In this document: positions 1 to 64,000 of the stretch, in pieces | How positions within the stretch are numbered: the first letter of the stretch is position 1 | How the letters are laid out: each line of letters starts with the position of its first letter | Assembly (NCBI GenBank): GCA_963932905.1 | Contig: CAWVRN010000012.1 | Span: 32,001 to 96,000 of the forward strand | DNA: 64,000 nucleotides | Direction of reading: 5' to 3' | Origin: an uncultured Bdellovibrio sp. | GTDB taxonomy: Bacteria; Bdellovibrionota; Bdellovibrionia; Bdellovibrionales; Bdellovibrionaceae | The notes under the pieces: model-generated | Database searches by the model: none | Told to the model about the DNA's origin: nothing | What the model saw: only the letters and a program-made list of their open reading frames with translations | Position numbers and translations under genes: made by a program

Positions 1-654
1 TTTATGCTGACTCACTTTGGATGGAAAGCGGCCCTTGCGTGTTTTGTTTCAACAATGATTTGTTTTTATCAGTATAGAAAATCTATATTGGCATTGAAAA
101 TTGGAACGTCGTCAGCACACAAATCGCCAATGTGGGTTCAATTGATATCACTTGTTTTCATTGGCGTTATCGTTCTGTGGCATAAACTACCGATGATTTT
201 TATTGGTATATTTCTGGCATTCTTGGTTTTTGCGCAGTTCACCCGACGATATCAAGATAGATTGAAAATGAAAGAATCGGGTTTAGTGGGATTCTTCTTG
301 GCCGGTCTGGTTGTGCTGGGCGGACTGCAAAGTTGGTGGCTAGAGCCAATTATCAGCCGATTAAGTTCGTTATTTTTATATATGAGTGCGATCGCGCTGA
401 CGGCTGTGACTGACAATGCGGCAATTACCTATTTAGGAACATTAGTTAGTCATCTACCCGACGAATCAAAATATGCGTTAGTCGCAGGTGCTGTGGTAGG
501 CGGGGGGTTAACCGTGATTGCGAACGCGCCAAATCCAGCTGGTTATGGAATATTGAATTCAAGTTTTGGAGTGACAGGGATTAAGGCTTCAAAGCTGTTC
601 GTGGCGGCACTGATGCCGACGCTTGTCGCGGCGGCCATATTCTGGTTTCTTTAA
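1..654 (+). CDS. Putative Na+/H+ antiporter-like membrane protein (DUF1504 type), 5'-truncated by window edge
   Basis: Multi-TM protein with TDNAAITYL and GAVVGGGLTVIANAPNPAG motifs of ion-transporter superfamily members. Confidence 0.7.
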   Translation, partial: FMLTHFGWKAALACFVSTMICFYQYRKSILALKIGTSSAHKSPMWVQLISLVFIGVIVLWHKLPMIFIGIFLAFLVFAQFTRRYQDRLKMKESGLVGFFLAGLVVLGGLQSWWLEPIISRLSSLFLYMSAIALTAVTDNAAITYLGTLVSHLPDESKYALVAGAVVGGGLTVIANAPNPAGYGILNSSFGVTGIKASKLFVAALMPTLVAAAIFWFL

Positions 655-1418
655 TCTAAAGTCAGAATTTCTTTTTCCATCGAATAGATGGATTCTTGTA
701 AGCGAGTTTTGTTGTTGTTAAGACTTCTAATTTCATTATCCGATTGATTGATTTTTGTACGTAAATCACGTTTTTTATCTTCTGTTGGGTCCGTTTGATT
801 CGCGTTGGCTGGAGTTGGGCGAACCAATTGAATCGCTTCAACCACTTTTAATTCACCTTCTAAATTTGATTTGCGCAAACTGGATGCATTGATATCTGAA
901 TTTATTTTTTGAATACGATTTTGGTTCTCTGCCACTGACGCCGTTAGGTATTTCTTGCGGCCTTTGCGATATTCTTTCATGAAGGCTTCTTCTTTTTCTT
1001 TAGGGCAAATTTGATTGTAAGTTCCACCTCCAGATCCAAAAGTAAATCCACTGGATGGTTCGCAGAATGCTTGTACACCTTCATTGTGCTTGGCAGTTAA
1101 AAGTTTAACTTGTCCAGGGTCGCAAAATTCTGAATTGAAAAACTGACCTTTCTTGCCGCTGGCATAAACGATTTCTGGTTTGCAGTAATTTGACATTCCA
1201 GATTTAAAACCAAGGTCAAGTTGTGATTCTTGGATTTCTGCTTCGACTTTACGGCACTCATTCAGGTAATTATCGCTGTTCAGACGTTTGCCAGTCATCG
1301 CGATTTGGTAGCCGTAATCAAACCAATTTTTCCTCTCGCAATCTTTGCGAGTGAAATAGGAAGCACACGAACATAAAACAAAAGAAACAGACAAAAGAAT
1401 AGTAAATTTCAAATTCAT
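651..1418 (-). CDS. DUF2799-domain lipoprotein with C-terminal coiled coil
   Basis: Lipobox LCSC; repeated C..W..G...G / G...YC motifs; heptad-rich C-terminus. Confidence 0.75.
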   Translation of the reverse strand: MNLKFTILLSVSFVLCSCASYFTRKDCERKNWFDYGYQIAMTGKRLNSDNYLNECRKVEAEIQESQLDLGFKSGMSNYCKPEIVYASGKKGQFFNSEFCDPGQVKLLTAKHNEGVQAFCEPSSGFTFGSGGGTYNQICPKEKEEAFMKEYRKGRKKYLTASVAENQNRIQKINSDINASSLRKSNLEGELKVVEAIQLVRPTPANANQTDPTEDKKRDLRTKINQSDNEIRSLNNNKTRLQESIYSMEKEILTLD

Positions 1419-1590
1419 AAGCTCACTTCTTTGCGAAATAAAGTACAGTTTGCTTATAAGTGTATTCTAGAATTGATTGAAAGGAACACGATTAACTTTC
1501 AGCATTACGAACGGTGTGAAATAATTTAACTCCGACAGAAATCTCACCCTAAGTCTGGGTCTTAATTTTCAGGTTTTGGGCTAATTAGAC

Positions 1591-1618
1591 TAGAACTGTG
1601 TCCGTCGTCCGCCGATAA
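1591..1618 (+). promoter_or_regulatory. Putative sigma28 (FliA) promoter
   Basis: Exact GCCGATAA -10 at 1611-1618; TAGA at 1591-1594 with a 16-nt spacer. Confidence 0.6.
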
Positions 1619-1622
1619 TAAA

Positions 1623-2714
1623 ATGATGCGTCTATATTTCATATTGCCTGTTCTATTTTTTAATATCTCGCTACTGGCTGAGGGCAATCAATGTCTAGAT
1701 GGTTCTCCGAATAATCAAAAATTTAGACGCATTTTAGAATCTTCAAACTACTTCTTGGTTAAAGAATTTCGAGCCAAAGGTTTGTTCAAACCAACGGAAG
1801 GTGGAATCGGTTGTAGGGACTGTTCTACCGTTGCTCAACGTCTGGGATTGCCTGAAAAATTAACGGAAATTCCCAAAGAGTGTATTCAGGCTTCATTGAA
1901 ACGCAAAGTCGCGCAGAGTAGTATCGAGTGCAATCGTACGCCGGCTGGAAATTGGACGTACACGTCGCATTCAGCACGTTCTAAAAATACACCGTGCATT
2001 GATGATTCCAGCGTGGATTATATTCATTTTGTGACGAATAAGGTAATTTCATGTTTCCAAGGTCTGCCCATGAAAAACGGAGTTAAAGAATCCATTGATC
2101 CCAAAGTTTTGTATTCTAAACTAAACAACGAAAGTAGTTTCAATTTCACCTATTCGTATAGTGGCGGTGTGGGTGCGGGACAATTAACAGGCTGGGCCGT
2201 TCAAGAGATGAACGTGCTTGATCCGCGTCGCACGGGTGGAAAAACGGTTAAGGGTAACGGCCGTTTTATCTTGGATGAAATTTTAAATTCATCCAACCCA
2301 GAGTGTGGTGGATTGAAACCGGTCATCGAGAATGATTTAAAATTTAAATATCATTCGCCTAGAAAAATTAACTGCGAGTGGGTCTCAATGGAAAATGGGT
2401 TAGCTAGAAATCTAATTTATTCCATTGGCTATTTTTCTTATTTAAAGCATCAGATCATTGGCAAAGAATTAAAAAAACGTGCGCCTAATGCGTATAATGA
2501 TCCTGAATTGCTAAATTTGTTAACTTTAGTTGGATACGGGCCTAAAGGTGCTAATCGCGCGTTAACGTTGATTCGTACGCTACGAATTGGGGCGCCTCCA
2601 TTTTCTAACGAATATTTCAAACAACAACTAAGAAAAGAAGCTTATTTGTCAAACACAGCCTCGAAAATGGCAGAAGTGAAAAAAATCGCGGGGGGCCAAT
2701 GTCGACTTTTATAA
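1623..2714 (+). CDS. Secreted lytic transglycosylase (SLT)-like protein
   Basis: Signal peptide; NNESSFN...GGVGAGQLT matches SLT motifs I/II (ES...GxxQ); Cys-rich N-terminus; start may be ATG 1626. Confidence 0.55.
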   Translation: MMRLYFILPVLFFNISLLAEGNQCLDGSPNNQKFRRILESSNYFLVKEFRAKGLFKPTEGGIGCRDCSTVAQRLGLPEKLTEIPKECIQASLKRKVAQSSIECNRTPAGNWTYTSHSARSKNTPCIDDSSVDYIHFVTNKVISCFQGLPMKNGVKESIDPKVLYSKLNNESSFNFTYSYSGGVGAGQLTGWAVQEMNVLDPRRTGGKTVKGNGRFILDEILNSSNPECGGLKPVIENDLKFKYHSPRKINCEWVSMENGLARNLIYSIGYFSYLKHQIIGKELKKRAPNAYNDPELLNLLTLVGYGPKGANRALTLIRTLRIGAPPFSNEYFKQQLRKEAYLSNTASKMAEVKKIAGGQCRLL

Positions 2715-3097
2715 AGACTTTTATTTTGGCGGTGTTCGCTATTTCTGCGGTGTTCGCAAATTCGATGGAAGGCAAGCTTGATCTTGTGGCGGCTGAAAAA
2801 GCGCAGCTGGCAAAGTTAGCAGAGCGTACAGATTTGACGGTAAAAGAATGGCTTCAATTTGTTGATCAAGTTGATGCAAAATGCACAGCGGAACAGAACC
2901 CAGAAAAACAAACACAAATGTGTTCATTCTATTATCAAATTTATAAAATTGGTGAATTATTCAGCGAAACTCAGCCATCTGGTCCTAATTGGGAACAGTG
3001 TCTACGGGCGGGTGTTACATCCGATAGTTTGTCGACGAACGAATCAGTCAGAACTCATGTGAACAGGATTGCGAATAAGTTATGTCCAAAAAAATAA
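2699..3097 (+). CDS. Small secreted 4-Cys hypothetical protein
   Basis: Signal peptide (VFA-N); overlaps both neighbours, so probably co-transcribed. Confidence 0.65.
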   Translation: MSTFIKTFILAVFAISAVFANSMEGKLDLVAAEKAQLAKLAERTDLTVKEWLQFVDQVDAKCTAEQNPEKQTQMCSFYYQIYKIGELFSETQPSGPNWEQCLRAGVTSDSLSTNESVRTHVNRIANKLCPKK

Positions 3098-4272
3098 TTC
3101 AATCGCTTCTTGCGATCACTCTTTTTATGACCGTGTCGTGTTCGCAAAATGCGATGCATACGTTAGGAGCCAACGATACTGATACGTCAAAATTGGCTCC
3201 GCCAGAAGAGGACGGCGATTCAGAATTTCATCCGCCACCCGAAGACGATGGCCCGAGTCAAGCGACTCCGGTAATTGTCAGTCCGACTCCAAATTTTTGT
3301 TCAAAGTTAGATCTAGCTGGCGTGACGTGGCCAATCGAATTAGCCTCCGCAGGGCAGGCCCATTTAGCTTTAGCTTTAAATATCACCGGCAGTTTCGAAG
3401 GCCGCAGTGGTTGGGCGAACTTAAGCAATAACTTTGATGGGATGGGTTTTAGTATCGGTTTATTGCAACAAAACTTGGGCATGGGGTCGATGCAGCCTTT
3501 ATTGAATGAATTGATCACAGCTAAGGGACAAGGTGCCAACGTTGGTATGGATGAGGCCCACTATGTGGCTTTAAAATCCATGGTCAGTCAGTGGAACAAA
3601 GATCAAGCAGCCAAAGCCTCATCGGCTTCATTTATCTCGGAATCAGCTGGCAGCGAGGATTCTCCGTTTTTAAATGATAACGTGAATATTTCTCGGTACG
3701 ATGTGGATTATGACGCACCAGTTTCAGAAGTATCTAATGAAATCATACCTCTAAGCGACACGCTTTCGGCGAAGAGCGTCGCTACCGCGAATAAAAACTC
3801 GGTGAGTTGGGCGTTAAAAAATATTTATTCTGATCGTGGTAAGACATTTAAATCGGATTGGAACGAAAACTTAACGAACATGGCGCAATCAAAGCCCTAT
3901 GTAAGTTTGCAATTAAAGTACGCGATGAAGCTATACAATCAGGCATTTCGATACTTTCAATCCTTTAAATTAGGCACTTTAAGCAGTTTCCTGCTGATGT
4001 TCGATTTCGTAGTACAAAATGGTGGTTTTAAGCAGCGTGTATTTGATGATTATGCGTTGAAATTAAAGGCGCAACCGAATATGAGTGAGCAAGACAAAGC
4101 ACTTCTGATATTACAACTACGTCTTCGTGATGTTTCAGTCCGGTGGCAAAATGACGTCAGTGCCAGAAAAAAAACGATTATTTTTTCTGAAGGCACTGTA
4201 CATGGGGCCAAAAGGAATCTGAAATCGGAGTATTGTTATACGCCGAGCTCACCTGTCCTAACGCAACCTTAA
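3082..4272 (+). CDS. Lipoprotein with lysozyme/chitosanase-like (GH46-type) catalytic motif
   Basis: Lipobox VSC; Pro/acidic linker; ITGSFEG...NFDGMGFSIG resembles the E...DGRGYTxG motif; FDFVVQNGG. Confidence 0.55.
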   Translation: MSKKIIQSLLAITLFMTVSCSQNAMHTLGANDTDTSKLAPPEEDGDSEFHPPPEDDGPSQATPVIVSPTPNFCSKLDLAGVTWPIELASAGQAHLALALNITGSFEGRSGWANLSNNFDGMGFSIGLLQQNLGMGSMQPLLNELITAKGQGANVGMDEAHYVALKSMVSQWNKDQAAKASSASFISESAGSEDSPFLNDNVNISRYDVDYDAPVSEVSNEIIPLSDTLSAKSVATANKNSVSWALKNIYSDRGKTFKSDWNENLTNMAQSKPYVSLQLKYAMKLYNQAFRYFQSFKLGTLSSFLLMFDFVVQNGGFKQRVFDDYALKLKAQPNMSEQDKALLILQLRLRDVSVRWQNDVSARKKTIIFSEGTVHGAKRNLKSEYCYTPSSPVLTQP

Positions 4273-4432
4273 CATACTCACACAGTCGATAAATTTTTTT
4301 CAGTTATTAAATTAATTTCGTTCTCTTTTAAAATCTTTTCGGTATAACCATCTCAACTTTTCAAAGCACATGCGAATTGTGACGTGCATACTTCATCGAA
4401 GTGGCAACGTTGCAGGGACCAAGGGGGAACGA

Positions 4433-5620
4433 ATGTACTTTAACCATCGAGCGACTTATTTGGCTCTAACTCTGACACTGTTTTTGTCAGCAGTTTTTCA
4501 AGCCAAAGCTCAAAGCTCTTCGACACTTTCTGTGTCGCCAAATCTTTCAGCTCCGAAAGATGAAGAAGAAAAACCATATAAACCAACAGGCAAAGTTGCG
4601 TTTACTTTGTATAGCCGGCAAACGGAAGACTCTTTTTCTCGCAGTCATCAAGGCACAATTATAATTAACCCTGATTTTTCTGCCAAGTATGGTGATTATA
4701 TTTCATTGAATCTTGAATTGGCGGGGTTATTCGGTTCCGGAAATGCGAGTAATTTTTGGACAGATGATGGGAAGGCGCCGAACTCAATTTTGCTCCACGA
4801 AGCTGCAGCAAAATTAAATTTACACAAAAATGTTTATATTAAAGCTGGCGCATTGAAAGCGACGTTGAATCCGTTAGTGTCCATCATGCCTGTTACTTTT
4901 GGTGGCGCATTCATGGCGACACAGGAAGAATGGAAAATCGGGGCCGATGACTCGAACATTTCTATAAGTGCCTTTCAAGGGATTCCTTCGTCAGGTACAG
5001 TCACAAAACGTATTTATGATGACGGTACTCAAGCTTATTTTCTGACCCAAACTTTAGCCGGAATGTTAAAGGTGAACACCGGGACGGAATTGAAAGTTGC
5101 AGCGACACGTTTTCAATTTGAAAACCTATCAACAAACGTAGCCACGGATTCTTATTTCTTGGGAAACTCGCTGTCTTCATTTGAAGGCAGTTCGAAATCA
5201 TTCCGTTTCCGCAATGGTTTTATGGGAACAGAGTCGGGCGCAACGGTAAAACAAGAAATTGGTAAACACGAAGTGTTCGCGTTCGTTTCAACAATCATCA
5301 ATGATCAAGCCGCTGAAGGTAAAAACAAAGGTAGGATGGTTGGCGGCAGCGTTAAAGCTGTATTCGGTAATTACATCGTTCGTCCTTCTTACACTCGATT
5401 TAACTACGATGCGGATGTGACTCCGGCAGTATACACAACAATGACTAGTCGTTTTCAAAATCGTGATGGTTACCGCGTGGGTATCGATATCGAATTGAAA
5501 AAAGAAAGACTCGCTTTAAAAAATTACTACATCAAAATGGATTTAAAAGATGCAAATCCATACCTTGCTGATCGTGAAATCTACAACATAGCTGTGGAGG
5601 CTAAGTATGACATTTTCTAA
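4433..5620 (+). CDS. Outer-membrane beta-barrel (putative porin)
   Basis: Signal peptide from ATG 4433 (RBS GGGGG); alternating beta-strand pattern; C-terminal YDIF. Confidence 0.65.
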   Translation: MYFNHRATYLALTLTLFLSAVFQAKAQSSSTLSVSPNLSAPKDEEEKPYKPTGKVAFTLYSRQTEDSFSRSHQGTIIINPDFSAKYGDYISLNLELAGLFGSGNASNFWTDDGKAPNSILLHEAAAKLNLHKNVYIKAGALKATLNPLVSIMPVTFGGAFMATQEEWKIGADDSNISISAFQGIPSSGTVTKRIYDDGTQAYFLTQTLAGMLKVNTGTELKVAATRFQFENLSTNVATDSYFLGNSLSSFEGSSKSFRFRNGFMGTESGATVKQEIGKHEVFAFVSTIINDQAAEGKNKGRMVGGSVKAVFGNYIVRPSYTRFNYDADVTPAVYTTMTSRFQNRDGYRVGIDIELKKERLALKNYYIKMDLKDANPYLADREIYNIAVEAKYDIF

Positions 5621-8015
5621 ACAAGCATTAACATTCGCTTTGGCCCTAGTATTGGGTGCCGTAGTTAGTTGTGGAAAACGTGATGATCATATGCGTACTT
5701 CTGATCCGGATTCAGATGCGACTTTCTACGTAGATAAAGACGTAAAAATTTGGGGCAAAGTGATCGTTACTCGTGACGTTCAACAAAAACCCAATCAAAA
5801 AGATTATAAAATCCAAGCATGTATCAAAGATAACGCGTTACTTGCGATTGTGCAGTTCCAAGACTTCAAAGTGATTGCAGCTGACGGACAAGAGATGGTG
5901 AAAACAACGGACAAATTTGGTTGCATCATTTGGGACGAACAAATTCGTTACGATGCTTTAGCAAACGAAGCAGAATTATTGGTGCATCGTAAAGTGCAAG
6001 CCATCAGTGGTCATGCCGGCACAGTGACTTTGGATTTAGCAATCAATCCTTGGGCATCTGAAGACTCTTTGACCGTGACTGATTTACGTTATGATGAAGC
6101 CTTAAAAGCAAAAACTACAGCGGATGCAGTTTCTTATTCGATGACCCAGTTTCAATCGGATGAAACTCATTCAAGCCCAGCGTTTTCGATGGAAGTTAAC
6201 AAAACGCGCGTAGCGGAAGCGATCGCAAGTCAAAAGAACAAGAAATCGACTGCCGTTGGTCCTGAAACAAGAATGCGTTTAGACGCGATCCAAATGCAAT
6301 TCTTAGGTCATGATTACAGTCAGTACGAAATCACTCCGACATTGAATTTGAAAGTGGCTCATAAATACAGAATTCGTATCAGTCCTCAGTTCATTCGTGA
6401 GAATTTCAATGGAAAGCAAATCTTTGAAACTATTGCCAGCGGTAATGTTAAATTCCACGTAGCGATCTTGAAAGACACAGTAAATCCTAAAGCAGGAACG
6501 ACTTACCAAATGGGTGACGTTCTTTCGACATCAGAATTTGTCGGTGAAATGATCGACGGCGTGATGGTGGCCGACGTGACTTTGAAATTCCAAGACTTGG
6601 CTCCGTTAACTGGACGAACGATCTTGTTAATGACGGCGTCGTCATTACCTGGCTACATTCAATTCCGCGATGGCAGCTATATTTCTCCGGTGGGTCCATT
6701 AGTGGCGGCGTCTTCAATTTCGTTTGTTCCAAGTAACTGGAGCGCCGAAGTGATTCACGAAAATAACGTGAAGTACCTAGCTCAAAAAGAAAATCGATCT
6801 AAATCTGTTTCTAATTATGACTACTTCAAACAAAAAACTGGTTTCGTAGAAGTGCCACGCAAAATTGATTTAGCTTATGTTGGACGTTCTACATCGTCTT
6901 TCACGGCTCACTATACAGAAATGATGACGTCGCTTGAAAAGAACGACATGAAGTTATCACAAGCGACTCAAGCCGCGATTTGTTCATACTTGACTCAAGA
7001 GCGGGCTCGCGGCGTTCGTGTGTGCGATTCTAAAGCGATTGATTTGATGAACTTCCGTATGCGTGAAATCGTTGAAGAGATCACAAATCCCGTTCCTCAG
7101 CGCGAAGGTATCACGTTAAATGAAGATCTAACGATCAATATGAATTACTTGATCTCTCAAGAGCAAATCAAAGGTAAAGCTCAATCGGCACGAGCGGGTT
7201 GGAATGCGGGCTTAACGGCTGGTATGACTGCCGGTTTAAATGCCGGTTTAGATTTAGATTTGTTGAACAAGTTACAAGATGGTCAAGTTCCTGGATTTAA
7301 ATTGCTGTCGTGGATTTCAAAAATGCTTGGTAACACGGCTCCAGGTAAACCAATCCCAGTAGATCCTAAAGATCCAAATGGTCCAACAATACCAGGCGAC
7401 CCAGTTGTTGTTCCGCCAAAAAGCACATTCGGTACGAAATTAGGAGCGAACTTAGGTGGTAACATCGGCGGCATGGCGACGTACAATAACGATTTGTTCA
7501 CTTGGAATTTAAGTGATTCAAGACGCGAAACAGGTTCGATCACAACGTCTGTGAAATTTGGAGCGAATGCCGAAATGAAAATTTTCAGTTTCCAAGGCAA
7601 ATTCCGCAAATGCTGGCTTGCTAACTTAAGCGCTCCTCTGAAAGACCAAATTGCGAAACAAGCAGGCAAAGACTTTGCGGCACTTAATTTACCAAAAGGT
7701 GTAGTGGCGTGCTTGCCGAAAATCTCTGAAGGCAAACGCAACGAAATGTTCGTATTAGTGAATTCGATCACAGGTATCGCCAATTCGCCGCTAACAGACT
7801 CATTGGCTAGCAGTGAAGCCCCACTACGAATGTTCTTCCGTGGTCCAATGGGCTACCCAGTTTTCAAACACCTAGTCATGGAAAAGAAAATGGAAGTCAG
7901 CTTCAACAAATTCCCGGTTGAAAAACTAGTCAGCGAAGTTCAATCACTGAAAAACGAAGGCGATATGTTCTTGAATCAGGAATTTCCTGGTGTGTTGAAC
8001 AACGTGATTCAATAG
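5607..8015 (+). CDS. Large hypothetical lipoprotein (802 aa)
   Basis: Lipobox VVSC; GGAGG RBS; overlaps upstream porin gene; Gly-rich and Pro-rich insert in C-terminal half. Confidence 0.8.
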   Translation: MTFSKQALTFALALVLGAVVSCGKRDDHMRTSDPDSDATFYVDKDVKIWGKVIVTRDVQQKPNQKDYKIQACIKDNALLAIVQFQDFKVIAADGQEMVKTTDKFGCIIWDEQIRYDALANEAELLVHRKVQAISGHAGTVTLDLAINPWASEDSLTVTDLRYDEALKAKTTADAVSYSMTQFQSDETHSSPAFSMEVNKTRVAEAIASQKNKKSTAVGPETRMRLDAIQMQFLGHDYSQYEITPTLNLKVAHKYRIRISPQFIRENFNGKQIFETIASGNVKFHVAILKDTVNPKAGTTYQMGDVLSTSEFVGEMIDGVMVADVTLKFQDLAPLTGRTILLMTASSLPGYIQFRDGSYISPVGPLVAASSISFVPSNWSAEVIHENNVKYLAQKENRSKSVSNYDYFKQKTGFVEVPRKIDLAYVGRSTSSFTAHYTEMMTSLEKNDMKLSQATQAAICSYLTQERARGVRVCDSKAIDLMNFRMREIVEEITNPVPQREGITLNEDLTINMNYLISQEQIKGKAQSARAGWNAGLTAGMTAGLNAGLDLDLLNKLQDGQVPGFKLLSWISKMLGNTAPGKPIPVDPKDPNGPTIPGDPVVVPPKSTFGTKLGANLGGNIGGMATYNNDLFTWNLSDSRRETGSITTSVKFGANAEMKIFSFQGKFRKCWLANLSAPLKDQIAKQAGKDFAALNLPKGVVACLPKISEGKRNEMFVLVNSITGIANSPLTDSLASSEAPLRMFFRGPMGYPVFKHLVMEKKMEVSFNKFPVEKLVSEVQSLKNEGDMFLNQEFPGVLNNVIQ

Positions 8016-8048
8016 TTCTTTGTTTATCCTTCAATTATGATTACGCGG

Positions 8049-8079
8049 AAAGGGCTCTAGAAATAGAGCCCTTTTTTTT
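8049..8079 (+). terminator. Rho-independent terminator
   Basis: AAAGGGCTCTA-GAAA-TAGAGCCC followed by T8. Confidence 0.9.
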
Positions 8080-8081
8080 GG

Positions 8082-8171
8082 GGTGCCAGCCTACTTTTCC
8101 GGACGCGCCGCAAACGGTGCCAGGCTACTTTTACGTAAGCACTGTGTCCGGAATAGTAGCCTGGCACCGTT
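8082..8171. repeat. Cluster of three REP-like repeats (two forward, one inverted) matching the RAYT-flanking repeat
   Basis: GGTGCCAGCCTACTTTTCCGGAC 8082-8104 (identical to 33708-33730); GGTGCCAGGCTACTTTTACGTA 8116-8137; reverse copy 8146-8168. Confidence 0.9.
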
Positions 8172-8211
8172 CTCCCATAAAGAAGAGTTTAACTTTCTCA
8201 AAATAGTTCAC

Positions 8212-8237
8212 TAAGATTTCCCTAACTCGTTCGTATT
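8212..8237 (+). promoter_or_regulatory. Possible ECF-type autoregulatory promoter
   Basis: TAAG-N16-CGTATT directly upstream of an ECF sigma gene (canonical ECF pattern is AAC...CGT). Confidence 0.35.
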
Positions 8238-8274
8238 ACATATAGAGAGTGTTGCTAAGGCCATAGGAGATCTG

Positions 8275-8820
8275 ATGGGTTTTGGTTCTGCGCCGGAATG
8301 GTTTGAAGGGTTTTATAGGGAGTTTTATCCAAAGCTCTTTCGTTATGCTTTGCGCTTTGTTGAAGTGTCTAAGGCTAGTGAAATTGTTCAGGATTGCTTT
8401 TTAAAGCTTTTAAATGAGCCGGATAAGGAGCCAGACCATTTAGCCTCGTGGCTGTATGTGACCTGTCGTAATCAATGTATTGATGAAATACGAAGGAGAA
8501 AGAAGATGAAGTCGTCGGACGAAATGGATGAAGACCAGCTTGTCGATCAAAGCGACCATTTGGATGATCAAATATATCAGTCTCAGATCAATCAACAATT
8601 AACGGTGGCCTTGGCGGCGTTGTCGTTCAAGGAAAAGGAAGTCATTCGACTAAAGTTTCAAGACGGACTTAGTTACCAGCAAATCAGTGATATCACTGGG
8701 CATAACGTAAATTATGTGGGTGTTCTGATTCATGAAAGCGTTCAGAAAATTAAAGGCAGTGTATTGAAGATCGGTCCTGCAACTCTTAATAAGAAAGGAG
8801 TTCAAAATGGAAAAAAGTAA
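8275..8820 (+). CDS. ECF-family RNA polymerase sigma factor
   Basis: 181 aa; region 2 (EIVQDCFLKL, SWLYVTCRNQCID) and region 4 (KEVIRLKFQDGLSYQQIS). Confidence 0.92.
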   Translation: MGFGSAPEWFEGFYREFYPKLFRYALRFVEVSKASEIVQDCFLKLLNEPDKEPDHLASWLYVTCRNQCIDEIRRRKKMKSSDEMDEDQLVDQSDHLDDQIYQSQINQQLTVALAALSFKEKEVIRLKFQDGLSYQQISDITGHNVNYVGVLIHESVQKIKGSVLKIGPATLNKKGVQNGKK

Positions 8821-10936
8821 ATTAACGGCGTATGCATTAAATGAAGTCTCTGAAGCCGAAAGAGCAGAAATCGAAGCGTATTTAAATTCTCATCCGATGG
8901 AAAAAGCGGAAGTGGAAGAAATAAAATTAGTGTCATCAATTTTGAAAGCGGAAATGGCGACAGATTTGGTTGTGACGCCGCCACCATTGCCGAAGAAAAA
9001 AATGTCGTTCTGGGGCAAGCTGATGCAGCCAAAAGTTTTGGTGCCGGCGTTGGGCTTTGCGATTATTGGTATCGTTGCATTGCCGACTCTTTGGGATCGT
9101 TTCGTATGGCAGATGACGACTCGACCAGAACAAACTGCTATGTCTCCTGAACCCGATACCATCAACACTGTAGGCAACGGCAGACTCGTTGAAACTCGTG
9201 GTGTTCGTCCGCAAACAACAGCGATGGCGGAAAGAAAACAGATCGGCGGAATTTCTGCTGAAGGGGCTCGCTCGACTAAAGATGATTTAGCATCTCGGGA
9301 ATATGAAGACGCTCAGCCGATGACTACGACCTCTGGTCAATCGCCAACCGGTGCACCTATCGACGGTATGGATTCAAGTGCAAAAGGTCGTGCTAATTCC
9401 TTTGGCGGTCTTGGTGATCCAGCGGCTCCTCAGATGATGGCAAAAAAATCATTAGTCGAACCAGGTCGCATGCCGATGCCGGCGACGCCAGCTCCAGAAA
9501 TTAAGGAAGACACGAACTCGGGTGAAGAGTATAAGCAAAACGCCGAAAATGATTTCGTCCAAGTTTCTAAAGAAGCATTGTCGACATTCTCGATTGATGT
9601 GGATACGGCGTCCTACGCGAATGCGCGTCGATACTTGACGAATTACACTCAGATTCCGCCAGTGGATTCGATCCGCACGGAAGAATTTGTGAATTACTTC
9701 GACTATGATTACAAAGCACCGACGTCAGGACATCCGATCGCTGTTCACTTGGAAGCTACCAAGTCGCCTTGGAATTCAAATCGTGCGATTGTTCGCATTG
9801 GCTTGAAAGGTAAAGAGATCGAAGTGAAAGATCGTCCGAAATCAAACTTGGTATTCTTGATCGACGTATCGGGTTCGATGGAAGATGAAAATAAGTTGCC
9901 TTTGGTGAAGTCCGCTTTGAAAACGTTGACGGAGCAATTGACCGAGAAAGACCGTATCTCGATGGTGGTGTACGCGGGAAGTTCGGGCGTAGTGTTAGAA
10001 AGTACGCCGGGTGATAAGAAAGATAAAATTTTGACCGCGATTCAGAACCTGTCAGCGGGGGGGGGGACGAATGGTGAAGGTGGTATTCGCAAAGCCTACG
10101 AAATTGCGATGAAGAACTATGTGTCGGGTGGTAACAACCGCGTGATATTGGCTTCGGATGGTGATTTCAATGTGGGTGTGACGTCGCCGAAAGAATTACT
10201 GGATATTATCAAAGAGAAATCAGAAGGCGGTGTGTTCCTGACTGTGCTTGGTTTTGGAATGGGTAACTACAAAGATGCGCGTTTGGAAGAAATTTCGAAC
10301 AAAGGCCAAGGTAACTATTTCTACATCGACACAGCGAAAGAAGCGAATAAAGTATTTGTGAATCAATTATCGGGAACTCTGTTCACGATTGCGAAAGACG
10401 TGAAAGTGCAAGTGGAGTTTAATCCTAAGGTTGTTCACTCATATCGCCTCGTGGGCTACGAAAATCGCATGCTGAACAAAGAAGATTTTGCTAACGATAA
10501 AGTGGATGCGGGCGAAATGGGTGCTGGACATAGCGTGACGGCCTTGTATGAAATCGAATGGAAGGGAAATGCGCCGTCGGATATTAAGCTAAAATATCAA
10601 ACGGAAGAAAAAGTTAAGGATACTCCGGGAGCAACGGATGAAATCTTAACAGCGAAAATTCGTTATAAAAAACCAACGAATTCGACCAGCGAGTATTTCG
10701 AACAAGCGTTGGCTAACAAGGTGGCGCCATTATCAGAAACATCATGCTCGACTCGATTCGCAGTGGCCGTAGCCAGCTTCTCACTGTGGATGCGCAAATC
10801 AGCCCAACTAAAAGATTTTGATTCAAACAAAATCCTAGAAATCAGCGAAGGCTGTTTAAAGACCAAGGACAAAAAAGACTCGTTCAAAGAAGAATTCGTC
10901 GACCTAGTAAAAAAAGCCAGAGAGATCAGAAAATAG
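8807..10936 (+). CDS. Anti-sigma-like N-terminus + TM + vWA / YfbK (DUF3520) domain protein
   Basis: LTAYALNE..E..EIE anti-sigma-like start; TM segment; STFSIDVDTASY; MIDAS DVSGS; IAKDVKVQVEFNP. Confidence 0.9.
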   Translation: MEKSKLTAYALNEVSEAERAEIEAYLNSHPMEKAEVEEIKLVSSILKAEMATDLVVTPPPLPKKKMSFWGKLMQPKVLVPALGFAIIGIVALPTLWDRFVWQMTTRPEQTAMSPEPDTINTVGNGRLVETRGVRPQTTAMAERKQIGGISAEGARSTKDDLASREYEDAQPMTTTSGQSPTGAPIDGMDSSAKGRANSFGGLGDPAAPQMMAKKSLVEPGRMPMPATPAPEIKEDTNSGEEYKQNAENDFVQVSKEALSTFSIDVDTASYANARRYLTNYTQIPPVDSIRTEEFVNYFDYDYKAPTSGHPIAVHLEATKSPWNSNRAIVRIGLKGKEIEVKDRPKSNLVFLIDVSGSMEDENKLPLVKSALKTLTEQLTEKDRISMVVYAGSSGVVLESTPGDKKDKILTAIQNLSAGGGTNGEGGIRKAYEIAMKNYVSGGNNRVILASDGDFNVGVTSPKELLDIIKEKSEGGVFLTVLGFGMGNYKDARLEEISNKGQGNYFYIDTAKEANKVFVNQLSGTLFTIAKDVKVQVEFNPKVVHSYRLVGYENRMLNKEDFANDKVDAGEMGAGHSVTALYEIEWKGNAPSDIKLKYQTEEKVKDTPGATDEILTAKIRYKKPTNSTSEYFEQALANKVAPLSETSCSTRFAVAVASFSLWMRKSAQLKDFDSNKILEISEGCLKTKDKKDSFKEEFVDLVKKAREIRK

Positions 10937-10941
10937 AAACA

Positions 10942-11008
10942 GGTACCTCCTAACATTCTGGTACCCGTAGCGTTAGACACGCCGGGTACCAGAATGTTAG
11001 GAGGTACC
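10942..11008. repeat. Perfect 26-bp inverted repeat (REPIN-like doublet) between convergent genes
   Basis: GGTACCTCCTAACATTCTGGTACCCG 10942-10967, 15-nt spacer, exact reverse complement 10983-11008; no U-tract. Confidence 0.9.
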
Positions 11009-11815
11009 CTATTTTAGGGCGTCTAGTAGGTATTTTCTGTAGGTGCCGTTTTTTATGAAGTAGGAGTTTGAGTGGGAGCCGCCTTCGAAGACTTTCCAGT
11101 GTTTGGGGTCTTTTGTTTTTTGGAAGACTTGCTCGCCTTGATCGATGGTGACGACGTTATCTTGGTTGCCATGCATGACGTAGACTGGGATTGGTGAAAT
11201 TAATCCTGGATCGCCGACCCAATTGTCACTCATCAGTAGCCACGCTAGAGGTTGGAAAACCCAAGTGACCCAGCTTCTTGAGGCGACACTTCTGGCCACG
11301 CTTCGGTAGGATGCGAAAGAGGCTTCGATGAAGACCGCTTTGTAGTTTTTCTTTTCATACAGATTCAAGCTCTTCAGCATGATCTGCCCACCCAAGCTCT
11401 GCCCGTAAACAAACAGCGGTAAATCGGGATTAATACCTTCGATTTTTTTCAGCGCTTCGACGCCAGATTTAGCCGTGCTTTCGGGAGTTGGGGATCCCGT
11501 TGATTTGCCATAGCCGGGATAGTCGAAAATCATCATGTCGTAATTATGATCGACCAACCACGACAGCATCGCAAAGTGGGCCGTTAAATTTTGAGCATTG
11601 CCGTGAAAAAAAAGAATTTTAGCTTTTGGGTTTTTGGCGTGAAAATACCAAGCATTAATTTGGTTTCCTTCAGGATCGGGGAAGTTGAGTTCCTCGATAT
11701 CATACAAAAGATCCTGTTTTTGAGTGAATTCTTGTTGCGATGGGTAGTATAGCAAGGAAGAACAACTGCTTAAAAAAAGTACAAATGGTAGAATAAGTAA
11801 AAATCGAAAGTTCAC
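11009..11815 (-). CDS. Alpha/beta hydrolase lipoprotein (YfhR-like)
   Basis: Lipobox LSSC; FFHGNA; GQSLGG nucleophile; HGNQDNVV; late His. Confidence 0.9.
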   Translation of the reverse strand: MNFRFLLILPFVLFLSSCSSLLYYPSQQEFTQKQDLLYDIEELNFPDPEGNQINAWYFHAKNPKAKILFFHGNAQNLTAHFAMLSWLVDHNYDMMIFDYPGYGKSTGSPTPESTAKSGVEALKKIEGINPDLPLFVYGQSLGGQIMLKSLNLYEKKNYKAVFIEASFASYRSVARSVASRSWVTWVFQPLAWLLMSDNWVGDPGLISPIPVYVMHGNQDNVVTIDQGEQVFQKTKDPKHWKVFEGGSHSNSYFIKNGTYRKYLLDALK

Positions 11816-11923
11816 CTATGAATCTTAGATTTAATTAAAATTGAAAGTCACCCTAATTTAGCTTGAATTTATATGGGGCAAACGATTGAATAATACGTAT
11901 CGTTTCAAACTATAGGAGGAAAT

Positions 11924-12376
11924 GTGTTAAAAAAACTAGTTGTGTTAGTAGCTCTAGTGTCGATTCAATCGATGGCTGCTAATTATGGTATGGCCGGTTG
12001 TGGATTGGGCGCTTTAGTATTCCAAGATCAACCAGGAAAAATTCAAATTTTGGCTGCGACTGTGAACAACATCGTATCACCACAAACATTCGCGATCACG
12101 TCTGGAACTTCAAACTGCTTTGAAGAATCACGTTCAGAAGTCAGCATCCGTTACATCGAGAACAACAAAATCGCGTTAAAAGAAGACGTGGCTCGTGGTA
12201 ATGGCGAAACGATCGATGGTTTAATGACTCTTTGGAATTGCTCTGACAAATCTTCGGTCACTCAAGATTTGAAACGTAATTACAATTCAATCTTTAAATC
12301 AAACGAAACTCTTCAGATTATGAATGACCTTAAATCTAATTCTGAAATCCAAAAATCTTGCAACTCTTTAACATAA
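11924..12376 (+). CDS. DUF3015 family protein
   Basis: YGMAGCGLG...QTFAITSGTSNC...D.ARGNGE; AGGAGG RBS. Confidence 0.85.
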   Translation: MLKKLVVLVALVSIQSMAANYGMAGCGLGALVFQDQPGKIQILAATVNNIVSPQTFAITSGTSNCFEESRSEVSIRYIENNKIALKEDVARGNGETIDGLMTLWNCSDKSSVTQDLKRNYNSIFKSNETLQIMNDLKSNSEIQKSCNSLT

Positions 12377-12393
12377 TATTTGGGATATAATAT

Positions 12394-12969
12394 ATGAAAT
12401 TACTTTTATTATTATTAACTGCTGTTTCTGTATCATTCGCGCAGGCCAAAAAACCAATGAAGCCAGCTCCAAAAGCGGCTCCAGCGCAACAACAACAAGC
12501 TCCAATGCACATGGCTCCGGCTCATGCTGCTCATAAATCAGGCGCTTATTCACGTCCATACGGTATGGCTGGTTGTGGATTAGGTAGCGTGGTTATGGAC
12601 AAGCGTAGCTCACAAGTTCTAGTGGCAACAACTAATGGAACTTCAGGCAATCAAACGTTTGCGATCACTACAGGTACATTGAACTGCCTTGATGATGCAT
12701 CATCACAAGTGGCTGACAAAATGGATAAATACATCCAAATCAACAAAACTCAATTAGCTGGCGATGCCGCTAAAGGTAACGGCGAAACAATCGTAGCCTT
12801 GAGCGAAGTTATGGGCTGCCAATCAAGCCAAAACTTGGGTTCTGCTTTGAAAGCTAACTACCGTGATGTGTTCACTAATGACACCACAAACGAAGTTACT
12901 GACAGCATCATCACTGTGATCCAAAGAGACTCCCAATTATCTCAAGAATGCTCATTCGCTCAGATCTAA
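12394..12969 (+). CDS. DUF3015 family protein (paralog with Pro/Ala/Gln/His-rich N-terminal extension)
   Basis: YGMAGCGLG...NQTFAITTGTLNC...DAAKGNGE. Confidence 0.85.
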   Translation: MKLLLLLLTAVSVSFAQAKKPMKPAPKAAPAQQQQAPMHMAPAHAAHKSGAYSRPYGMAGCGLGSVVMDKRSSQVLVATTNGTSGNQTFAITTGTLNCLDDASSQVADKMDKYIQINKTQLAGDAAKGNGETIVALSEVMGCQSSQNLGSALKANYRDVFTNDTTNEVTDSIITVIQRDSQLSQECSFAQI

Positions 12970-12995
12970 TTCTGGCTTAAGGAACATTTCTATTC

Positions 12996-13021
12996 AGTGG
13001 GCGATTTTGTCGCCCACTTTT
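12996..13021 (+). terminator. Rho-independent terminator
   Basis: AGTGGGCGA-TTTTG-TCGCCCACT-TTT. Confidence 0.75.
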
Positions 13022-13064
13022 ATCTTGCTTCATCCTTCGAAGCCTCTGTAAATTAGCTCCATTC

Positions 13065-15041
13065 ATGAAAATAGCATTCTGTAAAACTCACATACTGTGT
13101 TTGGGATTTGTTTTGTTATGTACGCTGGTTTCCGCCGCGGGCGTACCTTCATTTGTAAAAAAGCCCGCTGTGGTTGGCGACGTCGCGGCCATCCAAAGTT
13201 TAGTCGATGCCGCCCAGGCCGCGAAATTATCTGAAACCCGCACATGGCGCAAATTGATGCATTACGAACGTAACGTTTTTGGTTTGCTAAGAAGCCAAGT
13301 GAAATCGCCGACATTTTTTCTGTCTGCTGAGGGTGATAGTCAGCTGGATCAAGAGCTGCAGGCCACACTGTGGTCCTTCTTTGGACCGACCGACGTAAAA
13401 GACGAACATGCGATTTGCCGATTTCCAGCGCGCTTGGCGTGGTTGCAGTCTAAATTAAAAGATCATCCGGCATGGACCCTATTGCCAAAACCGACGTGTT
13501 ATTTTTTTGATGTATTCATTAGAAATTTAAATGCGGAATCGGTGTCATTTGTGTTTTCCAGTTACTATGCGAACAATCCGGGGTCGGCCTTTGGTCACAC
13601 ATTTTTTCGTGTGAATAAAAAAATCAAAGAAGGTCGCAGCAAACAAGAACTTTTGGATTACGGTATCAGTTATGCGGCGAATGTAACGACAGGCAATCCT
13701 GTGCTGTATATGATCAATGGTTTGATGGGTGGATTCACAGGCACCTACGTTAGCGTTCCGTATTACTATAAAGTTCGGGAATACAATGACTATGAATCAC
13801 GTGATTTGTGGTCTTATGAACTGGATTTAACCGAAGCCGAAGTGAAGCAATTGCTGAATCACATTTGGGAAGTCGGCCCGCAATATTTTGATTATTATTT
13901 TTTCACTCAAAATTGTTCCTACCACATGTTGACTCTAATGGAAGCGGTTTCCGAGCGTATTGAGCTGTCGAACAAAGTGCCTTTGTATGTCATTCCATCG
14001 GATTCCGTGAAAGCCCTGTTCACTATGCCTGGCTTTGTTCGTAAAGTAGAATTCCGTCCGTCACTGCGAAGAAATTTTGAAGATAAATGGAATAAATTTA
14101 CCGAGTCAGAGAAGCACGAATTCATGGCTATTTTGACGACGTATTCAGACGCGAAATTTAAGACGATCCAGTTTGAAAGCATTCAAAGAAAAGCCTTATT
14201 TCTGGATGGGCTAATTGATTACATCGATATGAAAGATCCAAACGGCATCGCTAAACACGAAGGTCCTTGGTATCAAATGAAAGAAAAAGTTCTGATGAGT
14301 CGCGCGGACGTTGATGTGATATCTGAACCTGTCGCGATCCCAGTGCCAAATGATGAACGACCCGATATTTCACATCCATCATCGCGCGTGAGCTTGGGAT
14401 TTGGTGAACGATCGATAACGGGCACGTTGAAACAGTCATTGGGATTTTTGAATTTCCGTTTTGCCTTTCATGAATTATTAGATGATTCGCACGGATTGCC
14501 GGCGCGTTCGCAATTGGAATTTGGAAATTTTAAATTTCAATATTTTGAAAATGATTTGAATCTGGAGAGTTTCTCGTTCTTTAATATTATGCAACTGAAT
14601 CCCTTAAGAAAATTAGATCCCAAGTTATCTTGGGGGATCGATGTGGGCGTACGCAATATGCCACTGTGTGATGGCGAACGATCGTGCCTTGGCTCTGGTT
14701 TACAAGTCTTTGGGGGCTATGCGGTGGATTGGGGCCGCCACATGGCTTGGGTGCTGCCGTTTGTACACTATCGCTATGGAAATTCGTACGCGATCACTCG
14801 CAACTATGCTGCTGTTGGATACCAAGCGGGCTATCTGTTAGAGATTTCTCAGGCGTATAAATTGATGGCGAAATATTCGAAAGAAATTCCTGATCGCTAC
14901 GCGACTGTAGATTCCGCTTCGGTGACGGGACGATTTAATTTCAAAATGAATCAAGCGGTAGAAGTCGAATGGTTGAATCCAAAATTGAATGCGCCCGTTG
15001 AGACGCAAAACACGAAATTACTATTTCACTACTTTTTTTAG
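13065..15041 (+). CDS. DUF4105 (Lnb N-terminal-like) domain protein with C-terminal OM beta-barrel
   Basis: W..L.HY, CRFPAR, SAFGHTF, YYFFTQNCS motifs; C-terminal LLFHYFF. Confidence 0.85.
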   Translation: MKIAFCKTHILCLGFVLLCTLVSAAGVPSFVKKPAVVGDVAAIQSLVDAAQAAKLSETRTWRKLMHYERNVFGLLRSQVKSPTFFLSAEGDSQLDQELQATLWSFFGPTDVKDEHAICRFPARLAWLQSKLKDHPAWTLLPKPTCYFFDVFIRNLNAESVSFVFSSYYANNPGSAFGHTFFRVNKKIKEGRSKQELLDYGISYAANVTTGNPVLYMINGLMGGFTGTYVSVPYYYKVREYNDYESRDLWSYELDLTEAEVKQLLNHIWEVGPQYFDYYFFTQNCSYHMLTLMEAVSERIELSNKVPLYVIPSDSVKALFTMPGFVRKVEFRPSLRRNFEDKWNKFTESEKHEFMAILTTYSDAKFKTIQFESIQRKALFLDGLIDYIDMKDPNGIAKHEGPWYQMKEKVLMSRADVDVISEPVAIPVPNDERPDISHPSSRVSLGFGERSITGTLKQSLGFLNFRFAFHELLDDSHGLPARSQLEFGNFKFQYFENDLNLESFSFFNIMQLNPLRKLDPKLSWGIDVGVRNMPLCDGERSCLGSGLQVFGGYAVDWGRHMAWVLPFVHYRYGNSYAITRNYAAVGYQAGYLLEISQAYKLMAKYSKEIPDRYATVDSASVTGRFNFKMNQAVEVEWLNPKLNAPVETQNTKLLFHYFF

Positions 15042-15083
15042 AGATCGCCTGTTTAGGAAACGACGGCTCTATCCAATGGGAGC

Positions 15084-16565
15084 TTAACTTTTACAATTCG
15101 ACAACACATGCAAAGGCGCCCGGCGGATGTTGTTTTTCTTGTTGAACTTGTAGGCGAAGCTTTCGATCAAATTCACGTTAAATGTGTCGACGATGTGGTA
15201 ATCCTTTAGGGATTCTTTTTCTTGAGTCCAAATGAAATCATTCACGATGATGGCGGCTTGGCAGTTGTTGGCGGGTTGGTCCTTCACCGCTGACAGGGAT
15301 AGGTCTACGATATTATAGCCACGATTCAAGAAAATAAATTTCTCGGGTAGCCATTCGATTGTTTTTTCTAGATTGTAGACGGTCTTGATGCTGTTGTGTT
15401 TATCGATAAACAGGGCCGCGTTGATGATGTTTTTCTGTGACGGAAAAAAGCTGGCGTTGATTAAGATGAATACATTTAAAATTCCCATCGTGATCAACTG
15501 CCATTTTTTCACGGGCCACATCAACACCAGTCTTGCAAAAAATGGTGTCATCAGGACAATCAGTAACGGCACAATGGAAACCATAAAGCGTTCAAATTTT
15601 TGCGGGAAGTAGGAATGTAGCGCCACGAACAAGAGAATAAACACCCAGGCGTAGTTGAGTTTCTTGAACACTGGGCCGGCAATACCTTTGCCTGTGTTGT
15701 TGAACCACAGGAACGGGAAGAATGTTAAGCCCAGCAATAATCCAGGATAGAACAAGATAGATCCATTTCCATATTCGTGGCCATGTTCCACGTTGTAAGT
15801 CAGCACAGCCACCAGCGAATGGTGAAATCCACCGCGCAAGAAAATATCGGGAATGCCTGCCAGCACAAAGCACCCAAGGCCCACGGCCGAACTGACGATG
15901 ACTCCTTTGAAATCTTTTGCAAATAGCAACAACAACGGAATCGTAACGGCGCCAATACCGGCCTGCTGGCGCAGAACGAAAGCCATGCTGACAGTGATGG
16001 TAGCCCAAACAACATCCCACATTTTGCCTTCGGATTTATAGCGATAGAAAAAAGCCATTGAAAATAAAATCCACGGCGCCGCCAAAGATTCAAACATCGG
16101 GCGAGTTAAAGTAAATGAAGATGCAAAATAGAACGTAAACAGAAACAAGAAAACTTTCTGACACAAATCTTGCCAGCGCTGGGAATTGACGTTGCCGGGT
16201 ATTTTAAAATCAGAACCAAAATCCCATAAACGAACTGATTGAATAATTTGAAACGACAAAAGGTAGATCAGTAAATTAAAAATCGTGATCAGTAAAATAG
16301 TAAATCGATATTGATCGTAGGGATGAAAAATTCCTAGTTTCAGTGCAGCCTGCGCACCTAAATGCATTGGCATTACTTGCAACGGTGATTTTACGTCGGT
16401 TTGATCGACCAGATCTGTGTAGGTAGATGTCTGAGCGGGCAGATATTTAACCATGGCGTTCCAGTACTCGTCCGTACCCATGAAACCATCATTAACGAAA
16501 GCCACTAACAAAAAGAAACCAAGAAAAATTACGGTCGGATTTAGTTTTTTAAATAAAGTACTCAT
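15084..16565 (-). CDS. GT-C membrane glycosyltransferase, Alg9/PigB (GT22)-like mannosyltransferase
   Basis: Many TM helices; GTDEYW in first loop; PQKFERF resembles HKEERF; ATG 16565 overlaps upstream stop (TAATG). Confidence 0.6.
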   Translation of the reverse strand: MSTLFKKLNPTVIFLGFFLLVAFVNDGFMGTDEYWNAMVKYLPAQTSTYTDLVDQTDVKSPLQVMPMHLGAQAALKLGIFHPYDQYRFTILLITIFNLLIYLLSFQIIQSVRLWDFGSDFKIPGNVNSQRWQDLCQKVFLFLFTFYFASSFTLTRPMFESLAAPWILFSMAFFYRYKSEGKMWDVVWATITVSMAFVLRQQAGIGAVTIPLLLLFAKDFKGVIVSSAVGLGCFVLAGIPDIFLRGGFHHSLVAVLTYNVEHGHEYGNGSILFYPGLLLGLTFFPFLWFNNTGKGIAGPVFKKLNYAWVFILLFVALHSYFPQKFERFMVSIVPLLIVLMTPFFARLVLMWPVKKWQLITMGILNVFILINASFFPSQKNIINAALFIDKHNSIKTVYNLEKTIEWLPEKFIFLNRGYNIVDLSLSAVKDQPANNCQAAIIVNDFIWTQEKESLKDYHIVDTFNVNLIESFAYKFNKKNNIRRAPLHVLSNCKS

Positions 16566-17488
16566 TATTGCAGCTGTTCTTGTATCCAATCCCAATACGC
16601 TGGGATGTAGGTATAAAATATCTGTCCTTGTTCACACAGCTTTGATTCCGTTGTACTTTCAATATACGAAGCGACACCCATAATTTTATAAGAGCCATTT
16701 TGCGCAACTAAAAGTGGCCCACCTGAATCGCCACTGCAACCACCATGGGCGTCCAATTGATTAACGCTGACCAAACCCGAACGATCGATTAAATTCACCG
16801 AGTCTTTCACTAGCATCAATTGATCCCAATTCTTAGTTACATAACGAAGTTCTGGTAAAGAGTCATCCGTTGTATGTGTGCGTCCGTAACCAATCATAAC
16901 CATTTGGCTGGCGGGATTGTTCATTTCTTGGAGAATATCGACAGGAACCAATGGCAAAGGCGAATAATCGGCAGGCAATAGGCCTTCAAATTTTACTGTG
17001 GCGATATCAAAATCAGGTGACTTGCTAGACGGAGACGTTTTATGGCGATACTGAGGATGAATATTCACGTTATTGGCGGAAAACACCAATCGTTTGTTGA
17101 ACCCACTAGAGCAAAACAAGTTAATCGAAGCAATGATCTGAGTCGATATTGTATTCTTTGGAAAACAGTGCGCCGCTGTTAGTACTGTCTTTTCATCAAT
17201 CAATGTACCTGTACATAATGTTGATAAAACTTCGGAACTGAAATCATCTTTTTGAAATCGCGATAGAACCATCACCATATGATTTCTAAGCGGATTTGTT
17301 TTATCCGCTATGTAGCCATTGACGATGCCGTCAGCGTAACAACCGCGAGAGGCATCAAAAGGATATACCTTTTTTGGGGGTTCTACGGGTTCGGTCTTAG
17401 AAACCGTTTCTTTCTTTTGGCAGCTGACTATTGCTAGGGCGGCCACAACCATCATGAGTATTTTGCGAGGACGATCCATATCCATCAT
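16565..17488 (-). CDS. Trypsin-like (S1) serine protease lipoprotein
   Basis: Lipobox IVSC; LTAAHC, DIA, GDSGGP triad motifs. Confidence 0.93.
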   Translation of the reverse strand: MMDMDRPRKILMMVVAALAIVSCQKKETVSKTEPVEPPKKVYPFDASRGCYADGIVNGYIADKTNPLRNHMVMVLSRFQKDDFSSEVLSTLCTGTLIDEKTVLTAAHCFPKNTISTQIIASINLFCSSGFNKRLVFSANNVNIHPQYRHKTSPSSKSPDFDIATVKFEGLLPADYSPLPLVPVDILQEMNNPASQMVMIGYGRTHTTDDSLPELRYVTKNWDQLMLVKDSVNLIDRSGLVSVNQLDAHGGCSGDSGGPLLVAQNGSYKIMGVASYIESTTESKLCEQGQIFYTYIPAYWDWIQEQLQ

Positions 17489-17518
17489 ATATTAAGGATA
17501 GGCAGTATCAGATAACGC

Positions 17519-17535
17519 TGTCAAAAGATTAGACA
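17519..17535. promoter_or_regulatory. TGTC-N9-GACA palindrome (candidate enhancer/UAS)
   Basis: GCTGTC-AAAAGATTA-GACAGC about 60 bp upstream of a sigma54 -24/-12 box. Confidence 0.5.
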
Positions 17536-17593
17536 GCTGTCGGGCGTATAATTTTGGAACGGTATAGAAATGGCATCTAATGATGATTCAGAA

Positions 17594-17610
17594 TGGCATG
17601 AAAGGCGCAA
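17594..17610 (+). promoter_or_regulatory. Putative sigma54 promoter
   Basis: TGGCATGAAAGGCGCAA (GG-N10-GC), then AAGGAG RBS and ATG 17634. Confidence 0.6.
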
Positions 17611-17633
17611 TAACGTTTGGCAAGGAGCTTTAT

Positions 17634-18557
17634 ATGAAACGTGCTTTTTTAGTGTCTATTGCAGTGTTCACTTTTGTGGTTGCGTGTGGAAAAAAAGATA
17701 AAAAGATGGGACAGGCAGGAAAAGCAGGCGGTCAAGCGCAAACTGATTGTTCTGGCAAAAAAGCAGAAACCGATGAGTGCAAAAAAATCGCGGCAGAGGC
17801 AGCAGCTAAAGCTCAGCTCGGTACACCAATTGACAATGGTGAAGACTTAGCCGCATCGGGTGCTGACATAGCCAAAGACGTGGTCGAAACGATTCCAAAT
17901 GTGAATGACAAAGTTTTAAATGAACAATCGAAAATGAGCATCACATTAAGTGATAAAACAGCGTTAGTAGCTGATTTACGAATCAGTGCTGATTCTAGTG
18001 ATATGATAGCGACTAAAGTTTTATGCGCCGATATCAAAGATCCAAATGATTTGAAAGAAGTCAACGTAGCCAATCCAGATGATAAAAAGGATATTGGTGC
18101 GCATATCTTATTGTTTAATAACTCATCGATCGCAGCGGATCTAACTGTGAATAACGGTGACAAAACAGTAAAGCCAAAAACGTATTTATTAACATGCAAT
18201 AGCAGTTCAAGTGCGAAAGCGTCTGATTACCTAGATGAAAAAGGAAACTCGAAAGTTAAAGAAGTCGAAGTAAAACAATTAAAAGTCGGTCAGCAGGCTT
18301 TTGAAATTATCCAAAAAGGTACAAGCGCTGATACCGGAGTGTTAGCTTCGTTCGAATGCACTTCCGATAGCGACGTGCTAAAAAGCAAAGTCAAAATGAT
18401 CGGCAAAAAAGCCGCTAATAGAATCCATTTAAGACAAGGTTCATCCGTAATGGTTTTCCGCGCTATCGATGTTAAAGAAGGCGACAAGAAAATCAAAGAA
18501 CTAGGTTCAGACGCTCAGAAAGAAGTGAAAAGTACAGTCGTTACTTGTAACGGTTAG
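17634..18557 (+). CDS. Hypothetical lipoprotein with two tandem Cys-bounded domains
   Basis: Lipobox VVAC; internal repeat VLCAD..HILLFNNSS..LLTCN versus FECTS..RIHLRQGSS..VVTCN. Confidence 0.8.
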   Translation: MKRAFLVSIAVFTFVVACGKKDKKMGQAGKAGGQAQTDCSGKKAETDECKKIAAEAAAKAQLGTPIDNGEDLAASGADIAKDVVETIPNVNDKVLNEQSKMSITLSDKTALVADLRISADSSDMIATKVLCADIKDPNDLKEVNVANPDDKKDIGAHILLFNNSSIAADLTVNNGDKTVKPKTYLLTCNSSSSAKASDYLDEKGNSKVKEVEVKQLKVGQQAFEIIQKGTSADTGVLASFECTSDSDVLKSKVKMIGKKAANRIHLRQGSSVMVFRAIDVKEGDKKIKELGSDAQKEVKSTVVTCNG

Positions 18558-18584
18558 TTGGAAATTGAAATAGAATTTGAAGAC

Positions 18585-18618
18585 AAGGCGATGCTTGGAT
18601 AAGCGTCGCTTTTTTTTT
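18585..18618 (+). terminator. Rho-independent terminator
   Basis: AAGGCGATGCTT-GGAT-AAGCGTCGCTT plus T-run. Confidence 0.88.
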
Positions 18619-18746
18619 GGATATGCTTAGATGTAGAAGTTAGGACTTGATCTGAAAGTCCCTGCAATTAGTTTATATATCGTCTGACGGTCATTGAAGT
18701 AATGGCACATATTGTACCGAGGCGCTGCTAGTGGTACGCTCATAAT

Positions 18747-19736
18747 ATGAGCGACAGAAAACTGATTTTTAAAAATGATCGTGCCGCCGCGGCGTTTGGC
18801 AAATTTCGGGATCGTATTTACTTCGAAATTTCAGCACAGAAAGGGAGCCGCTTCGCGAGCCATTCTACCTGGCTGAAAGCCATTTTCCTCTTTACGGGTT
18901 CGGTCGTAAGTTACTCTGAATTATTAGTAGGTGCTTCTAATCCTAAAACGTCGTTACTTTTGGGTTTGGTATCCGGGGTCTCGATTCTCCTTTTCGCACT
19001 GAATGCCTCTCACGATGCCGCTCACGGTGCATTCTCGCGGCATCCTTGGATTAATACCATCGTGCTCTACATCCCTTTTAGCATCCTTGGTGTTGATCCC
19101 GAAATGTGGCGGATAAGACATCTGAAATCGCTTCATAAATTCCCGAATATCGACCACTGCGATGCCGACATTGATGAAAATCCGTTTGTTCGCCTTTGAC
19201 CCAATCAGCCCAAAAAATGGTGGCACCGATTCCAGCACTGGTACGCGTGGTTTTTGTACTTGGTAGTCGCATTTCATGCCGCATGGATTTAAGACCTCAA
19301 TTATATGAAACGCGAAAGTCTTGCCAACATGGATGACTGGCACGAAAAAACACCCTCATGGATGCGATTCCTTACCCTCAAAGTTCCGCACGTTTTCGTC
19401 TTTTATGTTCTTCCACTCATTGGAACTCACTTTTCTAGCGAGGCCGTGTTTCCTAAGATCGTTAATGGTCACGTCGGCTGCAGCTACGTCTCTCATCAGT
19501 TAATCACAAGTGTGGACTGGTACCCTTTTTCACAATTTTGGTGTGGAATTATCGGTGGACTTAATGCTCATGCCGCTCATCACCTCTTTCCGAAAGTAAG
19601 TCACCGTCACTATTTTTGGATTTCCGGAGCCATCGGTGAGTTTTGCCGAGAAAATGATCTAGTTCACAATCATGTCGGCTTACTAAAGGCGATTCGCAGT
19701 CATTTCAATTTTTTGAAACACCTTTCGCGCAATTGA
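18747..19736 (+). pseudogene. Fatty acid desaturase (delta-6/acyl-CoA type) pseudogene
   Basis: His boxes HDAAH, HLKSLH (degenerate) and HAAHHLFP in one frame interrupted by TGA 19197-19199 and TAA 19290-19292. Confidence 0.88.
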
Positions 19737-20058
19737 TTGAGGCAAAGAACCATACATTCTGACTTCGATGCCGCCCGCACTTGCCTAGCTTTCTCGGCCA
19801 GACTATGGCGTTTACACGCCGCTTGGCCATCTCTACTTAGCTTTTTGAAGCCCCGGTATCGGAAAGAACGGCGAAGTTCCAGACCTCGCCCATCGCGGAT
19901 CGAAGTGCCATTCTCGGTTTCGTTTCTAGATCACTGACAATGAAATTCAATAGCCAATGTTTCATAGAACCGATTGGCATGGGCTCCGTGATTATTTCGA
20001 CACTGTCCAGTCATTAGAGCTCAGGTAAGCATATCCAGGCTGCGATAATTAAGTAGGG

Positions 20059-20397
20059 CTAGTAATCACACCAGCCATTGTAACTGTGATCATCAGAAAG
20101 TGCGCCAGTTTTCAGACTATAGCAGAACGACCTATAGGCAGCGAAACAATTTGGAGCACTGGGGTGTGGTTCGGCATTATAGTCTATACAACATGTGTAA
20201 GGATCAAGAGATCTAGTCTGACTATTATAGGCTGAAATAGCTTTAACAAAAGGACGAGGCTTTCGTAGAATTTCGTTTCTAGTGACTAAGAGAACTCTGT
20301 TTTTTACAGCGGGAGCTTTGCAAAACTCGTTTGCCCTGCAAATATTAACCCCTAAAATCACTAACATGATGTTTGCCAATAAGATTTCTTTTTTCAT
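20059..20397 (-). CDS. Small secreted Cys-rich hypothetical protein
   Basis: Signal peptide; AGGA RBS; directly downstream of the ABM gene. Confidence 0.6.
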   Translation of the reverse strand: MKKEILLANIMLVILGVNICRANEFCKAPAVKNRVLLVTRNEILRKPRPFVKAISAYNSQTRSLDPYTCCIDYNAEPHPSAPNCFAAYRSFCYSLKTGALSDDHSYNGWCDY

Positions 20398-20416
20398 TTT
20401 TCGTCCTAATAGGTTT

Positions 20417-20815
20417 TTAATTAATAATCTGAACGGTTTGGCCTTTTACCTCGAAAGAGTCCAAAAACGAGTCTGCTGAGTTGGCTTTAATTTCGTTAAA
20501 AAATTTCCGCATATGTTCCGATTTTTCTTTATGCTCAATAAGCATAGCTTCTTTGCTTTTCCAAATTTCATGAAATTCAAATCGATTAGTTGCTTTCCCG
20601 TGTTCATCTATAATTTGGTACCCATAGTAGGAAATACAGCTGGCTTCCTTACGAGTGGGTTCGATGATTTTGGATACCGCTCTTTTAAATTCTTTTAGTT
20701 TTTCTGGCTTTACGACTAAAATTGCTGAGCCTTGCCATACCGTCTCCGCATGAGAGATGTTTGTCGTCATCACCCCAAATATTATTAGTAAAATATTCAC
20801 TACTTTCATTTTCAC
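20417..20815 (-). CDS. Antibiotic biosynthesis monooxygenase (ABM/YgiN-like) domain protein with signal peptide
   Basis: VKPEK..EF...TRKEASCISY...F.FHEIW.S...H....H pattern; AAGGAG RBS. Confidence 0.85.
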   Translation of the reverse strand: MKMKVVNILLIIFGVMTTNISHAETVWQGSAILVVKPEKLKEFKRAVSKIIEPTRKEASCISYYGYQIIDEHGKATNRFEFHEIWKSKEAMLIEHKEKSEHMRKFFNEIKANSADSFLDSFEVKGQTVQIIN

Positions 20816-20899
20816 TCCTTGTTAGAAAATCCATTTACATTTACCTGAATGGTCTGTAAATCAGTATAAATAGAACAAAGTTATAAGGAAATTTCGAAT

Positions 20900-21790
20900 A
20901 TGATCACTTTTGATAGACTCCGTTATTTTGTTGAAGTAGCGACCACCGAGCACGTAGGTAATGCTGCCAAGATATTAGCAATAAGTCCGAGCGTAATTAG
21001 TTCGGCGATTCGCGAACTAGAGGAAGAGTTTGAATGCCAATTATTTGCTCGCCAGAAGCAACGAATTAAATTAACGGAACGAGGTCAAGTTCTTCTCGAA
21101 AAGGCTAGAGGCATTTTGAAAGAAACAAATCAGCTCTACAATGATATCTCGGCTGAAAATTTTAAATTTAAAGGACACTATAAAGTTGGAGCGAGTCACT
21201 TCCTCATGCAGGAGTATTTAATTCCAGTCTTTCTTGAAATTCAGCGAGATCATCCACAGCTCACAATTGAATTCATTTCACTTGATGCTGGAGTCGCCGT
21301 GTCTCATTTGCTTTCAGGAGAACTGGATGCCGCACTTATTTTTAGATCTTCATACTATAATGAGCTAGAAGAGACAGTTCTCTATAATGGGCAGTTCCAA
21401 ATTGCCTTAAGGAAAAACCATCCTATTTTTAAATTACCTAGCAGTATGATCAGCAAAAGCCTAAATGAATTACCAGCAATTACATTTAGAACTTTTGCAG
21501 GTCCTAATTTTTGGGAAAATCATCCTGCATTTAAAGATATTGGACTTACCCCAAGGCATGCTTATTTTTATGGCGATACGCAAGCAGCCCTTCAGCTTTT
21601 AAAGTCGACTGATGGGTGGGCCTTTTTGCCTGATAAGATTATCAATAAGCATAAGAGTATTCGTAAAGTGAGTCTAACCCGCGTATTAAAGGCGCCAGTC
21701 AATATCTCATTTGTAACAAAGAAGGAGCGCGCTAATAAATTCATCGATCATTTAAAAGGCGTTCTGCAATCAAAGATTAAAAAGTACTAA
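20900..21790 (+). CDS. LysR-family transcriptional regulator
   Basis: N-terminal HTH (LRYFVEVA...AA..L.IS.S.IS..IRELEEE...LF.R); 296 aa; divergent from ABM gene. Confidence 0.95.
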   Translation: MITFDRLRYFVEVATTEHVGNAAKILAISPSVISSAIRELEEEFECQLFARQKQRIKLTERGQVLLEKARGILKETNQLYNDISAENFKFKGHYKVGASHFLMQEYLIPVFLEIQRDHPQLTIEFISLDAGVAVSHLLSGELDAALIFRSSYYNELEETVLYNGQFQIALRKNHPIFKLPSSMISKSLNELPAITFRTFAGPNFWENHPAFKDIGLTPRHAYFYGDTQAALQLLKSTDGWAFLPDKIINKHKSIRKVSLTRVLKAPVNISFVTKKERANKFIDHLKGVLQSKIKKY

Positions 21791-21993
21791 TTAAAATGCG
21801 TTTCAATTCATCCAGGTCGAACCTTGCTGACCAGGCCAAAGTGAAATAACGTCACTCTGCCAGACCTGGCTGACCTTACAAATATGTGCCATTCTATCGT
21901 TTTGAGATTTGAGGTAAATGGCGGGATAATTTCCGCCATCGTCCAGTTATGAATGCCCAATCAAATTGTTCGACTAGTGAGAAATAGGTAGAA

Positions 21994-22410
21994 TTATTGG
22001 ACCTGACATGAGAGTGATGTTGAGACGAGGTAGTTGCTTTTATCTTCTAATTTATTAAAGAACTGTGCGGCACCGGTTTGTTTGTCAATTTTTAGTGCCC
22101 GGATGGCTTTTGAACAAGAAGGATTTATGGGCGTATGTTTGGGACACCATACATATGTTAATTCTAGAGTGGAAGGAGTCTCAACTTCCGCTATTTTTTG
22201 TAAATCCATATAGACCGGAGTTTTAAAGGGCGGATTAGCTATAGTTACATAAAGATCTGCCTCTAATCCATAGGTTTTAAATATCTCTGGTTGTACATTG
22301 GTGATTTCAGTCTTTTCGTTATAAACAATACCCTTACAATGAAGTGAATTAATGCTCGCATAACTTATTCCAGCACTAATAAATACGATAATACCTAAAA
22401 TTGATTTCAT
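21994..22410 (-). CDS. Secreted hypothetical protein
   Basis: GGAGG RBS; signal peptide SYA-S; L.C...LSC termini. Confidence 0.7.
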   Translation of the reverse strand: MKSILGIIVFISAGISYASINSLHCKGIVYNEKTEITNVQPEIFKTYGLEADLYVTIANPPFKTPVYMDLQKIAEVETPSTLELTYVWCPKHTPINPSCSKAIRALKIDKQTGAAQFFNKLEDKSNYLVSTSLSCQVQ

Positions 22411-22717
22411 ACATCCTCCAAGTATAAATTGTTCCTGTGCAAGGGTTACTGGTCAACGAAAGAATGATTAACACGAAATTAATGTCATCTCGCCTAAGCT
22501 TTCCTGATCACCTTTATGCGAAATAAGCGGGAAACTACTTAACTGGGCGTTCTATTCAACAAGTGCCTTATTATTTCCGATTGCTCGATGAAATCGAAAC
22601 CTCGTATAAGAAGTGTCAGATCAAGTCCTAACTTCTACAGCTTAGATGATACAATCCCAGTCTACATGACCGAACCAAATCCATCAGCCTCACTCCCGCA
22701 AGACCAACCATCATTCC

Positions 22718-23263
22718 CTAATGATGTTTCTTATGCAACAAATTTTCCGTATAAGCCAGCATCACCGAGCTCAGTAGAAAAACCACATGTATGATCACTT
22801 GCCACATGATTTGATCTTGGGATTTGTCTTTAATATTGATGAAAGATTTTAATAGGTGAATACCGGAAATTCCGACTAGGGCAGTTGCTAGTTTTACCTT
22901 CAGGGCACCGGCGTCGATTTTATCTAGCCAGTCGGGTTTGTCGGCGTGGCCTTGCAGATCGATACGACTGACAAATGTGGCGTATCCGCCGATGATGACC
23001 ATCACCAAAAGGTTTGCGACCATTGTGATATCTACCAATGTCAGCACGCCTAACATCAGTACTTCTTCGGTGATTGTGTTTACCGTGGAAACCAAATGAA
23101 TCAATTCGATCAAAAATTTATAGGCATACAGCACGCCGGCGACGATTAGTCCAACATACAGGGGAGCTTGAAACCAGCGGCTGGAAAAAATTAGGTTTTC
23201 TAATGCGGATTCGAATTGTTTTTTCATGGGTCTATACAAATCTAATTCGGTGTCGTTTGTCAA
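22718..23263 (-). CDS. UPF0114/TIGR00645 (YqhA-like) membrane protein
   Basis: SRWFQAPLYVGL, GGYATFVSRID, LKVKLA..ISGIHLL. Confidence 0.9.
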   Translation of the reverse strand: MTNDTELDLYRPMKKQFESALENLIFSSRWFQAPLYVGLIVAGVLYAYKFLIELIHLVSTVNTITEEVLMLGVLTLVDITMVANLLVMVIIGGYATFVSRIDLQGHADKPDWLDKIDAGALKVKLATALVGISGIHLLKSFINIKDKSQDQIMWQVIIHVVFLLSSVMLAYTENLLHKKHH

Positions 23264-23272
23264 AATAATATT

Positions 23273-24796
23273 TTATTTCGTGATTGTGCTTTTTAATTTT
23301 TCTGCGGCAGCGAAAATGGTTTTCTTTTTCTTTGAATCCATTTTTTCAACTGTGCGGGCCATCATCGACAGGCGTGGATTCTTTAAAAAGAAAGCCTTAT
23401 GTTTTTCTATAAATCCCCAATACAAACCGTCCACACCATCACACCATGGCTCACTGGCTTTATAACCACCCATTTTACGATAGTAGTTGGAACCACAGAA
23501 ATAAGGTTTTGTCGCAAATATCCCTCCGTCAGCGAATAAGGCCATGCCATAAACATTCGGTCCCATCACCCAATCAGAACTATCGATAAACATTTCCATA
23601 AACCATTTGTGAGCCTCTGTTGGGTCAACCTCTAAAAGTAACATAAGGCTTCCGATGATCATCAATCGTTCGATATGGTGAGCATAACCATAGCGAACAG
23701 TTTTTCGAATCGCGTGATCCAGCGGCGCCACCCCCGTGTTTCCCTTGTACCAATGATCCGTTAGTTTTCTGTTGTGCTTGAAGAAATTAGTGGACTCTTG
23801 TTTTTCAGAATAATTTTGATAGATGCCTCGGATGAATTCACGCCATCCAATCACTTGGCGAATGAATCCTTCGGTTGATGCGATTGGTATTTTGTTGTCT
23901 TTGGCATACGCTAGTGTTTCCTGCACCACTTCCGATGGTGTCAGCAGCCCTGTGTTTAAAAAAGGCGTTAACACCGAATGAAAAACAAAATCGCTGTGTT
24001 GGGGGATCGCATCTTCGTACGGGCCAAATTGCAGCAAACGATCGTCTAAGAATCGTTTTAGCCAAGCCTTGGCCCCTTTACGATCCACGGGTAGCCAAAA
24101 ATTTTGCGACTGTCCCGGGTGTTTAGAAAATAACTCGTCCGTGATTTTGATCACATCCCAAGTGATATCGCTGGTCCTTACCAAAGGTACATCTGGTGGC
24201 ACTATTTTATCTGGCAGAGCCAATCGGTTGTCGACGTCAAAACTCCATTGTCCACCGACGGGTTGGTCATTTTTATCCACCAATATTTTCAAACGTTTTC
24301 TTTGTTGTTCATAAAACGTTTTCATAAACGGCTTTTTAGTTTTGCCGAGATAGTTTTTAAATTCAGTCCGTCCCGTTAGAAACATAGGACTAGGTAAAAC
24401 GGTTACATTCAATTTTAATCGGCTAAAGAGTTTCATCAGTCGTGTTTCGAAAAACTTGTCCTCTATTTCAAAGATAGAAACCGAGGTGATTTTTTTTGAC
24501 GTTATGAATGTCTCGAGTGATTTTTCATAAGATCCAGAATCTGGTGCGAGTTTTTCATAGTGAACGGCGATTTTTTTTGAAGTCAGCTCTTGGGCAAAGG
24601 TTCTCATCGCCGCAAGGAAAAAAATAATTTTGTGCTTATGAAACTTGTAATAGGTGCACAGTTCTTGATCTTCGCGCATAAACACATAATCAATATTTTC
24701 CAAATCGGTTTGGGCTGCTTTTAAGTCAAACAATTGGTTTCCTAGAATGACCAAAAGTGATTTTGATTTCGACGTGTCAGTTGAAAGTGTTTTCAT
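23273..24796 (-). CDS. Cryptochrome/photolyase-related protein (PhrB-like bacterial 6-4 photolyase group)
   Basis: ILGNQLF, HKHKI, GGQWSFD..NR, FGPYEDA, GYAHHIERLM, ATKPY. Confidence 0.92.
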   Translation of the reverse strand: MKTLSTDTSKSKSLLVILGNQLFDLKAAQTDLENIDYVFMREDQELCTYYKFHKHKIIFFLAAMRTFAQELTSKKIAVHYEKLAPDSGSYEKSLETFITSKKITSVSIFEIEDKFFETRLMKLFSRLKLNVTVLPSPMFLTGRTEFKNYLGKTKKPFMKTFYEQQRKRLKILVDKNDQPVGGQWSFDVDNRLALPDKIVPPDVPLVRTSDITWDVIKITDELFSKHPGQSQNFWLPVDRKGAKAWLKRFLDDRLLQFGPYEDAIPQHSDFVFHSVLTPFLNTGLLTPSEVVQETLAYAKDNKIPIASTEGFIRQVIGWREFIRGIYQNYSEKQESTNFFKHNRKLTDHWYKGNTGVAPLDHAIRKTVRYGYAHHIERLMIIGSLMLLLEVDPTEAHKWFMEMFIDSSDWVMGPNVYGMALFADGGIFATKPYFCGSNYYRKMGGYKASEPWCDGVDGLYWGFIEKHKAFFLKNPRLSMMARTVEKMDSKKKKTIFAAAEKLKSTITK

Positions 24797-24902
24797 AAGA
24801 AATTTGTCCTTTGCCAGGGATCAGACTATACTAGCAGAGCAGAAAAGATGACAATTCTCTAATCAAATTGTGATATAGCAAACCGGATCTGGATTGGCTC
24901 AC

Positions 24903-25835
24903 TTAACGATAAAAATTCACACATGAATTGTTTTGTTTTAAAACTTTCTCAAAACGTTTCATGAAAATCGAGGGATGATCGGTTGTAATTCCAGCCACGC
25001 CCATCGCAATTAGTTTATCGGCAGCTTCGGGATCATTCACTGTCCAAGGATTCACATCGATATTTCGGGCTCGAAGATAGGCGATCGAGTCCGAAGTCAG
25101 GTCTTGCCAATTCGGTGCAAATGCAATCGGCTGAAAGTCTTTGATGGCTGATTGAAAATCAATTTTTGTCCAGTCGCCGCGATCGACAAGAAGAATGCGG
25201 GGAATAGCCGGTTGGTGTTTTCGAAACTCAGTTAAAACGTCCCAATTGAAAGCCCGAGCGATGATGGGTGTTTTGATTTTAACTTTGTTAATCACGTCAG
25301 AGGTCGCTTTGGCTAGTTCGGCCATGGGAGCTGATTCGTGAAGAAATTCTTTTTCACTTTTGATTTCAAGATGCAGAGGAATGGCAGGTAGGCCTTGTGA
25401 TTCACGGGCTTGGACAGCTAGAAGAAATTCTTCAAAGGTAATAACCTTCGTGTCGCCCGGTTTTGTAACTAAGTGGTCCGAGTAGGGGATCTGTTTAATT
25501 TGAGTCAGGGTCAAGTCTTTGATCAATACAGGCTCAGTCAGTCCCAAAAAGTCTTCGGGATTTAATTTATAATCATGATAAATTACGGGAACGCCGTCTT
25601 TGGTCAGGTGAACATCGAATTCCACACTAGACGCCTTGATATCCATCGCGTGGATCAATGCCGACATGGAATTTTCACGGTAGGTAAGCCGATCGCCTCG
25701 ATGCGCTGAAATTTCCCAAAAATGTGGGCTGCTATGAGCAGGGGTAGTCAGCCCAAGCCACAACAAGATAGAAATTAATTTGTGCACAATCTTCCTCAAG
25801 GGAATTACTATAGCAAATTTGGATTTGTCTTTCAT
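24903..25835 (-). CDS. Glycerophosphodiester phosphodiesterase
   Basis: AHRG, EN, EFDVHLTKDG..VI.HD, LEIK, WTVN, ITTD; true start may be the GTG at VHKLIS. Confidence 0.92.
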   Translation of the reverse strand: MKDKSKFAIVIPLRKIVHKLISILLWLGLTTPAHSSPHFWEISAHRGDRLTYRENSMSALIHAMDIKASSVEFDVHLTKDGVPVIYHDYKLNPEDFLGLTEPVLIKDLTLTQIKQIPYSDHLVTKPGDTKVITFEEFLLAVQARESQGLPAIPLHLEIKSEKEFLHESAPMAELAKATSDVINKVKIKTPIIARAFNWDVLTEFRKHQPAIPRILLVDRGDWTKIDFQSAIKDFQPIAFAPNWQDLTSDSIAYLRARNIDVNPWTVNDPEAADKLIAMGVAGITTDHPSIFMKRFEKVLKQNNSCVNFYR

Positions 25836-26042
25836 CTGTAGTAATTTAGACGAAATGACAAAAATGGCTCGGTTATATTGTCTTTGAAGAAGTTTAAATT
25901 ACATTATCTAGAAAAAGGAATTCATGACGACGCTTGTTGCTTATGTAGTGAATGAATCCCTATACGATATCAATGGGCGTCGATTTTTTGCTGCCTTCAG
26001 TTATGGGTTCTAAGAACATGCTAAATCAATCATACTGCGTTC

Positions 26043-26876
26043 ATGACTGATAGACCCGATGACCTGATCGGCTTTGCCGATTTTAAAATTCCCATTATGA
26101 AGATTCCGAAATTAAAATCACTTCGGGATCCATTCAACGAGCCCATTTACTATCGGATAATGGATGGCACAACCGATACAGCCATTGTGTTAGTGCACGG
26201 CATGGGCGGTGATTCACGCTACTTGACTCAGCTGGCGTTGCAATTATCGCAAGCGACTCAGCACACGATATTACTTCCGGATTTAAAATCCCATGGCGAA
26301 ATGAACCAAGATCGCGCGGTAAAACTGCTGCCTCATCAAGACGTCATCACGGAATTGCAATTTCTTTTAGATAACTGGAAACAAAATCACTTAATGATAA
26401 AAAACATCGTTCTTGTGGGGCACTCGTTAGGTGGCGCTGTAGTTTTAAAATGGCTTATGAGTCAACCGATTGGAACATTTCAAAAGATTGGCTTAATCGC
26501 GCCGTATCTACCAGAACCTTACAATGTGGAATCGTCGCGTTTTGGTTTTTGGGTGAAACGCACAGATGAGAAACTACTTCTAAGATTCCCAGAGCAGGCC
26601 AAGTGGGGATCTGAAGTGGAAGAGTACGATGCCTCTTACATCAAATCCTGCGTGCTGGAAAACCTCGATTGGCAGCAATGCCACGAACGATGTCCCGATT
26701 TGAATTTATTTGTCAGCGATGCCGATTTAATTCTTGATGTAAAAAAATATCAGAATCACTTTGCCAGCAAAAGCGAAATTAATTTTCGCGTATTCAATGG
26801 ATTTTCTCATATAGGCCTTGTGACCAGTCCGAAGAGTGGTCAGCAGATTGCCTCTGAATTATTTCCTAAAAATTAA
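26043..26876 (+). CDS. Alpha/beta fold hydrolase
   Basis: LVHGMGG, PDL..HG, GHSLGG, late SH. Confidence 0.88.
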   Translation: MTDRPDDLIGFADFKIPIMKIPKLKSLRDPFNEPIYYRIMDGTTDTAIVLVHGMGGDSRYLTQLALQLSQATQHTILLPDLKSHGEMNQDRAVKLLPHQDVITELQFLLDNWKQNHLMIKNIVLVGHSLGGAVVLKWLMSQPIGTFQKIGLIAPYLPEPYNVESSRFGFWVKRTDEKLLLRFPEQAKWGSEVEEYDASYIKSCVLENLDWQQCHERCPDLNLFVSDADLILDVKKYQNHFASKSEINFRVFNGFSHIGLVTSPKSGQQIASELFPKN

Positions 26877-28330
26877 GGACACCAAGGGGCCGTGTCCATT
26901 TGTTCTAACGATTCTTCATAAAAGTAAAAGTTAGATGGCTTTGCTCGTGAAACAGAACCAACTTGGTTGCCGATGATGGTGAATACAAAATGTCCTTCTG
27001 TCGTAGTGTGCGTTAGGCGTTTTGAAGTTTGCACCAAATTCGAATCAAACTTAACGTCAACTTGAGGCTCGATAAATAGTGCACGTTTTACCGAACGTAC
27101 ATTTTTATTGGCGCCCGAAACGGTAGAGCCGGAGGACAGTTCACCTTGATTCCATTTTTTAGGATTCGTAATACATTTAGGGACAACAGAATAGCGATGG
27201 TAGTCCTTGTCCTTAACGATATCTAAAATAAACAGTGAAGATTGAAACGCGGACGAATTTTTTAACATCTGTATGTATTCGTCCACATTTTTAGCATTAT
27301 CAAATCCAGTCGTGGCTTCCTCTTGGTCGCTGATTGAAGCAGGGATTTTTTGTGCACACGTGGTATTTTCAGCATTGATATCGCGCGGATTCCGGACACA
27401 CAACGCCTGAGTGTACTGAAAATGATCTGGCAAATAATTTGGCAAATCTAGATTCACATTAATTTTAACACTTTTATTAAACGCATCTTTAAACGCGCTA
27501 GATTTCAATATAGTTAAAAATTCAGGTGTCGCATATGACTGAGCAAATCCAATCACTTCGTTGCGAGCGTTCAATACCGGGCTGCCCGAATTGCCTTGTA
27601 TAATACTGCATGGGCTGTATGAATTTTCCGGCTTCACGGCCAGGCCTGTTTCGGCCCATTGGTTGTAATACTTTGAATTTAATAAACTGCCCGTCAGTGT
27701 TTGGCAGCGAGCATAGTCTAAATAGCCATCCAATGTTTTTGAATTCGGAGGAGGATTAACCTTACGAACAGAAACCAGTTGCTTTCCGTCAGTAGGAGAT
27801 GTTGCTAGTGGCAAGACCACACGATTCACCGGTTTGATTCGAAAAAACGCATAGTCAGCGTTGATAGCAAAAACACTGGCCTCTTTAATATTACTTCTGT
27901 AAATAATTTCCGTACATGAACGAATCTCTGTTGGATGTCCGGGCGTTTCAGGAAATCGAATGGCAAGAGTTTCGCCACATGACGAGCGATTTTCCCACAT
28001 TGCGTCCGTAATACAGTGTGAATTCAAAGCCACGATATCATTCGATCCATATAGGAATCCCGTACATCGACCCATTTTATATGAGCTATTTTTGGGAACG
28101 TAGCCATCTCGAGCAAATGCGACTAATCCAATAGATTCGAAATCAGTTTTATTCGATTCGCACTCACTATTTGCGCATTTTAGAATTGCCGCACTTAATT
28201 CTTTGCCGAGCGGACTATTCGCATCGTAAGTTGGAAACGGATCATGCGTTTCCGTGTCGTTGTTTTTAGCGCAACTGATAGTCAGTAAAGCGGCAGATAA
28301 TAATGTGATAGAAAGAAATTTAAACCCCAT
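26873..28330 (-). CDS. Trypsin-like serine protease lipoprotein
   Basis: Lipobox TISC; CTGFL, NSHC, DYA, GNSGSP. Confidence 0.85.
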   Translation of the reverse strand: MGFKFLSITLLSAALLTISCAKNNDTETHDPFPTYDANSPLGKELSAAILKCANSECESNKTDFESIGLVAFARDGYVPKNSSYKMGRCTGFLYGSNDIVALNSHCITDAMWENRSSCGETLAIRFPETPGHPTEIRSCTEIIYRSNIKEASVFAINADYAFFRIKPVNRVVLPLATSPTDGKQLVSVRKVNPPPNSKTLDGYLDYARCQTLTGSLLNSKYYNQWAETGLAVKPENSYSPCSIIQGNSGSPVLNARNEVIGFAQSYATPEFLTILKSSAFKDAFNKSVKINVNLDLPNYLPDHFQYTQALCVRNPRDINAENTTCAQKIPASISDQEEATTGFDNAKNVDEYIQMLKNSSAFQSSLFILDIVKDKDYHRYSVVPKCITNPKKWNQGELSSGSTVSGANKNVRSVKRALFIEPQVDVKFDSNLVQTSKRLTHTTTEGHFVFTIIGNQVGSVSRAKPSNFYFYEESLEQMDTAPWCP

Positions 28331-28456
28331 GTCCCGTCCCCAATTTAAGATGGGTCCGAGCCTAACATAGTCTGTTTAATTTTTCTGAAAAAAGTGGAAA
28401 GATGAAAGGATTTCTGTTTCAAAGGAATTTTTTCAAATGAAACAGTCATTTAAATC

Positions 28457-28479
28457 AACCCCTAGTTTGCCTAGGGGTT
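28457..28479 (-). terminator. Hairpin, probable terminator of the DHS-like gene
   Basis: AACCCCTAG-TTTGC-CTAGGGGTT. Confidence 0.6.
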
Positions 28480-28496
28480 TCAATAAGATAGAAATA

Positions 28497-29468
28497 CTAT
28501 TGGCCTAAAACGTACGCAAAAATCAACGGCGCTACGATAGAAGCGTCTGATTCAATGACAAACTTAGGTGTATCAACAGCTAATTTACCCCACGTAATTT
28601 TCTCGTTAGGGATAGCGCCGCTGTAGGACCCGTATGATGTCGTAGAATCACTGATTTGAGCAAAGTAGCTCCACAAAGGAACTTCCGTGTACTGTAAATC
28701 TTGAGCTAACATAGGAACTACGCAGATTGGGAAATCGCCCGCGATACCGCCGCCGATTTGGAAGAAACCAACTGGGTTTTTAGTCGCAGTGGCCATGTAC
28801 CATTCAGAGAACGCCATCATGTACTCAATGCCGCCTTTAACTAAGTTAGGGCTCTTTAGATCGCCTTTAAGAAGGTGACCAGTAAAGATGTTACCAACAG
28901 TTGAATCTTCCCATCCAGGAACAACCATCGGAAGATTTTTTTCAGCAGCAGCCAACAACCAAGAATCTTTCGGATCGATTTGGTAATACTGCTTTAATTT
29001 TCCAGACAATAAAATTTTGTACATGAATTCATGAGGGAAGAAACGTTGACCTGCTTTTTCAGCCGCAACCCATTCTTCAAGAACCGCTTTTTCGATACGA
29101 CGAATCGCTTCTTCTTCAGGGATGCATGTGTCAGTTACGCGATTTAAATGGCGCTCAAGCAATGCTTGTTCATCTTGTGGAGTTAAGTCGCGGTAGTTAG
29201 GGATCACTTCGTAATGATCATGCGCTACCAAGTTAAATACGTCTTCTTCAAGGTTCGCACCAGTACAAGAAATCGCGTGGATTTTACCTTGGCGAATCAT
29301 TTCAGCTACGCTGATACCCAGTTCAGCCGAGCTCATCGCTCCAGCCATAGTTAGAAGAACTTTACCATTATTGTTGATCAAAGTTTTGTAACCTTGAGCC
29401 GCATCTTTCAACGCACGAGCATTGAAATGGCGATAGTGGTGATCGATAAAATTAGAAATTGTAGACAT
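28497..29468 (-). CDS. Deoxyhypusine synthase-like protein
   Basis: TGANLEED, QIGGG, SYSGA.PNEKITWGK, ESDA. Confidence 0.93.
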   Translation of the reverse strand: MSTISNFIDHHYRHFNARALKDAAQGYKTLINNNGKVLLTMAGAMSSAELGISVAEMIRQGKIHAISCTGANLEEDVFNLVAHDHYEVIPNYRDLTPQDEQALLERHLNRVTDTCIPEEEAIRRIEKAVLEEWVAAEKAGQRFFPHEFMYKILLSGKLKQYYQIDPKDSWLLAAAEKNLPMVVPGWEDSTVGNIFTGHLLKGDLKSPNLVKGGIEYMMAFSEWYMATATKNPVGFFQIGGGIAGDFPICVVPMLAQDLQYTEVPLWSYFAQISDSTTSYGSYSGAIPNEKITWGKLAVDTPKFVIESDASIVAPLIFAYVLGQ

Positions 29469-29527
29469 ACGAAACTCCTCGAATTTTCTAGAGGGAATCG
29501 GATATCACAGTTTCTAGTGCGATACTA

Positions 29528-30652
29528 CTAGTTTTGTAGCGATCCGTCCGTAGGCGGCGTCGGTGTGCCGGCGTAGTCTTTCTTAGCTAAAACTGCTTTC
29601 GATAAGAATCCAAAAATCCGCTCGATAACGTGCATATTGTTTTCTTGAACCATGCCTTCGATAGGATGTTGGGTGTAATTTTTATAGAAGGGTTCGTGAA
29701 AGTCTTTAGGGAATATATCTAAAGCCCAATCCAAATCCTGATCATCTTGATTCTGAAGGGAATCCACGAAACCCCACAGTCCCGCGGGTTTTAAAACACG
29801 CTGACTTTCATTTAACGTTTGCTTGCGCACACCTTCGGGCAATTCGTGATACAGGTAACATGAATAAACCAGATCAAACGTTTCGTTTTTAAATGGCAAG
29901 TCTTCCGCATGCGCCTGAATAAAATTAATGCCTTGTAAATCAGCTAAATTTTCCTGCGTCTTTTTCAAATACGATGAGCTCATGTCAGAGGCGGTTATTT
30001 TGGCTTTGGGAAACGTCAGTTTCATAAATCGAGTCAGGATGCCTGTGCCGCAGCCCAGTTCTAGGAACTGCATGCCTTCACCGTCATTCGGGATTTGTTT
30101 CTTCAATAGTGGCAGGATCAAGCGGCGCATAGCGTGTGAAGAACCGCCAAACAGGATTTCTACTTGATGGTCGTAAAGTTCAGCTGATTCCGGTGAAAAA
30201 TAGCCATTAGTTTGAAAATGATAATTGCGTTTCGAGTAGTCGGGTGCCGATTGAATATCCGCATCCGCTTTGTCATCAAATTCATGGGCGATTTTATTAG
30301 TGCGACGCCTTGAAATTTTAACGGCGTCAGTGAATACATTCACTAACGATTTAAAATGCTGCAACGGACTTTCCAAATTTAAAACTGAGTAGGGGTAAAC
30401 ACCCGACGCCATGTTTTCTGCATCTTGTTTCAAAAGTTCAAAAACTTTGGCATAGGTTAACGAGACTTTTTCGCGATCCAAGTTTTTATACGGTTTGTTT
30501 TTTCGATTAACGGCGAATTCGATCCAAGGAATCGCCCATTGTTCAGCCGCGTAACTGGCCGAGCGACCTAACGAGTACAGCAGGGCTGCATTCTTTTTAA
30601 CTTCGGGTAATTCGGAATCCAGTCGTTGTTTAAGCTGATCAAAAACCATCAT
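29528..30652 (-). CDS. Class I SAM-dependent methyltransferase
   Basis: NYHFQTNGY, LELGCGTG, LPF...FD, YHELP, FHEPFY. Confidence 0.9.
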   Translation of the reverse strand: MMVFDQLKQRLDSELPEVKKNAALLYSLGRSASYAAEQWAIPWIEFAVNRKNKPYKNLDREKVSLTYAKVFELLKQDAENMASGVYPYSVLNLESPLQHFKSLVNVFTDAVKISRRRTNKIAHEFDDKADADIQSAPDYSKRNYHFQTNGYFSPESAELYDHQVEILFGGSSHAMRRLILPLLKKQIPNDGEGMQFLELGCGTGILTRFMKLTFPKAKITASDMSSSYLKKTQENLADLQGINFIQAHAEDLPFKNETFDLVYSCYLYHELPEGVRKQTLNESQRVLKPAGLWGFVDSLQNQDDQDLDWALDIFPKDFHEPFYKNYTQHPIEGMVQENNMHVIERIFGFLSKAVLAKKDYAGTPTPPTDGSLQN

Positions 30653-30868
30653 AAATCCTCCGTAGGTATGCGCTCTGAAAGATCATAATGGAATATAGGG
30701 GAAATTTAAAGTTTAAGTCTTGAGAGTTTCTAATTTTAACTGTTTTTCTTGCTTTTTCTTGTCAATTTTCAGTTTTAACCATTGGCGGAAGACTAAAAAT
30801 AAAATCGTGAAACCTAATGTTAGGATTCCGAGGAAAAATAAAGACATTAATGTAATACCGATCATTGT

Positions 30869-31747
30869 TTACTCCGCCAGTTTTTGAGAATCAGAATTAA
30901 TAACTTGTTTCACTATCCAAGACGCCGCCGCTAAACCAAATGCACCGGTGACAAACGAAGCTGAACCATTAATTAAATTTTTATTGTCGCAAGTATTAAA
31001 TCCATTTTGCCCTTGAGGACAAACGCATTTAAACCCTTGTCCGTTATCATACGCCAGATCCACTGGCATGGTCGGGTGTTCAGGTGACCAAACACATGTA
31101 ATGCCGAAATCGCCCGAGATTTTTGGAAAGCCATACTCTTGGCGCAAGATACGACGAACAGCGACGCACATGGGGTCGACTTCAGTGGAAGCTAGGTCCG
31201 TAATTTTGATGCAGGTTGGGTCCATTTTCGCTGCGGAACCGCCCGATGTGATTGTTTTAATTTTTTTCTCTTTCAACGTCGCCAGCAAGTGGCATTTCGC
31301 AGTCATATTGTCCGAAGCATCGAAAACATAGTCTGGATTTTTAGCTAAGATTTCTTCGCTGGTGTCCTTGTTGTAAAATATCGGCATGGCTTCCACTTGA
31401 ATTTGTGGATTAATTTTTTGAATACGTTCCGCCATCACAACGGCTTTCTTTTTACCGATCATCCCGGAAATTGAATGCAGCTGACGGTTAGTATTCGTAA
31501 TGCAAACTTCGTCGTAATCAACCAAAGTCATTTTGCCAACGCCTGAACGCGCTAACGATTCTGCGGCCCATGAACCCACGCCGCCAAGACCAATAATCAT
31601 CACGTGCGTGTGCGCTAGTTTTTCCATATTCGCATCGCCAATCAAGCGACCCATACGATCAAAGCGACGGTGCATCACGTATGGTGATTCCTGTATTTGC
31701 GTAGGAGAGGGTGGTGCTTGAGTTGGTTGTGTCTGGTCCGTTTGCAT
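30869..31747 (-). CDS. tcdA: tRNA threonylcarbamoyladenosine dehydratase (ThiF/E1-like)
   Basis: GLGGVGSWAAESLARSGVG, D.D.V..TN.NRQ, DP, S.E, FVTGAFG. Confidence 0.88.
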   Translation of the reverse strand: MQTDQTQPTQAPPSPTQIQESPYVMHRRFDRMGRLIGDANMEKLAHTHVMIIGLGGVGSWAAESLARSGVGKMTLVDYDEVCITNTNRQLHSISGMIGKKKAVVMAERIQKINPQIQVEAMPIFYNKDTSEEILAKNPDYVFDASDNMTAKCHLLATLKEKKIKTITSGGSAAKMDPTCIKITDLASTEVDPMCVAVRRILRQEYGFPKISGDFGITCVWSPEHPTMPVDLAYDNGQGFKCVCPQGQNGFNTCDNKNLINGSASFVTGAFGLAAASWIVKQVINSDSQKLAE

Positions 31748-31786
31748 TCTAAACCTTTCCGTTCTTTTCCGGGGGTGTCTTTTGAT

Positions 31787-32605
31787 TCATCTTCGACAAA
31801 AGACTCTTAAAAAGTTTCTGCTACTTATATCAAGAATTTCCTCGGCGTCCATATTTCTTAGCTCACCTATAGTTTTTGCAACATCTAATAGGGTTTTAGG
31901 CGGGTTTTCGCCCTTATTATAAGCAGGAGGAGGCTGGTCAGGGGAATCTGTTTCTAAACATAGGAATTCTAACGGCAAATTCTGAGCTAACTTACGGGCT
32001 TTCTTATTCTTCTCGTGGCATACCGGGCCGCCAACGGAAATCAGCAGACCTTGCTTGGTCCAAAACTCTGATTGTTCAATACTGCCGCTATAAGAATGCA
32101 GCAGTCCGCGTTTGGTTTTAGGCGCCCACAGTGAAAATATGCGTTCTGTTTCCGGGTGAGCCTGCACGATATGGAACACCATCGGCAATCCCGTCCAATC
32201 GGCTAGCTCGATCTGAGTTTCCAGCGCGTGGATCTGGGAATCCTTGCCTTTTTCGATATAGGCTGGTCGAAAATCCAACCCCATTTCACCGACGGCTAGC
32301 AGAGCACCGGTCTTTTGTTGCTGGCCCAGCAGTCGAGCCAGTTGATCTAAAATCGGATCCAGTTCGTCCACGGTCTTAGAGGCCGCAAAATAGGGATGTA
32401 CGCCAAAGCACAAGCCTATTTGATTTGGCAGCCGTTGATGCAGTTCAAGTTGGCGATTCCAGTCGTCGGGATCAATGCCACCTTGCATGAAGAATCCAAT
32501 ACCTTTGGCCTCGGCTTCGGGGACCCATTGCGCTAAAAGTTCCGGCGAGTCTCCTAGGACTTTGGCAAGGTGGTTGTGACTGTCGATATGGCCTTTTATT
32601 TTCAT
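31787..32605 (-). CDS. tatD: TatD-family hydrolase
   Basis: DSHNH, GVHP, GEMGLD, HSYSG, ETDSP. Confidence 0.9.
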   Translation of the reverse strand: MKIKGHIDSHNHLAKVLGDSPELLAQWVPEAEAKGIGFFMQGGIDPDDWNRQLELHQRLPNQIGLCFGVHPYFAASKTVDELDPILDQLARLLGQQQKTGALLAVGEMGLDFRPAYIEKGKDSQIHALETQIELADWTGLPMVFHIVQAHPETERIFSLWAPKTKRGLLHSYSGSIEQSEFWTKQGLLISVGGPVCHEKNKKARKLAQNLPLEFLCLETDSPDQPPPAYNKGENPPKTLLDVAKTIGELRNMDAEEILDISSRNFLRVFCRR

Positions 32606-32665
32606 AAAACTAGTCTACTGTTTCCCGGGTTAAGCGTCGAAAGAACTAAGTATATCGAGGTACTT

Positions 32666-33703
32666 ATGAAGTCAAAAAACAAGTCATTTGATTATGAAAT
32701 AAAAATGGAAAACGGCCCAATATTAAAGCCCGTGGCGGTTGAGTTCTATAAGAACCACGATCGTGATCACAAGCCGCATAAGCCATTTAAGTACCATTCC
32801 GATATATTGGTGGCATTAAGCTTTACAAACATTTTAAAAACTCTGGATAAAGAGTGCGTGTACGACCTAGATTCCTCGATGGATTTCTGGCGCGCGATGG
32901 AACCACACTACGAACTATACGGTCGTTCAAGAAAACGTGTGGTGGCCTTAACCGAACGCACGGAAACAGTTCCGTCTAACTTAACAGAAAAGATCGAACA
33001 AAAGTGGAACAACATTTTATCTGATGTGTTCTCAAAAGAAAAAATCAATTTGCAAGAACTTCAGCAATTGATCCCGCTAGTAGATTACTTAGAAGACCAT
33101 TTGCAGAAACCATTATTATATAATTTTTCTCTTTCATTTTCTCCAGAATTCCAGCAACGACTGTTGTTGTTATTCTCGCTGCTATCAAATGTGCGTGGAC
33201 TTGTGGCTTTGGATCACAATTCATTTATCGAGGATGCTAGTCACGAAGCTATCAAAATCGATTCGATTACGGATTATTTGGCGAAACCAGAATATGTAGT
33301 GAACGATGCTTTGCTATATTTCCAATTCAAAAAATTGTTTGCGCCATTTGTAACGGGTCGTTCAAGTGATGTTAAGATTGATAAATTATTGTATCGACCT
33401 TTGGAATCTCATTTCCAAAAGTTTTCACACAATGCATGTCAACTAGTAGAAAACTTACCGCAAGCTTTCTTGGGGCAATTAAATCCGATGGAATTAGAAC
33501 AAGCTCTGTATCTGATCCAAATGGATTGGTTACTTGGCTCAGAAGGCGGTTTGATTTTCAAAATCCGCGAAGAACTTTTTGGCCTGCAAGACGGCTACGA
33601 GAAAATCTTCTGGCCAGAATACGATTTCCACGGCCACAAGCATTCAACTCGCTTGCACGTATGCTGCCACGCCAGTTTCGAAGTCGATAAAAAAGCAGCC
33701 TAA
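32666..33703 (+). CDS. Hypothetical protein
   Basis: Long ORF with host-like codon use; GAGG RBS before ATG 32666. Confidence 0.75.
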   Translation: MKSKNKSFDYEIKMENGPILKPVAVEFYKNHDRDHKPHKPFKYHSDILVALSFTNILKTLDKECVYDLDSSMDFWRAMEPHYELYGRSRKRVVALTERTETVPSNLTEKIEQKWNNILSDVFSKEKINLQELQQLIPLVDYLEDHLQKPLLYNFSLSFSPEFQQRLLLLFSLLSNVRGLVALDHNSFIEDASHEAIKIDSITDYLAKPEYVVNDALLYFQFKKLFAPFVTGRSSDVKIDKLLYRPLESHFQKFSHNACQLVENLPQAFLGQLNPMELEQALYLIQMDWLLGSEGGLIFKIREELFGLQDGYEKIFWPEYDFHGHKHSTRLHVCCHASFEVDKKAA

Positions 33704-33707
33704 TTCG

Positions 33708-34471
33708 GGTGCCAGCCTACTTTTCCGGACTCAACGTGTCCAATTTTTCCAAGGTTAATACTGGCAGGTAGATGTCTTTGCATTTTTAAAAAATTATGCC
33801 GAGACCCTTAGTGATTCAACAATCCGAATTTCCCTACAACATCAGCGCTCGATGTATCAACAGAGAGTGGTTTAGTATACCGATGGAAGATGTATGGGGC
33901 ATCTTCTCTGAGGAATTGACTCGAACTTGCCAAAAACACAATTTGCAGGTGCATTCCTTTGTACTGATGAGTAATCATTTTCATCTTATCGCCTCAACTC
34001 CAGAGGCTAACATAAGTCAGTGCATGTTTCAGTTTGTCGGCCAATCCAGCAGACGGCTAGCTAAAAAGGGAAATAGAATCAACGAGACGTTTGCTGGGCG
34101 ACACTATAAATGCATATTGCAACACCCGAACTATTTTTTAAACGCGTACAAATACAATTACCGAAATCCGGTGAATGCCGGTATTTGTGAGTCCGTTGAG
34201 AGCTATCACTACAGCACTCTTCCCGCTGTGATGAAGTTTGCGCAGCCGACAATTCCTCTTCTGGAAGACATCACCTTCAATTCGGATCCCGAGGGTACAT
34301 TGAAGTGGCTTAACGAAGCGCCGGCACCTGATAAATTAGAAGCGGTAAGATGTGGACTGCGACATCAATATTTTAAGTCTAAGAAAGATCGAAACTTAAA
34401 CAAACCCATATTGGTCGATCATGAGATTTTATAACTTTTTCGCAACGAGTCCGGAAAAGTAGGCTGGCACC
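33708..34471. mobile_element. RAYT locus bounded by perfect 25-bp inverted repeats
   Basis: GGTGCCAGCCTACTTTTCCGGACTC 33708-33732 and exact reverse complement 34447-34471. Confidence 0.9.
33796..34434 (+). CDS. REP-associated tyrosine transposase (RAYT; HUH/Y1, IS200/IS605 superfamily)
   Basis: MPR...PY....R..N; FVLMSNHFHL (HUH); KYNYRNPV.AG; YHYST. Confidence 0.9.
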   Translation: MPRPLVIQQSEFPYNISARCINREWFSIPMEDVWGIFSEELTRTCQKHNLQVHSFVLMSNHFHLIASTPEANISQCMFQFVGQSSRRLAKKGNRINETFAGRHYKCILQHPNYFLNAYKYNYRNPVNAGICESVESYHYSTLPAVMKFAQPTIPLLEDITFNSDPEGTLKWLNEAPAPDKLEAVRCGLRHQYFKSKKDRNLNKPILVDHEIL

Positions 34472-35118
34472 TAACGGAAATCGATCGGGTTGATTTCTAA
34501 ATTTCTTAGACTGCGGAAGTCAGGATTCAGGTAGTCAGCTGTCTGTTGCTTGTTCTTGTAACCGAGCACACGGTAGCTCCAGCCTTGTGATGAGCTAATT
34601 TTCCTTAGTAAGAAACAGATCGCATCGCCGACTTCGTACGTATTCGTTTGCACACGAATGATCATATTGTCCGGTGTTTCATCTGTCTTCACCGTTAAAT
34701 CGGTGCAAGGACCCAGCACAGACACACGATTCTCAACCTGTTTCACTTCGCCTACGCATAATACAACGTGGGCGTTCGGAGTTGGGTCAGACGATTTCTT
34801 TTTGTGATGCTGGTAATTAGCATAGTAAATTTTTTCAATCGGGTTCAGTTTTGATTCATCGACCGCTTTAATTTTTTGTTCGATCTGAATATCTTCCGCA
34901 ATGTGATCATCGGCACTGCCGGGGATCTTTGTGATCTTGCGTTTCACTTGATAAATCTTGCCCGGGATTAAACTTATTTTCTTCAGCGGTGGGGTCAGCT
35001 CAAAGTACGTGTAGGCATCGATGCGCAGATCATAGCCCAACATCAATACGCCGTCTTTAAAATCGAAGAACGAGTCGATTAGTAATATTAAATAATCTTC
35101 TTCACGGACCAGGCTCAA
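34471..35118 (-). CDS. Hypothetical protein
   Basis: 215-aa ORF coupled to the DedA gene (4-bp overlap). Confidence 0.7.
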   Translation of the reverse strand: MSLVREEDYLILLIDSFFDFKDGVLMLGYDLRIDAYTYFELTPPLKKISLIPGKIYQVKRKITKIPGSADDHIAEDIQIEQKIKAVDESKLNPIEKIYYANYQHHKKKSSDPTPNAHVVLCVGEVKQVENRVSVLGPCTDLTVKTDETPDNMIIRVQTNTYEVGDAICFLLRKISSSQGWSYRVLGYKNKQQTADYLNPDFRSLRNLEINPIDFR

Positions 35119-35810
35119 GCAGTCTGTCCTCGCTTGCGATTTTGATATTTGCGGAATAGGAAAATAATCAAGGCTACCACGGCAACGGCCCCTACGACCA
35201 TTTTAAAACGTGAGAAATAAACTAAAATTTCTTTTCCATAGTGAGCCAGTAAATAAATCTGAGTCGGGACGCTGACTAAAGCTGCCAGCCCATCGATCAT
35301 TGCAAACTTCCATGCCGAAAACTTTAGCATGCCCGTCGCTAAGTGACCGGGGAAGCGCACGCCGGGAGTAAAGCGGAAAACGAAAACGGCAAAGTTACCA
35401 TATTTTTTAGTCCAATTTTCAACTCGTTCAATACTGGCTTCTGAAATCAGCTTGCGAGCGCGGGGATGATATAAAATTTTGCGACCCCATTTGCGCCCTA
35501 CAAAATAAATCAGAAAATCGCTACCAAAAACGGCCAAGAAAGAAATCGCAGCGGCTTCGTGAACATTCACTACGGGGGCGCCAGGATAAGGAGGTGGAAA
35601 TAAATCTGGACGTGAACCCATGAAGGCTAAAAAACCAACCGAAACTAAAGTGACTTCTTCGGGCATTGGAAAACCTACCGCCGAAGCCACCATCATAAGC
35701 ACGATCCCTATATAGACCATGTTCGGTTGGTAAGCGAACTGGGAAAACCATTGAAATACTTCGTGATTAAATATGCCGTCCAATGCAACCTCGAAAATGA
35801 ATTCAGCCAA
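35115..35810 (-). CDS. DedA family membrane protein
   Basis: GFPMPEE..L..G, SD...Y..GR..G, RFTPGVR motifs. Confidence 0.92.
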   Translation of the reverse strand: MAEFIFEVALDGIFNHEVFQWFSQFAYQPNMVYIGIVLMMVASAVGFPMPEEVTLVSVGFLAFMGSRPDLFPPPYPGAPVVNVHEAAAISFLAVFGSDFLIYFVGRKWGRKILYHPRARKLISEASIERVENWTKKYGNFAVFVFRFTPGVRFPGHLATGMLKFSAWKFAMIDGLAALVSVPTQIYLLAHYGKEILVYFSRFKMVVGAVAVVALIIFLFRKYQNRKRGQTA

Positions 35811-35903
35811 TTTCAGCAGCTAGAAATAAAAATATAATATATCTTTTGTGGATAGTATATGCATAAATAGTCGATTTTCTATCCAGGGTATCGTCTAGGA
35901 GCA

Positions 35904-36866
35904 GTGAATAAAACAATGAATGATGTATCTATCACTTATAAATTTTCAGGACATTTAAACTCGAATCTATTTGTCCGCGCCAGTAATAAAGCATCTGTTA
36001 CGCATGTTTGGTCCAGCCATCTAGTGCCAATTGTGAACCAGCATTTTTCAGAATCCACCCTGCACGACATCAAAGGATCGCGATCTTGGGACGAATGTCT
36101 AAAGCAGTTGTTGAAAATAGGGGCAGTGTACTTGGATCAAAAGCGCATGACCGGCGATTTTGAGATGGATGCAAACAATGTTGTACGTTTTCATTTGCTA
36201 CCTCGTAGGTACGATCCCAATCTATTAGATGTCCGGCGCGATATTATTTTCCAAAACGAAGATTTTTTAGTTGTGAACAAGCCAGCGTTGTTGCCGGTAC
36301 ATCCCACTCTAGACAACACGGTCGAAAACCTGCTTTCGCTTTTGCAACAACAATTAAAATCACCGATATACGGTTTACATCGACTCGATTTGGAAACAAC
36401 CGGTTTAATTTTGTTTGCGAAAACAGAATCAGCAATGATGCATTTCCAAAAATTATTTGAGGGTCGCGAAATTAAAAAAATATATAAGGCGGTCGTTTTT
36501 GGTTCTAACTCTCGGTTAGGATATTATCGACATTGGATGGAAAAGAACCCTAGGTCGCCCAAGAAAATTAGTTCGACGGAATTACCAAACTACATGCCGA
36601 TTGAATTAAATATCTTAAACCAAATGCCTTTCGCACTAGATGCGCGCGCCACTATTTTAGACATCGAATTGCTAACCGGTAAGACTCATCAAATTCGGTC
36701 GCAGATGGCGCATATAGGATTTCCATTAATCGGGGATAGCATGTATGGCGGCCCCGATTTCGAAAACGAAAAATTTAATCATTTCTTGCTGCATGCTAAT
36801 GAATTGCAGTTTATAGATTCGCGTGGAGTTGAGCGTTCGTTCCATGTTAAACCAAGTTGGCTATAG
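35904..36866 (+). CDS. RluA-family pseudouridine synthase
   Basis: VVNKPA.LPVHP, HRLDLETTG, LLTGKTHQIR, PLIGD.MYG, LHA. Confidence 0.93.
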   Translation: MNKTMNDVSITYKFSGHLNSNLFVRASNKASVTHVWSSHLVPIVNQHFSESTLHDIKGSRSWDECLKQLLKIGAVYLDQKRMTGDFEMDANNVVRFHLLPRRYDPNLLDVRRDIIFQNEDFLVVNKPALLPVHPTLDNTVENLLSLLQQQLKSPIYGLHRLDLETTGLILFAKTESAMMHFQKLFEGREIKKIYKAVVFGSNSRLGYYRHWMEKNPRSPKKISSTELPNYMPIELNILNQMPFALDARATILDIELLTGKTHQIRSQMAHIGFPLIGDSMYGGPDFENEKFNHFLLHANELQFIDSRGVERSFHVKPSWL

Positions 36867-36873
36867 GGTGTAA

Positions 36874-37887
36874 ATGAAAATGAAAAATTTGTTGATGATT
36901 CTAATGCTATTGTTCACTCACATTGTCTATGGGCGATCCGAATTTAGTTTGATGACCTACAATGTAGAAAACTTATTTGACGACCAAGACGATGCTGGTC
37001 GCGACGATGAAACGTATCTGCCGCGAACAGCAAAACAAACCAAATTTCATAAAGACAAATGCAAAAAACTATCTAATTTTAAATTTCGCAAAGACTGTTA
37101 TCAACTAGATTGGAATCAGTCGGTCATCGAAAACAAGATGAAAAATATTTCCGAGGTTATTTTATCTGTCGAGCAGGGTAAAGGTCCCGACATTCTGATT
37201 CTTGTGGAAGTGGAAAACATACAAGTCCTTAATCAACTCAACGATCGGTTCCTAAAACCTGCTGGATACAAAACTGTGCAACTGATTGAAGGTAATGACC
37301 CGCGAGGAATTGACCTGGCGGTCCTTAGTCGCTTTGAAATGAATGGGACAGCTAAATTATTATCCTTGGATTTATCTAGGCCAACACGGGGAATTTTTAA
37401 GGTACCGCTAAAGGTCGACAAAGATAAAACACTGAATGTATTTGCCGTTCATCTGCCGTCACAGGGCAGCCCTACTGAAGTTCGCAAAGAAGCACTGACG
37501 CATTTATCTGCAATGTTGAAAAATGAAAAAGAGCCATGGGTAATGGGTGGTGATTTTAATATCACAAAAGAAGAAAATGAGAATTTTCATTTAATCGAAA
37601 GTTTTCTTCAACCTATCGCCGATGTTTCGCACGTGATTGGATGCGGTCAATGCAAAGGAACTCACAACTATAAAAACAGGTGGTCATTTTTGGATATGTT
37701 GCTCTTTGATCGTCGTTTGAAAAACTTTGGAATGGGTGTTGATCCTGACTCTATCAAAGTAGTGAAGGTGTCCAGAATGTTAGGTAAGAAGGATAAACCA
37801 AAACGTTTTGATCCCGATAAAGGTCAAGGAGCTTCTGACCATCTTCCACTGTATTCTCGGCTGTTCGTGCAGAAAACAGGTAAGTAA
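36874..37887 (+). CDS. Secreted endonuclease/exonuclease/phosphatase family protein
   Basis: YNVENLFD, EVEN, GDFN, SDHLP. Confidence 0.92.
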   Translation: MKMKNLLMILMLLFTHIVYGRSEFSLMTYNVENLFDDQDDAGRDDETYLPRTAKQTKFHKDKCKKLSNFKFRKDCYQLDWNQSVIENKMKNISEVILSVEQGKGPDILILVEVENIQVLNQLNDRFLKPAGYKTVQLIEGNDPRGIDLAVLSRFEMNGTAKLLSLDLSRPTRGIFKVPLKVDKDKTLNVFAVHLPSQGSPTEVRKEALTHLSAMLKNEKEPWVMGGDFNITKEENENFHLIESFLQPIADVSHVIGCGQCKGTHNYKNRWSFLDMLLFDRRLKNFGMGVDPDSIKVVKVSRMLGKKDKPKRFDPDKGQGASDHLPLYSRLFVQKTGK

Positions 37888-37933
37888 AGCTATTGCTCTT
37901 TAACATCGTACGCCACGCTATTATTATTGTTAT

Positions 37934-38614
37934 ATGTGCGCTAGCAGAAAGTTTGTTATCACCACCATTCTTTTTCTTTTGCCGCTTTTTAGCATGGCCA
38001 AAGTGGCGCGCAAACCGTTGAGCGATTCAGCTCCCATTAAACAAACAACTGTAAATACGATGTTGGGCGCCGAAAACGCTATAAAAAAACTCGATGTCGA
38101 TGTTTTAAAAGCGCCCGAAGTGACTCAAGATCAAAAAGGTTTTTTCGCGGCGATGTCGTACAGTTTGTTTTCACCCACATTTGATTCCCAAGCAATGAAA
38201 TCTCAAAATCAAGAAAGTTTAGGTGTATCGGCGTTGATCGGTTATGCCTATACGCCCTATAAAGGGTGGGGTATGCAGGCATCGCTCGGTGTTTTGCAAA
38301 ACTCAAAAACGGATCGTTCGCTTCCTGATTTTGTTTTGTTAAAGCCAGCCGTCGGTATCGTTTTTTCGATCACGAAAGCAATTTATATAGCGGGCGGAGT
38401 TTTCAATTATTCGCAGCAAGGGGAAACTCTTAAAAATTTTCAAAGTTATATAGGGCAAGAAGTGTTCATGGGCTATAAAGCGAATAAGAAAATCAACATC
38501 AAATTTGGCTTTTCCTATTCTAAGTTTTCGGCCGATTTCGATACGGATGCACAGAAAACTAACTCTCTGGTGTCCATCCGCGGTCTAGAATCGCAGCTCG
38601 TGTATCTGTTTTAA
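37934..38614 (+). CDS. Small outer-membrane beta-barrel protein
   Basis: Signal peptide; alternating strand pattern; C-terminal VYLF. Confidence 0.7.
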   Translation: MCASRKFVITTILFLLPLFSMAKVARKPLSDSAPIKQTTVNTMLGAENAIKKLDVDVLKAPEVTQDQKGFFAAMSYSLFSPTFDSQAMKSQNQESLGVSALIGYAYTPYKGWGMQASLGVLQNSKTDRSLPDFVLLKPAVGIVFSITKAIYIAGGVFNYSQQGETLKNFQSYIGQEVFMGYKANKKINIKFGFSYSKFSADFDTDAQKTNSLVSIRGLESQLVYLF

Positions 38615-38645
38615 TTCTGATAAATCTCACCGGACGAATTTGATC

Positions 38646-38662
38646 TGTCTTAGAAATTGACA
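38646..38662. promoter_or_regulatory. TGTC-N9-GACA palindrome
   Basis: CTGTC-TTAGAAATT-GACAG in intergenic region. Confidence 0.45.
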
Positions 38663-38764
38663 GCCTTGCAATGCTTACTGGGCCCACAAGATCTGTTTTT
38701 AAAGCATTTCGAATAGGCTCAATCTAATGTTATAATCACCTCACTAATCTATATAGGAATCAGT

Positions 38765-39220
38765 ATGAAGCAAATTTTTGCGATTCTGTTTTTAATTGTG
38801 TGCGCGATATCGGCCCAAGCTCAATCATCGTTGACCGGGTTGGATGATATCATGAAAAACAAAGTGGGAGCTCCGTTTAAAATTGTTTTTCTTCACGTTA
38901 TTAAGCAAGGTCAAATCGACCCTGCGGGTTCGACTCTGCAAGCGGCCCAAGCCGCGTATGTCGGTTTACAAGAAGGCGCGACAAAGGCTCCGTCACAATA
39001 TTTAGATTTGAATGGTCAGTTAAAAGATGAAGCATCGAAAGGAGCCTTTCGTAGTTACCAAAAGGCTATGCAGGGTGTGATCGTTGAAATGGCCAGATTG
39101 GTAGAAATATTAAGCGATAAAACTATTGACGAGGCCACTCGGTTAGCAGCCGCAAAAGCCCAAGTCCAAGTGATCGTTCGCGCTCAAAAACAAGGTCACG
39201 AAGACCATAAGGAAGAATAA
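38765..39220 (+). CDS. Exported four-helix protein, cytochrome b562-like
   Basis: Signal peptide; early L..IM and terminal QKQGHEDHK resemble the b562 Met/His ligand positions. Confidence 0.5.
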   Translation: MKQIFAILFLIVCAISAQAQSSLTGLDDIMKNKVGAPFKIVFLHVIKQGQIDPAGSTLQAAQAAYVGLQEGATKAPSQYLDLNGQLKDEASKGAFRSYQKAMQGVIVEMARLVEILSDKTIDEATRLAAAKAQVQVIVRAQKQGHEDHKEE

Positions 39221-39263
39221 GCAACTTTTCTACACTATGGCAAAGCCGCAGCAGGTATCATTG

Positions 39264-39815
39264 TTAAACAGCTACGACTTCTTTTACTTCTGGAATTAAT
39301 TCTTTGATTCTAACTTCAATGCCGTCTTTCAGGGTGGCTGTCGAGCTAGGGCAGCCCGCACATGAACCTTTCATTTGAATAAACACGACATTATCTTTGT
39401 AAGAATGAAATACGATTTCGCCGCCATCCAATGCAACGACCGGTTGAATTTCATTTTTGATAATTTGTTTAAGCTGACGAACCACAGGGTCTGTGTCGGC
39501 GTCATCGGCTGAAGCTTGGCTAGGATCGAAATCGTGCATGACTTTCTCGCCTTTGTCCAAGTGCTCTTGAATTAAGCCATTCAGGGGCTCTGCCAACACG
39601 GTCCAATCCACCCAATCTTGTTTCGTGATCGAAACAAAATCTTTGCCGATGTAGACTTTAGATGTCCAAGGAAACCCGAATATTTTTGAAGCCAAAGGCG
39701 ATATTTCAGCGTCCTGCGGAGTCGTGAATTCACGAGTCTCGGTCACTAGTGCTTCAGGGAAAATAAATTTATAAGTAGCGGGATTAGGAGTGGATTCGTA
39801 TCTGACTTTAATCAT
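39264..39815 (-). CDS. NifU/Nfu-family Fe-S carrier protein
   Basis: ESTPNPA..KF N-domain; DGG...GSCAGCPSS..TLK.GIE. Confidence 0.93.
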   Translation of the reverse strand: MIKVRYESTPNPATYKFIFPEALVTETREFTTPQDAEISPLASKIFGFPWTSKVYIGKDFVSITKQDWVDWTVLAEPLNGLIQEHLDKGEKVMHDFDPSQASADDADTDPVVRQLKQIIKNEIQPVVALDGGEIVFHSYKDNVVFIQMKGSCAGCPSSTATLKDGIEVRIKELIPEVKEVVAV

Positions 39816-39955
39816 TGCGCTAATATACAGCAGGAAAATGCCTTTTCAAGGGAATTATATCCGCTGTGTTAAATACCTAAAATATTGAAAAAAAGTATGA
39901 TTCTGAATAGGTTAGGCCCATCATTTCAAAGATAAGTTTTTAATAAGGAGATAAC

Positions 39956-40882
39956 ATGACCCCAAGAGTGCGTGAAATTTTAAACTGGTATGGATCTGAT
40001 AACCCAGGTGTTTTGACAAATTTAGCTCGTTTGATGAATACGGGCCGACTTGCTGGTACTGGCAAATTGGTTATTTTACCAGTGGACCAAGGTTTCGAAC
40101 ATGGCCCAGCACGCAGTTTTGCTAAGAATCCAGATGGTTATGATCCGGCTTACCACTTTGAATTAGCCATTGAATCCGGTTGCAATGCGTATGCTGCGCC
40201 ATTGGGTGCTTTAGAGGCGTGCGCTCGTGATTATGCTGGCGAAATTCCTTTGATCTTAAAAATCAATAACTCAGAAACGTTATATTCTAACAAATCACCA
40301 ATTTCAGCTTTAACTTCAAACGTAGACGATGCTTTACGTTTAGGTTGCGCGGGTATCGGTTTCACAATTTACCCAGGATCAGCAGAACGAAAAAACATGT
40401 ACGAAGAAATCGCCCAGGCGGCACGTGAAGCGAAAAAAGCTGGCCTAGCGGTAGTTATTTGGTCTTACCCTCGTGGTGAGCAACTTTCAAAAGAGGGTGA
40501 AACAGGTATCGACGTGATCGCGTATGCGGCTCACCTTGCGGCTCAAATGGGTGCGCACATCATCAAAGTAAAACCACCGAGTGCACACATTGAACAAGAT
40601 GCGGCTCGCAAAGTTTACGAAGCTCAAGGTATCAAAGTGACATCATTAGCAGATCGCACTCGCCATATCGTACAAAGCTGCTTCAACGGTAAACGTATCG
40701 TGATTTTCTCTGGCGGTGAAGCTAAGGGTACCGAGCAATTGATTGAGGAAGTAAAACAATTAGCTCAAGGTGGCGCTTTCGGCAGCATCATGGGTCGCAA
40801 TGCGTTCCAACGTCCACGCAAAGAATCTATCGAGTTACTACACTCGGTAATGGATGCTTTTGCGGGTAAGAATAATAAGTAA
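39956..40882 (+). CDS. fbaB: Class I fructose-bisphosphate aldolase
   Basis: ILPVDQGFEHGP, WSYPRG, AHIIKVK, MGRNAFQR. Confidence 0.93.
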   Translation: MTPRVREILNWYGSDNPGVLTNLARLMNTGRLAGTGKLVILPVDQGFEHGPARSFAKNPDGYDPAYHFELAIESGCNAYAAPLGALEACARDYAGEIPLILKINNSETLYSNKSPISALTSNVDDALRLGCAGIGFTIYPGSAERKNMYEEIAQAAREAKKAGLAVVIWSYPRGEQLSKEGETGIDVIAYAAHLAAQMGAHIIKVKPPSAHIEQDAARKVYEAQGIKVTSLADRTRHIVQSCFNGKRIVIFSGGEAKGTEQLIEEVKQLAQGGAFGSIMGRNAFQRPRKESIELLHSVMDAFAGKNNK

Positions 40883-40893
40883 TCGGTGACATC

Positions 40894-41931
40894 GTGTTAG
40901 GAAAAGGAATTCTACTACTGTTGTCGCTGGCTGTTGGTTCCGTTTTTTTGGGCGGCTGCCAAGCGCAGCCGACGAAAATTACCGAAACTAAATCAGTTCA
41001 AACTAATTTCGAAGAAATCCGCACAAAGCTAAATAAAAATACGGTCATCCTGGATACTCGGGATGCCGTTGAGTTTTATGTTAGCAAAGTACCTGGATCT
41101 ATTCTTGTTGAATGGAAAGACTTTTCCGTTCCTAATATGGAAGGTGCTCAGGGTGTGCTGGATATTGATCCGCTGAATATCACCCGTCGGTTAGCCTTGT
41201 GGGGAATAGGTCCAGAATCAGAAGTGATAGTCCTAGGTAAAGTTTTTGATAAAGATCAAAAACAAGAAGCTAAATTTGGACGGGTCGCCTGGATGCTTAA
41301 AGAAATGGGCGTCATGAATGTAAAAACATTCAATTATGAACTATTCAAACGCGAAGTGTTTGGTCTTCAGGAGGCACCTCCTGTGAACAAAGATACGTGG
41401 ATGCCCGTAGTGGATACGCGTTCGGAAATTAAGTTTGATGAATTTCAGCGAATTATCTATCCATTTAATTATCGTTTTAAATTCTACACCTTATCAAGGT
41501 TGGACGAAAAAGCCGGCTTGCGTGTAGGTCGATTTAAAAATTCGAAGATTCATTTTATCGATGTACGTTCAGCTAAAGAATTCAACGATGTGAGTCTGAA
41601 ATCATTGGATGCTAGTTTCCCGCTAGAAAATATTCCGTGGGAGCAGTTCTACACTCCGGAAGGTATCGTTAACTTTGAATTTAAGAAAAATTTAAAAGCG
41701 AAGGGTATCTTGGAAGAGGATGTGATTATTTTGATTTCGAATCACGGTGTTCGGTCGGGCGCGGCTACATTCGCGTTGCGGGAAATGGGTTACACGGAAT
41801 CTAAGAATTTTTCTGGTGGTTATGAATATCTAAATAATTCGATGACGCTAGAGAAACAAATCAACTCAGCGTTCTTCGAAATTGAAAAACAGAAGAAACG
41901 TAAGAAATCGGTTCGTAAGAAGAAAAAATGA
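40894..41931 (+). CDS. Tandem rhodanese-domain lipoprotein
   Basis: Lipobox LGGC; ILDTR..VPGS, IDVRS..EF, ISNHGVRS (no active-site Cys). Confidence 0.8.
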   Translation: MLGKGILLLLSLAVGSVFLGGCQAQPTKITETKSVQTNFEEIRTKLNKNTVILDTRDAVEFYVSKVPGSILVEWKDFSVPNMEGAQGVLDIDPLNITRRLALWGIGPESEVIVLGKVFDKDQKQEAKFGRVAWMLKEMGVMNVKTFNYELFKREVFGLQEAPPVNKDTWMPVVDTRSEIKFDEFQRIIYPFNYRFKFYTLSRLDEKAGLRVGRFKNSKIHFIDVRSAKEFNDVSLKSLDASFPLENIPWEQFYTPEGIVNFEFKKNLKAKGILEEDVIILISNHGVRSGAATFALREMGYTESKNFSGGYEYLNNSMTLEKQINSAFFEIEKQKKRKKSVRKKKK

Positions 41932-42659
41932 TTAAGAAGGTAGTATTGCTTAGCCTTTTAGCTGCCATTGTTTCTTTGATCGTACTTACTGTATTTGGTT
42001 ACTATTTGAGAACCAATGAAAAGGATAGTGCCGCAAACTATCCTCCAAATTTGACTAAAGCGCAAATCCTAGAAAAATCGTCCTCTTTCTATCAAACACT
42101 GTTTGCTAAGCTAAAAGAGTTTCCGTCTGTCCAAATTGGAAAACCGTATGTTATTTCTAGCGACTGGCCGCTTAATGGTGATGGTGTTTGTTTTACGATC
42201 ACAGTGAATGGTGCTGTCGTCGGTGATTTTTCAGATTTAAATCTTTGGGATAAAACAATTCTTGGTTACCGCTGCAATCCTAACAAAGATGAAAAGTCCT
42301 ATCCTGAATCAGACTTTTTTGGAGATTCAGAAATTGAATACTCATCTATTGATTTGACCTCAGGAACCGCTGAAAAATTGACGCCTATCAATTGGTCATT
42401 TTTATCCAACCCCAAAGTTTGTGGCTCTTACATTGCCTACTGGGGAACCTCTGATAAGACAGAAGTAAATGCAACAAACTTGAAAGTTTTTGCCTACGTT
42501 TACAATTGGGTTTCTAAAGAAGTCCGGATAGAGAAGCAAATTTCTTCAAAGCAAATTGCGACTGATGACAGTGGTTATTTTCAAACTCCAGAGTGGAGCA
42601 GCGATTGCAAATCGGCGACCTTCACTGATGAAGGTGTCGCCAATACTGTAACTTTTTAA
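41928..42659 (+). CDS. Hypothetical membrane-anchored protein
   Basis: N-terminal TM; 4-bp overlap with upstream gene. Confidence 0.7.
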   Translation: MIKKVVLLSLLAAIVSLIVLTVFGYYLRTNEKDSAANYPPNLTKAQILEKSSSFYQTLFAKLKEFPSVQIGKPYVISSDWPLNGDGVCFTITVNGAVVGDFSDLNLWDKTILGYRCNPNKDEKSYPESDFFGDSEIEYSSIDLTSGTAEKLTPINWSFLSNPKVCGSYIAYWGTSDKTEVNATNLKVFAYVYNWVSKEVRIEKQISSKQIATDDSGYFQTPEWSSDCKSATFTDEGVANTVTF

Positions 42660-42876
42660 ACAACTATTTTGTTTCCGCACACAAAGCAACCGCTTGGTCA
42701 GCGTTAAACTGCGCTTTGATTTCTTGTGAAGCCTCTTCTTTTACACAAATCGCAGGGCTAGCAGATTTAACGCCACGCAAAGTCGAATGATGGCCTCGGT
42801 CGACTTTGGACAAATTTGTTTGAGAGGCTATCGAAAAGAGAAAATTGCTTGATCGCTTAACTTTCGACGGCTTCTT

Positions 42877-43830
42877 TTAAGAAGCCGCCGACGTTTGCAT
42901 TTTAAATAGCACCGAATACATCGCTTTTAACATGTCGGGATCATATCGGCCCGCTAATTTATCTTTCATCATCGTTAATGCTTCAAATGGTTTCATTGGC
43001 GTGTTGTACGATCGTTGAGTCGTCATCGCATCGTAAGTATCACAGATCGCCACGATACGTGCGTACGGGTGAATTTCGGGGCCCGTTATTTGTTGAGGAT
43101 AGCCATTACCTGCCCATGATTCATGATGCTCAAAGCACGCGGCTTTGACACCGTCGGAGATATTTGGATTTTGATTCAAGATAATTAGACCATACTGAGG
43201 GTGACGTTTCATTTGTTCCCACTCGGCATCGTCTAACGGACCTTTCTTACATAAGATTTCTAAAGCGACATTTCGTTTTCCAATGTCGTGGAATAGACAG
43301 CCGACACCCAGTTCTTCCATCTCTTTTGGACCGAAACCAAGGACTTTACCTAAACCTAACGAATAAATACTGACATCTAGGGAGTGATTGTAAGTGTAGA
43401 AATCGTGACCCGAAAGGCTCAGTAAATAACCAACGCTCTCTGGCGCTTTATCGATGAAATCAATAAAATCGCTGATGATGGGCTTTGAATCGTCAAGAGC
43501 TTTGTTCACGTCAGGATTTTCAAAAAGGTCTTCCATGATGGCAATTGATGATTCGCGAAGGATGGCGGCCTTGTCATTGTTGTGGATTTCAGAGGAATTA
43601 ATTTCGTCTTTGACCCACGCGCGGTAGGTATCACGATCTGTGATTTTTACGAAAAATGAATTTCCAGTATCTTTAGAATGCAGAGATTCGATTTTTTGCA
43701 ATTGCAAGGCATCACCGGCTTTGCGGTATAAAACCATGCGGCCATCGATGAATACATAAATGTCAAAAGACGTGATTTTTTCAGGTCTTAGCGTGCTTAA
43801 ACGGATGCGGAAAAATTGATTCATGTCCAT
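42877..43830 (-). CDS. HD-GYP domain cyclic-dinucleotide phosphodiesterase
   Basis: HSLDV, FHDIGK, HHE...G.GYP, D.YDAMT..R.Y. Confidence 0.93.
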   Translation of the reverse strand: MDMNQFFRIRLSTLRPEKITSFDIYVFIDGRMVLYRKAGDALQLQKIESLHSKDTGNSFFVKITDRDTYRAWVKDEINSSEIHNNDKAAILRESSIAIMEDLFENPDVNKALDDSKPIISDFIDFIDKAPESVGYLLSLSGHDFYTYNHSLDVSIYSLGLGKVLGFGPKEMEELGVGCLFHDIGKRNVALEILCKKGPLDDAEWEQMKRHPQYGLIILNQNPNISDGVKAACFEHHESWAGNGYPQQITGPEIHPYARIVAICDTYDAMTTQRSYNTPMKPFEALTMMKDKLAGRYDPDMLKAMYSVLFKMQTSAAS

Positions 43831-43974
43831 TCCCTATTTAAACATCATTGATTTTTAAAAACTAGAGACAAATGTCTAGAATCATTTTAAAATTGTCTGA
43901 TAGAAGGGGATGTCCCAACATGATTACATTGTGAATTGCGATGTAAACAAAATGAACAAAAGGCAAAACCGTAG

Positions 43975-46119
43975 ATGAGTTTCAATCGATCTGATTACAA
44001 ACCTAGAGTGAATCCAAACAAAGGCAAAACTCCGCCTTTGGAGTTAAAGACTCAGGTCCAGTATGTAAAGGGCGTCGGTCCTGCGTTAGGTGAAATACTA
44101 GCAAAAAACGGTGTGCGCACGGTGAAAGATTTAATCGAGATCTTTCCGCGTACGTATGAAGATCGCCGCAGCGGAATCAAAATCAAAGATTTGAAATTAG
44201 ATCAATTGGTCAGTATAAAAGCGCAGTTGATCAAAGTGCAAAGTATACCACTAGGTCGCACGAGTCGCAAAATATATGACATCACCCTGCAAGATTCGTC
44301 GGGGCAAATTCACTGTAAGTTTTTTCGAGTTCCTTACAAAGGTTATTTCGAACGTTTCAAACCATTCCAGGATATTCGCGTCGTTGGCAAAGTGATCGAT
44401 TATCGTGGCCGGTTGGAATTTCATCATCCTGATTTACGCGATATCGACGAAGAGGAAGAATTGCAAGATGAAGTCATTCCTGTGTATGTCGAGATGGAAG
44501 GCATCAGCAGTTTCAAATGGCAAAAGCTGATTCGTTTTGCATTAAGTGAAGTGATGAAAAACGCCGATAATTTAACCTACGAGCCCTTGCCAAAATCGGT
44601 TCGTGAAAAAGCGCAGCTGACGGGTTATTTCAACGCCATCAAATCGGTGCACTATCCCGATAAAAATAAATACCTAGAATATTTAGAATTGCGAAGTCCG
44701 GCGCATCGACGCCTAATTTTCGAAGAATTCTTTTTGTTAGAGACATTTTTGTTTTCTAAAAAACTAGGATTACAGAAAGAAAATTCGCCTGTGTATAAAT
44801 CGCAAGGGGAATTGAAAAAGAAAGTTATTGGTAGTTTGCCATTTCAATTAACTAACGGGCAGTTGAACGCCATCACGGATATAGAAAGCGATTTTGTAAA
44901 AGGCCACCCAATGCATCGCTTGATTCAAGGGGATGTGGGCTGCGGAAAAACATTAGTGGCTTTTGTCGCCGCCGTAATGATGAAAGAAAATAACTACCAA
45001 AGTTGTATCATGGTACCTACTGAAATTCTGGCAGAACAACACTATAAAAATGCGGTTAATTATTTAACTGGCCACGGTTTAACAGTGGCATTGTTAACTG
45101 GAAAAACCAAAACCAGTGAACGCCGCGAATTGTTTGCTAAATTAGCCGAAGGCCAGATTGATTTATTGATCGGCACACATGCCTTGTTAGAAGATGACGT
45201 TGTATTTAAGAGCCTCAGTCTAGTTGTCATCGATGAACAGCATCGTTTTGGTGTGAACCAACGGGCGAAATTAAAAGCCAAAGGCGCTTCGCCACATTTT
45301 CTGGTGATGACGGCGACCCCCATTCCGCGAACTTTGTCGATGACTGTGTTTGGTGATTTAGATGTCACCCTGATCAAGGAATTGCCTCCGGGGCGTACGC
45401 CCATCCAAACGCGCGCGGTATTTCAAAATAAAATGTCACAAGCGTTAGATTTCATGAAACAGCAAGTAGAAAAGGGACGTCAGGGCTATATCGTTTTCCC
45501 ATTGGTTGAAGAAAGCGAAAAAATTGATTTAAAAAACGCAACAGATGAATTTGAACGACTGAAAGTAGAGTTTCCGAAAATACGCTGGGCCTTGTTGCAT
45601 GGAAAAATGAAGCCTACCGAAAAAGAAGAAATCATGAACGCGTTTAAAAACAGAGAGTTTGATGTACTAGTTTCTACAACGGTCATTGAAGTGGGCGTCG
45701 ACGTGCCCAATGCGAATATCATGTTGATTGAACATGCCGAACGTTTTGGACTGTCGCAATTACATCAGCTGCGCGGGCGCGTAGGCCGCGGGGAACATAA
45801 GAGTTTTTGTATCCTGATCATGGGCTATGCGGTGAACGAAGAATCCAAAGAACGTGTTAGTTTCATGGAAAAAAGCACCGACGGTTTTGAAATCGCCGAG
45901 TTTGATTTGAAGATTCGTGGACCAGGTGAGTTTTTAGGAACTAAACAATCGGGCTTGATTAGCTTTAAATTAGCGGACCTAATTAAAAATCAAGACATTC
46001 TTATCGAAGCGCGCGGTTATGCGGCCGACGTATTAACGGCTGATCCTAAACTGGAAAAATCCGAAAATGCATTTATCAAGCAACATTTGCAGATTAAGAA
46101 AGACGCTGACCTAGGTTGA
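43975..46119 (+). CDS. recG: ATP-dependent DNA helicase RecG
   Basis: QGDVGCGKT, DEQHRFG, TATPIPRT, QLRGRVGR, RGPGE. Confidence 0.97.
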   Translation: MSFNRSDYKPRVNPNKGKTPPLELKTQVQYVKGVGPALGEILAKNGVRTVKDLIEIFPRTYEDRRSGIKIKDLKLDQLVSIKAQLIKVQSIPLGRTSRKIYDITLQDSSGQIHCKFFRVPYKGYFERFKPFQDIRVVGKVIDYRGRLEFHHPDLRDIDEEEELQDEVIPVYVEMEGISSFKWQKLIRFALSEVMKNADNLTYEPLPKSVREKAQLTGYFNAIKSVHYPDKNKYLEYLELRSPAHRRLIFEEFFLLETFLFSKKLGLQKENSPVYKSQGELKKKVIGSLPFQLTNGQLNAITDIESDFVKGHPMHRLIQGDVGCGKTLVAFVAAVMMKENNYQSCIMVPTEILAEQHYKNAVNYLTGHGLTVALLTGKTKTSERRELFAKLAEGQIDLLIGTHALLEDDVVFKSLSLVVIDEQHRFGVNQRAKLKAKGASPHFLVMTATPIPRTLSMTVFGDLDVTLIKELPPGRTPIQTRAVFQNKMSQALDFMKQQVEKGRQGYIVFPLVEESEKIDLKNATDEFERLKVEFPKIRWALLHGKMKPTEKEEIMNAFKNREFDVLVSTTVIEVGVDVPNANIMLIEHAERFGLSQLHQLRGRVGRGEHKSFCILIMGYAVNEESKERVSFMEKSTDGFEIAEFDLKIRGPGEFLGTKQSGLISFKLADLIKNQDILIEARGYAADVLTADPKLEKSENAFIKQHLQIKKDADLG

Positions 46120-46128
46120 ATTGAGCCG

Positions 46129-46171
46129 AAAAAAAAACCACTAACCCGATAAGGATAGCGGTTTTCTTTTT
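46129..46171. terminator. Bidirectional terminator between convergent genes
   Basis: A-run, AACCACTAACC..GGATAGCGGTT stem, T-run. Confidence 0.7.
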
Positions 46172-46174
46172 AGT

Positions 46175-48481
46175 TTAGTAGTTGTCAGATTGTTTTTCCC
46201 ACGCATACTCCGGTTCAGGCGGTAAGTATTTGAGGAAATTAATCAGGTCTAATTTTTCTTCTCTAGATAACTCGGTACCCCAGTTGTGACCCATGTTTGA
46301 GTTACCCATTGGTTGACCGTTTTTATCTAATTGCAATGTATTGAAGCATAGCATTTCCTCGTCCTCACCACATGGGCGATCTCCTGGACGTTTCCAGTCT
46401 TGGAAACCAATGTTAACTGGATCGAATTTGTTAGATTTAACATTGAAATATTTAGGACGCTCAGTATCTCGAGTTAATAGCAGCATCAAGTTCGGAACGG
46501 AACCGTTGTGTAGGAAAGGCGCTGTGGCCCAGATTCCCGAAAGATGTTTTGCTTTATAACCATGGCCTTTATCTATTTTTCCGTAATTGTTATCTTTTTT
46601 GTTTTGAGTCGAACCTAAATATGTATCGCGGAAGAATTCAAAACCGCGAATATCACGGAATTCCATTCTCTCCTGTTGTTCAGGTGCGATATTATATTGT
46701 TGATAGTAGCGAGCTTTGATTCCAGCCACATCATCAAAAATTTTCTTTTCAAACGGAATTTCTACTACGTCACCTTTTTGAGTACGTACTTTGACCGGAA
46801 CGACGGCATTTAATGCCGCGCGAACGTCAGTGTCAGGGCTGTATTTGCCATCTTTTGAGGTAAGTGGGAACATGTTGTACTCGCGAAGCACGCCACTTGG
46901 TCCAACTAATTTATTTGATTCGTGGCACGATTGACAGTTCTGTTTGTAAATGGCGTAACCGTTTTGCAAACGGGCCTGATTCATATCGATTTCAAATTCC
47001 TTTAGGTATTTTTGTTCGTCATCTTTGTTTAGAACCTCTTTAAATACATCATTCCATTCTGGAACTTTGATTTTGTGACCTAGGTTTTCTAAACGATCAA
47101 GGTTAGTTACGTTGATTGTCGTGTCTAATTTGTCAGTAGTGATCATTGCACCTAAACCAAGTGCTTGACCTACGTTTCTTAAAAGAACTGAATTTGAGTT
47201 ACCGTTGTAGTGTAGGTTACCCATGTATTTCAAACCCCAGATCCAAGGTAATGAAACTGGAGCAGTTAAGTCGACCGGGAATTCAGTTCTTAGAACTAAG
47301 TTTGAAATACGACCGAAAGCATCTGTGCGGTTAAACGCCGACGCTGTTTCCATGATGGCTGGATTTGTACCGCCACTTAGGAACGCTAAGAATTTCATAC
47401 GTTGATCAAGATGACCAATATTATCCCCAGGCTGAAATCCGTAAGTTTTTTGTAATAGCAACAAATAAGTCGATTTGATCGCTTCTTGCGAACCAAACAT
47501 ACGCTCTGTTTTCCCTTTTTTAGCCTTTAATAACGTGATGATTTCAGATGGCCGGCACGCTTTCGTCGCGTCTAACATTAATCTGCCCGCTGTGCCTAAG
47601 CTTTGCGATTGTTTCGCTAGGTTTTGGCAAAAGTGAGATTTGATTTCTTCGGCATCTTCTTTTGGTTTGATGTGGGTTAAACTTGGATTTCTACGTTTGA
47701 TATCGGCTAAGAAATTTTCTAAGTTTTTACCTTTAACAAACATTACAATAGTAGAACCAATCAGGTCTTTGAAGAAACCACGGATGTTGACCATGGCCGG
47801 TGCACCTTGGATGCGGAACTCTGGAGTGAAATGTCTGTTTGTATCGTATGAAACATTACCAGAATGGCAAAGGGCACAGTTTGTACCTATCATACGGATG
47901 GATTTGTATTTAACTCCATCAACACCGACAATGTCTTTTACGATTTGGTCTTCACGAACAAATTTTCCATCGGCATTTTCAAAAGCGGCATAGGCATCAG
48001 CGGAATCGCCTACGTTGTTTGTTTTGTTAATTAATGAATCGTCAGTTCTTTGAGTACTCCATGCTGCTGTTAAACCTACATAAGGCATGAGGTAGCGAAT
48101 TTTTTTATCTTGGCCATTTACTTTTTTAACTGAATCGCGACTGTGAGCTTCCATAAAACCAAATCGTTTATCCATTTCAGCACTGAATGGTTTTGAAACT
48201 TTATTGTCATCGTCTTTGAAAGAAAGTGACTTCAGTGACATGAACCATTCGTAAGGATAAACATCAGCACCTTCGCTCAGATGATTAAAGTCAGCTAAGT
48301 CATTACCCTGTAAACCCGGAGGCGTTTGATGGAAGCACTTTCCAGTTCTTTTATCTAGTGCCGGCTTAGTCAGTGCTTGACCACCAAACTTATATTTCTG
48401 GGGTTCGCAATTGTTATCATCAGCAGCAAAAACATTTGCTGATACAACCAGTCCGGTAATTAAAATTAGAGTTTTAATCAT
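46175..48481 (-). CDS. Exported di-heme c-type enzyme of the RoxA / fatty-acid dioxygenase (FadCCP, OdsA/B-like) group
   Basis: Signal peptide; CALCH and CQSCH; RTDAFGRI.N, APVS.P.IW, GYKA..L.GIWATAPFLHNGSVP, N.GH; AGGAG RBS before ATG 48481. Confidence 0.85.
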   Translation of the reverse strand: MIKTLILITGLVVSANVFAADDNNCEPQKYKFGGQALTKPALDKRTGKCFHQTPPGLQGNDLADFNHLSEGADVYPYEWFMSLKSLSFKDDDNKVSKPFSAEMDKRFGFMEAHSRDSVKKVNGQDKKIRYLMPYVGLTAAWSTQRTDDSLINKTNNVGDSADAYAAFENADGKFVREDQIVKDIVGVDGVKYKSIRMIGTNCALCHSGNVSYDTNRHFTPEFRIQGAPAMVNIRGFFKDLIGSTIVMFVKGKNLENFLADIKRRNPSLTHIKPKEDAEEIKSHFCQNLAKQSQSLGTAGRLMLDATKACRPSEIITLLKAKKGKTERMFGSQEAIKSTYLLLLQKTYGFQPGDNIGHLDQRMKFLAFLSGGTNPAIMETASAFNRTDAFGRISNLVLRTEFPVDLTAPVSLPWIWGLKYMGNLHYNGNSNSVLLRNVGQALGLGAMITTDKLDTTINVTNLDRLENLGHKIKVPEWNDVFKEVLNKDDEQKYLKEFEIDMNQARLQNGYAIYKQNCQSCHESNKLVGPSGVLREYNMFPLTSKDGKYSPDTDVRAALNAVVPVKVRTQKGDVVEIPFEKKIFDDVAGIKARYYQQYNIAPEQQERMEFRDIRGFEFFRDTYLGSTQNKKDNNYGKIDKGHGYKAKHLSGIWATAPFLHNGSVPNLMLLLTRDTERPKYFNVKSNKFDPVNIGFQDWKRPGDRPCGEDEEMLCFNTLQLDKNGQPMGNSNMGHNWGTELSREEKLDLINFLKYLPPEPEYAWEKQSDNY

Positions 48482-48489
48482 ATACACTC

Positions 48490-48852
48490 CTATTTAAAAG
48501 CCAAAGTCAGTAAAGCCAAAGATGCAGGGAAGGCCTGAATCCAAAAAATACGTTTAGTTACAGATAAAGCGCCGACAACGCCGGCCACGAGTACGCAACC
48601 TAAGAAAAAAATTTGCAGCTGTAATTTTATATGCGCGTCGGGGTGCACCAAGGCCCATAATAAACCAGCAGCTAGGAATCCATTATATAAACCTTGATTC
48701 AACGCCATCACGCGAGTTTGTTGAGCAAATTCAGCCGTCAGACCAAAGATCTCGCGGATACGTTTCTTTTCCCATAGTTTCATTTCCAGAAACATGATGT
48801 AAAAGTGAACAAGGCAAATCAGTCCCGTCAACAGGGTTGAAACTATGTTCAT
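48490..48852 (-). CDS. DUF1304 family membrane protein
   Basis: H.YI..LEM..W, A.NQGLYNGFLA, Q..PA. Confidence 0.9.
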   Translation of the reverse strand: MNIVSTLLTGLICLVHFYIMFLEMKLWEKKRIREIFGLTAEFAQQTRVMALNQGLYNGFLAAGLLWALVHPDAHIKLQLQIFFLGCVLVAGVVGALSVTKRIFWIQAFPASLALLTLAFK

Positions 48853-48854
48853 GA

Positions 48855-51779
48855 TTAATCAACCTTTTCACAATACTGAGACTTATCTGCGATCACGATT
48901 TCATTATAAGCACGTCGTTCCGCCGGTGATAACGCTCCCTCGAATTTGAACGCTGTTTTATCGTAAACTCCATTCACGCATTTGTTGTAGTTTTCGCAGC
49001 GAGAAATTTTGCCTTTAGTTGCTTTGATATTGTCACCAATGCAAGTTCTGAACGTGAAGTTCAAGCGAACATAGAAATCTAATTGCTGGTTATTCATTCT
49101 GAACCAGCCTAGTGGGTTAGCAAAACTTCCGCGGTAATAGTAACGTTGCTGAGCACTGAAGTAATCTTCATGCGAGTATGCGGCATCATAAGAAGCCGGA
49201 CGAGTGGCTTGCGCATCACTTAGCTCGCTTTGATTGATAGGTTTTCCGAAATAGCGGTTTTCGTAGAATGCTTTTTCTGTATCCGTCAAATCAGCAAACG
49301 TAGAACATCTGTTAAAGATGGTTTTGTGAATTTCAGTTAAACGAACGTTGCCTTTTTCAGTTTGATTACGGATTTCCCATTGATTATCGCCGTATTTCTT
49401 TTTGGCAAATGCGTGTAACTTGCTGTCGCCATCTGCTTTGTCACGTTTACTATCAAAGACATTGTTGATTTTTTCAGATTCGCTTTCAAAGCAAACATGG
49501 AATTTCATCGGCATACGACAGTAAAGTAGGTCGTTATTACCTTCACGTAAGTTAGTGGCGTAACCTTGAGACGCTCGGATAGATGAATCAAATAGAATTT
49601 TACTTTTTTCCTTTTTGGTGTCAGTGATATCCATTACAACATCCAGCATACCTTCGTTGCCGGCAAAATCTGAAACATTAGATTGATAACGTTTTTCAAG
49701 AGGGTAGTTAGATTTCTCGATTTTACCATCCATACTGTAGACTAGATTTCCGCTAGCATCTTTAACGATGTTCCAGCCAGATAAGCAACCACGGAAGTGA
49801 TTACGATCGTAGTCTTTTAAATACGCTTCAAACGGAACGCTTTGATCTTGGATAGCGATTTTCTTTAATGATAGTGGACGCGCGTCGCTTGAATCATATT
49901 CAAGAATCATGCGTTCTGGAAATGATTCGTCGAATTTATCGGCGCCAAATAATGCACGTGTCGTCATATGTCTGAAATCCAGCTCACCATATGCACCTGG
50001 CATTTTACGAACATTCGGTAAAGACAGAATTCCAGAGATAATTTCTGGAACTTGGATCATAGATACGTAATCACCAAGGCAACGGTGTTTACCGTATCCA
50101 AGATGGAAGTATTTGTCATTGTGTGGGCTAGCGAAGCGATTGATATCGATAGCTTCCGGATTGGGGAAAGCTTCTGGGTCAAACATTGCTGCCTGTGTCG
50201 CAATGATAATATGACTTTTTGCTTTTAGTTTGTAACCAGAAAGTTCTGTATCTTTTTCTACGTAACGGAAAACAACTGGGTTAACTGGGTGAAAACGTAA
50301 TACTTCCCAAACCAAGTTATTGAATTGTTGCTGCTGAGTACGACCAGCTTTCGCATTTAATGACAATGCTTGAGCTTTTTTAGTTAAGTCTTTGTCGCCT
50401 AAAATTAAATTAAGAACTTGCGAAATCGCCGCTTGAGTCGTTTCTAGTCCACCCACCAATGTACCGATCAAATTCGTGCGAACACGAGATTTAACACGAC
50501 TAATGATTGTCGCGCGATCCAGTTTTGAAAGGTCTTCATCATCTGTTTTTTTGATATAAACTTTATCTTTAACCATATTTAGAAGATCGTCTTCTGATAA
50601 GGTAGCGTCGTTAATGTCGCCGATTGTGATAACCATGCGATCAAGGATGGTTTGCTCTTCACGAGGTTTTTGAGCTAGCGATGCTATGCTTTTGAATTTG
50701 CTATCAACTAGTTTTACCAGCTGTGACTGCATTTCCTGACCAGCTTTAACTGCGGTTTGGGCTTTCTTTGGATCGCCTACAACATTGTGGAAGAAGTCAT
50801 CTTGCGTAGCACGTGACCATTCCATAATTTTTTCTGGCGAAAAACCTTCAAAACCAAAGTATTTGATAGTTAAGATAGCGGGAACACGGCGAGCGATATG
50901 GTTAACCAGTTCGATATTGCCTTCTAGTTTCTTTGTATACGGATTCATTTTTACAAGTTCTAGATTTTTCATCTCTTGTTCGAAGATAGAGCGAACAAGA
51001 GGACGAATGCGTGGTTCCATTTCTTTAACATCGATCAAACCACGCAGCCAAGTGTGCTCGTGATTGATGGCTTTGCTGTCGTTACCAAGCATGAAATCAC
51101 CAACGGCATCTTTCATACGTTTATGATAGTTTCTAACACTGAATAACTCGTTTTCAGAAAGAGCCTTTTCAACGTCTTTAAATTTGGTAATTACATAAGT
51201 AGGGCCGTCAACTTCGTATGGTACGTCTTCGATTTTGAGTTTGCCTAATTCCAGGATGCCGTCGTTATCGTTAGCCATTAATGATTTAAATGTTATTAAG
51301 CCATTCGCACGCATCCAGGTCATGAAGTGAAGCAAATTAATTAGATCTGGTTTTAGTAATTTACCTAACTTCAATTTTAATTTTTGATCCGGGTATTTAG
51401 AGGTTACGACGCTCAGATCGCCATTTTTTAGGGCCTGGGCTTCTTCCCAGAAAGTCATACCTGTTTCAGGATTTAATAAAGCGTAGTCTTTATCCATGTC
51501 AGTAAATGCACGGTCTCTTGCATCGCCTAGTTTTTTGTGCGTTTTAGAAAGTTGTTCACGTTTTGAAAACAGAGATGACTTCATCGCACGGCTAGAGTTA
51601 GCGGCATCGTTTAGATACAATTTTTTAGTATCTACTGACAAAATCTGTGGCACCAATGGTTGTTGGGCTTGCTGTCTCATTGCTGCGATTTCAGCATCGC
51701 TTGGGCGACCTTGCGCTTGGGCGTAGCTAAATTGAGGAAGGACCATAGACGTTGTTAGTAACCAGCTCACTAATTTCAT
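48855..51779 (-). CDS. Cytochrome P450 with signal peptide and long N- and C-terminal extensions (974 aa)
   Basis: VGGLETT (I-helix), EVLRF (ExxR), FPNPE, HLGYGKHRCLG heme-thiolate motif; AAGGAG RBS. Confidence 0.9.
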   Translation of the reverse strand: MKLVSWLLTTSMVLPQFSYAQAQGRPSDAEIAAMRQQAQQPLVPQILSVDTKKLYLNDAANSSRAMKSSLFSKREQLSKTHKKLGDARDRAFTDMDKDYALLNPETGMTFWEEAQALKNGDLSVVTSKYPDQKLKLKLGKLLKPDLINLLHFMTWMRANGLITFKSLMANDNDGILELGKLKIEDVPYEVDGPTYVITKFKDVEKALSENELFSVRNYHKRMKDAVGDFMLGNDSKAINHEHTWLRGLIDVKEMEPRIRPLVRSIFEQEMKNLELVKMNPYTKKLEGNIELVNHIARRVPAILTIKYFGFEGFSPEKIMEWSRATQDDFFHNVVGDPKKAQTAVKAGQEMQSQLVKLVDSKFKSIASLAQKPREEQTILDRMVITIGDINDATLSEDDLLNMVKDKVYIKKTDDEDLSKLDRATIISRVKSRVRTNLIGTLVGGLETTQAAISQVLNLILGDKDLTKKAQALSLNAKAGRTQQQQFNNLVWEVLRFHPVNPVVFRYVEKDTELSGYKLKAKSHIIIATQAAMFDPEAFPNPEAIDINRFASPHNDKYFHLGYGKHRCLGDYVSMIQVPEIISGILSLPNVRKMPGAYGELDFRHMTTRALFGADKFDESFPERMILEYDSSDARPLSLKKIAIQDQSVPFEAYLKDYDRNHFRGCLSGWNIVKDASGNLVYSMDGKIEKSNYPLEKRYQSNVSDFAGNEGMLDVVMDITDTKKEKSKILFDSSIRASQGYATNLREGNNDLLYCRMPMKFHVCFESESEKINNVFDSKRDKADGDSKLHAFAKKKYGDNQWEIRNQTEKGNVRLTEIHKTIFNRCSTFADLTDTEKAFYENRYFGKPINQSELSDAQATRPASYDAAYSHEDYFSAQQRYYYRGSFANPLGWFRMNNQQLDFYVRLNFTFRTCIGDNIKATKGKISRCENYNKCVNGVYDKTAFKFEGALSPAERRAYNEIVIADKSQYCEKVD

Positions 51780-51873
51780 AAAATCTCCTTTTAGGGATTT
51801 CGATTCAGACGTGTGAATTGCAAACCGCGAGGAGTCTTGCGCAACTGTTTAAATAGAAAAGATTACAAAAGGG

Positions 51874-51890
51874 TGTCTAAAGTTTAGACA
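51874..51890. promoter_or_regulatory. Perfect palindrome TGTCTAAA-G-TTTAGACA upstream of the P450 operon
   Basis: TGTC-N9-GACA; partial second copy at 51953-51969. Confidence 0.5.
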
Positions 51891-51993
51891 AAGTGACAAT
51901 TCGGAAGGGACAGTAAGGCATTGATTTCTGACGATTTAATCGAATTTTAACCTGTCTCAAAATGAGTGAAAATGACTGATCGATATCACGACA

Positions 51994-53199
51994 TTAGGGT
52001 TTGCAGGCGTGGACAAAGAACTGTTTAACATCAAAAGAATAGTTCATATCCACTTTCACACGTTGATCTTGTTTTAATTCAAGAAAAACTTTGTTCTTGT
52101 GAATTTTTGATTTCAAATCGAATTTGTATCTTAAACGATCGTCAATTTCATTTTTCATTTCAATTTCAAGTAAGTCTAAACTCAACGATTCCACACGGTC
52201 GTGTTTATAAGCTTTTTCGTTATAGCATAAAGGCGAATAAACGAAATGATTCCTAGATTCCATTTTATTATCTAGTGGCCCAAACTTCCATTGCATCATG
52301 TACATTTTTTCGTTTCTCAACGTTTTCAGTTTTTCCGAAAACTTATCAAATTCTTGCTTAACTTGTTTATTAATTTTCTCTGATAGGTCGTCATTTTTTT
52401 GTTTTTCAAGCTGTCGCGCAGAATCGGTGGTAATTTTAACGTGGCAGGCAGAGTGATTATATCTTGGATAAGAAAATAAATCTAAATGAACGCATGCGAA
52501 ACTGGTTCCAAAAGCGGAATATATTTTAGTGTCCATCCTACGTCTTTGATCCTCAAATAACTGAAATAGTTTTCCATCGGAACTAGAATGGATAATGCCG
52601 CGAACTTCATTTCCCGATGACATAATCGGCGAACCTGAATTTCCAGGTATCACTTGGCACGGGATGAAATTCACGATCGGGCTTTTATCCGAAGAAAAGT
52701 AAGGATTGATAATTGAATTTTGAATGGCATCGCAGTTGGCTTTAACGACAATACCGCCGCCGGTTTCCTGATTCGGATCGATTTTGTAAATGGTGTATTG
52801 CTTTTCATTTTGGAAGCCATCTTGAGAAAAACTGAGTGGCTCACGATTAGTCGATGTTTGAGTTCTTAGAACCGCTAAGTCAACATTTACGGAGTTTGGA
52901 ATCAGAGGTTCTGATAAAAACTCGATCGTTTTACATTTTAAAACTTCGGGTTCATGATTCTTCGATTTCGGAAAGACAAAACTGATTCCGTTACAAGCTT
53001 CGCGTTCTTTTATCATCGTTTCAGGCAAGCAATGGCGATTGGTTGCTATTAGATCTCGGGCAACTAAGAAGGCGGTACAACGTTTGTTTTTATACTGCAA
53101 TTGATTGATGGCCGGCGGGCAGTCGTCGGGATGTTCACAATAAACTTTACCTTCGGCGACAACCGCAATCAAAACACAGAATAAAAAACCTAATTTCAT
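51994..53199 (-). CDS. Secreted trypsin-like serine protease
   Basis: CTAFL, TNRHC, DLA, GNSGSP; paralogous to 26873-28330. Confidence 0.85.
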   Translation of the reverse strand: MKLGFLFCVLIAVVAEGKVYCEHPDDCPPAINQLQYKNKRCTAFLVARDLIATNRHCLPETMIKEREACNGISFVFPKSKNHEPEVLKCKTIEFLSEPLIPNSVNVDLAVLRTQTSTNREPLSFSQDGFQNEKQYTIYKIDPNQETGGGIVVKANCDAIQNSIINPYFSSDKSPIVNFIPCQVIPGNSGSPIMSSGNEVRGIIHSSSDGKLFQLFEDQRRRMDTKIYSAFGTSFACVHLDLFSYPRYNHSACHVKITTDSARQLEKQKNDDLSEKINKQVKQEFDKFSEKLKTLRNEKMYMMQWKFGPLDNKMESRNHFVYSPLCYNEKAYKHDRVESLSLDLLEIEMKNEIDDRLRYKFDLKSKIHKNKVFLELKQDQRVKVDMNYSFDVKQFFVHACKP

Positions 53200-54063
53200 C
53201 TAGCACCCGCCACATATTCTTTTATATGTGGCGCCGCCGCGAGAATCACGGGAAATAGAAATCAAGAAGCTTTTTCTAGTCGTAGGAACGGACGCAGGAG
53301 CTTCGTATTCATTGGTTTCTTGATTGCTGCTGCGGAAATATTTTAGCACGCCGTCAGTGATGAACCATGTCGTAGTTAGCTCTTCTGATTTATTCTCGGA
53401 TGATCCATCATCTTTCCTTTGTGTGTAGATTTGGAAGCTGCTGGGATTGAAAACCATTCCGATAGTAAACTTACCACCCAATGGAAAATCATTGGTGCCT
53501 AGACTGACGCCGTTAGATTGCAATTGCGCTACAACAGGGTTTTGATTTTTCTCTCCGCTCGCTTTATTACTAACTAAAATACGTTTAACCGTATTTACTG
53601 TCTGGCCGCGCGTGTTTGAAATTTTGTATTCGATCAAATAACCAACGCCATTATATTTGTCCAGATCAGATCGTTGATTAAATATGGTAGCTTCACCAGG
53701 AATGACAGCAGTGAACGACGGCGCCGAACCTGTAAAATTTTGAGCCATCTCGCTATTGGTAGCCGATGTGATAGTGTTTTGAGATAATGCTACTTTAGTT
53801 GCGTTGCCAGCACATGTGGGTTCGGCGCCCAATGCCACACCGGGATCTACACAGCCGTAGGCTTCGTAGGTCAACGACGTAGTTTCGGCCACATCCGATA
53901 TAACCGGAGTAATGGAAACAGATTCACCGGGGTTCACTTCTGGTTTGTCGGCAATTAGCGTGAGCACTCGTAAATCAGTGAGTTCAACATATTTAGGTAG
54001 CTTTGAATCTTGGCAAGAAGTTAAATAACTGGCCAATATAGTAATTAAAACTAGCTGTTTCAT
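53200..54063 (-). CDS. Lipoprotein associated with the TonB-dependent receptor
   Basis: Lipobox LTSC; LRVL...AD.PEV.PG, NQNP, W...G, RD.RGG. Confidence 0.8.
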   Translation of the reverse strand: MKQLVLITILASYLTSCQDSKLPKYVELTDLRVLTLIADKPEVNPGESVSITPVISDVAETTSLTYEAYGCVDPGVALGAEPTCAGNATKVALSQNTITSATNSEMAQNFTGSAPSFTAVIPGEATIFNQRSDLDKYNGVGYLIEYKISNTRGQTVNTVKRILVSNKASGEKNQNPVVAQLQSNGVSLGTNDFPLGGKFTIGMVFNPSSFQIYTQRKDDGSSENKSEELTTTWFITDGVLKYFRSSNQETNEYEAPASVPTTRKSFLISISRDSRGGATYKRICGGC

Positions 54064-56363
54064 TAGAATTCTCCTTTGATACCGAAGGCCGGTAAAAATG
54101 GTAAACCAGAAATAAAATCTTTGCTTGAATAGTTATATGAATATTCGATCGATTCTGTATTTTTTGTATTCATCACATTTTGAATGTCTAGATACAGTGT
54201 CCAAATTTCTTCATCAGAGATCCACTTTTTATCGATGCGTAGATCTAATTGATAGAAATCTTTGTAACGTTCTGAATAGAAACTGCCCCGTTGAGGTAAA
54301 TATACGTCGTTATCAGAATCAAATGTACCACCAACAATAGGTGTATAGGGGTTTCCCGTCACGTAACGAAATCGCCCAGCGATTTTCCAATTGTTTTCTA
54401 GTTTTTTACCGGCAACTAAATTGAAATTGTGTGTTTGATCGTATTCGTGTTTATATTTAGCTACGCGATCGTTCCAACGGAAGCTCTCGCTCCACGTGTA
54501 GCTTAACCAAACGTCCCAATGGATATCGTTCCATTTAATCTGAGTTTCCACACCGTAGGCGCGGCCTCTGCCCGAGTTGTTGTAATTCTCATCGACCATA
54601 ACGCCGTCTCGTTCTACTTGTTTAAACGACTGCGACACTAATTGATCTAGCCACTTGTCGAAATAACTAGTTTGCCAAGTCAAACCCGAATCGCCGGCTT
54701 GCCTAAAGTCTTTTTCGAAACCAACTGTTAAATGGTCTGCACGAGGAGACTTAATGTCTGGGTTCCCAAACACCTTATCTTGTTCACGCCCTTCCGATGG
54801 CTGATAGTAACGACCGCCCGCTGCTTTTAACAACAGCGATGGGCTAAGGTTGTATTTCACGGCCAAGCGAGGAGTCAGATACGTTTCTTTCGTTGATTGA
54901 AACATGTCTAATCGCACTCCGGGGGTCAGGGTCCAATCATCTATTTTAAATTCGTGGCGATTATAAAGACCATTAAACACTTGGCTTGATCGTGTGTTTT
55001 GCTCTTTTACTTCGCCCGAAGAAAATGGGTTATTAACGCCGCCATCATCTGCTGTTTGAGAGATTTTGACTTTAGCCGTTCCTTCGCCCAAAAAACTGTC
55101 TATGCCAAGTTGCGAAGTCCAAGTTGGGGAAAATACTTTTTCTCCTTCCGCTCTGACAGTTAAAACGTTAGTTCGTATGGCGAGGTACTGTTCGCCTAAA
55201 TCAACAACGATTTGGTTTTGTCCAACACCTGTTGAAAACTTGTACTGAGTTTCACTATCGACTTTGTAAGTCCACTGAGGAATGAAACGATAGAACTGGG
55301 TTTCATTATAGAAACGTCCACGGAATGCCGGATCTGTCTTAAACGGTTCTTTCAAAACAAAAGCGAGTGTATCCCGCGAAGCCAGTTTAACTATTTTCAA
55401 ATTTTGTTTTTCGTCGAGTTTGCGATTGTAGATTCCCGTGATATCATAAAATTCAGGAGCTACGGTTAAATTAAAATCATCACGATCTTTGGCGATGGCA
55501 CCCAAGAATATTCCAACATAACTGGCGCGGGCACTGATTAAGAAATCGCTTTTATCATCGATATTGGCTTCATATAAACCACCGAGTTTTAAATTGTCCG
55601 CAAAGAAGAACGATTTCTTTTTACGCTCGCCAGGCTCTGGGCTGCGTGTCACTAAACCGATGATTCCGCCGGTAGCACGCGAAAAATCAGAACCATAGCC
55701 TGCCGATAGGTAATCGACTTGCCCCAAGGCTTCCGGCATTACAACTGAAGTTAAACCACCAAAGTGAAATACAATAGGAATTTCATGGCCATCGATATTG
55801 TACGAAGTGTCTTTTGGCTCGCCGCCTTGAACAACCACTTGCGAACTAAATCCTTGGACGCGGTTTACGCCAGGCAAGTTCTGAACGGCTTTGACAGGAT
55901 CACCGCCACTACCAGGCATAGATAGAAATTGCTCTTGCGTTAATGTCTTCTGAGTTTGATCACGTTTTTGTTTTTGACCAACCACGGTGGTTTCAAATGC
56001 TAAATAGGAATCTTTCTCGACGTAGTGTTTTAATTTTTTTGTGCTTTCATCGAGAGTGATATCTTTTTCTAATTTTTTATAGCCAGATAAATTGACAACA
56101 AGTTGATAGTCACCTGGGGGTAAGTTTTCAAATAAGAAATCACCTTTACTATCTGTTTGTACTTTTAGTTTTAAAGGTAATAAAAAAACATTCACTTCTT
56201 TTAAGGGAAGCTGCGTTCCTTTCTCTAAAATTCGGCCTTTAAAAGAAAGGGTACCTGCCACCGCCACTTCGGCTGGAGATTCTGTCGTAGCTGGGCCTTC
56301 ATTTGTTTGTGCGTACAGGCCGATCGTGGCCAATAAACAGCAAAGAGCTATTTTCATTTTCAC
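54063..56363 (-). CDS. TonB-dependent receptor with N-terminal Ig-like (carboxypeptidase-regulatory-like) domain
   Basis: PG..GD.....QNLPGV plug motif; PR, LD.QN, C-terminal GIKGEF. Confidence 0.93.
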   Translation of the reverse strand: MKMKIALCCLLATIGLYAQTNEGPATTESPAEVAVAGTLSFKGRILEKGTQLPLKEVNVFLLPLKLKVQTDSKGDFLFENLPPGDYQLVVNLSGYKKLEKDITLDESTKKLKHYVEKDSYLAFETTVVGQKQKRDQTQKTLTQEQFLSMPGSGGDPVKAVQNLPGVNRVQGFSSQVVVQGGEPKDTSYNIDGHEIPIVFHFGGLTSVVMPEALGQVDYLSAGYGSDFSRATGGIIGLVTRSPEPGERKKKSFFFADNLKLGGLYEANIDDKSDFLISARASYVGIFLGAIAKDRDDFNLTVAPEFYDITGIYNRKLDEKQNLKIVKLASRDTLAFVLKEPFKTDPAFRGRFYNETQFYRFIPQWTYKVDSETQYKFSTGVGQNQIVVDLGEQYLAIRTNVLTVRAEGEKVFSPTWTSQLGIDSFLGEGTAKVKISQTADDGGVNNPFSSGEVKEQNTRSSQVFNGLYNRHEFKIDDWTLTPGVRLDMFQSTKETYLTPRLAVKYNLSPSLLLKAAGGRYYQPSEGREQDKVFGNPDIKSPRADHLTVGFEKDFRQAGDSGLTWQTSYFDKWLDQLVSQSFKQVERDGVMVDENYNNSGRGRAYGVETQIKWNDIHWDVWLSYTWSESFRWNDRVAKYKHEYDQTHNFNLVAGKKLENNWKIAGRFRYVTGNPYTPIVGGTFDSDNDVYLPQRGSFYSERYKDFYQLDLRIDKKWISDEEIWTLYLDIQNVMNTKNTESIEYSYNYSSKDFISGLPFLPAFGIKGEF

Positions 56364-56365
56364 CT

Positions 56366-57016
56366 CTATCTATTTTCTAAAATAAATCGGTATGTGTACC
56401 TAATTTTTACCGCGACGGACTGATCTTTAATGCGAGCCGGACGAAACTGGAAATTTTTGATGACCGCTAAGGCCGCATCATTCAAACCGAAACCAGGTCC
56501 TTTAATCAAAGTCACTTGGCGTACTTTGCCTTGCTCATCAATGAGGAGGTCCATAACGACTGGACCTTCAATTCCAGCTTTCTTGGCTTCGTCAGGATAA
56601 GGAATGCGAACTTCAGATACCAATACTGGCATAGACGTAACCAGGAATTCATCAGCGGGTATGGGCAATGAATCGGCATCGCTCGGATCTAATTTCAAAT
56701 TATCCATTTCTTTTGCAACAGTGTTTCCTGATTTTACTTCGGCGGAAGAGGCATCGGGCGCGGCCGAAGTTAAGGCTTTACGACTGACACCGAAAACTTT
56801 TTTTGTATCCGGTGGGGGAGGCGTCGGTTTAACGGGTTCTGCTTTAGGTGGCTCTAAATTTAAAGTCTTCGGTACAACTTTAACATTTTCGTAAACTTCA
56901 AATTTTACAGTTTTCTTTTCGGATTTAGGTTTAAAAAACAGAATCCCAACCCCAAGTGCTAATACCAAGTGAATCAGCGCCGATTGAACTAAAGGATGAC
57001 GCCAGTTTATGGACAC
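56366..57016 (-). CDS. tonB: Energy transducer TonB
   Basis: S..IH TM, Pro-rich linker, YP.EA...GIEG.V, F.PA. Confidence 0.92.
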   Translation of the reverse strand: MSINWRHPLVQSALIHLVLALGVGILFFKPKSEKKTVKFEVYENVKVVPKTLNLEPPKAEPVKPTPPPPDTKKVFGVSRKALTSAAPDASSAEVKSGNTVAKEMDNLKLDPSDADSLPIPADEFLVTSMPVLVSEVRIPYPDEAKKAGIEGPVVMDLLIDEQGKVRQVTLIKGPGFGLNDAALAVIKNFQFRPARIKDQSVAVKIRYTYRFILENR

Positions 57017-57441
57017 TATTTCTTTTCCTCTTTTTCAATTTGAACAGCGAAACGTTCAACCCCATTTGATTTCAAAATGTCGATCACTCGAACAACTTTG
57101 CCATAAGCAGCCTCAACGTCCGCACTGATGATGGCTTGAGAGGTAGGGTCTTTTCCCAATGCTTCTTTCGCGGCCACTTTCAAGCCCTCTTCGTCAGTGA
57201 TTTGCCCATTCAATAAAATATTGCCGTCTTTGTTAACGGCAACACCCAATGTTTGCAGCATTTTACCATCACCAGTTAATGTTTTAGGTAGTTTGATTTC
57301 TAGTATGTCTTTCACCAGCATGGGTGCCGTGACCATGAAGATAACAAGCAGAACCAGAACGACGTCAACGAACGGAGTGATGTTGATTGACGAAATTATT
57401 CCGGAATCTTCGCTGCTGCTATCGGGAACTGATCCAGCCAT
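57016..57441 (-). CDS. exbD: Biopolymer transport protein ExbD/TolR
   Basis: INITPFVDVVLVLLVIFMVTAP, I.AD. Confidence 0.9.
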   Translation of the reverse strand: MAGSVPDSSSEDSGIISSINITPFVDVVLVLLVIFMVTAPMLVKDILEIKLPKTLTGDGKMLQTLGVAVNKDGNILLNGQITDEEGLKVAAKEALGKDPTSQAIISADVEAAYGKVVRVIDILKSNGVERFAVQIEKEEKK

Positions 57442-57443
57442 AC

Positions 57444-58082
57444 TTATTTCCCACCTAGGATTTGCGCTACGTAAAGATCTTTCAGGGTGTCCAATTGCGA
57501 ATTTAATTTTTTTACACTTTGAGTGAAAACGTTAAACGCGATGATGGCAGGGATCGCAACGAACAAACCCAGTGCTGTCGCATACAATGCTTGCGACACT
57601 CCACTCATCACTGCTGATGAACCCGATTGTGAACCTAAATACGCAAACGCGCGAATGATGCCAAGAACAGTACCAAATAAACCAATGAAGGGAGCATTTG
57701 AACCCAAAGTAGCTAAAACAGATAGTCCTTTTTCTAATTTCAAACGTTCTTCACGAGTGTAGGCTAAAACAACGCGATCGATGGCTTCGGGTTGACTCGA
57801 TGTCGCTAATATATTTTGAAATGCGCGCCCTAAATAAGAAGTTTGTCCGCTGACGTGTTTTTTTAAACTCTCTAATTTAGAAGAATTCATTCCCGCTCCT
57901 TCGGTTAAGATGGATTTAATTTTGCCAAAATCATCAATTGAAATCAGGGAATTCAAATTTTTCCTTCTATCGATCATGATACTGATCGACCAAATGGACA
58001 AAAGAAACATAACTAACAAAATTAGTTTTTCGACAACATCAGTAATCAAAATAATCGCTTCCACGGGATCCTTTTCATTCAA
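57444..58082 (-). CDS. exbB: MotA/TolQ/ExbB proton channel protein
   Basis: LATLGSNAPFIGLFGTVLGII.AF, AL.ATA.GL.VAIPA. Confidence 0.9.
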   Translation of the reverse strand: MNEKDPVEAIILITDVVEKLILLVMFLLSIWSISIMIDRRKNLNSLISIDDFGKIKSILTEGAGMNSSKLESLKKHVSGQTSYLGRAFQNILATSSQPEAIDRVVLAYTREERLKLEKGLSVLATLGSNAPFIGLFGTVLGIIRAFAYLGSQSGSSAVMSGVSQALYATALGLFVAIPAIIAFNVFTQSVKKLNSQLDTLKDLYVAQILGGK

Positions 58083-58193
58083 TACAATTCATTGAATTCT
58101 TTTTATGAGTGCATTTATGATCAAACAAAATGGTGAAGGTGTTAAGAAATTTTTGATGTCGGCCAGTCGCGGCTTAGTTTTACTTTGTAAACG

Positions 58194-58221
58194 AAAAAAA
58201 AGCGCCGGGATCGCCGGCGCT
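58194..58221 (-). terminator. Rho-independent terminator
   Basis: AGCGCCGG-GATCG-CCGGCGCT with A-run on + strand. Confidence 0.88.
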
Positions 58222-58260
58222 GTGTGAGTCATTTGCTTAGTATCGGTTAGGTTTCATAAA

Positions 58261-60381
58261 CTAGGGCATCTTGTAGCCGATTTGTTTAAACAAACCTTCT
58301 ACTGATTTCCATTTACCACTGAATAAGAACGGTTTTTTACCGTAACCGGCAGTCAGCGCTGAATTGTATTTTTTTAATTTTGCTTGTTCTGCTGCTGGTA
58401 AGGATTGAACTAATTGTACGTACTGGCCCGCAAGAGTTTCTAAAGGTTTCTTGGCGTATGGGTTGCCATCAAACAAACCGTTGTCTTTCCATTCTTGTGC
58501 CAACTGAGCTGCAATGTATTGGGCTAAAGCCGCTTCACGAGAAACATTGGCATCAACCGCCGCCTGTTTCACTGTTTGCGACCATGAAACCATAATTTGT
58601 TGCGATTGCGAGTAGGTTTGGCCGCCAGCGCGGATGCTGATGTTAACGGTCACTGCTTTGTTAGGTTTCACATTCTGAGCGATTTGTGCCGGTGTATTTA
58701 AAAGTTTGGCGGTAGTAACACGAGTTAAACCCGGAACGTCCATACCGACTGTGCTGCCAGCAGGAAGTGCTGCGATACCGGCACCAGACAATGTCACGTG
58801 CACTATTCCAGGGGCTTTACCTAAATTCGTAGCTTCTAGTACATTTGGATAAATGCTGTCTAGTACTGATACTGTTGTTAAACCAGATTGGTTTTGAACT
58901 TGTACGCGTACATTTTCGATCACGGGATTGTTAGTGTAATAGGCTACCGTTTGTGCAAACGAATCTTGGTAAGCGGCACCCAAAGTTTGTTGGTAACCTT
59001 GACGGCTAGCTTGAGTGTAGCTTTGGCCATAACCACGAGCATGACCTAGTTTCTGCGCATACGCACGAAGCGCTTGCACGAAGTAGTATTCACCACGAGC
59101 TTGAGCGGCATAATTAGGACGACCGTAAACTTCGCTGTTCCATTTTCGACCGATCACAGAATTGTACTGGGATACGAATTCATATTTGAATTGTTGGCGG
59201 GATTCATCCGCATCAGAATATTGACTAGCATCAGTGATTTCGCGGTATTTCGCGACCATTTGATTGTTAGCTTGAATTTTACCTGGATCTGAATTTTCAC
59301 GAACTAGTTTTTTGTTTAATAGTAAAGTGAATGCGTTCTCTGCTTTCCAGCTAGAAAATAGCGTATCGTATCTGTAATCGGTCCATCCGTAGTAATCAGA
59401 TAGATTCCAGTTGTTACCATAGATATCAGATAAAATATCATCCGCTAAATCAATGTTGAACCCACGACGAGTTTCATTCAAGAAATCATTGTTGTACGCT
59501 GACAACTGCGATGCAAAATCCGGTTGCGCTACTGGCGAGCCTAAACCTTGGAAATCATCACCCGTCGGTTGCGCGCCAGCAGTTACGTTCAAGCCGGCCG
59601 CATTACCCACTGAATTTTGGAAACGCGCACGAGCTTGCGATTGCCCCATGGCCGATCCCACACGAGCGCCTTCGTTGCGACCGTTTTGTAAACCGTCATT
59701 ACCACCTTGAGATAAACCATTTCGAAGACCATTATGATATTCAGGAAGGCTTTCTACAGCGATACCTAGATTTGCGTACAGATTTGATTGTTTTCTGAAG
59801 CCTTGGTAAAAATTGAAACGGTAGTTTTCAATTTGACCGTAAGTTTCCACCACACGATTCGCCATAAAGTTAGCGGCTTGTTCACCGTACGTGCGAACTT
59901 TATCATCAGGAGTTGTTTTTAAAACCGGAGTTGGTTCCGGGCGAGGAGTCGGCGTTGGCTCTGTTCCAGGTCGTGGAGTCACAACCGGTTCAGTGCCTGG
60001 GCGAGGAGTTGGTGTTGGAGCAACTACGATGGGAGAAGGTTCAAGAGGTTGTTTTGCGGGGATGTCGGCGTTCATAAAGACTTTTTTGCCATCTTTAGTG
60101 TACGAAGCTACAACTTCGCCGCCTTTTAAGAATAGATCGTTAGAGACGTTGTTGTACGATTTAACCGCGCAACCACTCTCGAAAGAGTTCTCACGTTGTT
60201 CGATCCCATTCTTGGCGTAACCTTTCTGACCGACTTGGAAGTAAACTTCTTTAACTCCAGCAGGTAGGTTGCACACTTTCGCGTTCACAATTTGGTTGGT
60301 TACCTTAACGCTTAGATTTCCTGCATACAGAGATGATGAAAACATAAGCAAAACACTCAGTAGTCCTAAATTTTTCCCCAT
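58261..60381 (-). CDS. Large secreted hypothetical protein with Pro/Thr linker and GxxxG repeats
   Basis: AAAGGAG RBS and ATG 60381; signal peptide; PTPTPRPGTEP repeats; GLRNGLSQGGNDGLQNG. Confidence 0.85.
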   Translation of the reverse strand: MGKNLGLLSVLLMFSSSLYAGNLSVKVTNQIVNAKVCNLPAGVKEVYFQVGQKGYAKNGIEQRENSFESGCAVKSYNNVSNDLFLKGGEVVASYTKDGKKVFMNADIPAKQPLEPSPIVVAPTPTPRPGTEPVVTPRPGTEPTPTPRPEPTPVLKTTPDDKVRTYGEQAANFMANRVVETYGQIENYRFNFYQGFRKQSNLYANLGIAVESLPEYHNGLRNGLSQGGNDGLQNGRNEGARVGSAMGQSQARARFQNSVGNAAGLNVTAGAQPTGDDFQGLGSPVAQPDFASQLSAYNNDFLNETRRGFNIDLADDILSDIYGNNWNLSDYYGWTDYRYDTLFSSWKAENAFTLLLNKKLVRENSDPGKIQANNQMVAKYREITDASQYSDADESRQQFKYEFVSQYNSVIGRKWNSEVYGRPNYAAQARGEYYFVQALRAYAQKLGHARGYGQSYTQASRQGYQQTLGAAYQDSFAQTVAYYTNNPVIENVRVQVQNQSGLTTVSVLDSIYPNVLEATNLGKAPGIVHVTLSGAGIAALPAGSTVGMDVPGLTRVTTAKLLNTPAQIAQNVKPNKAVTVNISIRAGGQTYSQSQQIMVSWSQTVKQAAVDANVSREAALAQYIAAQLAQEWKDNGLFDGNPYAKKPLETLAGQYVQLVQSLPAAEQAKLKKYNSALTAGYGKKPFLFSGKWKSVEGLFKQIGYKMP
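59925..60017 (-). repeat. Coding Pro/Thr-rich tandem repeat (TPRPGTEP)
   Basis: PTPTPRPGTEPVVTPRPGTEPTPTPRPEPTP. Confidence 0.8.
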
Positions 60382-60415
60382 TTTGGCTCCTTTATTTGTG
60401 GATGTAGCTACATAA

Positions 60416-60432
60416 AGCAGAGCTTGTGCCAA
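60416..60432 (-). promoter_or_regulatory. Putative sigma54 promoter
   Basis: TTGGCACAAGCTCTGCT (GG-N10-GC) about 35 nt before ATG 60381. Confidence 0.7.
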
Positions 60433-60751
60433 CAGACAAGGGGACATTTCGATACTGAGGTTAGGTTTTAGTTATGGAAATTGCTTGGGATTTGGGCATT
60501 CGTGGATTTCAAAAAATCAAATTTAAGTGTTCTTTGTTTAATCAGCAAAAATTACAGCTGTGAAAATGACAATTTCAGAGTTTTTAGAAGGCTTTAGCTG
60601 CCCACTGTGGTATAGTCACCTCGGTTAAAGCGAGCAGGTTGGCTGCTTGGGGTAATCTTTTCAATACCGACGGGTTTGGTTTGATAAAACGTGTCAATCT
60701 TGATAGAGTTCTCTCGGTTGATGCTTCGCTCTTTTTTCGAAAGAAGGTTTC

Positions 60752-61252
60752 ATGGTAACATTTAAGGTTGGTGAAAATGCAGTCTATCCAGGTCATGGTG
60801 TCGGACGTATTCTCGCTATCGAAACCAAAGAGATTTTAGGTAATAAACAGACATTCTATTCCGTCCAAATCATTGAAACAGGCATGAAAATCATGATTCC
60901 TCGTGACAATGTTAAGTCCGTTGGACTGAGACCAATTATTTCCCAAGAAGAGGCCGACAAAGTAGTTGGTATCCTTAAAGAACGTGAAGTTAAAATTGAT
61001 AATCAAACATGGAACCGTCGTTACCGTGAATACATGGAAAAAATCAAAACGGGTTCTGTTTACGAAATCGCAGAAGTACTGAGAGATCTTTTCGTACTTA
61101 AAGTAGATAAAGAACTTAGCTTCGGTGAACGTAAAATGCTAGATACTGCACGTACTCTTCTTTTTAAAGAATTATCGTTAGCGACTAAAGGCAACGATCT
61201 TTTCCAAGAGCCAGAATTGAAAGAAATTTTCGGTTTAGACGTAGCTAAGTAA
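60752..61252 (+). CDS. carD: CarD/CdnL family RNA polymerase-binding regulator
   Basis: FKVGE.AVYP.HGVG, GLR, WNRRYR, LSFGERKML. Confidence 0.93.
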   Translation: MVTFKVGENAVYPGHGVGRILAIETKEILGNKQTFYSVQIIETGMKIMIPRDNVKSVGLRPIISQEEADKVVGILKEREVKIDNQTWNRRYREYMEKIKTGSVYEIAEVLRDLFVLKVDKELSFGERKMLDTARTLLFKELSLATKGNDLFQEPELKEIFGLDVAK

Positions 61253-61436
61253 ATCTTAGCGGTTGAACTGCCTACATCTGGGACGGTCGATTCGGCCGTT
61301 GTATAGATTCATTTGATGTACCCGCGAATGAATCGGTGCTGTACCATAATGATCCATTGACCTTTTGAGAATTAGAATCCCTTTTTTTGTGTGTGAGTTT
61401 GGACTACTATAGAAGTGTAGTTTTAAGGGGGTCGGG

Positions 61437-63071
61437 GTGTCACTTTTTCGAAGGTTTGTTGTTCTCCTTTTTATAAGTATTCAATTAATTGCATTCCAAA
61501 ATTGTAGTAGTGGTTTCCAAACTCAAACCCGTATCCTGTCTGACAGTTCTTCGAATTCGGGATTGAGCGACCCTGCGATGACTCCGGATTCTTCTTCCAC
61601 TGCGACTGACACCAAGTTGGTTGATGCGTGCCTACCTTCCAACAAAGGCGTGGACTACCAGGTGGGATCGGGGGCTAATCAATTAGCTACTCTGGATCTT
61701 GTTCCTTGGGGCAGTTTGAAGGCGGGTGATACCGTCCGCATATTTTATTCCTCGACACCTTATCGGGGGCATATTTTGCTCGCGGCTCAAGGAACGGCGA
61801 ACGCTCCAGTGCGTGTTTGCGGAGTCAAAGGTCCAAACGGTGAACGCCCCATTATTAGCGGTCAAAACGCTGTGGTACGTCGCGGACTCGTGTATGCCGG
61901 TGACCTTCAGGAAACACGTGCAATTGTCCTAATTGACCGGCTAGGTTCGCAGGATTGGGGTACAGCTTTTCCGACGTACATTCAAGTGGACGGTCTGGAT
62001 ATTCGCCAGGCTACTGCGTCGTATTCATTTACGAACTCTAAGGGGGTAACGAGTACCTATAGTTCTTTCGGCGCGTGTATCTGGATAGAACGTGGAGCTA
62101 ATATTACTCTTGCCGACAACATAGTCTCCGATTGTACAAACGGTATTTTTAGCCGTTCGGTTGAAATAGGAGCCGGGATTGCTACGATCACGCGAGACAT
62201 TCGCGTTGCGGGCAATTACATCTACAATAATGGTGTGGATGGTTACGAGCATAATCTCTATATGCAGAGTCTACGAATCACTTACGAATTTAACCGCATT
62301 GGTCCTTCGCGCAATGGTGGTGCAGCGTTGAAAGACCGATCTGTCGGGGCTATCATTCGTTATAATTACATTCAAGATGGTTCACGCGCGCTAGATCTGG
62401 TTGAACCCGAAGATTGGACTGAAACTGCCGCCGCAAATTATCCTGCACTGGCCGACACATTTGTATACGGTAATGTGATTAATAAAAATGGCGATTTAGG
62501 TTCATTCATCCATTACGGTGGCGATCATCCAGGCTCTGAGGCTAATTTCCGTCCCGGCAAGCTCTATTTTTATAACAACACGATCTATGCCACAGGTTCA
62601 ACCGGAGACTATGACGGCGCTATGATCTTTCAGCTGTCGACGACGAAACAAGTCGCTGAGATTTGGAATAATGTGATCACGAGTCCGCAACGGGTGAGGA
62701 TAGGTCTACGAGCGACCCAAGAAGTCGATGCTGGTTGGACGGCGGGTGGTGACACTCGTTTGGGAAAAAACTACATCAAGGATATTTGGAGCACCGTTGG
62801 CTACACATACTCTTACGCCACCAACCCAGGGCCTATCAGTGGAGTAGCAAATATTATTAGTAGTGCAGCAGTCTTGTTGGATACAACGTCGTTTGTTCCC
62901 GATGCGGGTTCAGTGTTGATAGATGGTTCGACGGCAAATTTAGATGCGGTGTCGGCTCATCCCGTGTTATACCAACCCGTCACGTCATTCACCGAGGCTC
63001 GGCCAACGTTCGGTCCTATCGTACGTAAGGTTAGTGGCTCTGCTATGGACCTTGGCGCTATTGAGCGCTGA
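61437..63071 (+). CDS. Lipoprotein with right-handed parallel beta-helix (polysaccharide lyase/hydrolase-like)
   Basis: FQNC lipobox; L.AGDTV.I, EHN.Y, KDRS.G..IRYN, YNNT, terminal DLGAIE. Confidence 0.8.
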   Translation: MSLFRRFVVLLFISIQLIAFQNCSSGFQTQTRILSDSSSNSGLSDPAMTPDSSSTATDTKLVDACLPSNKGVDYQVGSGANQLATLDLVPWGSLKAGDTVRIFYSSTPYRGHILLAAQGTANAPVRVCGVKGPNGERPIISGQNAVVRRGLVYAGDLQETRAIVLIDRLGSQDWGTAFPTYIQVDGLDIRQATASYSFTNSKGVTSTYSSFGACIWIERGANITLADNIVSDCTNGIFSRSVEIGAGIATITRDIRVAGNYIYNNGVDGYEHNLYMQSLRITYEFNRIGPSRNGGAALKDRSVGAIIRYNYIQDGSRALDLVEPEDWTETAAANYPALADTFVYGNVINKNGDLGSFIHYGGDHPGSEANFRPGKLYFYNNTIYATGSTGDYDGAMIFQLSTTKQVAEIWNNVITSPQRVRIGLRATQEVDAGWTAGGDTRLGKNYIKDIWSTVGYTYSYATNPGPISGVANIISSAAVLLDTTSFVPDAGSVLIDGSTANLDAVSAHPVLYQPVTSFTEARPTFGPIVRKVSGSAMDLGAIER

Positions 63072-63305
63072 TTGAACTAAAACTCTGCTTGCCGCCTTGC
63101 TATTATTCTGGCGATAACTCCCGAAATGGGAGTATTGGGCTAAATGGATAAGTTGCCGAGAAATAGGTCATAAGATAATCTCTACAGAATCGAATCTAAG
63201 GGTTGACCAGTTCACCTGTCGTCATTACAACGGGACTCCAATTAATTTGAATAACAATCGAACTCGACGATGTTGTCGATGTTTGAACTAAACACGGAGT
63301 CCATC

Positions 63306-63557
63306 ATGGCTAAGAAAGTTGCAGTAAAAAAAGGCGAAAAAAAACCAGCACGAGTAAAATTCACTGGATTTGTTCCCGTTAAACTTAAAGAATTCACAAT
63401 CACTCAAAAATCATCTGGTCGTTACGAAGTTGTAAACGCACAGGGTAAAAACGTAAATGGCGCGGATAAAGTTAGCGTTCTTTTAGAAGCTAAACTTTTA
63501 CAACCATCTTTGCCAAAAGCAGCAGCGACTGAAGAAGCGGCTCCGGCAGCAAACTAA
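63306..63557 (+). CDS. Small basic hypothetical protein
   Basis: GGAG RBS before ATG 63306; codon use typical of highly expressed genes; Lys-rich N-terminus, Ala/Glu/Pro tail. Confidence 0.8.
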   Translation: MAKKVAVKKGEKKPARVKFTGFVPVKLKEFTITQKSSGRYEVVNAQGKNVNGADKVSVLLEAKLLQPSLPKAAATEEAAPAAN

Positions 63558-63576
63558 TTTCTAGTATATTTTATAT

Positions 63577-63604
63577 GATCGGTCTTGCGTAGGTAAGACC
63601 GGTT
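63577..63604. terminator. Hairpin between convergent genes
   Basis: GATCGGTCTTGC-GTAG-GTAAGACCGGTT. Confidence 0.55.
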
Positions 63605-64000
63605 AAATTCTGGGTCTGGCTCTAGACCGAAATAAGCATAAATTTCCATCATTGAATTCCTGCGGTTCTAACCAATACTGATTTTTCATCCACAGTTTTG
63701 CATTGCCTTTAGTTACTACCGTTATTTTTCTATCCAAACTCAACTCTTGAAGCTGATCCATGATAATGGCGTAGCTGGCGTCTGTGAAAGAATCAAAAAT
63801 ATAGTAGGTATCTGCAGGTGGAATTTTAAAGTCGGTGCTAGCTAAATCTTGAGTCGCGAATCTAACATGTTGGCTCAGGCCCAAATGCTCGCTGGCTTTA
63901 TTAGCGATATCGACTCGTTCTTTAACAAACTCGTATCCAGTGAACTGAATATCTGGACGCATTAGTCCAATCACTAACCCGATTCGACCATAGCCAGAGC
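63603..64000 (-). CDS. Class I SAM-dependent methyltransferase, 5'-truncated by window edge
   Basis: SGYGRIG end of motif I at the window edge; GYEFV..R, QDL, YYIFD. Confidence 0.75.
   Translation of the reverse strand, partial: SGYGRIGLVIGLMRPDIQFTGYEFVKERVDIANKASEHLGLSQHVRFATQDLASTDFKIPPADTYYIFDSFTDASYAIIMDQLQELSLDRKITVVTKGNAKLWMKNQYWLEPQEFNDGNLCLFRSRARPRI

Follow-up and report, generated by a model that had tools for sequence, protein, structure and literature searches.

A polar third-position skew flanks REP elements in an uncultured Bdellovibrio genome

In the genome of an uncultured Bdellovibrio sp., silent third positions in the final 60-80 codons of genes that end against a REP are turned to A or C, and the DNA leaving the REP is turned to G or T. 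In this genome and in its REP-bearing relatives, on the 5' side of each REP unit and over approximately 250 nt, the strand running into the REP shows G-to-A and T-to-C at nearly every tolerant site, i.e. the third positions of codons and, for Leu, also the synonymous first positions, and the strand leaving the REP is correspondingly G/T-rich. A preliminary description of 64,000 nt of one contig (the window) had reported this pattern, and our analyses confirm that the observation is genuine and genome-wide, with DNA entering a REP being A/C-rich and DNA leaving it G/T-rich regardless of gene direction. We suggest, with a probability of roughly one half, that the skew is left behind by a strand-asymmetric DNA transaction with the REP as its anchor.

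The hairpin at 10942..11008 (no strand assigned) is a REPIN, i.e. a REP doublet of the kind handled by RAYTs (REP-associated Y1 HUH transposases), and consists of two inverted units of REP family 1 around a 15-nt loop. Its arms, identified in an inverted-repeat search (10942-10967 and 10983-11008; 26 nt each), are 100% complementary and each contains its own small GGTACC...GGTACC palindrome. A genome search at no more than four mismatches gave 39 family-1 arms in 23 loci; the match at position 77012 of the contig carrying the window (C12) sits within a gene and is probably spurious. Stem variants are compensatory and paired across both arms of one locus (GGAGCC/GGCTCC, GAAACC/GGTTTC, GGTATC/GATACC). 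The RAYT cognate to family 1 lies on another contig (C5:25107-25307, minus strand) between family-1 arms at 24757 and 25469 and matches the PF01797 profile with 30.2 bits (cut-off 23). REPs of both families are short palindromic repeats with many copies that are mostly extragenic, 35 of 50 co-oriented arms are positioned at -12..+10 nt relative to a stop codon, and three ORFs terminate within an arm. A known RNA family was rejected for the REPIN, for which Rfam gave only sub-threshold miRNA-like hairpins (36 bits versus a gathering score of 97).

Genes end on both sides of this REPIN. On the left, the vWA/YfbK_C-domain gene (Pfam) at 8807..10936 (plus strand) stops 5 nt before the left arm and has an A/C-wobble tail at 10690..10936; on the right, the alpha/beta-hydrolase gene at 11009..11815 (minus strand; Pfam Hydrolase_4, Abhydrolase_1) has a stop codon that abuts the right arm and a tail at 11009..11250. 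Recounting reproduced the reported numbers of A/C-ending codons, 31 of the last 36 in the former gene and 39 of the last 40 in the latter with TGG as the sole exception, and the corresponding binomial P values are 2.7e-6 and 1.1e-11 given a genome-wide frequency of A or C at third positions (A/C3) of 0.483. Over the last 40 codons of the plus-strand gene A/C3 is 32/40 compared to 0.457 gene-wide, and over the last 60 codons of the minus-strand gene it is 54/60; the minus-strand gene is the most extreme among 3440 ORFs of at least 150 aa. The last four blocks of the plus-strand gene have A/C3 of 16, 15 and 16 per 20 codons and 8/9, and the mid-gene blocks have 5-12 per 20, in agreement with the G/T-rich wobble positions reported for the middle of this gene. 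CTA and AGA are each used twice in the plus-strand tail, and three times and once, respectively, in the minus-strand tail. Because the 250-nt flanks of the REPIN match only themselves in the genome (E<=1e-3) and encode conserved protein tails, it is ruled out that they belong to the repeat.

REP family 2 has 30 arms in the genome (25 plus 5 variant matches). In the window, GGTGCCAGSCTACTTTT units at 8082, 8116 and 8152 (contig C12 40082, 40116 and 40152), recovered as BLAST copies, form a cluster at 8082..8171 (no strand assigned), upstream of which an intrinsic-terminator-like hairpin is located at ~8046-8078. The ECF sigma-factor gene leaving this cluster (8275..8820, plus strand) has a G/T wobble gradient of 17, 16, 13, 14, 10 ... 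per 20 codons, with 42 of its first 52 codons ending in G/T as counted before, and the 106-nt spacer ahead of it is unskewed (A/C 0.54). The caveat attached to the gene at 5607..8015 holds for its last 17 codons, of which only 5 end in A/C, but 32 of the preceding 43 do. Gene ends with a terminator between them and the REP seemed unskewed on inspection, but shielding by terminators had no clear effect: at distances of 55-100 nt A/C3 is 21-28/40, slightly below the ~28 expected from the distance profile. The RAYT cognate to family 2 (33796..34434, plus strand, 212 aa; PF01797, 35 bits versus a cut-off of 23) is bracketed by inverted family-2 arms at 33708..33724 (plus strand) and 34455..34471 (minus strand), and in an alignment of 12 RAYT sequences N60, H61, H63, K119, Y120, N124, P125 and V126 are invariant. 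The gene at 32570..33703 stops 4 nt ahead of the left arm and has A or C at the wobble position of 36 of its last 48 codons; the gene at 34471..35118 (minus strand) ends at the right arm and is, as previously cautioned, weakly skewed (24/40).

The association of skew and REPs extends over the entire genome. Classifying 3402 gene ends and defining as REP-adjacent those whose stop codon lies at most 120 nt from a REP, the mean A/C3 of the last 40 codons is 29.3 at 49 REP-adjacent ends versus 19.8 at 3327 REP-free ends, and at least 28/40 is reached at 33 of the former versus 46 of the latter (Fisher P 1.9e-45). Conversely, 30 of the classified gene ends reach at least 31/40, and 23 of them are REP-adjacent by this definition. 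The REP-free convergent ends named as a control in the preliminary description lack the skew (mean 19.9/40 at 1077 ends), as do 26 MITE-adjacent ends (19.0/40). Similarly, 32 REP-free ends with unique perfect stems of at least 14 bp (14-19 bp) have a mean of 20.75/40 and a maximum of 27, and this rejects an intrinsic terminator or a generic effect of strong hairpins. A chromosomal replication origin was rejected as the cause: instead of a single point with a whole-replichore skew, the switch is repeated from contig to contig at REP loci, and its effect dies away over ~250-300 nt. A scan for skew at all positions was confounded by coding composition.

With increasing distance from the REP, A/C3 in successive 30-nt bins is 80, 86, 75, 78, 71, 67, 62, 56, 56, 59 and 51%, and the skew thus fades over ~250 nt, at the far end of the 150-250 nt first proposed. 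In genes on the opposite strand, third positions that are A/C on the strand of the arm amount to 65, 47, 72, 68, 63 and 73% per bin (base 51.6%). At least 32 G/T-ending codons among the first 40 occur in 7 of 3440 genes, 3 of which have a REP facing the start; approximately 11 genes face a REP with their 5' end and only 3 of these are strongly skewed. The skew is one-sided per REP unit. At the RAYT on contig C5, the outer flanks of the two arms have 35/40 and 36/40 and the inner sides are near baseline, and a REPIN comprises two inverted units, so that both flanks are affected in mirror image. Noncoding flanks reach only 57, 58, 53 and 50% in the first four bins versus 80, 86, 75 and 78% at third codon positions, and some flanks that are noncoding or contain small ORFs (among them the right one on C19, the left one on C36 and the 106-nt spacer ahead of the ECF gene) are flat although the opposite side of the REPIN is strongly skewed.

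The spectrum fits transitions. At fourfold sites in REP1 flanks the frequencies of A, C, G and T are.36,.39,.07 and.18 compared to.28,.19,.20 and.33 at REP-free ends, and it is C that increases, in a genome with a GC content of 40.7%. NAY codons end in C at.73 versus.37, CTA accounts for.46 versus.15 of Leu codons, the rare codons CTA and ATA are enriched and AGA is also used. The amino-acid composition is barely moved: F, V, T and P keep their frequencies, and a decrease is confined to M and C.

In five gene families including purH, skew is found exactly where a REP-like element occupies the site, and the REP families involved vary between species. The purH gene starts just after the REP, and G/T-ending codons number 20, 19, 19, 19 and 19 of the first 20 in five genomes with the REP upstream versus 10, 12, 8, 11 and 9 in five REP-less relatives; the noncoding leader of purH is likewise G/T-rich. 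REP-less orthologs of the hydrolase gene 11009..11815 retain the protein tail with A/C in 8-15 per 20 codons, and the skew is therefore missing from orthologs that lack the repeat, the second control named in the preliminary description. A RAYT is present in 4/4 REP-bearing relatives versus 0/5 REP-less relatives, which amounts to a single clade contrast. In other genomes of the order, arms flanking RAYTs are skewed at L029 (36/40), L037 (36/40 on both sides) and L041 (37/40), elsewhere in the Bdellovibrionota the skew of RAYT flanks is variable, and pooling of 43 loci gave 60.2% in the predicted direction for near flanks versus 48.6% for far windows. Six IS200-like TnpA loci of the same order (L013-L018) have no flank skew (15-23/40 where enough codons are present). 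In Escherichia coli K-12, 13 gene ends adjacent to REP clusters, which were delineated de novo through 11-mers over-represented within 200 kb of a record without REP features, are also unskewed (mean 16.4/40 versus 18.05), and RAYT/REP chemistry alone is therefore insufficient.

Combining these data, our best guess is that REP-anchored strand-asymmetric repair or resynthesis causes the skew. A recurrent nick or other single-strand event at the REP would render the two strands of a flank unequal: one strand would be exposed or used as template, so that C-to-T and A-to-G changes become fixed, and the other would be excised and recopied, so that its changes are erased. The RAYT would be the obvious candidate agent because enzymes of this family cut single-stranded REP DNA both 5' and 3' of the REP, remain linked to the 5' phosphate through the tyrosine and leave a free 3'-OH, as described in the consulted part of PMC8266576. 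Conceivable forms of this event are gap repair, strand displacement or, in an organism without MutH, mismatch repair directed by the nick; MutS and MutL were found in the genome, which is 98.6% complete, and MutH was not. More tentatively, and at somewhat less than even odds, REPs and RAYTs in the Bdellovibrionota may constitute dispersed sites of a programmed single-strand transaction, in which each REP would recurrently provoke nicking with strand-specific excision or resynthesis, or divert nick-directed mismatch repair, over ~250 nt such that one strand systematically overwrites the other.

Substitution rates bear on this model. In REP-bearing pairs, raw synonymous divergence is 0.20-0.33 in the proximal 40 codons versus 0.34-0.45 distally and lower proximally in 9/10 pairs, in the closest REP-bearing pair it is 0.19 proximally versus 0.18 distally, and REP-less pairs have no such drop at gene ends. 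In a two-state estimate, for which simple added hypermutation predicts 3.2-5.1 for the total rate and 1 for the reverse rate, and a selection-like process 1.2-1.4 for the total, the total rate relative to the distal one is 1.1-2.7 (wide intervals) and the reverse rate (A/C to G/T) is 0.23-0.72 of baseline in 7/7 pairs, all values deriving from non-independent pairs near saturation. The least saturated pair has a ratio of 2.69 (95% 1.62-4.89), above its selection-like prediction of 1.32. The estimate thus falls between the two sets of predictions and, like the noncoding flanks, leaves selection open. In a population comparison in which contigs from 4 metagenome runs were aligned to a 20-kb stretch, with strains at ~99.7% identity or more, the strain differences listed (40 of 155) include none in the 250-nt flanks, and those near the element lie only in the REPIN loop at 10973-10979. 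The preliminary description had read the pattern as the work of a RAYT/REP-linked local mutator. Of that proposal, the REP specificity, the polarity, the decay with distance and the unskewed REP-less orthologs stand; the mutator itself is plausible but not established because the rate estimate is intermediate, several noncoding flanks are unskewed and the near-identical strains lack flank differences among those listed.

Alternatively, the flanks may be under selection at the nucleotide level. An A/C-only strand, or its G/T-only complement, has no Watson-Crick self-pairing, and an adaptive or cost-avoiding skew could prevent self-pairing of the flanks, leaving the REP hairpin as the sole structure to fold whenever the DNA or the transcript is single-stranded, or could rid the flanks of off-target RAYT sites. 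The reduced reverse rate in 7/7 pairs, a total rate of ~1-2.7 that includes the predicted 1.2-1.4, the reduction in synonymous divergence beside REPs that is lacking at the same ends in REP-less genomes, and a protein sequence that is not dragged along all agree with such selection, as does the finding that third codon positions are more skewed than adjoining noncoding DNA. We nevertheless consider it unlikely: a graded constraint reaching over ~250 nt lacks a plausible reason, the effect is one-sided per unit, enrichment of the rare CTA and ATA would be costly for translation, E. coli REPs do without such flanks, and the least saturated pair exceeds the selection-like prediction. Moreover, the two flanks of a REPIN are the arrangement likeliest to pair, yet pairing is no stronger between cognate than between non-cognate flanks (-36.4 versus -36.7 kcal/mol; in-register complementarity 0.290 versus 0.286), and an extension of the palindrome by specifically pairing flanks was rejected on the same numbers. 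The most ordinary causes would be chance, optimisation of codons for translation at gene ends, segments gained by horizontal transfer, or flanks within the repeat. NAY codons ending in C are often the translationally preferred ones, and two genes have high A/C3 throughout (0.75-0.77), but the binomial P of 1e-11 together with the genome-wide REP association, a gradient that begins at the REP, the use of rare CTA, ATA and AGA, the opposite codon bias in genes leaving a REP, and unique flanks that encode conserved orthologous protein tails leave these causes with a negligible probability, and we regard them as refuted by the association, the uniqueness and the ortholog controls.

Two further explanations invoke strand asymmetry without a REP-anchored RAYT reaction, and we hold both to be improbable. 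If a polymerase that has passed the REPIN were of low fidelity, or were switched, for a few hundred nt, G-T mispairs would enrich the nascent strand 3' of the hairpin in G/T; this gives the right polarity, i.e. a G/T-rich strand 3' of the hairpin in both directions, and the two sides of REPINs are indeed alike in strength (34/36, 34/33, 32/39, 37/35). Such a hairpin effect is at odds with the unskewed unique 14-19 bp stems, MITEs with terminal inverted repeats and E. coli REP clusters, and with arms ~700 bp apart around a RAYT, which cannot fold tightly and yet have full skew on their outer sides only (contig C5, and also L037, L029 and L041). Transcription is the second such source, in that read-through, R-loops, stalled RNA polymerase or transcription-coupled repair at the REP could expose or repair one strand. 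That most of the skewed flanks are transcribed gene ends with the stop touching the REP, that some probably untranscribed flanks are flat and that the transcribed ECF gene is skewed beyond a flat spacer would fit. However, where a gene, a REP and purH follow each other in one direction of transcription, the coding strand changes from A/C-rich ahead of the REP to G/T-rich behind it, and this sign flip would therefore require two opposite transcription effects. Deamination of the non-template strand predicts a coding strand rich in G/T, the opposite of what is found at gene ends, strong upstream skew persists in tandem arrangements that lack a convergent partner (33, 35 and 36 of 40), and the REP-free convergent ends are unskewed.

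Strand asymmetries of related form are established for strand-displacement or unidirectional replication, in which C-to-T and A-to-G changes accumulate on the strand that is single-stranded for longer, as in the keto skew between origin and terminus and in the H and L strands of vertebrate mitochondria. The REP skew shares with these a G/T-rich strand facing an A/C-rich partner, a switch of sign at a defined point and a signal carried mostly by silent sites; it differs in having ~45 dispersed repeats as switch points instead of one origin, in its reach of ~250 nt, in its far greater local strength (up to 39/40) and in being one-sided per unit. Transcription-coupled repair and strand-coordinated clusters at resected breaks also give local strand-specific biases because one strand is repaired or exposed more. 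In contrast to the REP skew, transcription asymmetry does not change sign at a point inside one transcript, and a break at the hairpin that is simply resected 5'-to-3' would be expected to give the reverse polarity. TnpA of IS200/IS605, another Y1 HUH enzyme, shares the PF01797 superfamily and the recognition of subterminal hairpins as single-stranded DNA, but these IS elements are multi-copy with the gene inside and the six loci of the same order have unskewed flanks.

A literature search outside subscription papers found no description of a polar skew in REP flanks, and the consulted parts of PMC8266576, PMC3116915 and bioRxiv 10.1101/2021.07.10.451892 do not mention one; the skew is thus apparently undescribed. 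REPs and RAYTs have been known for decades and the cellular role of RAYTs is open, and a strong, polar, distance-graded footprint provides a direct genomic read-out of the strand, direction and reach of a REP-anchored process. Each genome has tens of gene ends whose codon usage, GC3 and synonymous divergence standard models would mistake for selection, horizontal transfer or slow evolution. Should the cause be mutational, the skew would represent a new class of bacterial mutation bias that is local and anchored to an element; if the transaction is programmed, this bias would be sequence-anchored and recode host genes, and the skew would be the first in vivo read-out of the site and strand of RAYT action.

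In their organization, the Bdellovibrio-group elements resemble the REP/BIME/REPIN-RAYT systems (TnpA-REP, 'REPtrons') of E. coli, Pseudomonas, Stenotrophomonas and Marinomonas as portrayed in the consulted parts of the same three sources: many extragenic palindromes lie mostly at 3' gene ends, inverted doublets can fold into a hairpin, and a single RAYT per family lies between inverted REP units. REPs are bound and cleaved as single-stranded DNA by the RAYTs of E. coli, Stenotrophomonas and Marinomonas (PMC8266576, consulted in part), and the Bdellovibrio-group RAYTs carry predicted HUH and tyrosine motifs. Differences from these systems are the strong polar wobble skew of the flanks, which E. 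coli K-12 gene ends lack, the contact between arms and stop codons, and perfectly paired arms of 24-26 nt. The GTAG/CGTC tag at the 5' foot of REPs is unconfirmed here, GTAG having gone unseen among the listed family-1 arms in an uncounted inspection by eye. The Bdellovibrio units begin with (A)AG-GGTACC or GGTGCC, and in family-1 arms GGTACC is mostly preceded by AG, AAAG or TAG.

In the window, the gene for a vWA/YfbK_C protein at 8807..10936 on the plus strand and that for an alpha/beta hydrolase at 11009..11815 on the minus strand (both Pfam assignments) are convergent on a perfect inverted repeat with arms of 26 nt at 10942-10967 and 10983-11008 and a 15-nt loop between them. The preliminary description held that third codon positions are skewed in mirror image around this hairpin and proposed a local mutator linked to REPs and to their Y1 HUH transposases, the RAYTs. 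Our recount agrees with its codon counts here: 31 of the 36 codons at the 3' end of the plus-strand gene end in A/C, as do 39 of the final 40 codons of the minus-strand gene, with TGG as the lone exception. Its further counts were reproduced exactly (G/T endings in 42 of the first 52 ECF codons, A/C endings in 36 of the final 48 codons of the gene before the RAYT), and so were its two caveats, that the gene on the right side of the RAYT has a weak bias (24/40) and that the gene at 5607..8015 has just 5 of its 17 final codons (7965-8015) ending in A/C. In the preceding codons of the latter gene (7836-7964) the count is 32 of 43, and a terminator-like hairpin lies between it and the neighboring REP cluster. 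Genome-wide (4.55 Mb, 58 contigs, 40.7% GC, with the window at C12:32001-96000), the fraction of codons ending in A/C is 0.483 in 3440 ORFs of at least 150 aa, and the 39/40 tail of the hydrolase gene (binomial P 1.1e-11) is the most extreme gene end. Just past this gene, at 11924-12969, two DUF3015 paralogues (150 and 191 aa) lie side by side.

The 67-bp hairpin at 10942-11008 is a REPIN, i.e. a REP doublet, because (i) its arm, GGTACCTCCTAACATTCTGGTACC, recurs in 39 copies with at most 4 mismatches at 23 loci, mostly as inverted pairs, (ii) paired compensatory variants preserve the stem, and (iii) each arm holds its own small palindrome GGTACC...GGTACC. No family reached the gathering score in an Rfam scan of the hairpin. 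Within the arms are a Shine-Dalgarno-like TTAGGAGGT and, as its complement, ACCTCCTAA, which resembles the 3' end of 16S rRNA; in an mRNA the hairpin would conceal both. Two genes of the genome match PF01797 (Y1 transposase): that on contig 5 is flanked on the left and on the right by arms of this family 1, and the window ORF 33796..34434 by arms of a second family, GGTGCCAGSCTACTTTT, of which the cluster at 8.08-8.17 kb also consists. Residues N60, H61, H63, K119, Y120, N124, P125 and V126 are kept across a 12-protein alignment of such RAYTs, and a search with this alignment returned 80 loci labeled mostly Bdellovibrio, Pseudobdellovibrio, Bacteriovorax or Halobacteriovorax, which assigns the organism to Bdellovibrionales. 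Co-oriented arms lie within -12 to +10 nt of the stop codon in 35 of 50 cases. Three ORFs (C2:77172, C3:116319 and C10:71122) read 12 nt into a family-1 arm and terminate on the TAA inside it (GGT ACC TCC TAA); here the REP has thus taken the place of the original stop or C-terminal end.

The link of the skew to REPs is well supported. When 3402 gene ends were sorted by the element found within 120 nt after the stop codon and scored by the number of A/C-ending codons among the last 40, the mean was 30.6 for REP family 1 (n=30), 26.7 for family 2 (n=17), 32.5 for both families (n=2), 19.0 for an unrelated MITE of ~250 bp (n=26) and 19.8 for ends followed by nothing (n=3327). Within the last group, REP-free convergent ends, the comparison proposed in the preliminary description, lack the skew (n=1077, mean 19.9, SD 3.7, maximum 30). 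Ends at unique hairpins with a perfect stem of at least 14 bp have a mean of 20.75 and a maximum of 27 (n=32). At least 28/40 is reached by 33 of 49 REP-adjacent vs 46 of 3327 REP-free ends (Fisher P 1.9e-45), and 23 of the 30 ends with at least 31/40 are REP-adjacent. On the strand that reads into the arm, A/C-ending codons per 30-nt bin amount to 80, 86, 75, 78, 71, 67, 62, 56, 56, 59 and 51%; in the same binning, the profile of the MITE flanks is flat. That the flanks are themselves part of the repeat was rejected, as they are unique sequence coding for protein tails that are conserved in orthologs lacking a REP. The MITE-like element, which served as a control because its flanks lack wobble skew, has terminal inverted repeats starting AGAACTGGCTCCTTAGC / GAACTGGCCCCTTAGCC (14-mers found 39 and 53 times); copies lie for example at C4:43537-43794, C4:51927-52187 and C7:85755-86282, several contigs end in it, and none was seen in the window. 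Some REP-free ends score 32-34/40 (C3:154630-155697, C9:78670-82062, C2:60079-61239 and C23:19046-19561) and could mark sites of a lost REP.

It is likewise well supported that the sign of the skew is set by the strand relative to the REP, independent of gene direction. In genes on the opposite strand, third positions are also A/C-rich on the strand of the arm, more weakly and in few genes. At least 32 G/T-ending codons among the first 40 occur in 7 of 3440 genes, and in three of these, purH, the window ECF gene and a contig-9 gene, a REP faces the start and a gradient is present. The skew is one-sided per REP unit: at solo arms it is confined to the 5' side, and around the contig-5 RAYT the outer flanks of the arms score 35/40 and 36/40 and the inner sides are close to baseline. 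Fourfold sites in family-1 flanks have A, C, G and T at.36,.39,.07 and.18 vs.28,.19,.20 and.33 at REP-free ends; NAY codons end in C at.73 vs.37, two-fold A/G codons (Gln, Lys, Glu) end in A at.87 vs.73, and CTA makes up.46 vs.15 of Leu codons. The net change on the REP-reading strand is thus G to A and T to C, and on the opposite strand C to T and A to G. Relative to the REP-free level, amino-acid usage is almost unmoved (M 0.59, C 0.66, Q 1.36; F, V, T and P ~1).

Across nine congeneric genomes, we compared five gene families: purH and the gene upstream of it, the hydrolase, and one gene each from contigs 26 and 2. The skew occurs exactly where a REP-like element occupies the site, in the genome under study (G000), in G003 and G006 and mostly also in G008 and G009; it is absent from the orthologs of all five families in G001, G002, G004, G005 and G007, so that the same codons without the repeat, named beforehand as an observation that would count against a REP effect, were not seen. 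In the first 20 codons of purH, those ending in G/T number 20, 19, 19, 19 and 19 with a REP upstream and 10, 12, 8, 11 and 9 without. RAYT profile matches are present in 4/4 REP-bearing relatives and 0/5 others (completeness 99, 83, 99, 88 and 99%), a pattern that counts as one clade contrast and not as five independent ones. The REP families at one site vary by species, including GGTGCCAGGTCCTAAAA, AAAAGTCAGCTGCT and AAGGTACCTCCTACA. At the orthologous intergenic sites L051-L054, L063-L067 and L075-L079 in G000, G003, G006, G008 and G009, different families are found per species, with longer arrays in G003 and G006 (~100-250 nt between arms), which looks like long-term REP occupancy with family turnover.

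Elsewhere in the order, arms flanking RAYTs are skewed at L029 (36/40), L037 (36/40 on both sides), L041 (37/40) and L030 (32/40); six IS200-like TnpA loci gave 15-23/40 where the stretch held enough codons. We pooled 43 of 80 named RAYT loci, those in which a flanking inverted repeat could be detected and one or more near flanks had enough codons, excluding L091, L103, L107 and L130 (far values only), the betaproteobacterial L159, L162 and L163 (weak, 18-24/40) and every locus lacking an inverted repeat or an ORF. Near flanks (n=64) are 60.2% in the predicted direction, with 16 at 70% or above, vs 48.6% for far windows (n=81), with none at 70% or above; across Bdellovibrionota, the effect is thus widespread, yet variable. 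As an outside control, the first 200 kb of E. coli K-12, with 8 REP clusters detected de novo, showed no skew in a small sample (13 REP-adjacent gene ends, mean 16.4/40, vs 18.05 for 148 ORFs). In the literature searched, including passages on REPs and RAYTs, we found no description of this phenomenon.

The simplest reading is that a REP-anchored event renders the two strands of the flank unequal. In other bacteria, according to PMC8266576, RAYTs cleave REP DNA in single-stranded form on both the 5' and the 3' side of the hairpin and remain linked to the 5' phosphate, leaving a 3'-OH. If a nick at the REP led to removal and resynthesis of the REP-reading strand, lesions on that strand would be lost and those on its partner made permanent; the outcome would be the same if the partner strand were exposed or if mismatch repair were directed by the nick, and each of these routes would give the right sign and a decay over a tract length. 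MutS and MutL are present in the genome and a search for MutH found none, which is compatible with nick-directed repair and is no test of it. A purely transcriptional cause, by comparison, needs opposite effects upstream and downstream of a REP in one transcript and fails at tandem arrangements, and a replication effect of the hairpin alone fails both the unique-hairpin control and the solo arms flanking RAYTs. The rare codons, the controls and the reversed bias downstream of REPs exclude a translational or chance cause.

A RAYT-nick mutator is a plausible candidate for the cause, and the skew could also stem from a selection-like force. Several observations argue against a simple mutator. Noncoding flanks have a mean A/C of just 57-58%, and several are flat where the partner flank is skewed; others, such as those at the contig-9 cluster (both sides) and the purH leaders, are strongly skewed. 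Of ~11 genes with their start toward a REP, only 3 are strongly skewed. In 9 of 10 REP-bearing pairs, raw synonymous divergence is lower beside REPs (G000-G006, 0.24 vs 0.37); in the closest such pair, G003-G006, it is 0.19 beside REPs vs 0.18 distally, and in REP-less pairs 0.47 vs 0.49. In a two-state model that corrects for skewed composition, fitted to 7 non-independent pairs of which several are near saturation, the total rate is 1.1-2.7 times the distal one with wide intervals; relative to baseline, the forward rate is 1.9-4.8-fold and the reverse rate 0.23-0.72-fold. The total expected under added hypermutation is 3.2-5.1, with the reverse rate unaltered; it is 1.2-1.4 under selection-like forces and 1.0 under pure strand-copying.

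In metagenome contigs of near-identical strains (four runs), no flank difference is among the 40 of 155 differences listed, and none of those listed falls in the REPIN arms of 10942-11008. Relative to the window, these strains carry listed changes in the loop of the REPIN at 10973-10979 (C>T, A>G and a 1-nt insertion and deletion). At C36:9140-9386, a small co-oriented ORF ending 9 nt before an intact REPIN is unskewed (A/C 0.45 over 120 nt), which may reflect a recent rearrangement; the other flank of the same REPIN scores 33/40.

Follow-up and report, generated by a model that had tools for sequence, protein, structure and literature searches.

The window, a 64,000-nucleotide stretch of DNA from an uncultured Bdellovibrio sp. 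(contig CAWVRN010000012.1), contains a TIR-bounded insertion of 4008 bp without a transposase. Its interior consists of three small cassettes joined at a conserved six-base core, and five cores are present in total. The features are as follows, with coordinates in the window.

18585..18612, plus strand: host terminator-like hairpin, directly 5' of the insertion
18625..18631, plus strand: left copy of the 7-bp target duplication GCTTAGA, present as a single copy in the empty allele
18632..18702, plus strand: left end piece, with the TIR (18632-18655), a second TCTGAC motif and the outer half of the first core
18703..18708, plus strand: core TGGCAC, B type, arm deleted
18747..19736, plus strand: fatty-acid desaturase pseudogene of cassette 1, damaged
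19809..19910, minus strand: B arm, core at 19905-19910
19911..19950, no strand: 40-bp spacer between two cores
19951..20050, plus strand: A arm, core TAGCCA at 19951-19956, downstream end of cassette 2
20059..20397, minus strand: 112-aa ORF, no Pfam match
20417..20815, minus strand: ABM-domain protein (PF03992)
20900..21790, plus strand: LysR-family regulator (PF00126, PF03466)
21796..21891, minus strand: B arm of cassette 2, core at 21886-21891
21886..21985, plus strand: A arm of cassette 3 (arm score 38, background maximum 2.8)
21994..22410, minus strand: 138-aa ORF of cassette 3, no Pfam match
22470..22568, minus strand: B arm of cassette 3, core AGGCAC at 22563-22568
22569..22639, minus strand: right end piece, with the TIR (22616-22639) and 27 bases identical to the left end of a resident IS481
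22640..22646, plus strand: right copy of the 7-bp target duplication

The desaturase pseudogene is made up of two Pfam-matching pieces. Compared with an intact 358-aa homolog in G003, which lies inside a B-gene-A cassette at a different locus, it is interrupted by stops at 19197-19199 and 19290-19292, has lost 29 codons and has an altered His box. The deletion of the arm at the first core leaves 10 bp to the gene leader, versus 177 bp in G003. The B arm at 19809..19910 is 98% identical over 104 bp to an arm on contig C20 that has a different outer flank, and its own gene appears to have been deleted. A close relative of the 40-bp spacer is joined to other arms in G003. The single core at 21886-21891 is common to the B arm of cassette 2 and the A arm of cassette 3, forming a tandem A|B junction. 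Neither the 112-aa nor the 138-aa ORF was assigned to a named family by Pfam or atlas searches; the latter has a 71% DNA match in G001 and is probably exported. The cargo is as given in the original prediction (a desaturase pseudogene, a LysR-ABM-small protein unit and a secreted protein), with the signal peptides of the two ORFs recognized by eye only. The five recombination-site-like cores and the arms within the element had been missed in that prediction.

The outer element and its resident IS481

The two TIRs are complementary at 24 of 24 positions and have TGT...ACA ends, the flanking GCTTAGA repeats are direct, and the insertion lies just 3' of the terminator-like hairpin, all as predicted. 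The exact TIR 24-mer was found three times in the 4.55-Mb genome: at both element ends and at the left end of an IS481 at C3:190772. This left end is shared over 24 and 27 bases by the two element ends, whereas the other three IS ends match them over only 10-11 bases. The proposed likeness to one end of IS481 elements and the assignment of both ends to the same type are thereby borne out. The IS481 at C3:190772 is the intact autonomous element that had been sought, and scores 269 bits on NF033577 (cut-off 224). Autonomous copies are 1224 bp long with an intact 348-aa transposase, and no arm or core site was found in them or at their ends. A DDE gene on C20 was rejected as the autonomous partner, having only 31 bits on NF033577. 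This gene seemingly has its own short inverted repeats, as judged by eye.

In line with the predicted absence of a transposase, no transposase remnant was detected inside the element by tblastn with two resident transposases and the recombinase described below (best E 0.17) or by a Pfam scan. Since the element ends match the left end of C3:190772 over 24 and 27 bases, mobilization in trans by the resident IS481 transposase is likely. This supports the predicted movement in trans, the role of this particular transposase being deduced from end identity. About ten other TIR-bounded units with different cargo, a further expectation of the prediction, are present in the genome. Across 42 ends, the flanking 7 bases show symmetry around a 7-bp target, with T at -5 in 36 and A at -3 in 36.

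An empty site was recovered on one metagenome contig of run X2, in which 18617 is followed by 11 letters that end in GGATAT and then by one copy of GCTTAGA, at 22640 (found in one of four runs, at a depth of 5.97 and with a short side of 30 letters). The other species gave no such site: in G003 and G006, position 18616 is joined to about 24910-24930 and the next two genes are missing too, and therefore these are not clean empty alleles. The proposed recent move of a partly decayed cargo holds up. Taken alone, the outer element is an ordinary mobile insertion cassette (MIC), a known kind. The earlier interpretation as a mobile cassette thus stands for the outer element, but was incomplete on the cargo, where the cassettes form an array, are exchanged separately and have a site family of their own.

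Arms, cores and cassette exchange

Cargo units are flanked by two inverted arms of ~100 bp, B and A, each starting at a TGGCAC/TGGCCA core; a cassette runs from B arm through its gene(s) to inverted A arm over about 0.55-3 kb. The half-sites around the core are GAAATAA and TTATTTC or ATATTT, in an 11-6-11 layout resembling ATAA-N6-TTAT. Within the arms, TTATTTC is repeated at about +40 and an inverted variant occurs at about +70, with fixed spacing and free sequence between. The window's genome (G000) contains 25 arms at E<0.01, the best E in the reversed genome being 0.13, and 103 distinct sites were counted across about 20 Bdellovibrio-like genomes. In a spacing control, the pattern gave eight matches at the right spacing versus 0-1 at eight other spacings. 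Matches are patchy: the majority of genomes in the order have 0-1. As many as five or six cores occur in one element, and two cores have no arm on either side (TGGCCA, TGGGCA; L102, C2). The same cassettes, with no TIR detected, occur in genus g49. The A|B junction has no match in plasmids. In a search mostly outside the subscription literature, no published description of the site family was found, including in excerpts of PMC12642874.

Other identities for the arms were rejected. Structured RNA or attC is ruled out by the absence of consensus pairs in 38 arms, ordinary folding of six junctions (z -1.7 to +1.0) and the lack of an Rfam match. Sigma-54 promoters have a GG-N10-GC spacing, which the arms do not fit, and a sigma-70 promoter scan of the arms gave 11 matches versus 9.7 by chance. 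As for DDE transposon ends, there is no duplication outside the cores, and abutting arms have one common core.

Homology between copies stops at the core. Among 102 sites, with pairs picked by one-sided similarity and from related genomes, nine arm-similar pairs have an identity of 0.88 just inside the core and 0.43 just outside (background 0.44), 26 outer-similar pairs have 0.84 outside and background level inside, and no pair is similar on both sides. In six pairs, the same outer flank is joined once to A and once to B. One cassette of ~0.76 kb, 95% identical, lies at unrelated loci of G071 and G147 with both cores as its limits, and the G071 locus carries another cassette in G099.

The site following a B arm is an inverted A arm in 48 of 75 cases and another B in 13, with no next site in eight; the first ORF is directed away from the B arm in 56 of 71. 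When two borderline rows are left out (L102 at -3.7, L021 at 1.1), the opposite side of the B core carries an A arm in 3 of 64 cases and a B arm in none, and there are four A|A junctions, each with one common TGGCCA. What an arm abuts at the core varies: a TIR piece, a short spacer, the recombinase module or another arm. Hybrid cores take TGG from outside and CAC or xxx from the cassette, and therefore the crossover lies near the hexamer centre; such a position would fit a 2-bp serine-type stagger better than the textbook 6-bp tyrosine stagger. Sibling comparison yielded no clean empty target with both flanks; at L166, a further 70-80 bp beyond each core is missing from the empty sibling. An empty TIR-core-TIR unit was not found in 390 genomes (seven rows in five of them; four loci inspected, none TIR-bounded). 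The cargo includes proteases, small exported proteins of unknown function, detoxification enzymes, an arsenic operon, toxin-antitoxin (TA) pairs, glyoxalase, GNAT and methyltransferase. Conjugation genes were absent among 171 scanned cassette and neighbour proteins, except for one FtsK gene beside a weak site.

Candidate recombinase and competing explanations

The candidate enzyme is an Xer-like tyrosine recombinase and not IntI: it is 318-331 aa long, conserves the R-K-H-R-H-Y residues, has an Xer-like two-domain fold and scores 62 bits on TIGR02249 (IntI; cut-off 265). In 11 of 27 distinct loci a B core lies 66-91 bp after its stop; the 16 loci with no downstream core include nearly all of those below 69% identity. 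An A core is located about 680-870 bp upstream, past a TA-like gene pair, in six loci and L098. Sites were found at 9 of 51 close-clade recombinase loci versus 0 of 20 control loci. Cassette arrays stand beside the recombinase and a primary site at L051, L052, L100, L102, L105 and L098, not in the window's genome, and L102 is a complete TIR-bounded unit including the recombinase. The gene is present in 3 of 10 genus genomes. It was not found in the G000 assembly (best 25% identity), and G057, G071, G099, G147 and G063, each with 4-7 site matches, contain no match to it. No close recombinase was detected in viral contigs (eight loci, 24-31% identity) or plasmids (36 records, all below 60%; best among the matches listed 28-30%). 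At L048, an integrase and an HTH gene form a phage-type pair.

The recurrence of the same cassette ends with different genes across related predatory bacteria likely represents an undescribed gene-shuffling system, for which an Xer-like driver is predicted. For the element in the window, we favour with moderate confidence a carrier with IS481 ends and no transposase, which the resident IS481 likely mobilized in trans and whose cargo is a cassette array exchanged at the six-base core, likely by an Xer-like tyrosine recombinase absent from the assembly. The junction types fit lambda-like insertion of putative cassette circles into a short TGGCCA target. A cassette would excise as a circle with an attP-like junction (A arm-TGGCAC-B arm), and the circle would insert at the centre of a short attB-like dyad resembling GAAATAA-TGGCCA-TTATTTC, leaving outer|B at one end and A|outer at the other. 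The right end would remain a usable palindromic target, so that further cassettes would join the array in tandem (A|B) or in reverse orientation (A|A). The +40 and +70 arm motifs, which repeat the core half-site, would be accessory binding sites on double-stranded DNA, and IS481 ends would then mobilize whole arrays. In the window, the array would have been built, cassette 1 would have decayed, and the whole unit would have been transposed recently. Weighing against this model are the lack of a match to the recombinase in G000 and in site-rich genomes, the 16 recombinase loci with no downstream core, the central crossover, the B arms followed by another B or by no site, and the failure of the searches above to turn up a clean empty target or an empty TIR-core-TIR unit.

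Exchange at the core may instead be real but carried out by a host XerD-like protein, as in Acinetobacter dif modules, or by an unlinked serine recombinase, the linked Xer-like gene being a passenger module. We regard this as unlikely, though it is the strongest of the alternatives. The ATAA-N6-TTAT-like core layout, the central crossover, which suits a serine enzyme, and the missing recombinase in G000 and several site-rich genomes speak for it, as do a XerD-like gene (288 bits, cut-off 330) and 10 PF00589 genes in G000. Against it, independent loci have cores both upstream and downstream of the recombinase module, at constant distances, and control recombinases have none; sites are patchy across the order, and arm-arm junctions violate the C/D alternation of dif modules (PMC13141974, excerpts). 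Moreover, a survey of 138 neighbouring proteins turned up a single PF07508 fragment and two unrelated integrases, but neither a resolvase nor an IS110 enzyme. The host dif site was not identified, search counts being equal to control.

Less probable still, the sites would serve a replicative IS481-type transposon for cointegrate resolution, as TnpI/IRS does in Tn4430, and the mosaics would be by-products of site exchange, with no cassette circles. A core with one-sided accessory repeats over about 100 bp is the IRS layout (PMC2847244, excerpts), TA pairs directly 5' of the recombinase recall Tn3-family resolution modules with documented res exchange (PMC7157771, excerpts), and L102 combines TIRs and recombinase in one unit. 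However, one site per element would suffice for resolution, whereas two different inverted arms enclose each gene here and cores number up to five or six; the g49 cassettes have no detected TIR, and autonomous IS481 copies have no site. An ordinary MIC whose arms are inert, being either left over from longer IS ends or promoter/terminator elements, and have been shuffled through deletion and homologous recombination, is very improbable: the outer element matches the MIC definition (PMC4337579, excerpts), an inversion in run X4 within 97 identical bases may reflect homologous recombination or an assembly join, and cassette 1 was rearranged away from a core, but the sharp two-sided breakpoints at the hexamer, with the G071/G147 cassette, already contradict it, and arm-arm junctions with a single core, fixed motif spacing around free sequence, TIR-free cassettes in another family and arm-free autonomous IS ends speak against it.

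Relation to known systems and meaning

The favoured reading was compared with published systems as far as excerpts of the cited papers describe them. Like the MICs of Xanthomonas and Bacillus cereus, the element has passenger genes between IS-type inverted repeats, no transposase, a target duplication and a cognate transposase elsewhere in the genome (PMC4337579); it differs in its IS481-type ends and in its cargo, an array whose cassettes are exchanged separately and which has an internal site family. TGT...ACA ends and a 7-bp duplication, within the 2-15 bp range, agree with the IS481 family, in which 6 bp is commonest (PMC10045372), whereas both ends here are left-type and an end piece of ~70 bp leads into a recombination core. 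Integrons likewise comprise arrays in which most cassettes hold a single gene, a tyrosine recombinase next to a primary site, recombinase-less arrays (CALINs), carriage on transposons and cargo such as glyoxalase, GNAT, methyltransferase, TA and many unknowns (PMC8618304, PMC8138268). Unlike integrons, the present system has no IntI or folded attC; each cassette has two unlike arms in inverted orientation and is inserted either way round, and the recombinase module is flanked by sites on both sides.

Acinetobacter dif modules (XerC/D, pdif) also place genes, including TA modules, between inversely oriented sites with a 6-bp centre and undergo single-module replacement (PMC13141974). Here, in contrast, there is no XerD consensus arm, the half-sites are unlike those in the pdif table of that paper, accessory arms of about 100 bp, two fixed core types and a linked recombinase are present, and A|A and A|B junctions break strict C/D alternation. 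TnpI/IRS of Tn4430 and TA-bearing Tn3 modules resemble the system in their simple tyrosine recombinase, the TA pair 5' of it (PMC2847244, PMC7157771) and a core with accessory half-site copies within about 100-116 bp (PMC2847244), but not in the many sites per element (five cores in the window), inverted pairs around each gene, IS481 rather than Tn3 ends and cassettes outside transposons. CIMEs, which accrete as recombinase-less units with attL/attR-type ends (roles that would apply here by analogy) in tandem at a regenerated site, are decayed ICEs/IMEs at a host gene (PMC5704250). The cassettes described here are small and uniform, number in the dozens and carry unrelated genes; their targets are found within IS ends and spacers, and no conjugation remnants were seen.

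The new part is therefore the interior cassette and site system, the outer carrier being already known in kind. To our knowledge, integrons and dif modules are the two established bacterial routes for stockpiling and reordering single-gene cassettes. We give roughly even chances to the broader proposal that Bdellovibrionales possess a third platform beside them, in which single-gene circles, each bounded by a pair of double-stranded accessory arms, are inserted in either orientation by a dedicated Xer-like recombinase at the middle of a short TGGCCA target, and IS481-type ends spread the arrays. If true, this would be a third, unrelated site family missed by attC and pdif finders, and would provide a small recombinase whose natural substrates are defined and whose crossover is unusual in being central. 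It would also explain part of the accessory gene turnover in predatory bacteria.

The outer element and its probable mobilisation

The element, an insertion with terminal inverted repeats (TIRs), was placed at 18632-22639 (4008 bp), and the features originally predicted for it were recovered: its 24-bp ends are perfectly complementary, GCTTAGA flanks it on both sides as a 7-bp target duplication, and a terminator-like hairpin lies just before it. Pfam identified the expected cargo of a split desaturase, an ABM protein and a LysR regulator, together with two ORFs without family. The suspected decay is evident in the desaturase (a deletion of 29 codons, two stops and an altered His box); the intact gene in the compared genome G003 encodes 358 aa and shows 91-93% DNA identity to the window copy. 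No transposase had been visible, and a remnant search found neither transposase nor recombinase remnants inside the element. The empty site was sought in four metagenome runs (X1-X4) and appeared in one, where an X2 contig skips the element, retains a single GCTTAGA and shows the predicted junction; because its shorter side is just 30 letters, the empty allele counts as one line of evidence. At the insertion locus of G003 and G006, a larger 6.3-kb block is absent. The UPF0114 and photolyase-related genes to the right of the element (window 22647-24900) are missing there in both genomes, and an older gain or rearrangement therefore underlies the insertion site. The original prediction is real, and the outer layer is of a known kind, being a mobile insertion cassette by the definition in the accessible text of PMC4337579.

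The claimed IS481 affinity of the ends held up: the window's genome (G000) contains two IS copies of 1224 bp each, 85% alike and each with a 348-aa ORF, and the copy that was scanned exceeds the IS481 model's cut-off of 224 with 269 bits. Both element ends proved to be of the same type, matching the left end of the copy at C3:190772 over 24 and 27 bases; agreement with the three remaining IS ends extends over only 10-11 bases. Just outside 42 such ends, the adjoining 7 bases show central symmetry (36 have T at -5, and 36 have A at -3), which is what a 7-bp target would produce; IS481 duplications are given as 2 to 15 bp, mostly 6, in the portion of PMC10045372 available. About ten further TIR-bearing units with other genes were found in G000, and no flanking duplication was found at its two autonomous IS copies. 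The element was presumably mobilised by the resident IS481 transposase.

Arms, cores and cassettes

From each TIR inward, a ~70-bp piece ending in a hexamer, the core, is followed by a ~100-bp arm. Two arm types, inverted around each cargo gene unit, were distinguished: B begins with TGGCAC and A with TGGCCA, and both retain TTATTTC near +40 and a variant of it in inverse orientation near +70, the stretches in between being free to vary. In G000 the arm family numbers 25 copies (best E in the reversed genome, 0.13), and a matrix scan gave 23 sites, against 0 in 2.49 Mb reversed. The window contains five cores.

Cores in the window (position, description)
18703, B type, arm deleted
19905, B type
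19951, A type
21886, A and B arms on one common core
22563, B type

Read from right to left, the element consists of a TIR, B, a 138-aa ORF, A and B on a single core (A|B), the LysR-ABM-112-aa unit and A (19951), followed by a 40-bp spacer, B and the damaged desaturase cassette in opposite orientation. The arrangement B-gene-A|A-gene-B on contig C2 of G000 is likely the intact form of this last part.

Profile scans of G000 and the retrieved loci (L-numbers) gave 103 distinct sites. Of 251 genomes in the order, 7 gave 4-8 matches to a loose pattern (controls, 0-2), and in genus g49 a diverged A arm (27 matches) closes B-gene cassettes, around which no TIRs were detected. For 75 B arms, the next site is an inverted A arm in 48, 556-2955 bp off, another B in 13 and no site in 8, and a contig end cuts 6; the first ORF points away from the B arm in 56 of 71. 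The cargo comprises glyoxalases, GNAT proteins, methyltransferases, proteases, an arsenic operon, toxin-antitoxin (TA) pairs and many unknowns.

Several neighbouring structures were also observed. HNH or DUF222-HNH genes (318-353 aa) directly adjoin cores at four loci, which come from different genomes (L047:887-1843, L058:4639-5598, L164:5381-6397 and L262:601-1659). One intergenic spot of g49 (L248-L252) holds differing inserts of 0, 2.6, 2.7, 3.1 and 10.8 kb in five genomes, with A/B cassettes in the G057 insert only. In the same genus, a multi-copy Y1-type transposase gene that is abundant in G071, G099 and G147 adjoins a B core (L167:3728-4234). A weak A-like site (L038, G000:C11:56943-57012), perhaps belonging to an integrated element, adjoins a gene of the FtsK family. 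A 72-bp MITE of G001 (L049:7315-7386) is made of two IS481 left ends, with outside duplication absent. At L036 (G000:C7:100071-100157), a cassette element abuts an 86-bp remnant of an IS481 right end; this join recurs as loose ends in X1-X3, and in X1 another A arm lies behind the core. At L041 (G000:C20:39832-41046), a cassette contains, distal to a B arm, a weakly IS481-like DDE transposase (31 bits) that seems to have short inverted repeats of its own. A complete TIR-bounded unit without transposase (L102:675-7188) combines the tyrosine recombinase described below with a TA-like pair and, as its cassette, an arsenic-resistance operon.

Exchange at the core

Comparison of the sites shows exchange at the core as a sequence pattern. 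Among 102 sites, similarity falls to background directly outside the core in 9 arm-similar pairs and directly inside it in 26 outer-flank-similar pairs, no pair is similar on both sides, and in 6 pairs a shared outer flank leads into A at one site and into B at the other, the change coming after TGGC; these figures describe a pattern, not probabilities, because pairs were selected by one-side similarity and the genomes are kin. One spacer recurs in near-identical form at L016, L052 and L100, where the arms differ on both sides. Unrelated loci of G071 and G147 carry a common 0.76-kb cassette (95% identity) that ends at both cores, and G099 has a different cassette at the G071 locus. In X4 a two-cassette segment of C2 is inverted, which lends weak support, since the inversion falls within 97 identical bases.

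As a mechanism, a cassette circle with the junction A-TGGCAC-B may insert into a short dyad around TGGCCA, which would leave outer|B on one side and A|outer on the other; adding another cassette would create A|B or A|A junctions but no B|B. Of 64 B cores, 3 have an A arm on their far side and none has a B arm there. In each of four A|A junctions both arms use a single TGGCCA, and two cores lacking arms have the sequences TGGCCA and TGGGCA. Since the sites show no folding, they would be recognised as double-stranded DNA. A search for a cassette circle or a clean empty target with both flanks found neither. A complete 6-bp-stagger reaction does not predict a crossover at a central position, as seen here.

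Candidate recombinase and known systems

At L051 and L052, arrays are headed by a 318-aa tyrosine recombinase. An alignment of 28 relatives shows conservation of the catalytic residues. The protein scores far under the cut-offs of the XerC, XerD and IntI models, and its predicted structure has two domains in an Xer-like fold, with no additional domain for arm binding (C-terminus at low confidence). Among 103 database matches, 86 are at least 48% identical, the close ones coming from assemblies labelled Pseudobdellovibrionaceae, Oligoflexia and Bdellovibrio. Eleven of 27 distinct recombinase loci have a B core 66-91 bp past the stop, and in seven loci an A core precedes the gene by about 680-870 bp, on the far side of a TA-like pair. 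Sites occur at 9 of 51 close-clade recombinase loci versus 0 of 20 controls; loci of distant relatives gave no recognisable sites. Counting against this enzyme, only 3 of 10 genus genomes contain it, G000 lacks it, and it was not found in five further site-rich genomes; loss, repeats missed in assembly or the action of another enzyme could each account for this pattern. The full model of cassettes, core exchange, mechanism and enzyme is modestly favoured.

The cassette system works like an integron but is negative for both IntI and attC. It shares inverted sites and single-module replacement with dif modules, as far as the accessible text of PMC13141974 describes them, but is without Xer consensus or alternation rule. 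Site layout and TA linkage resemble those of TnpI/IRS and Tn3 resolution modules in the available parts of PMC2847244 and PMC7157771, the former describing TnpI cleavage with a 6-bp stagger; unlike these, the cassette system has several sites per element and also occurs outside transposons. Tandem growth of the arrays resembles CIME accretion as outlined in the available text of PMC5704250. None of the simple-recombinase subgroups in the accessible part of PMC8138268 has these sites, and a literature search, with candidate papers judged partly by listing alone, found no description of the arm/core site family. The new part is the inner cassette system, which is established as a pattern of exchange and proposed as a mechanism.
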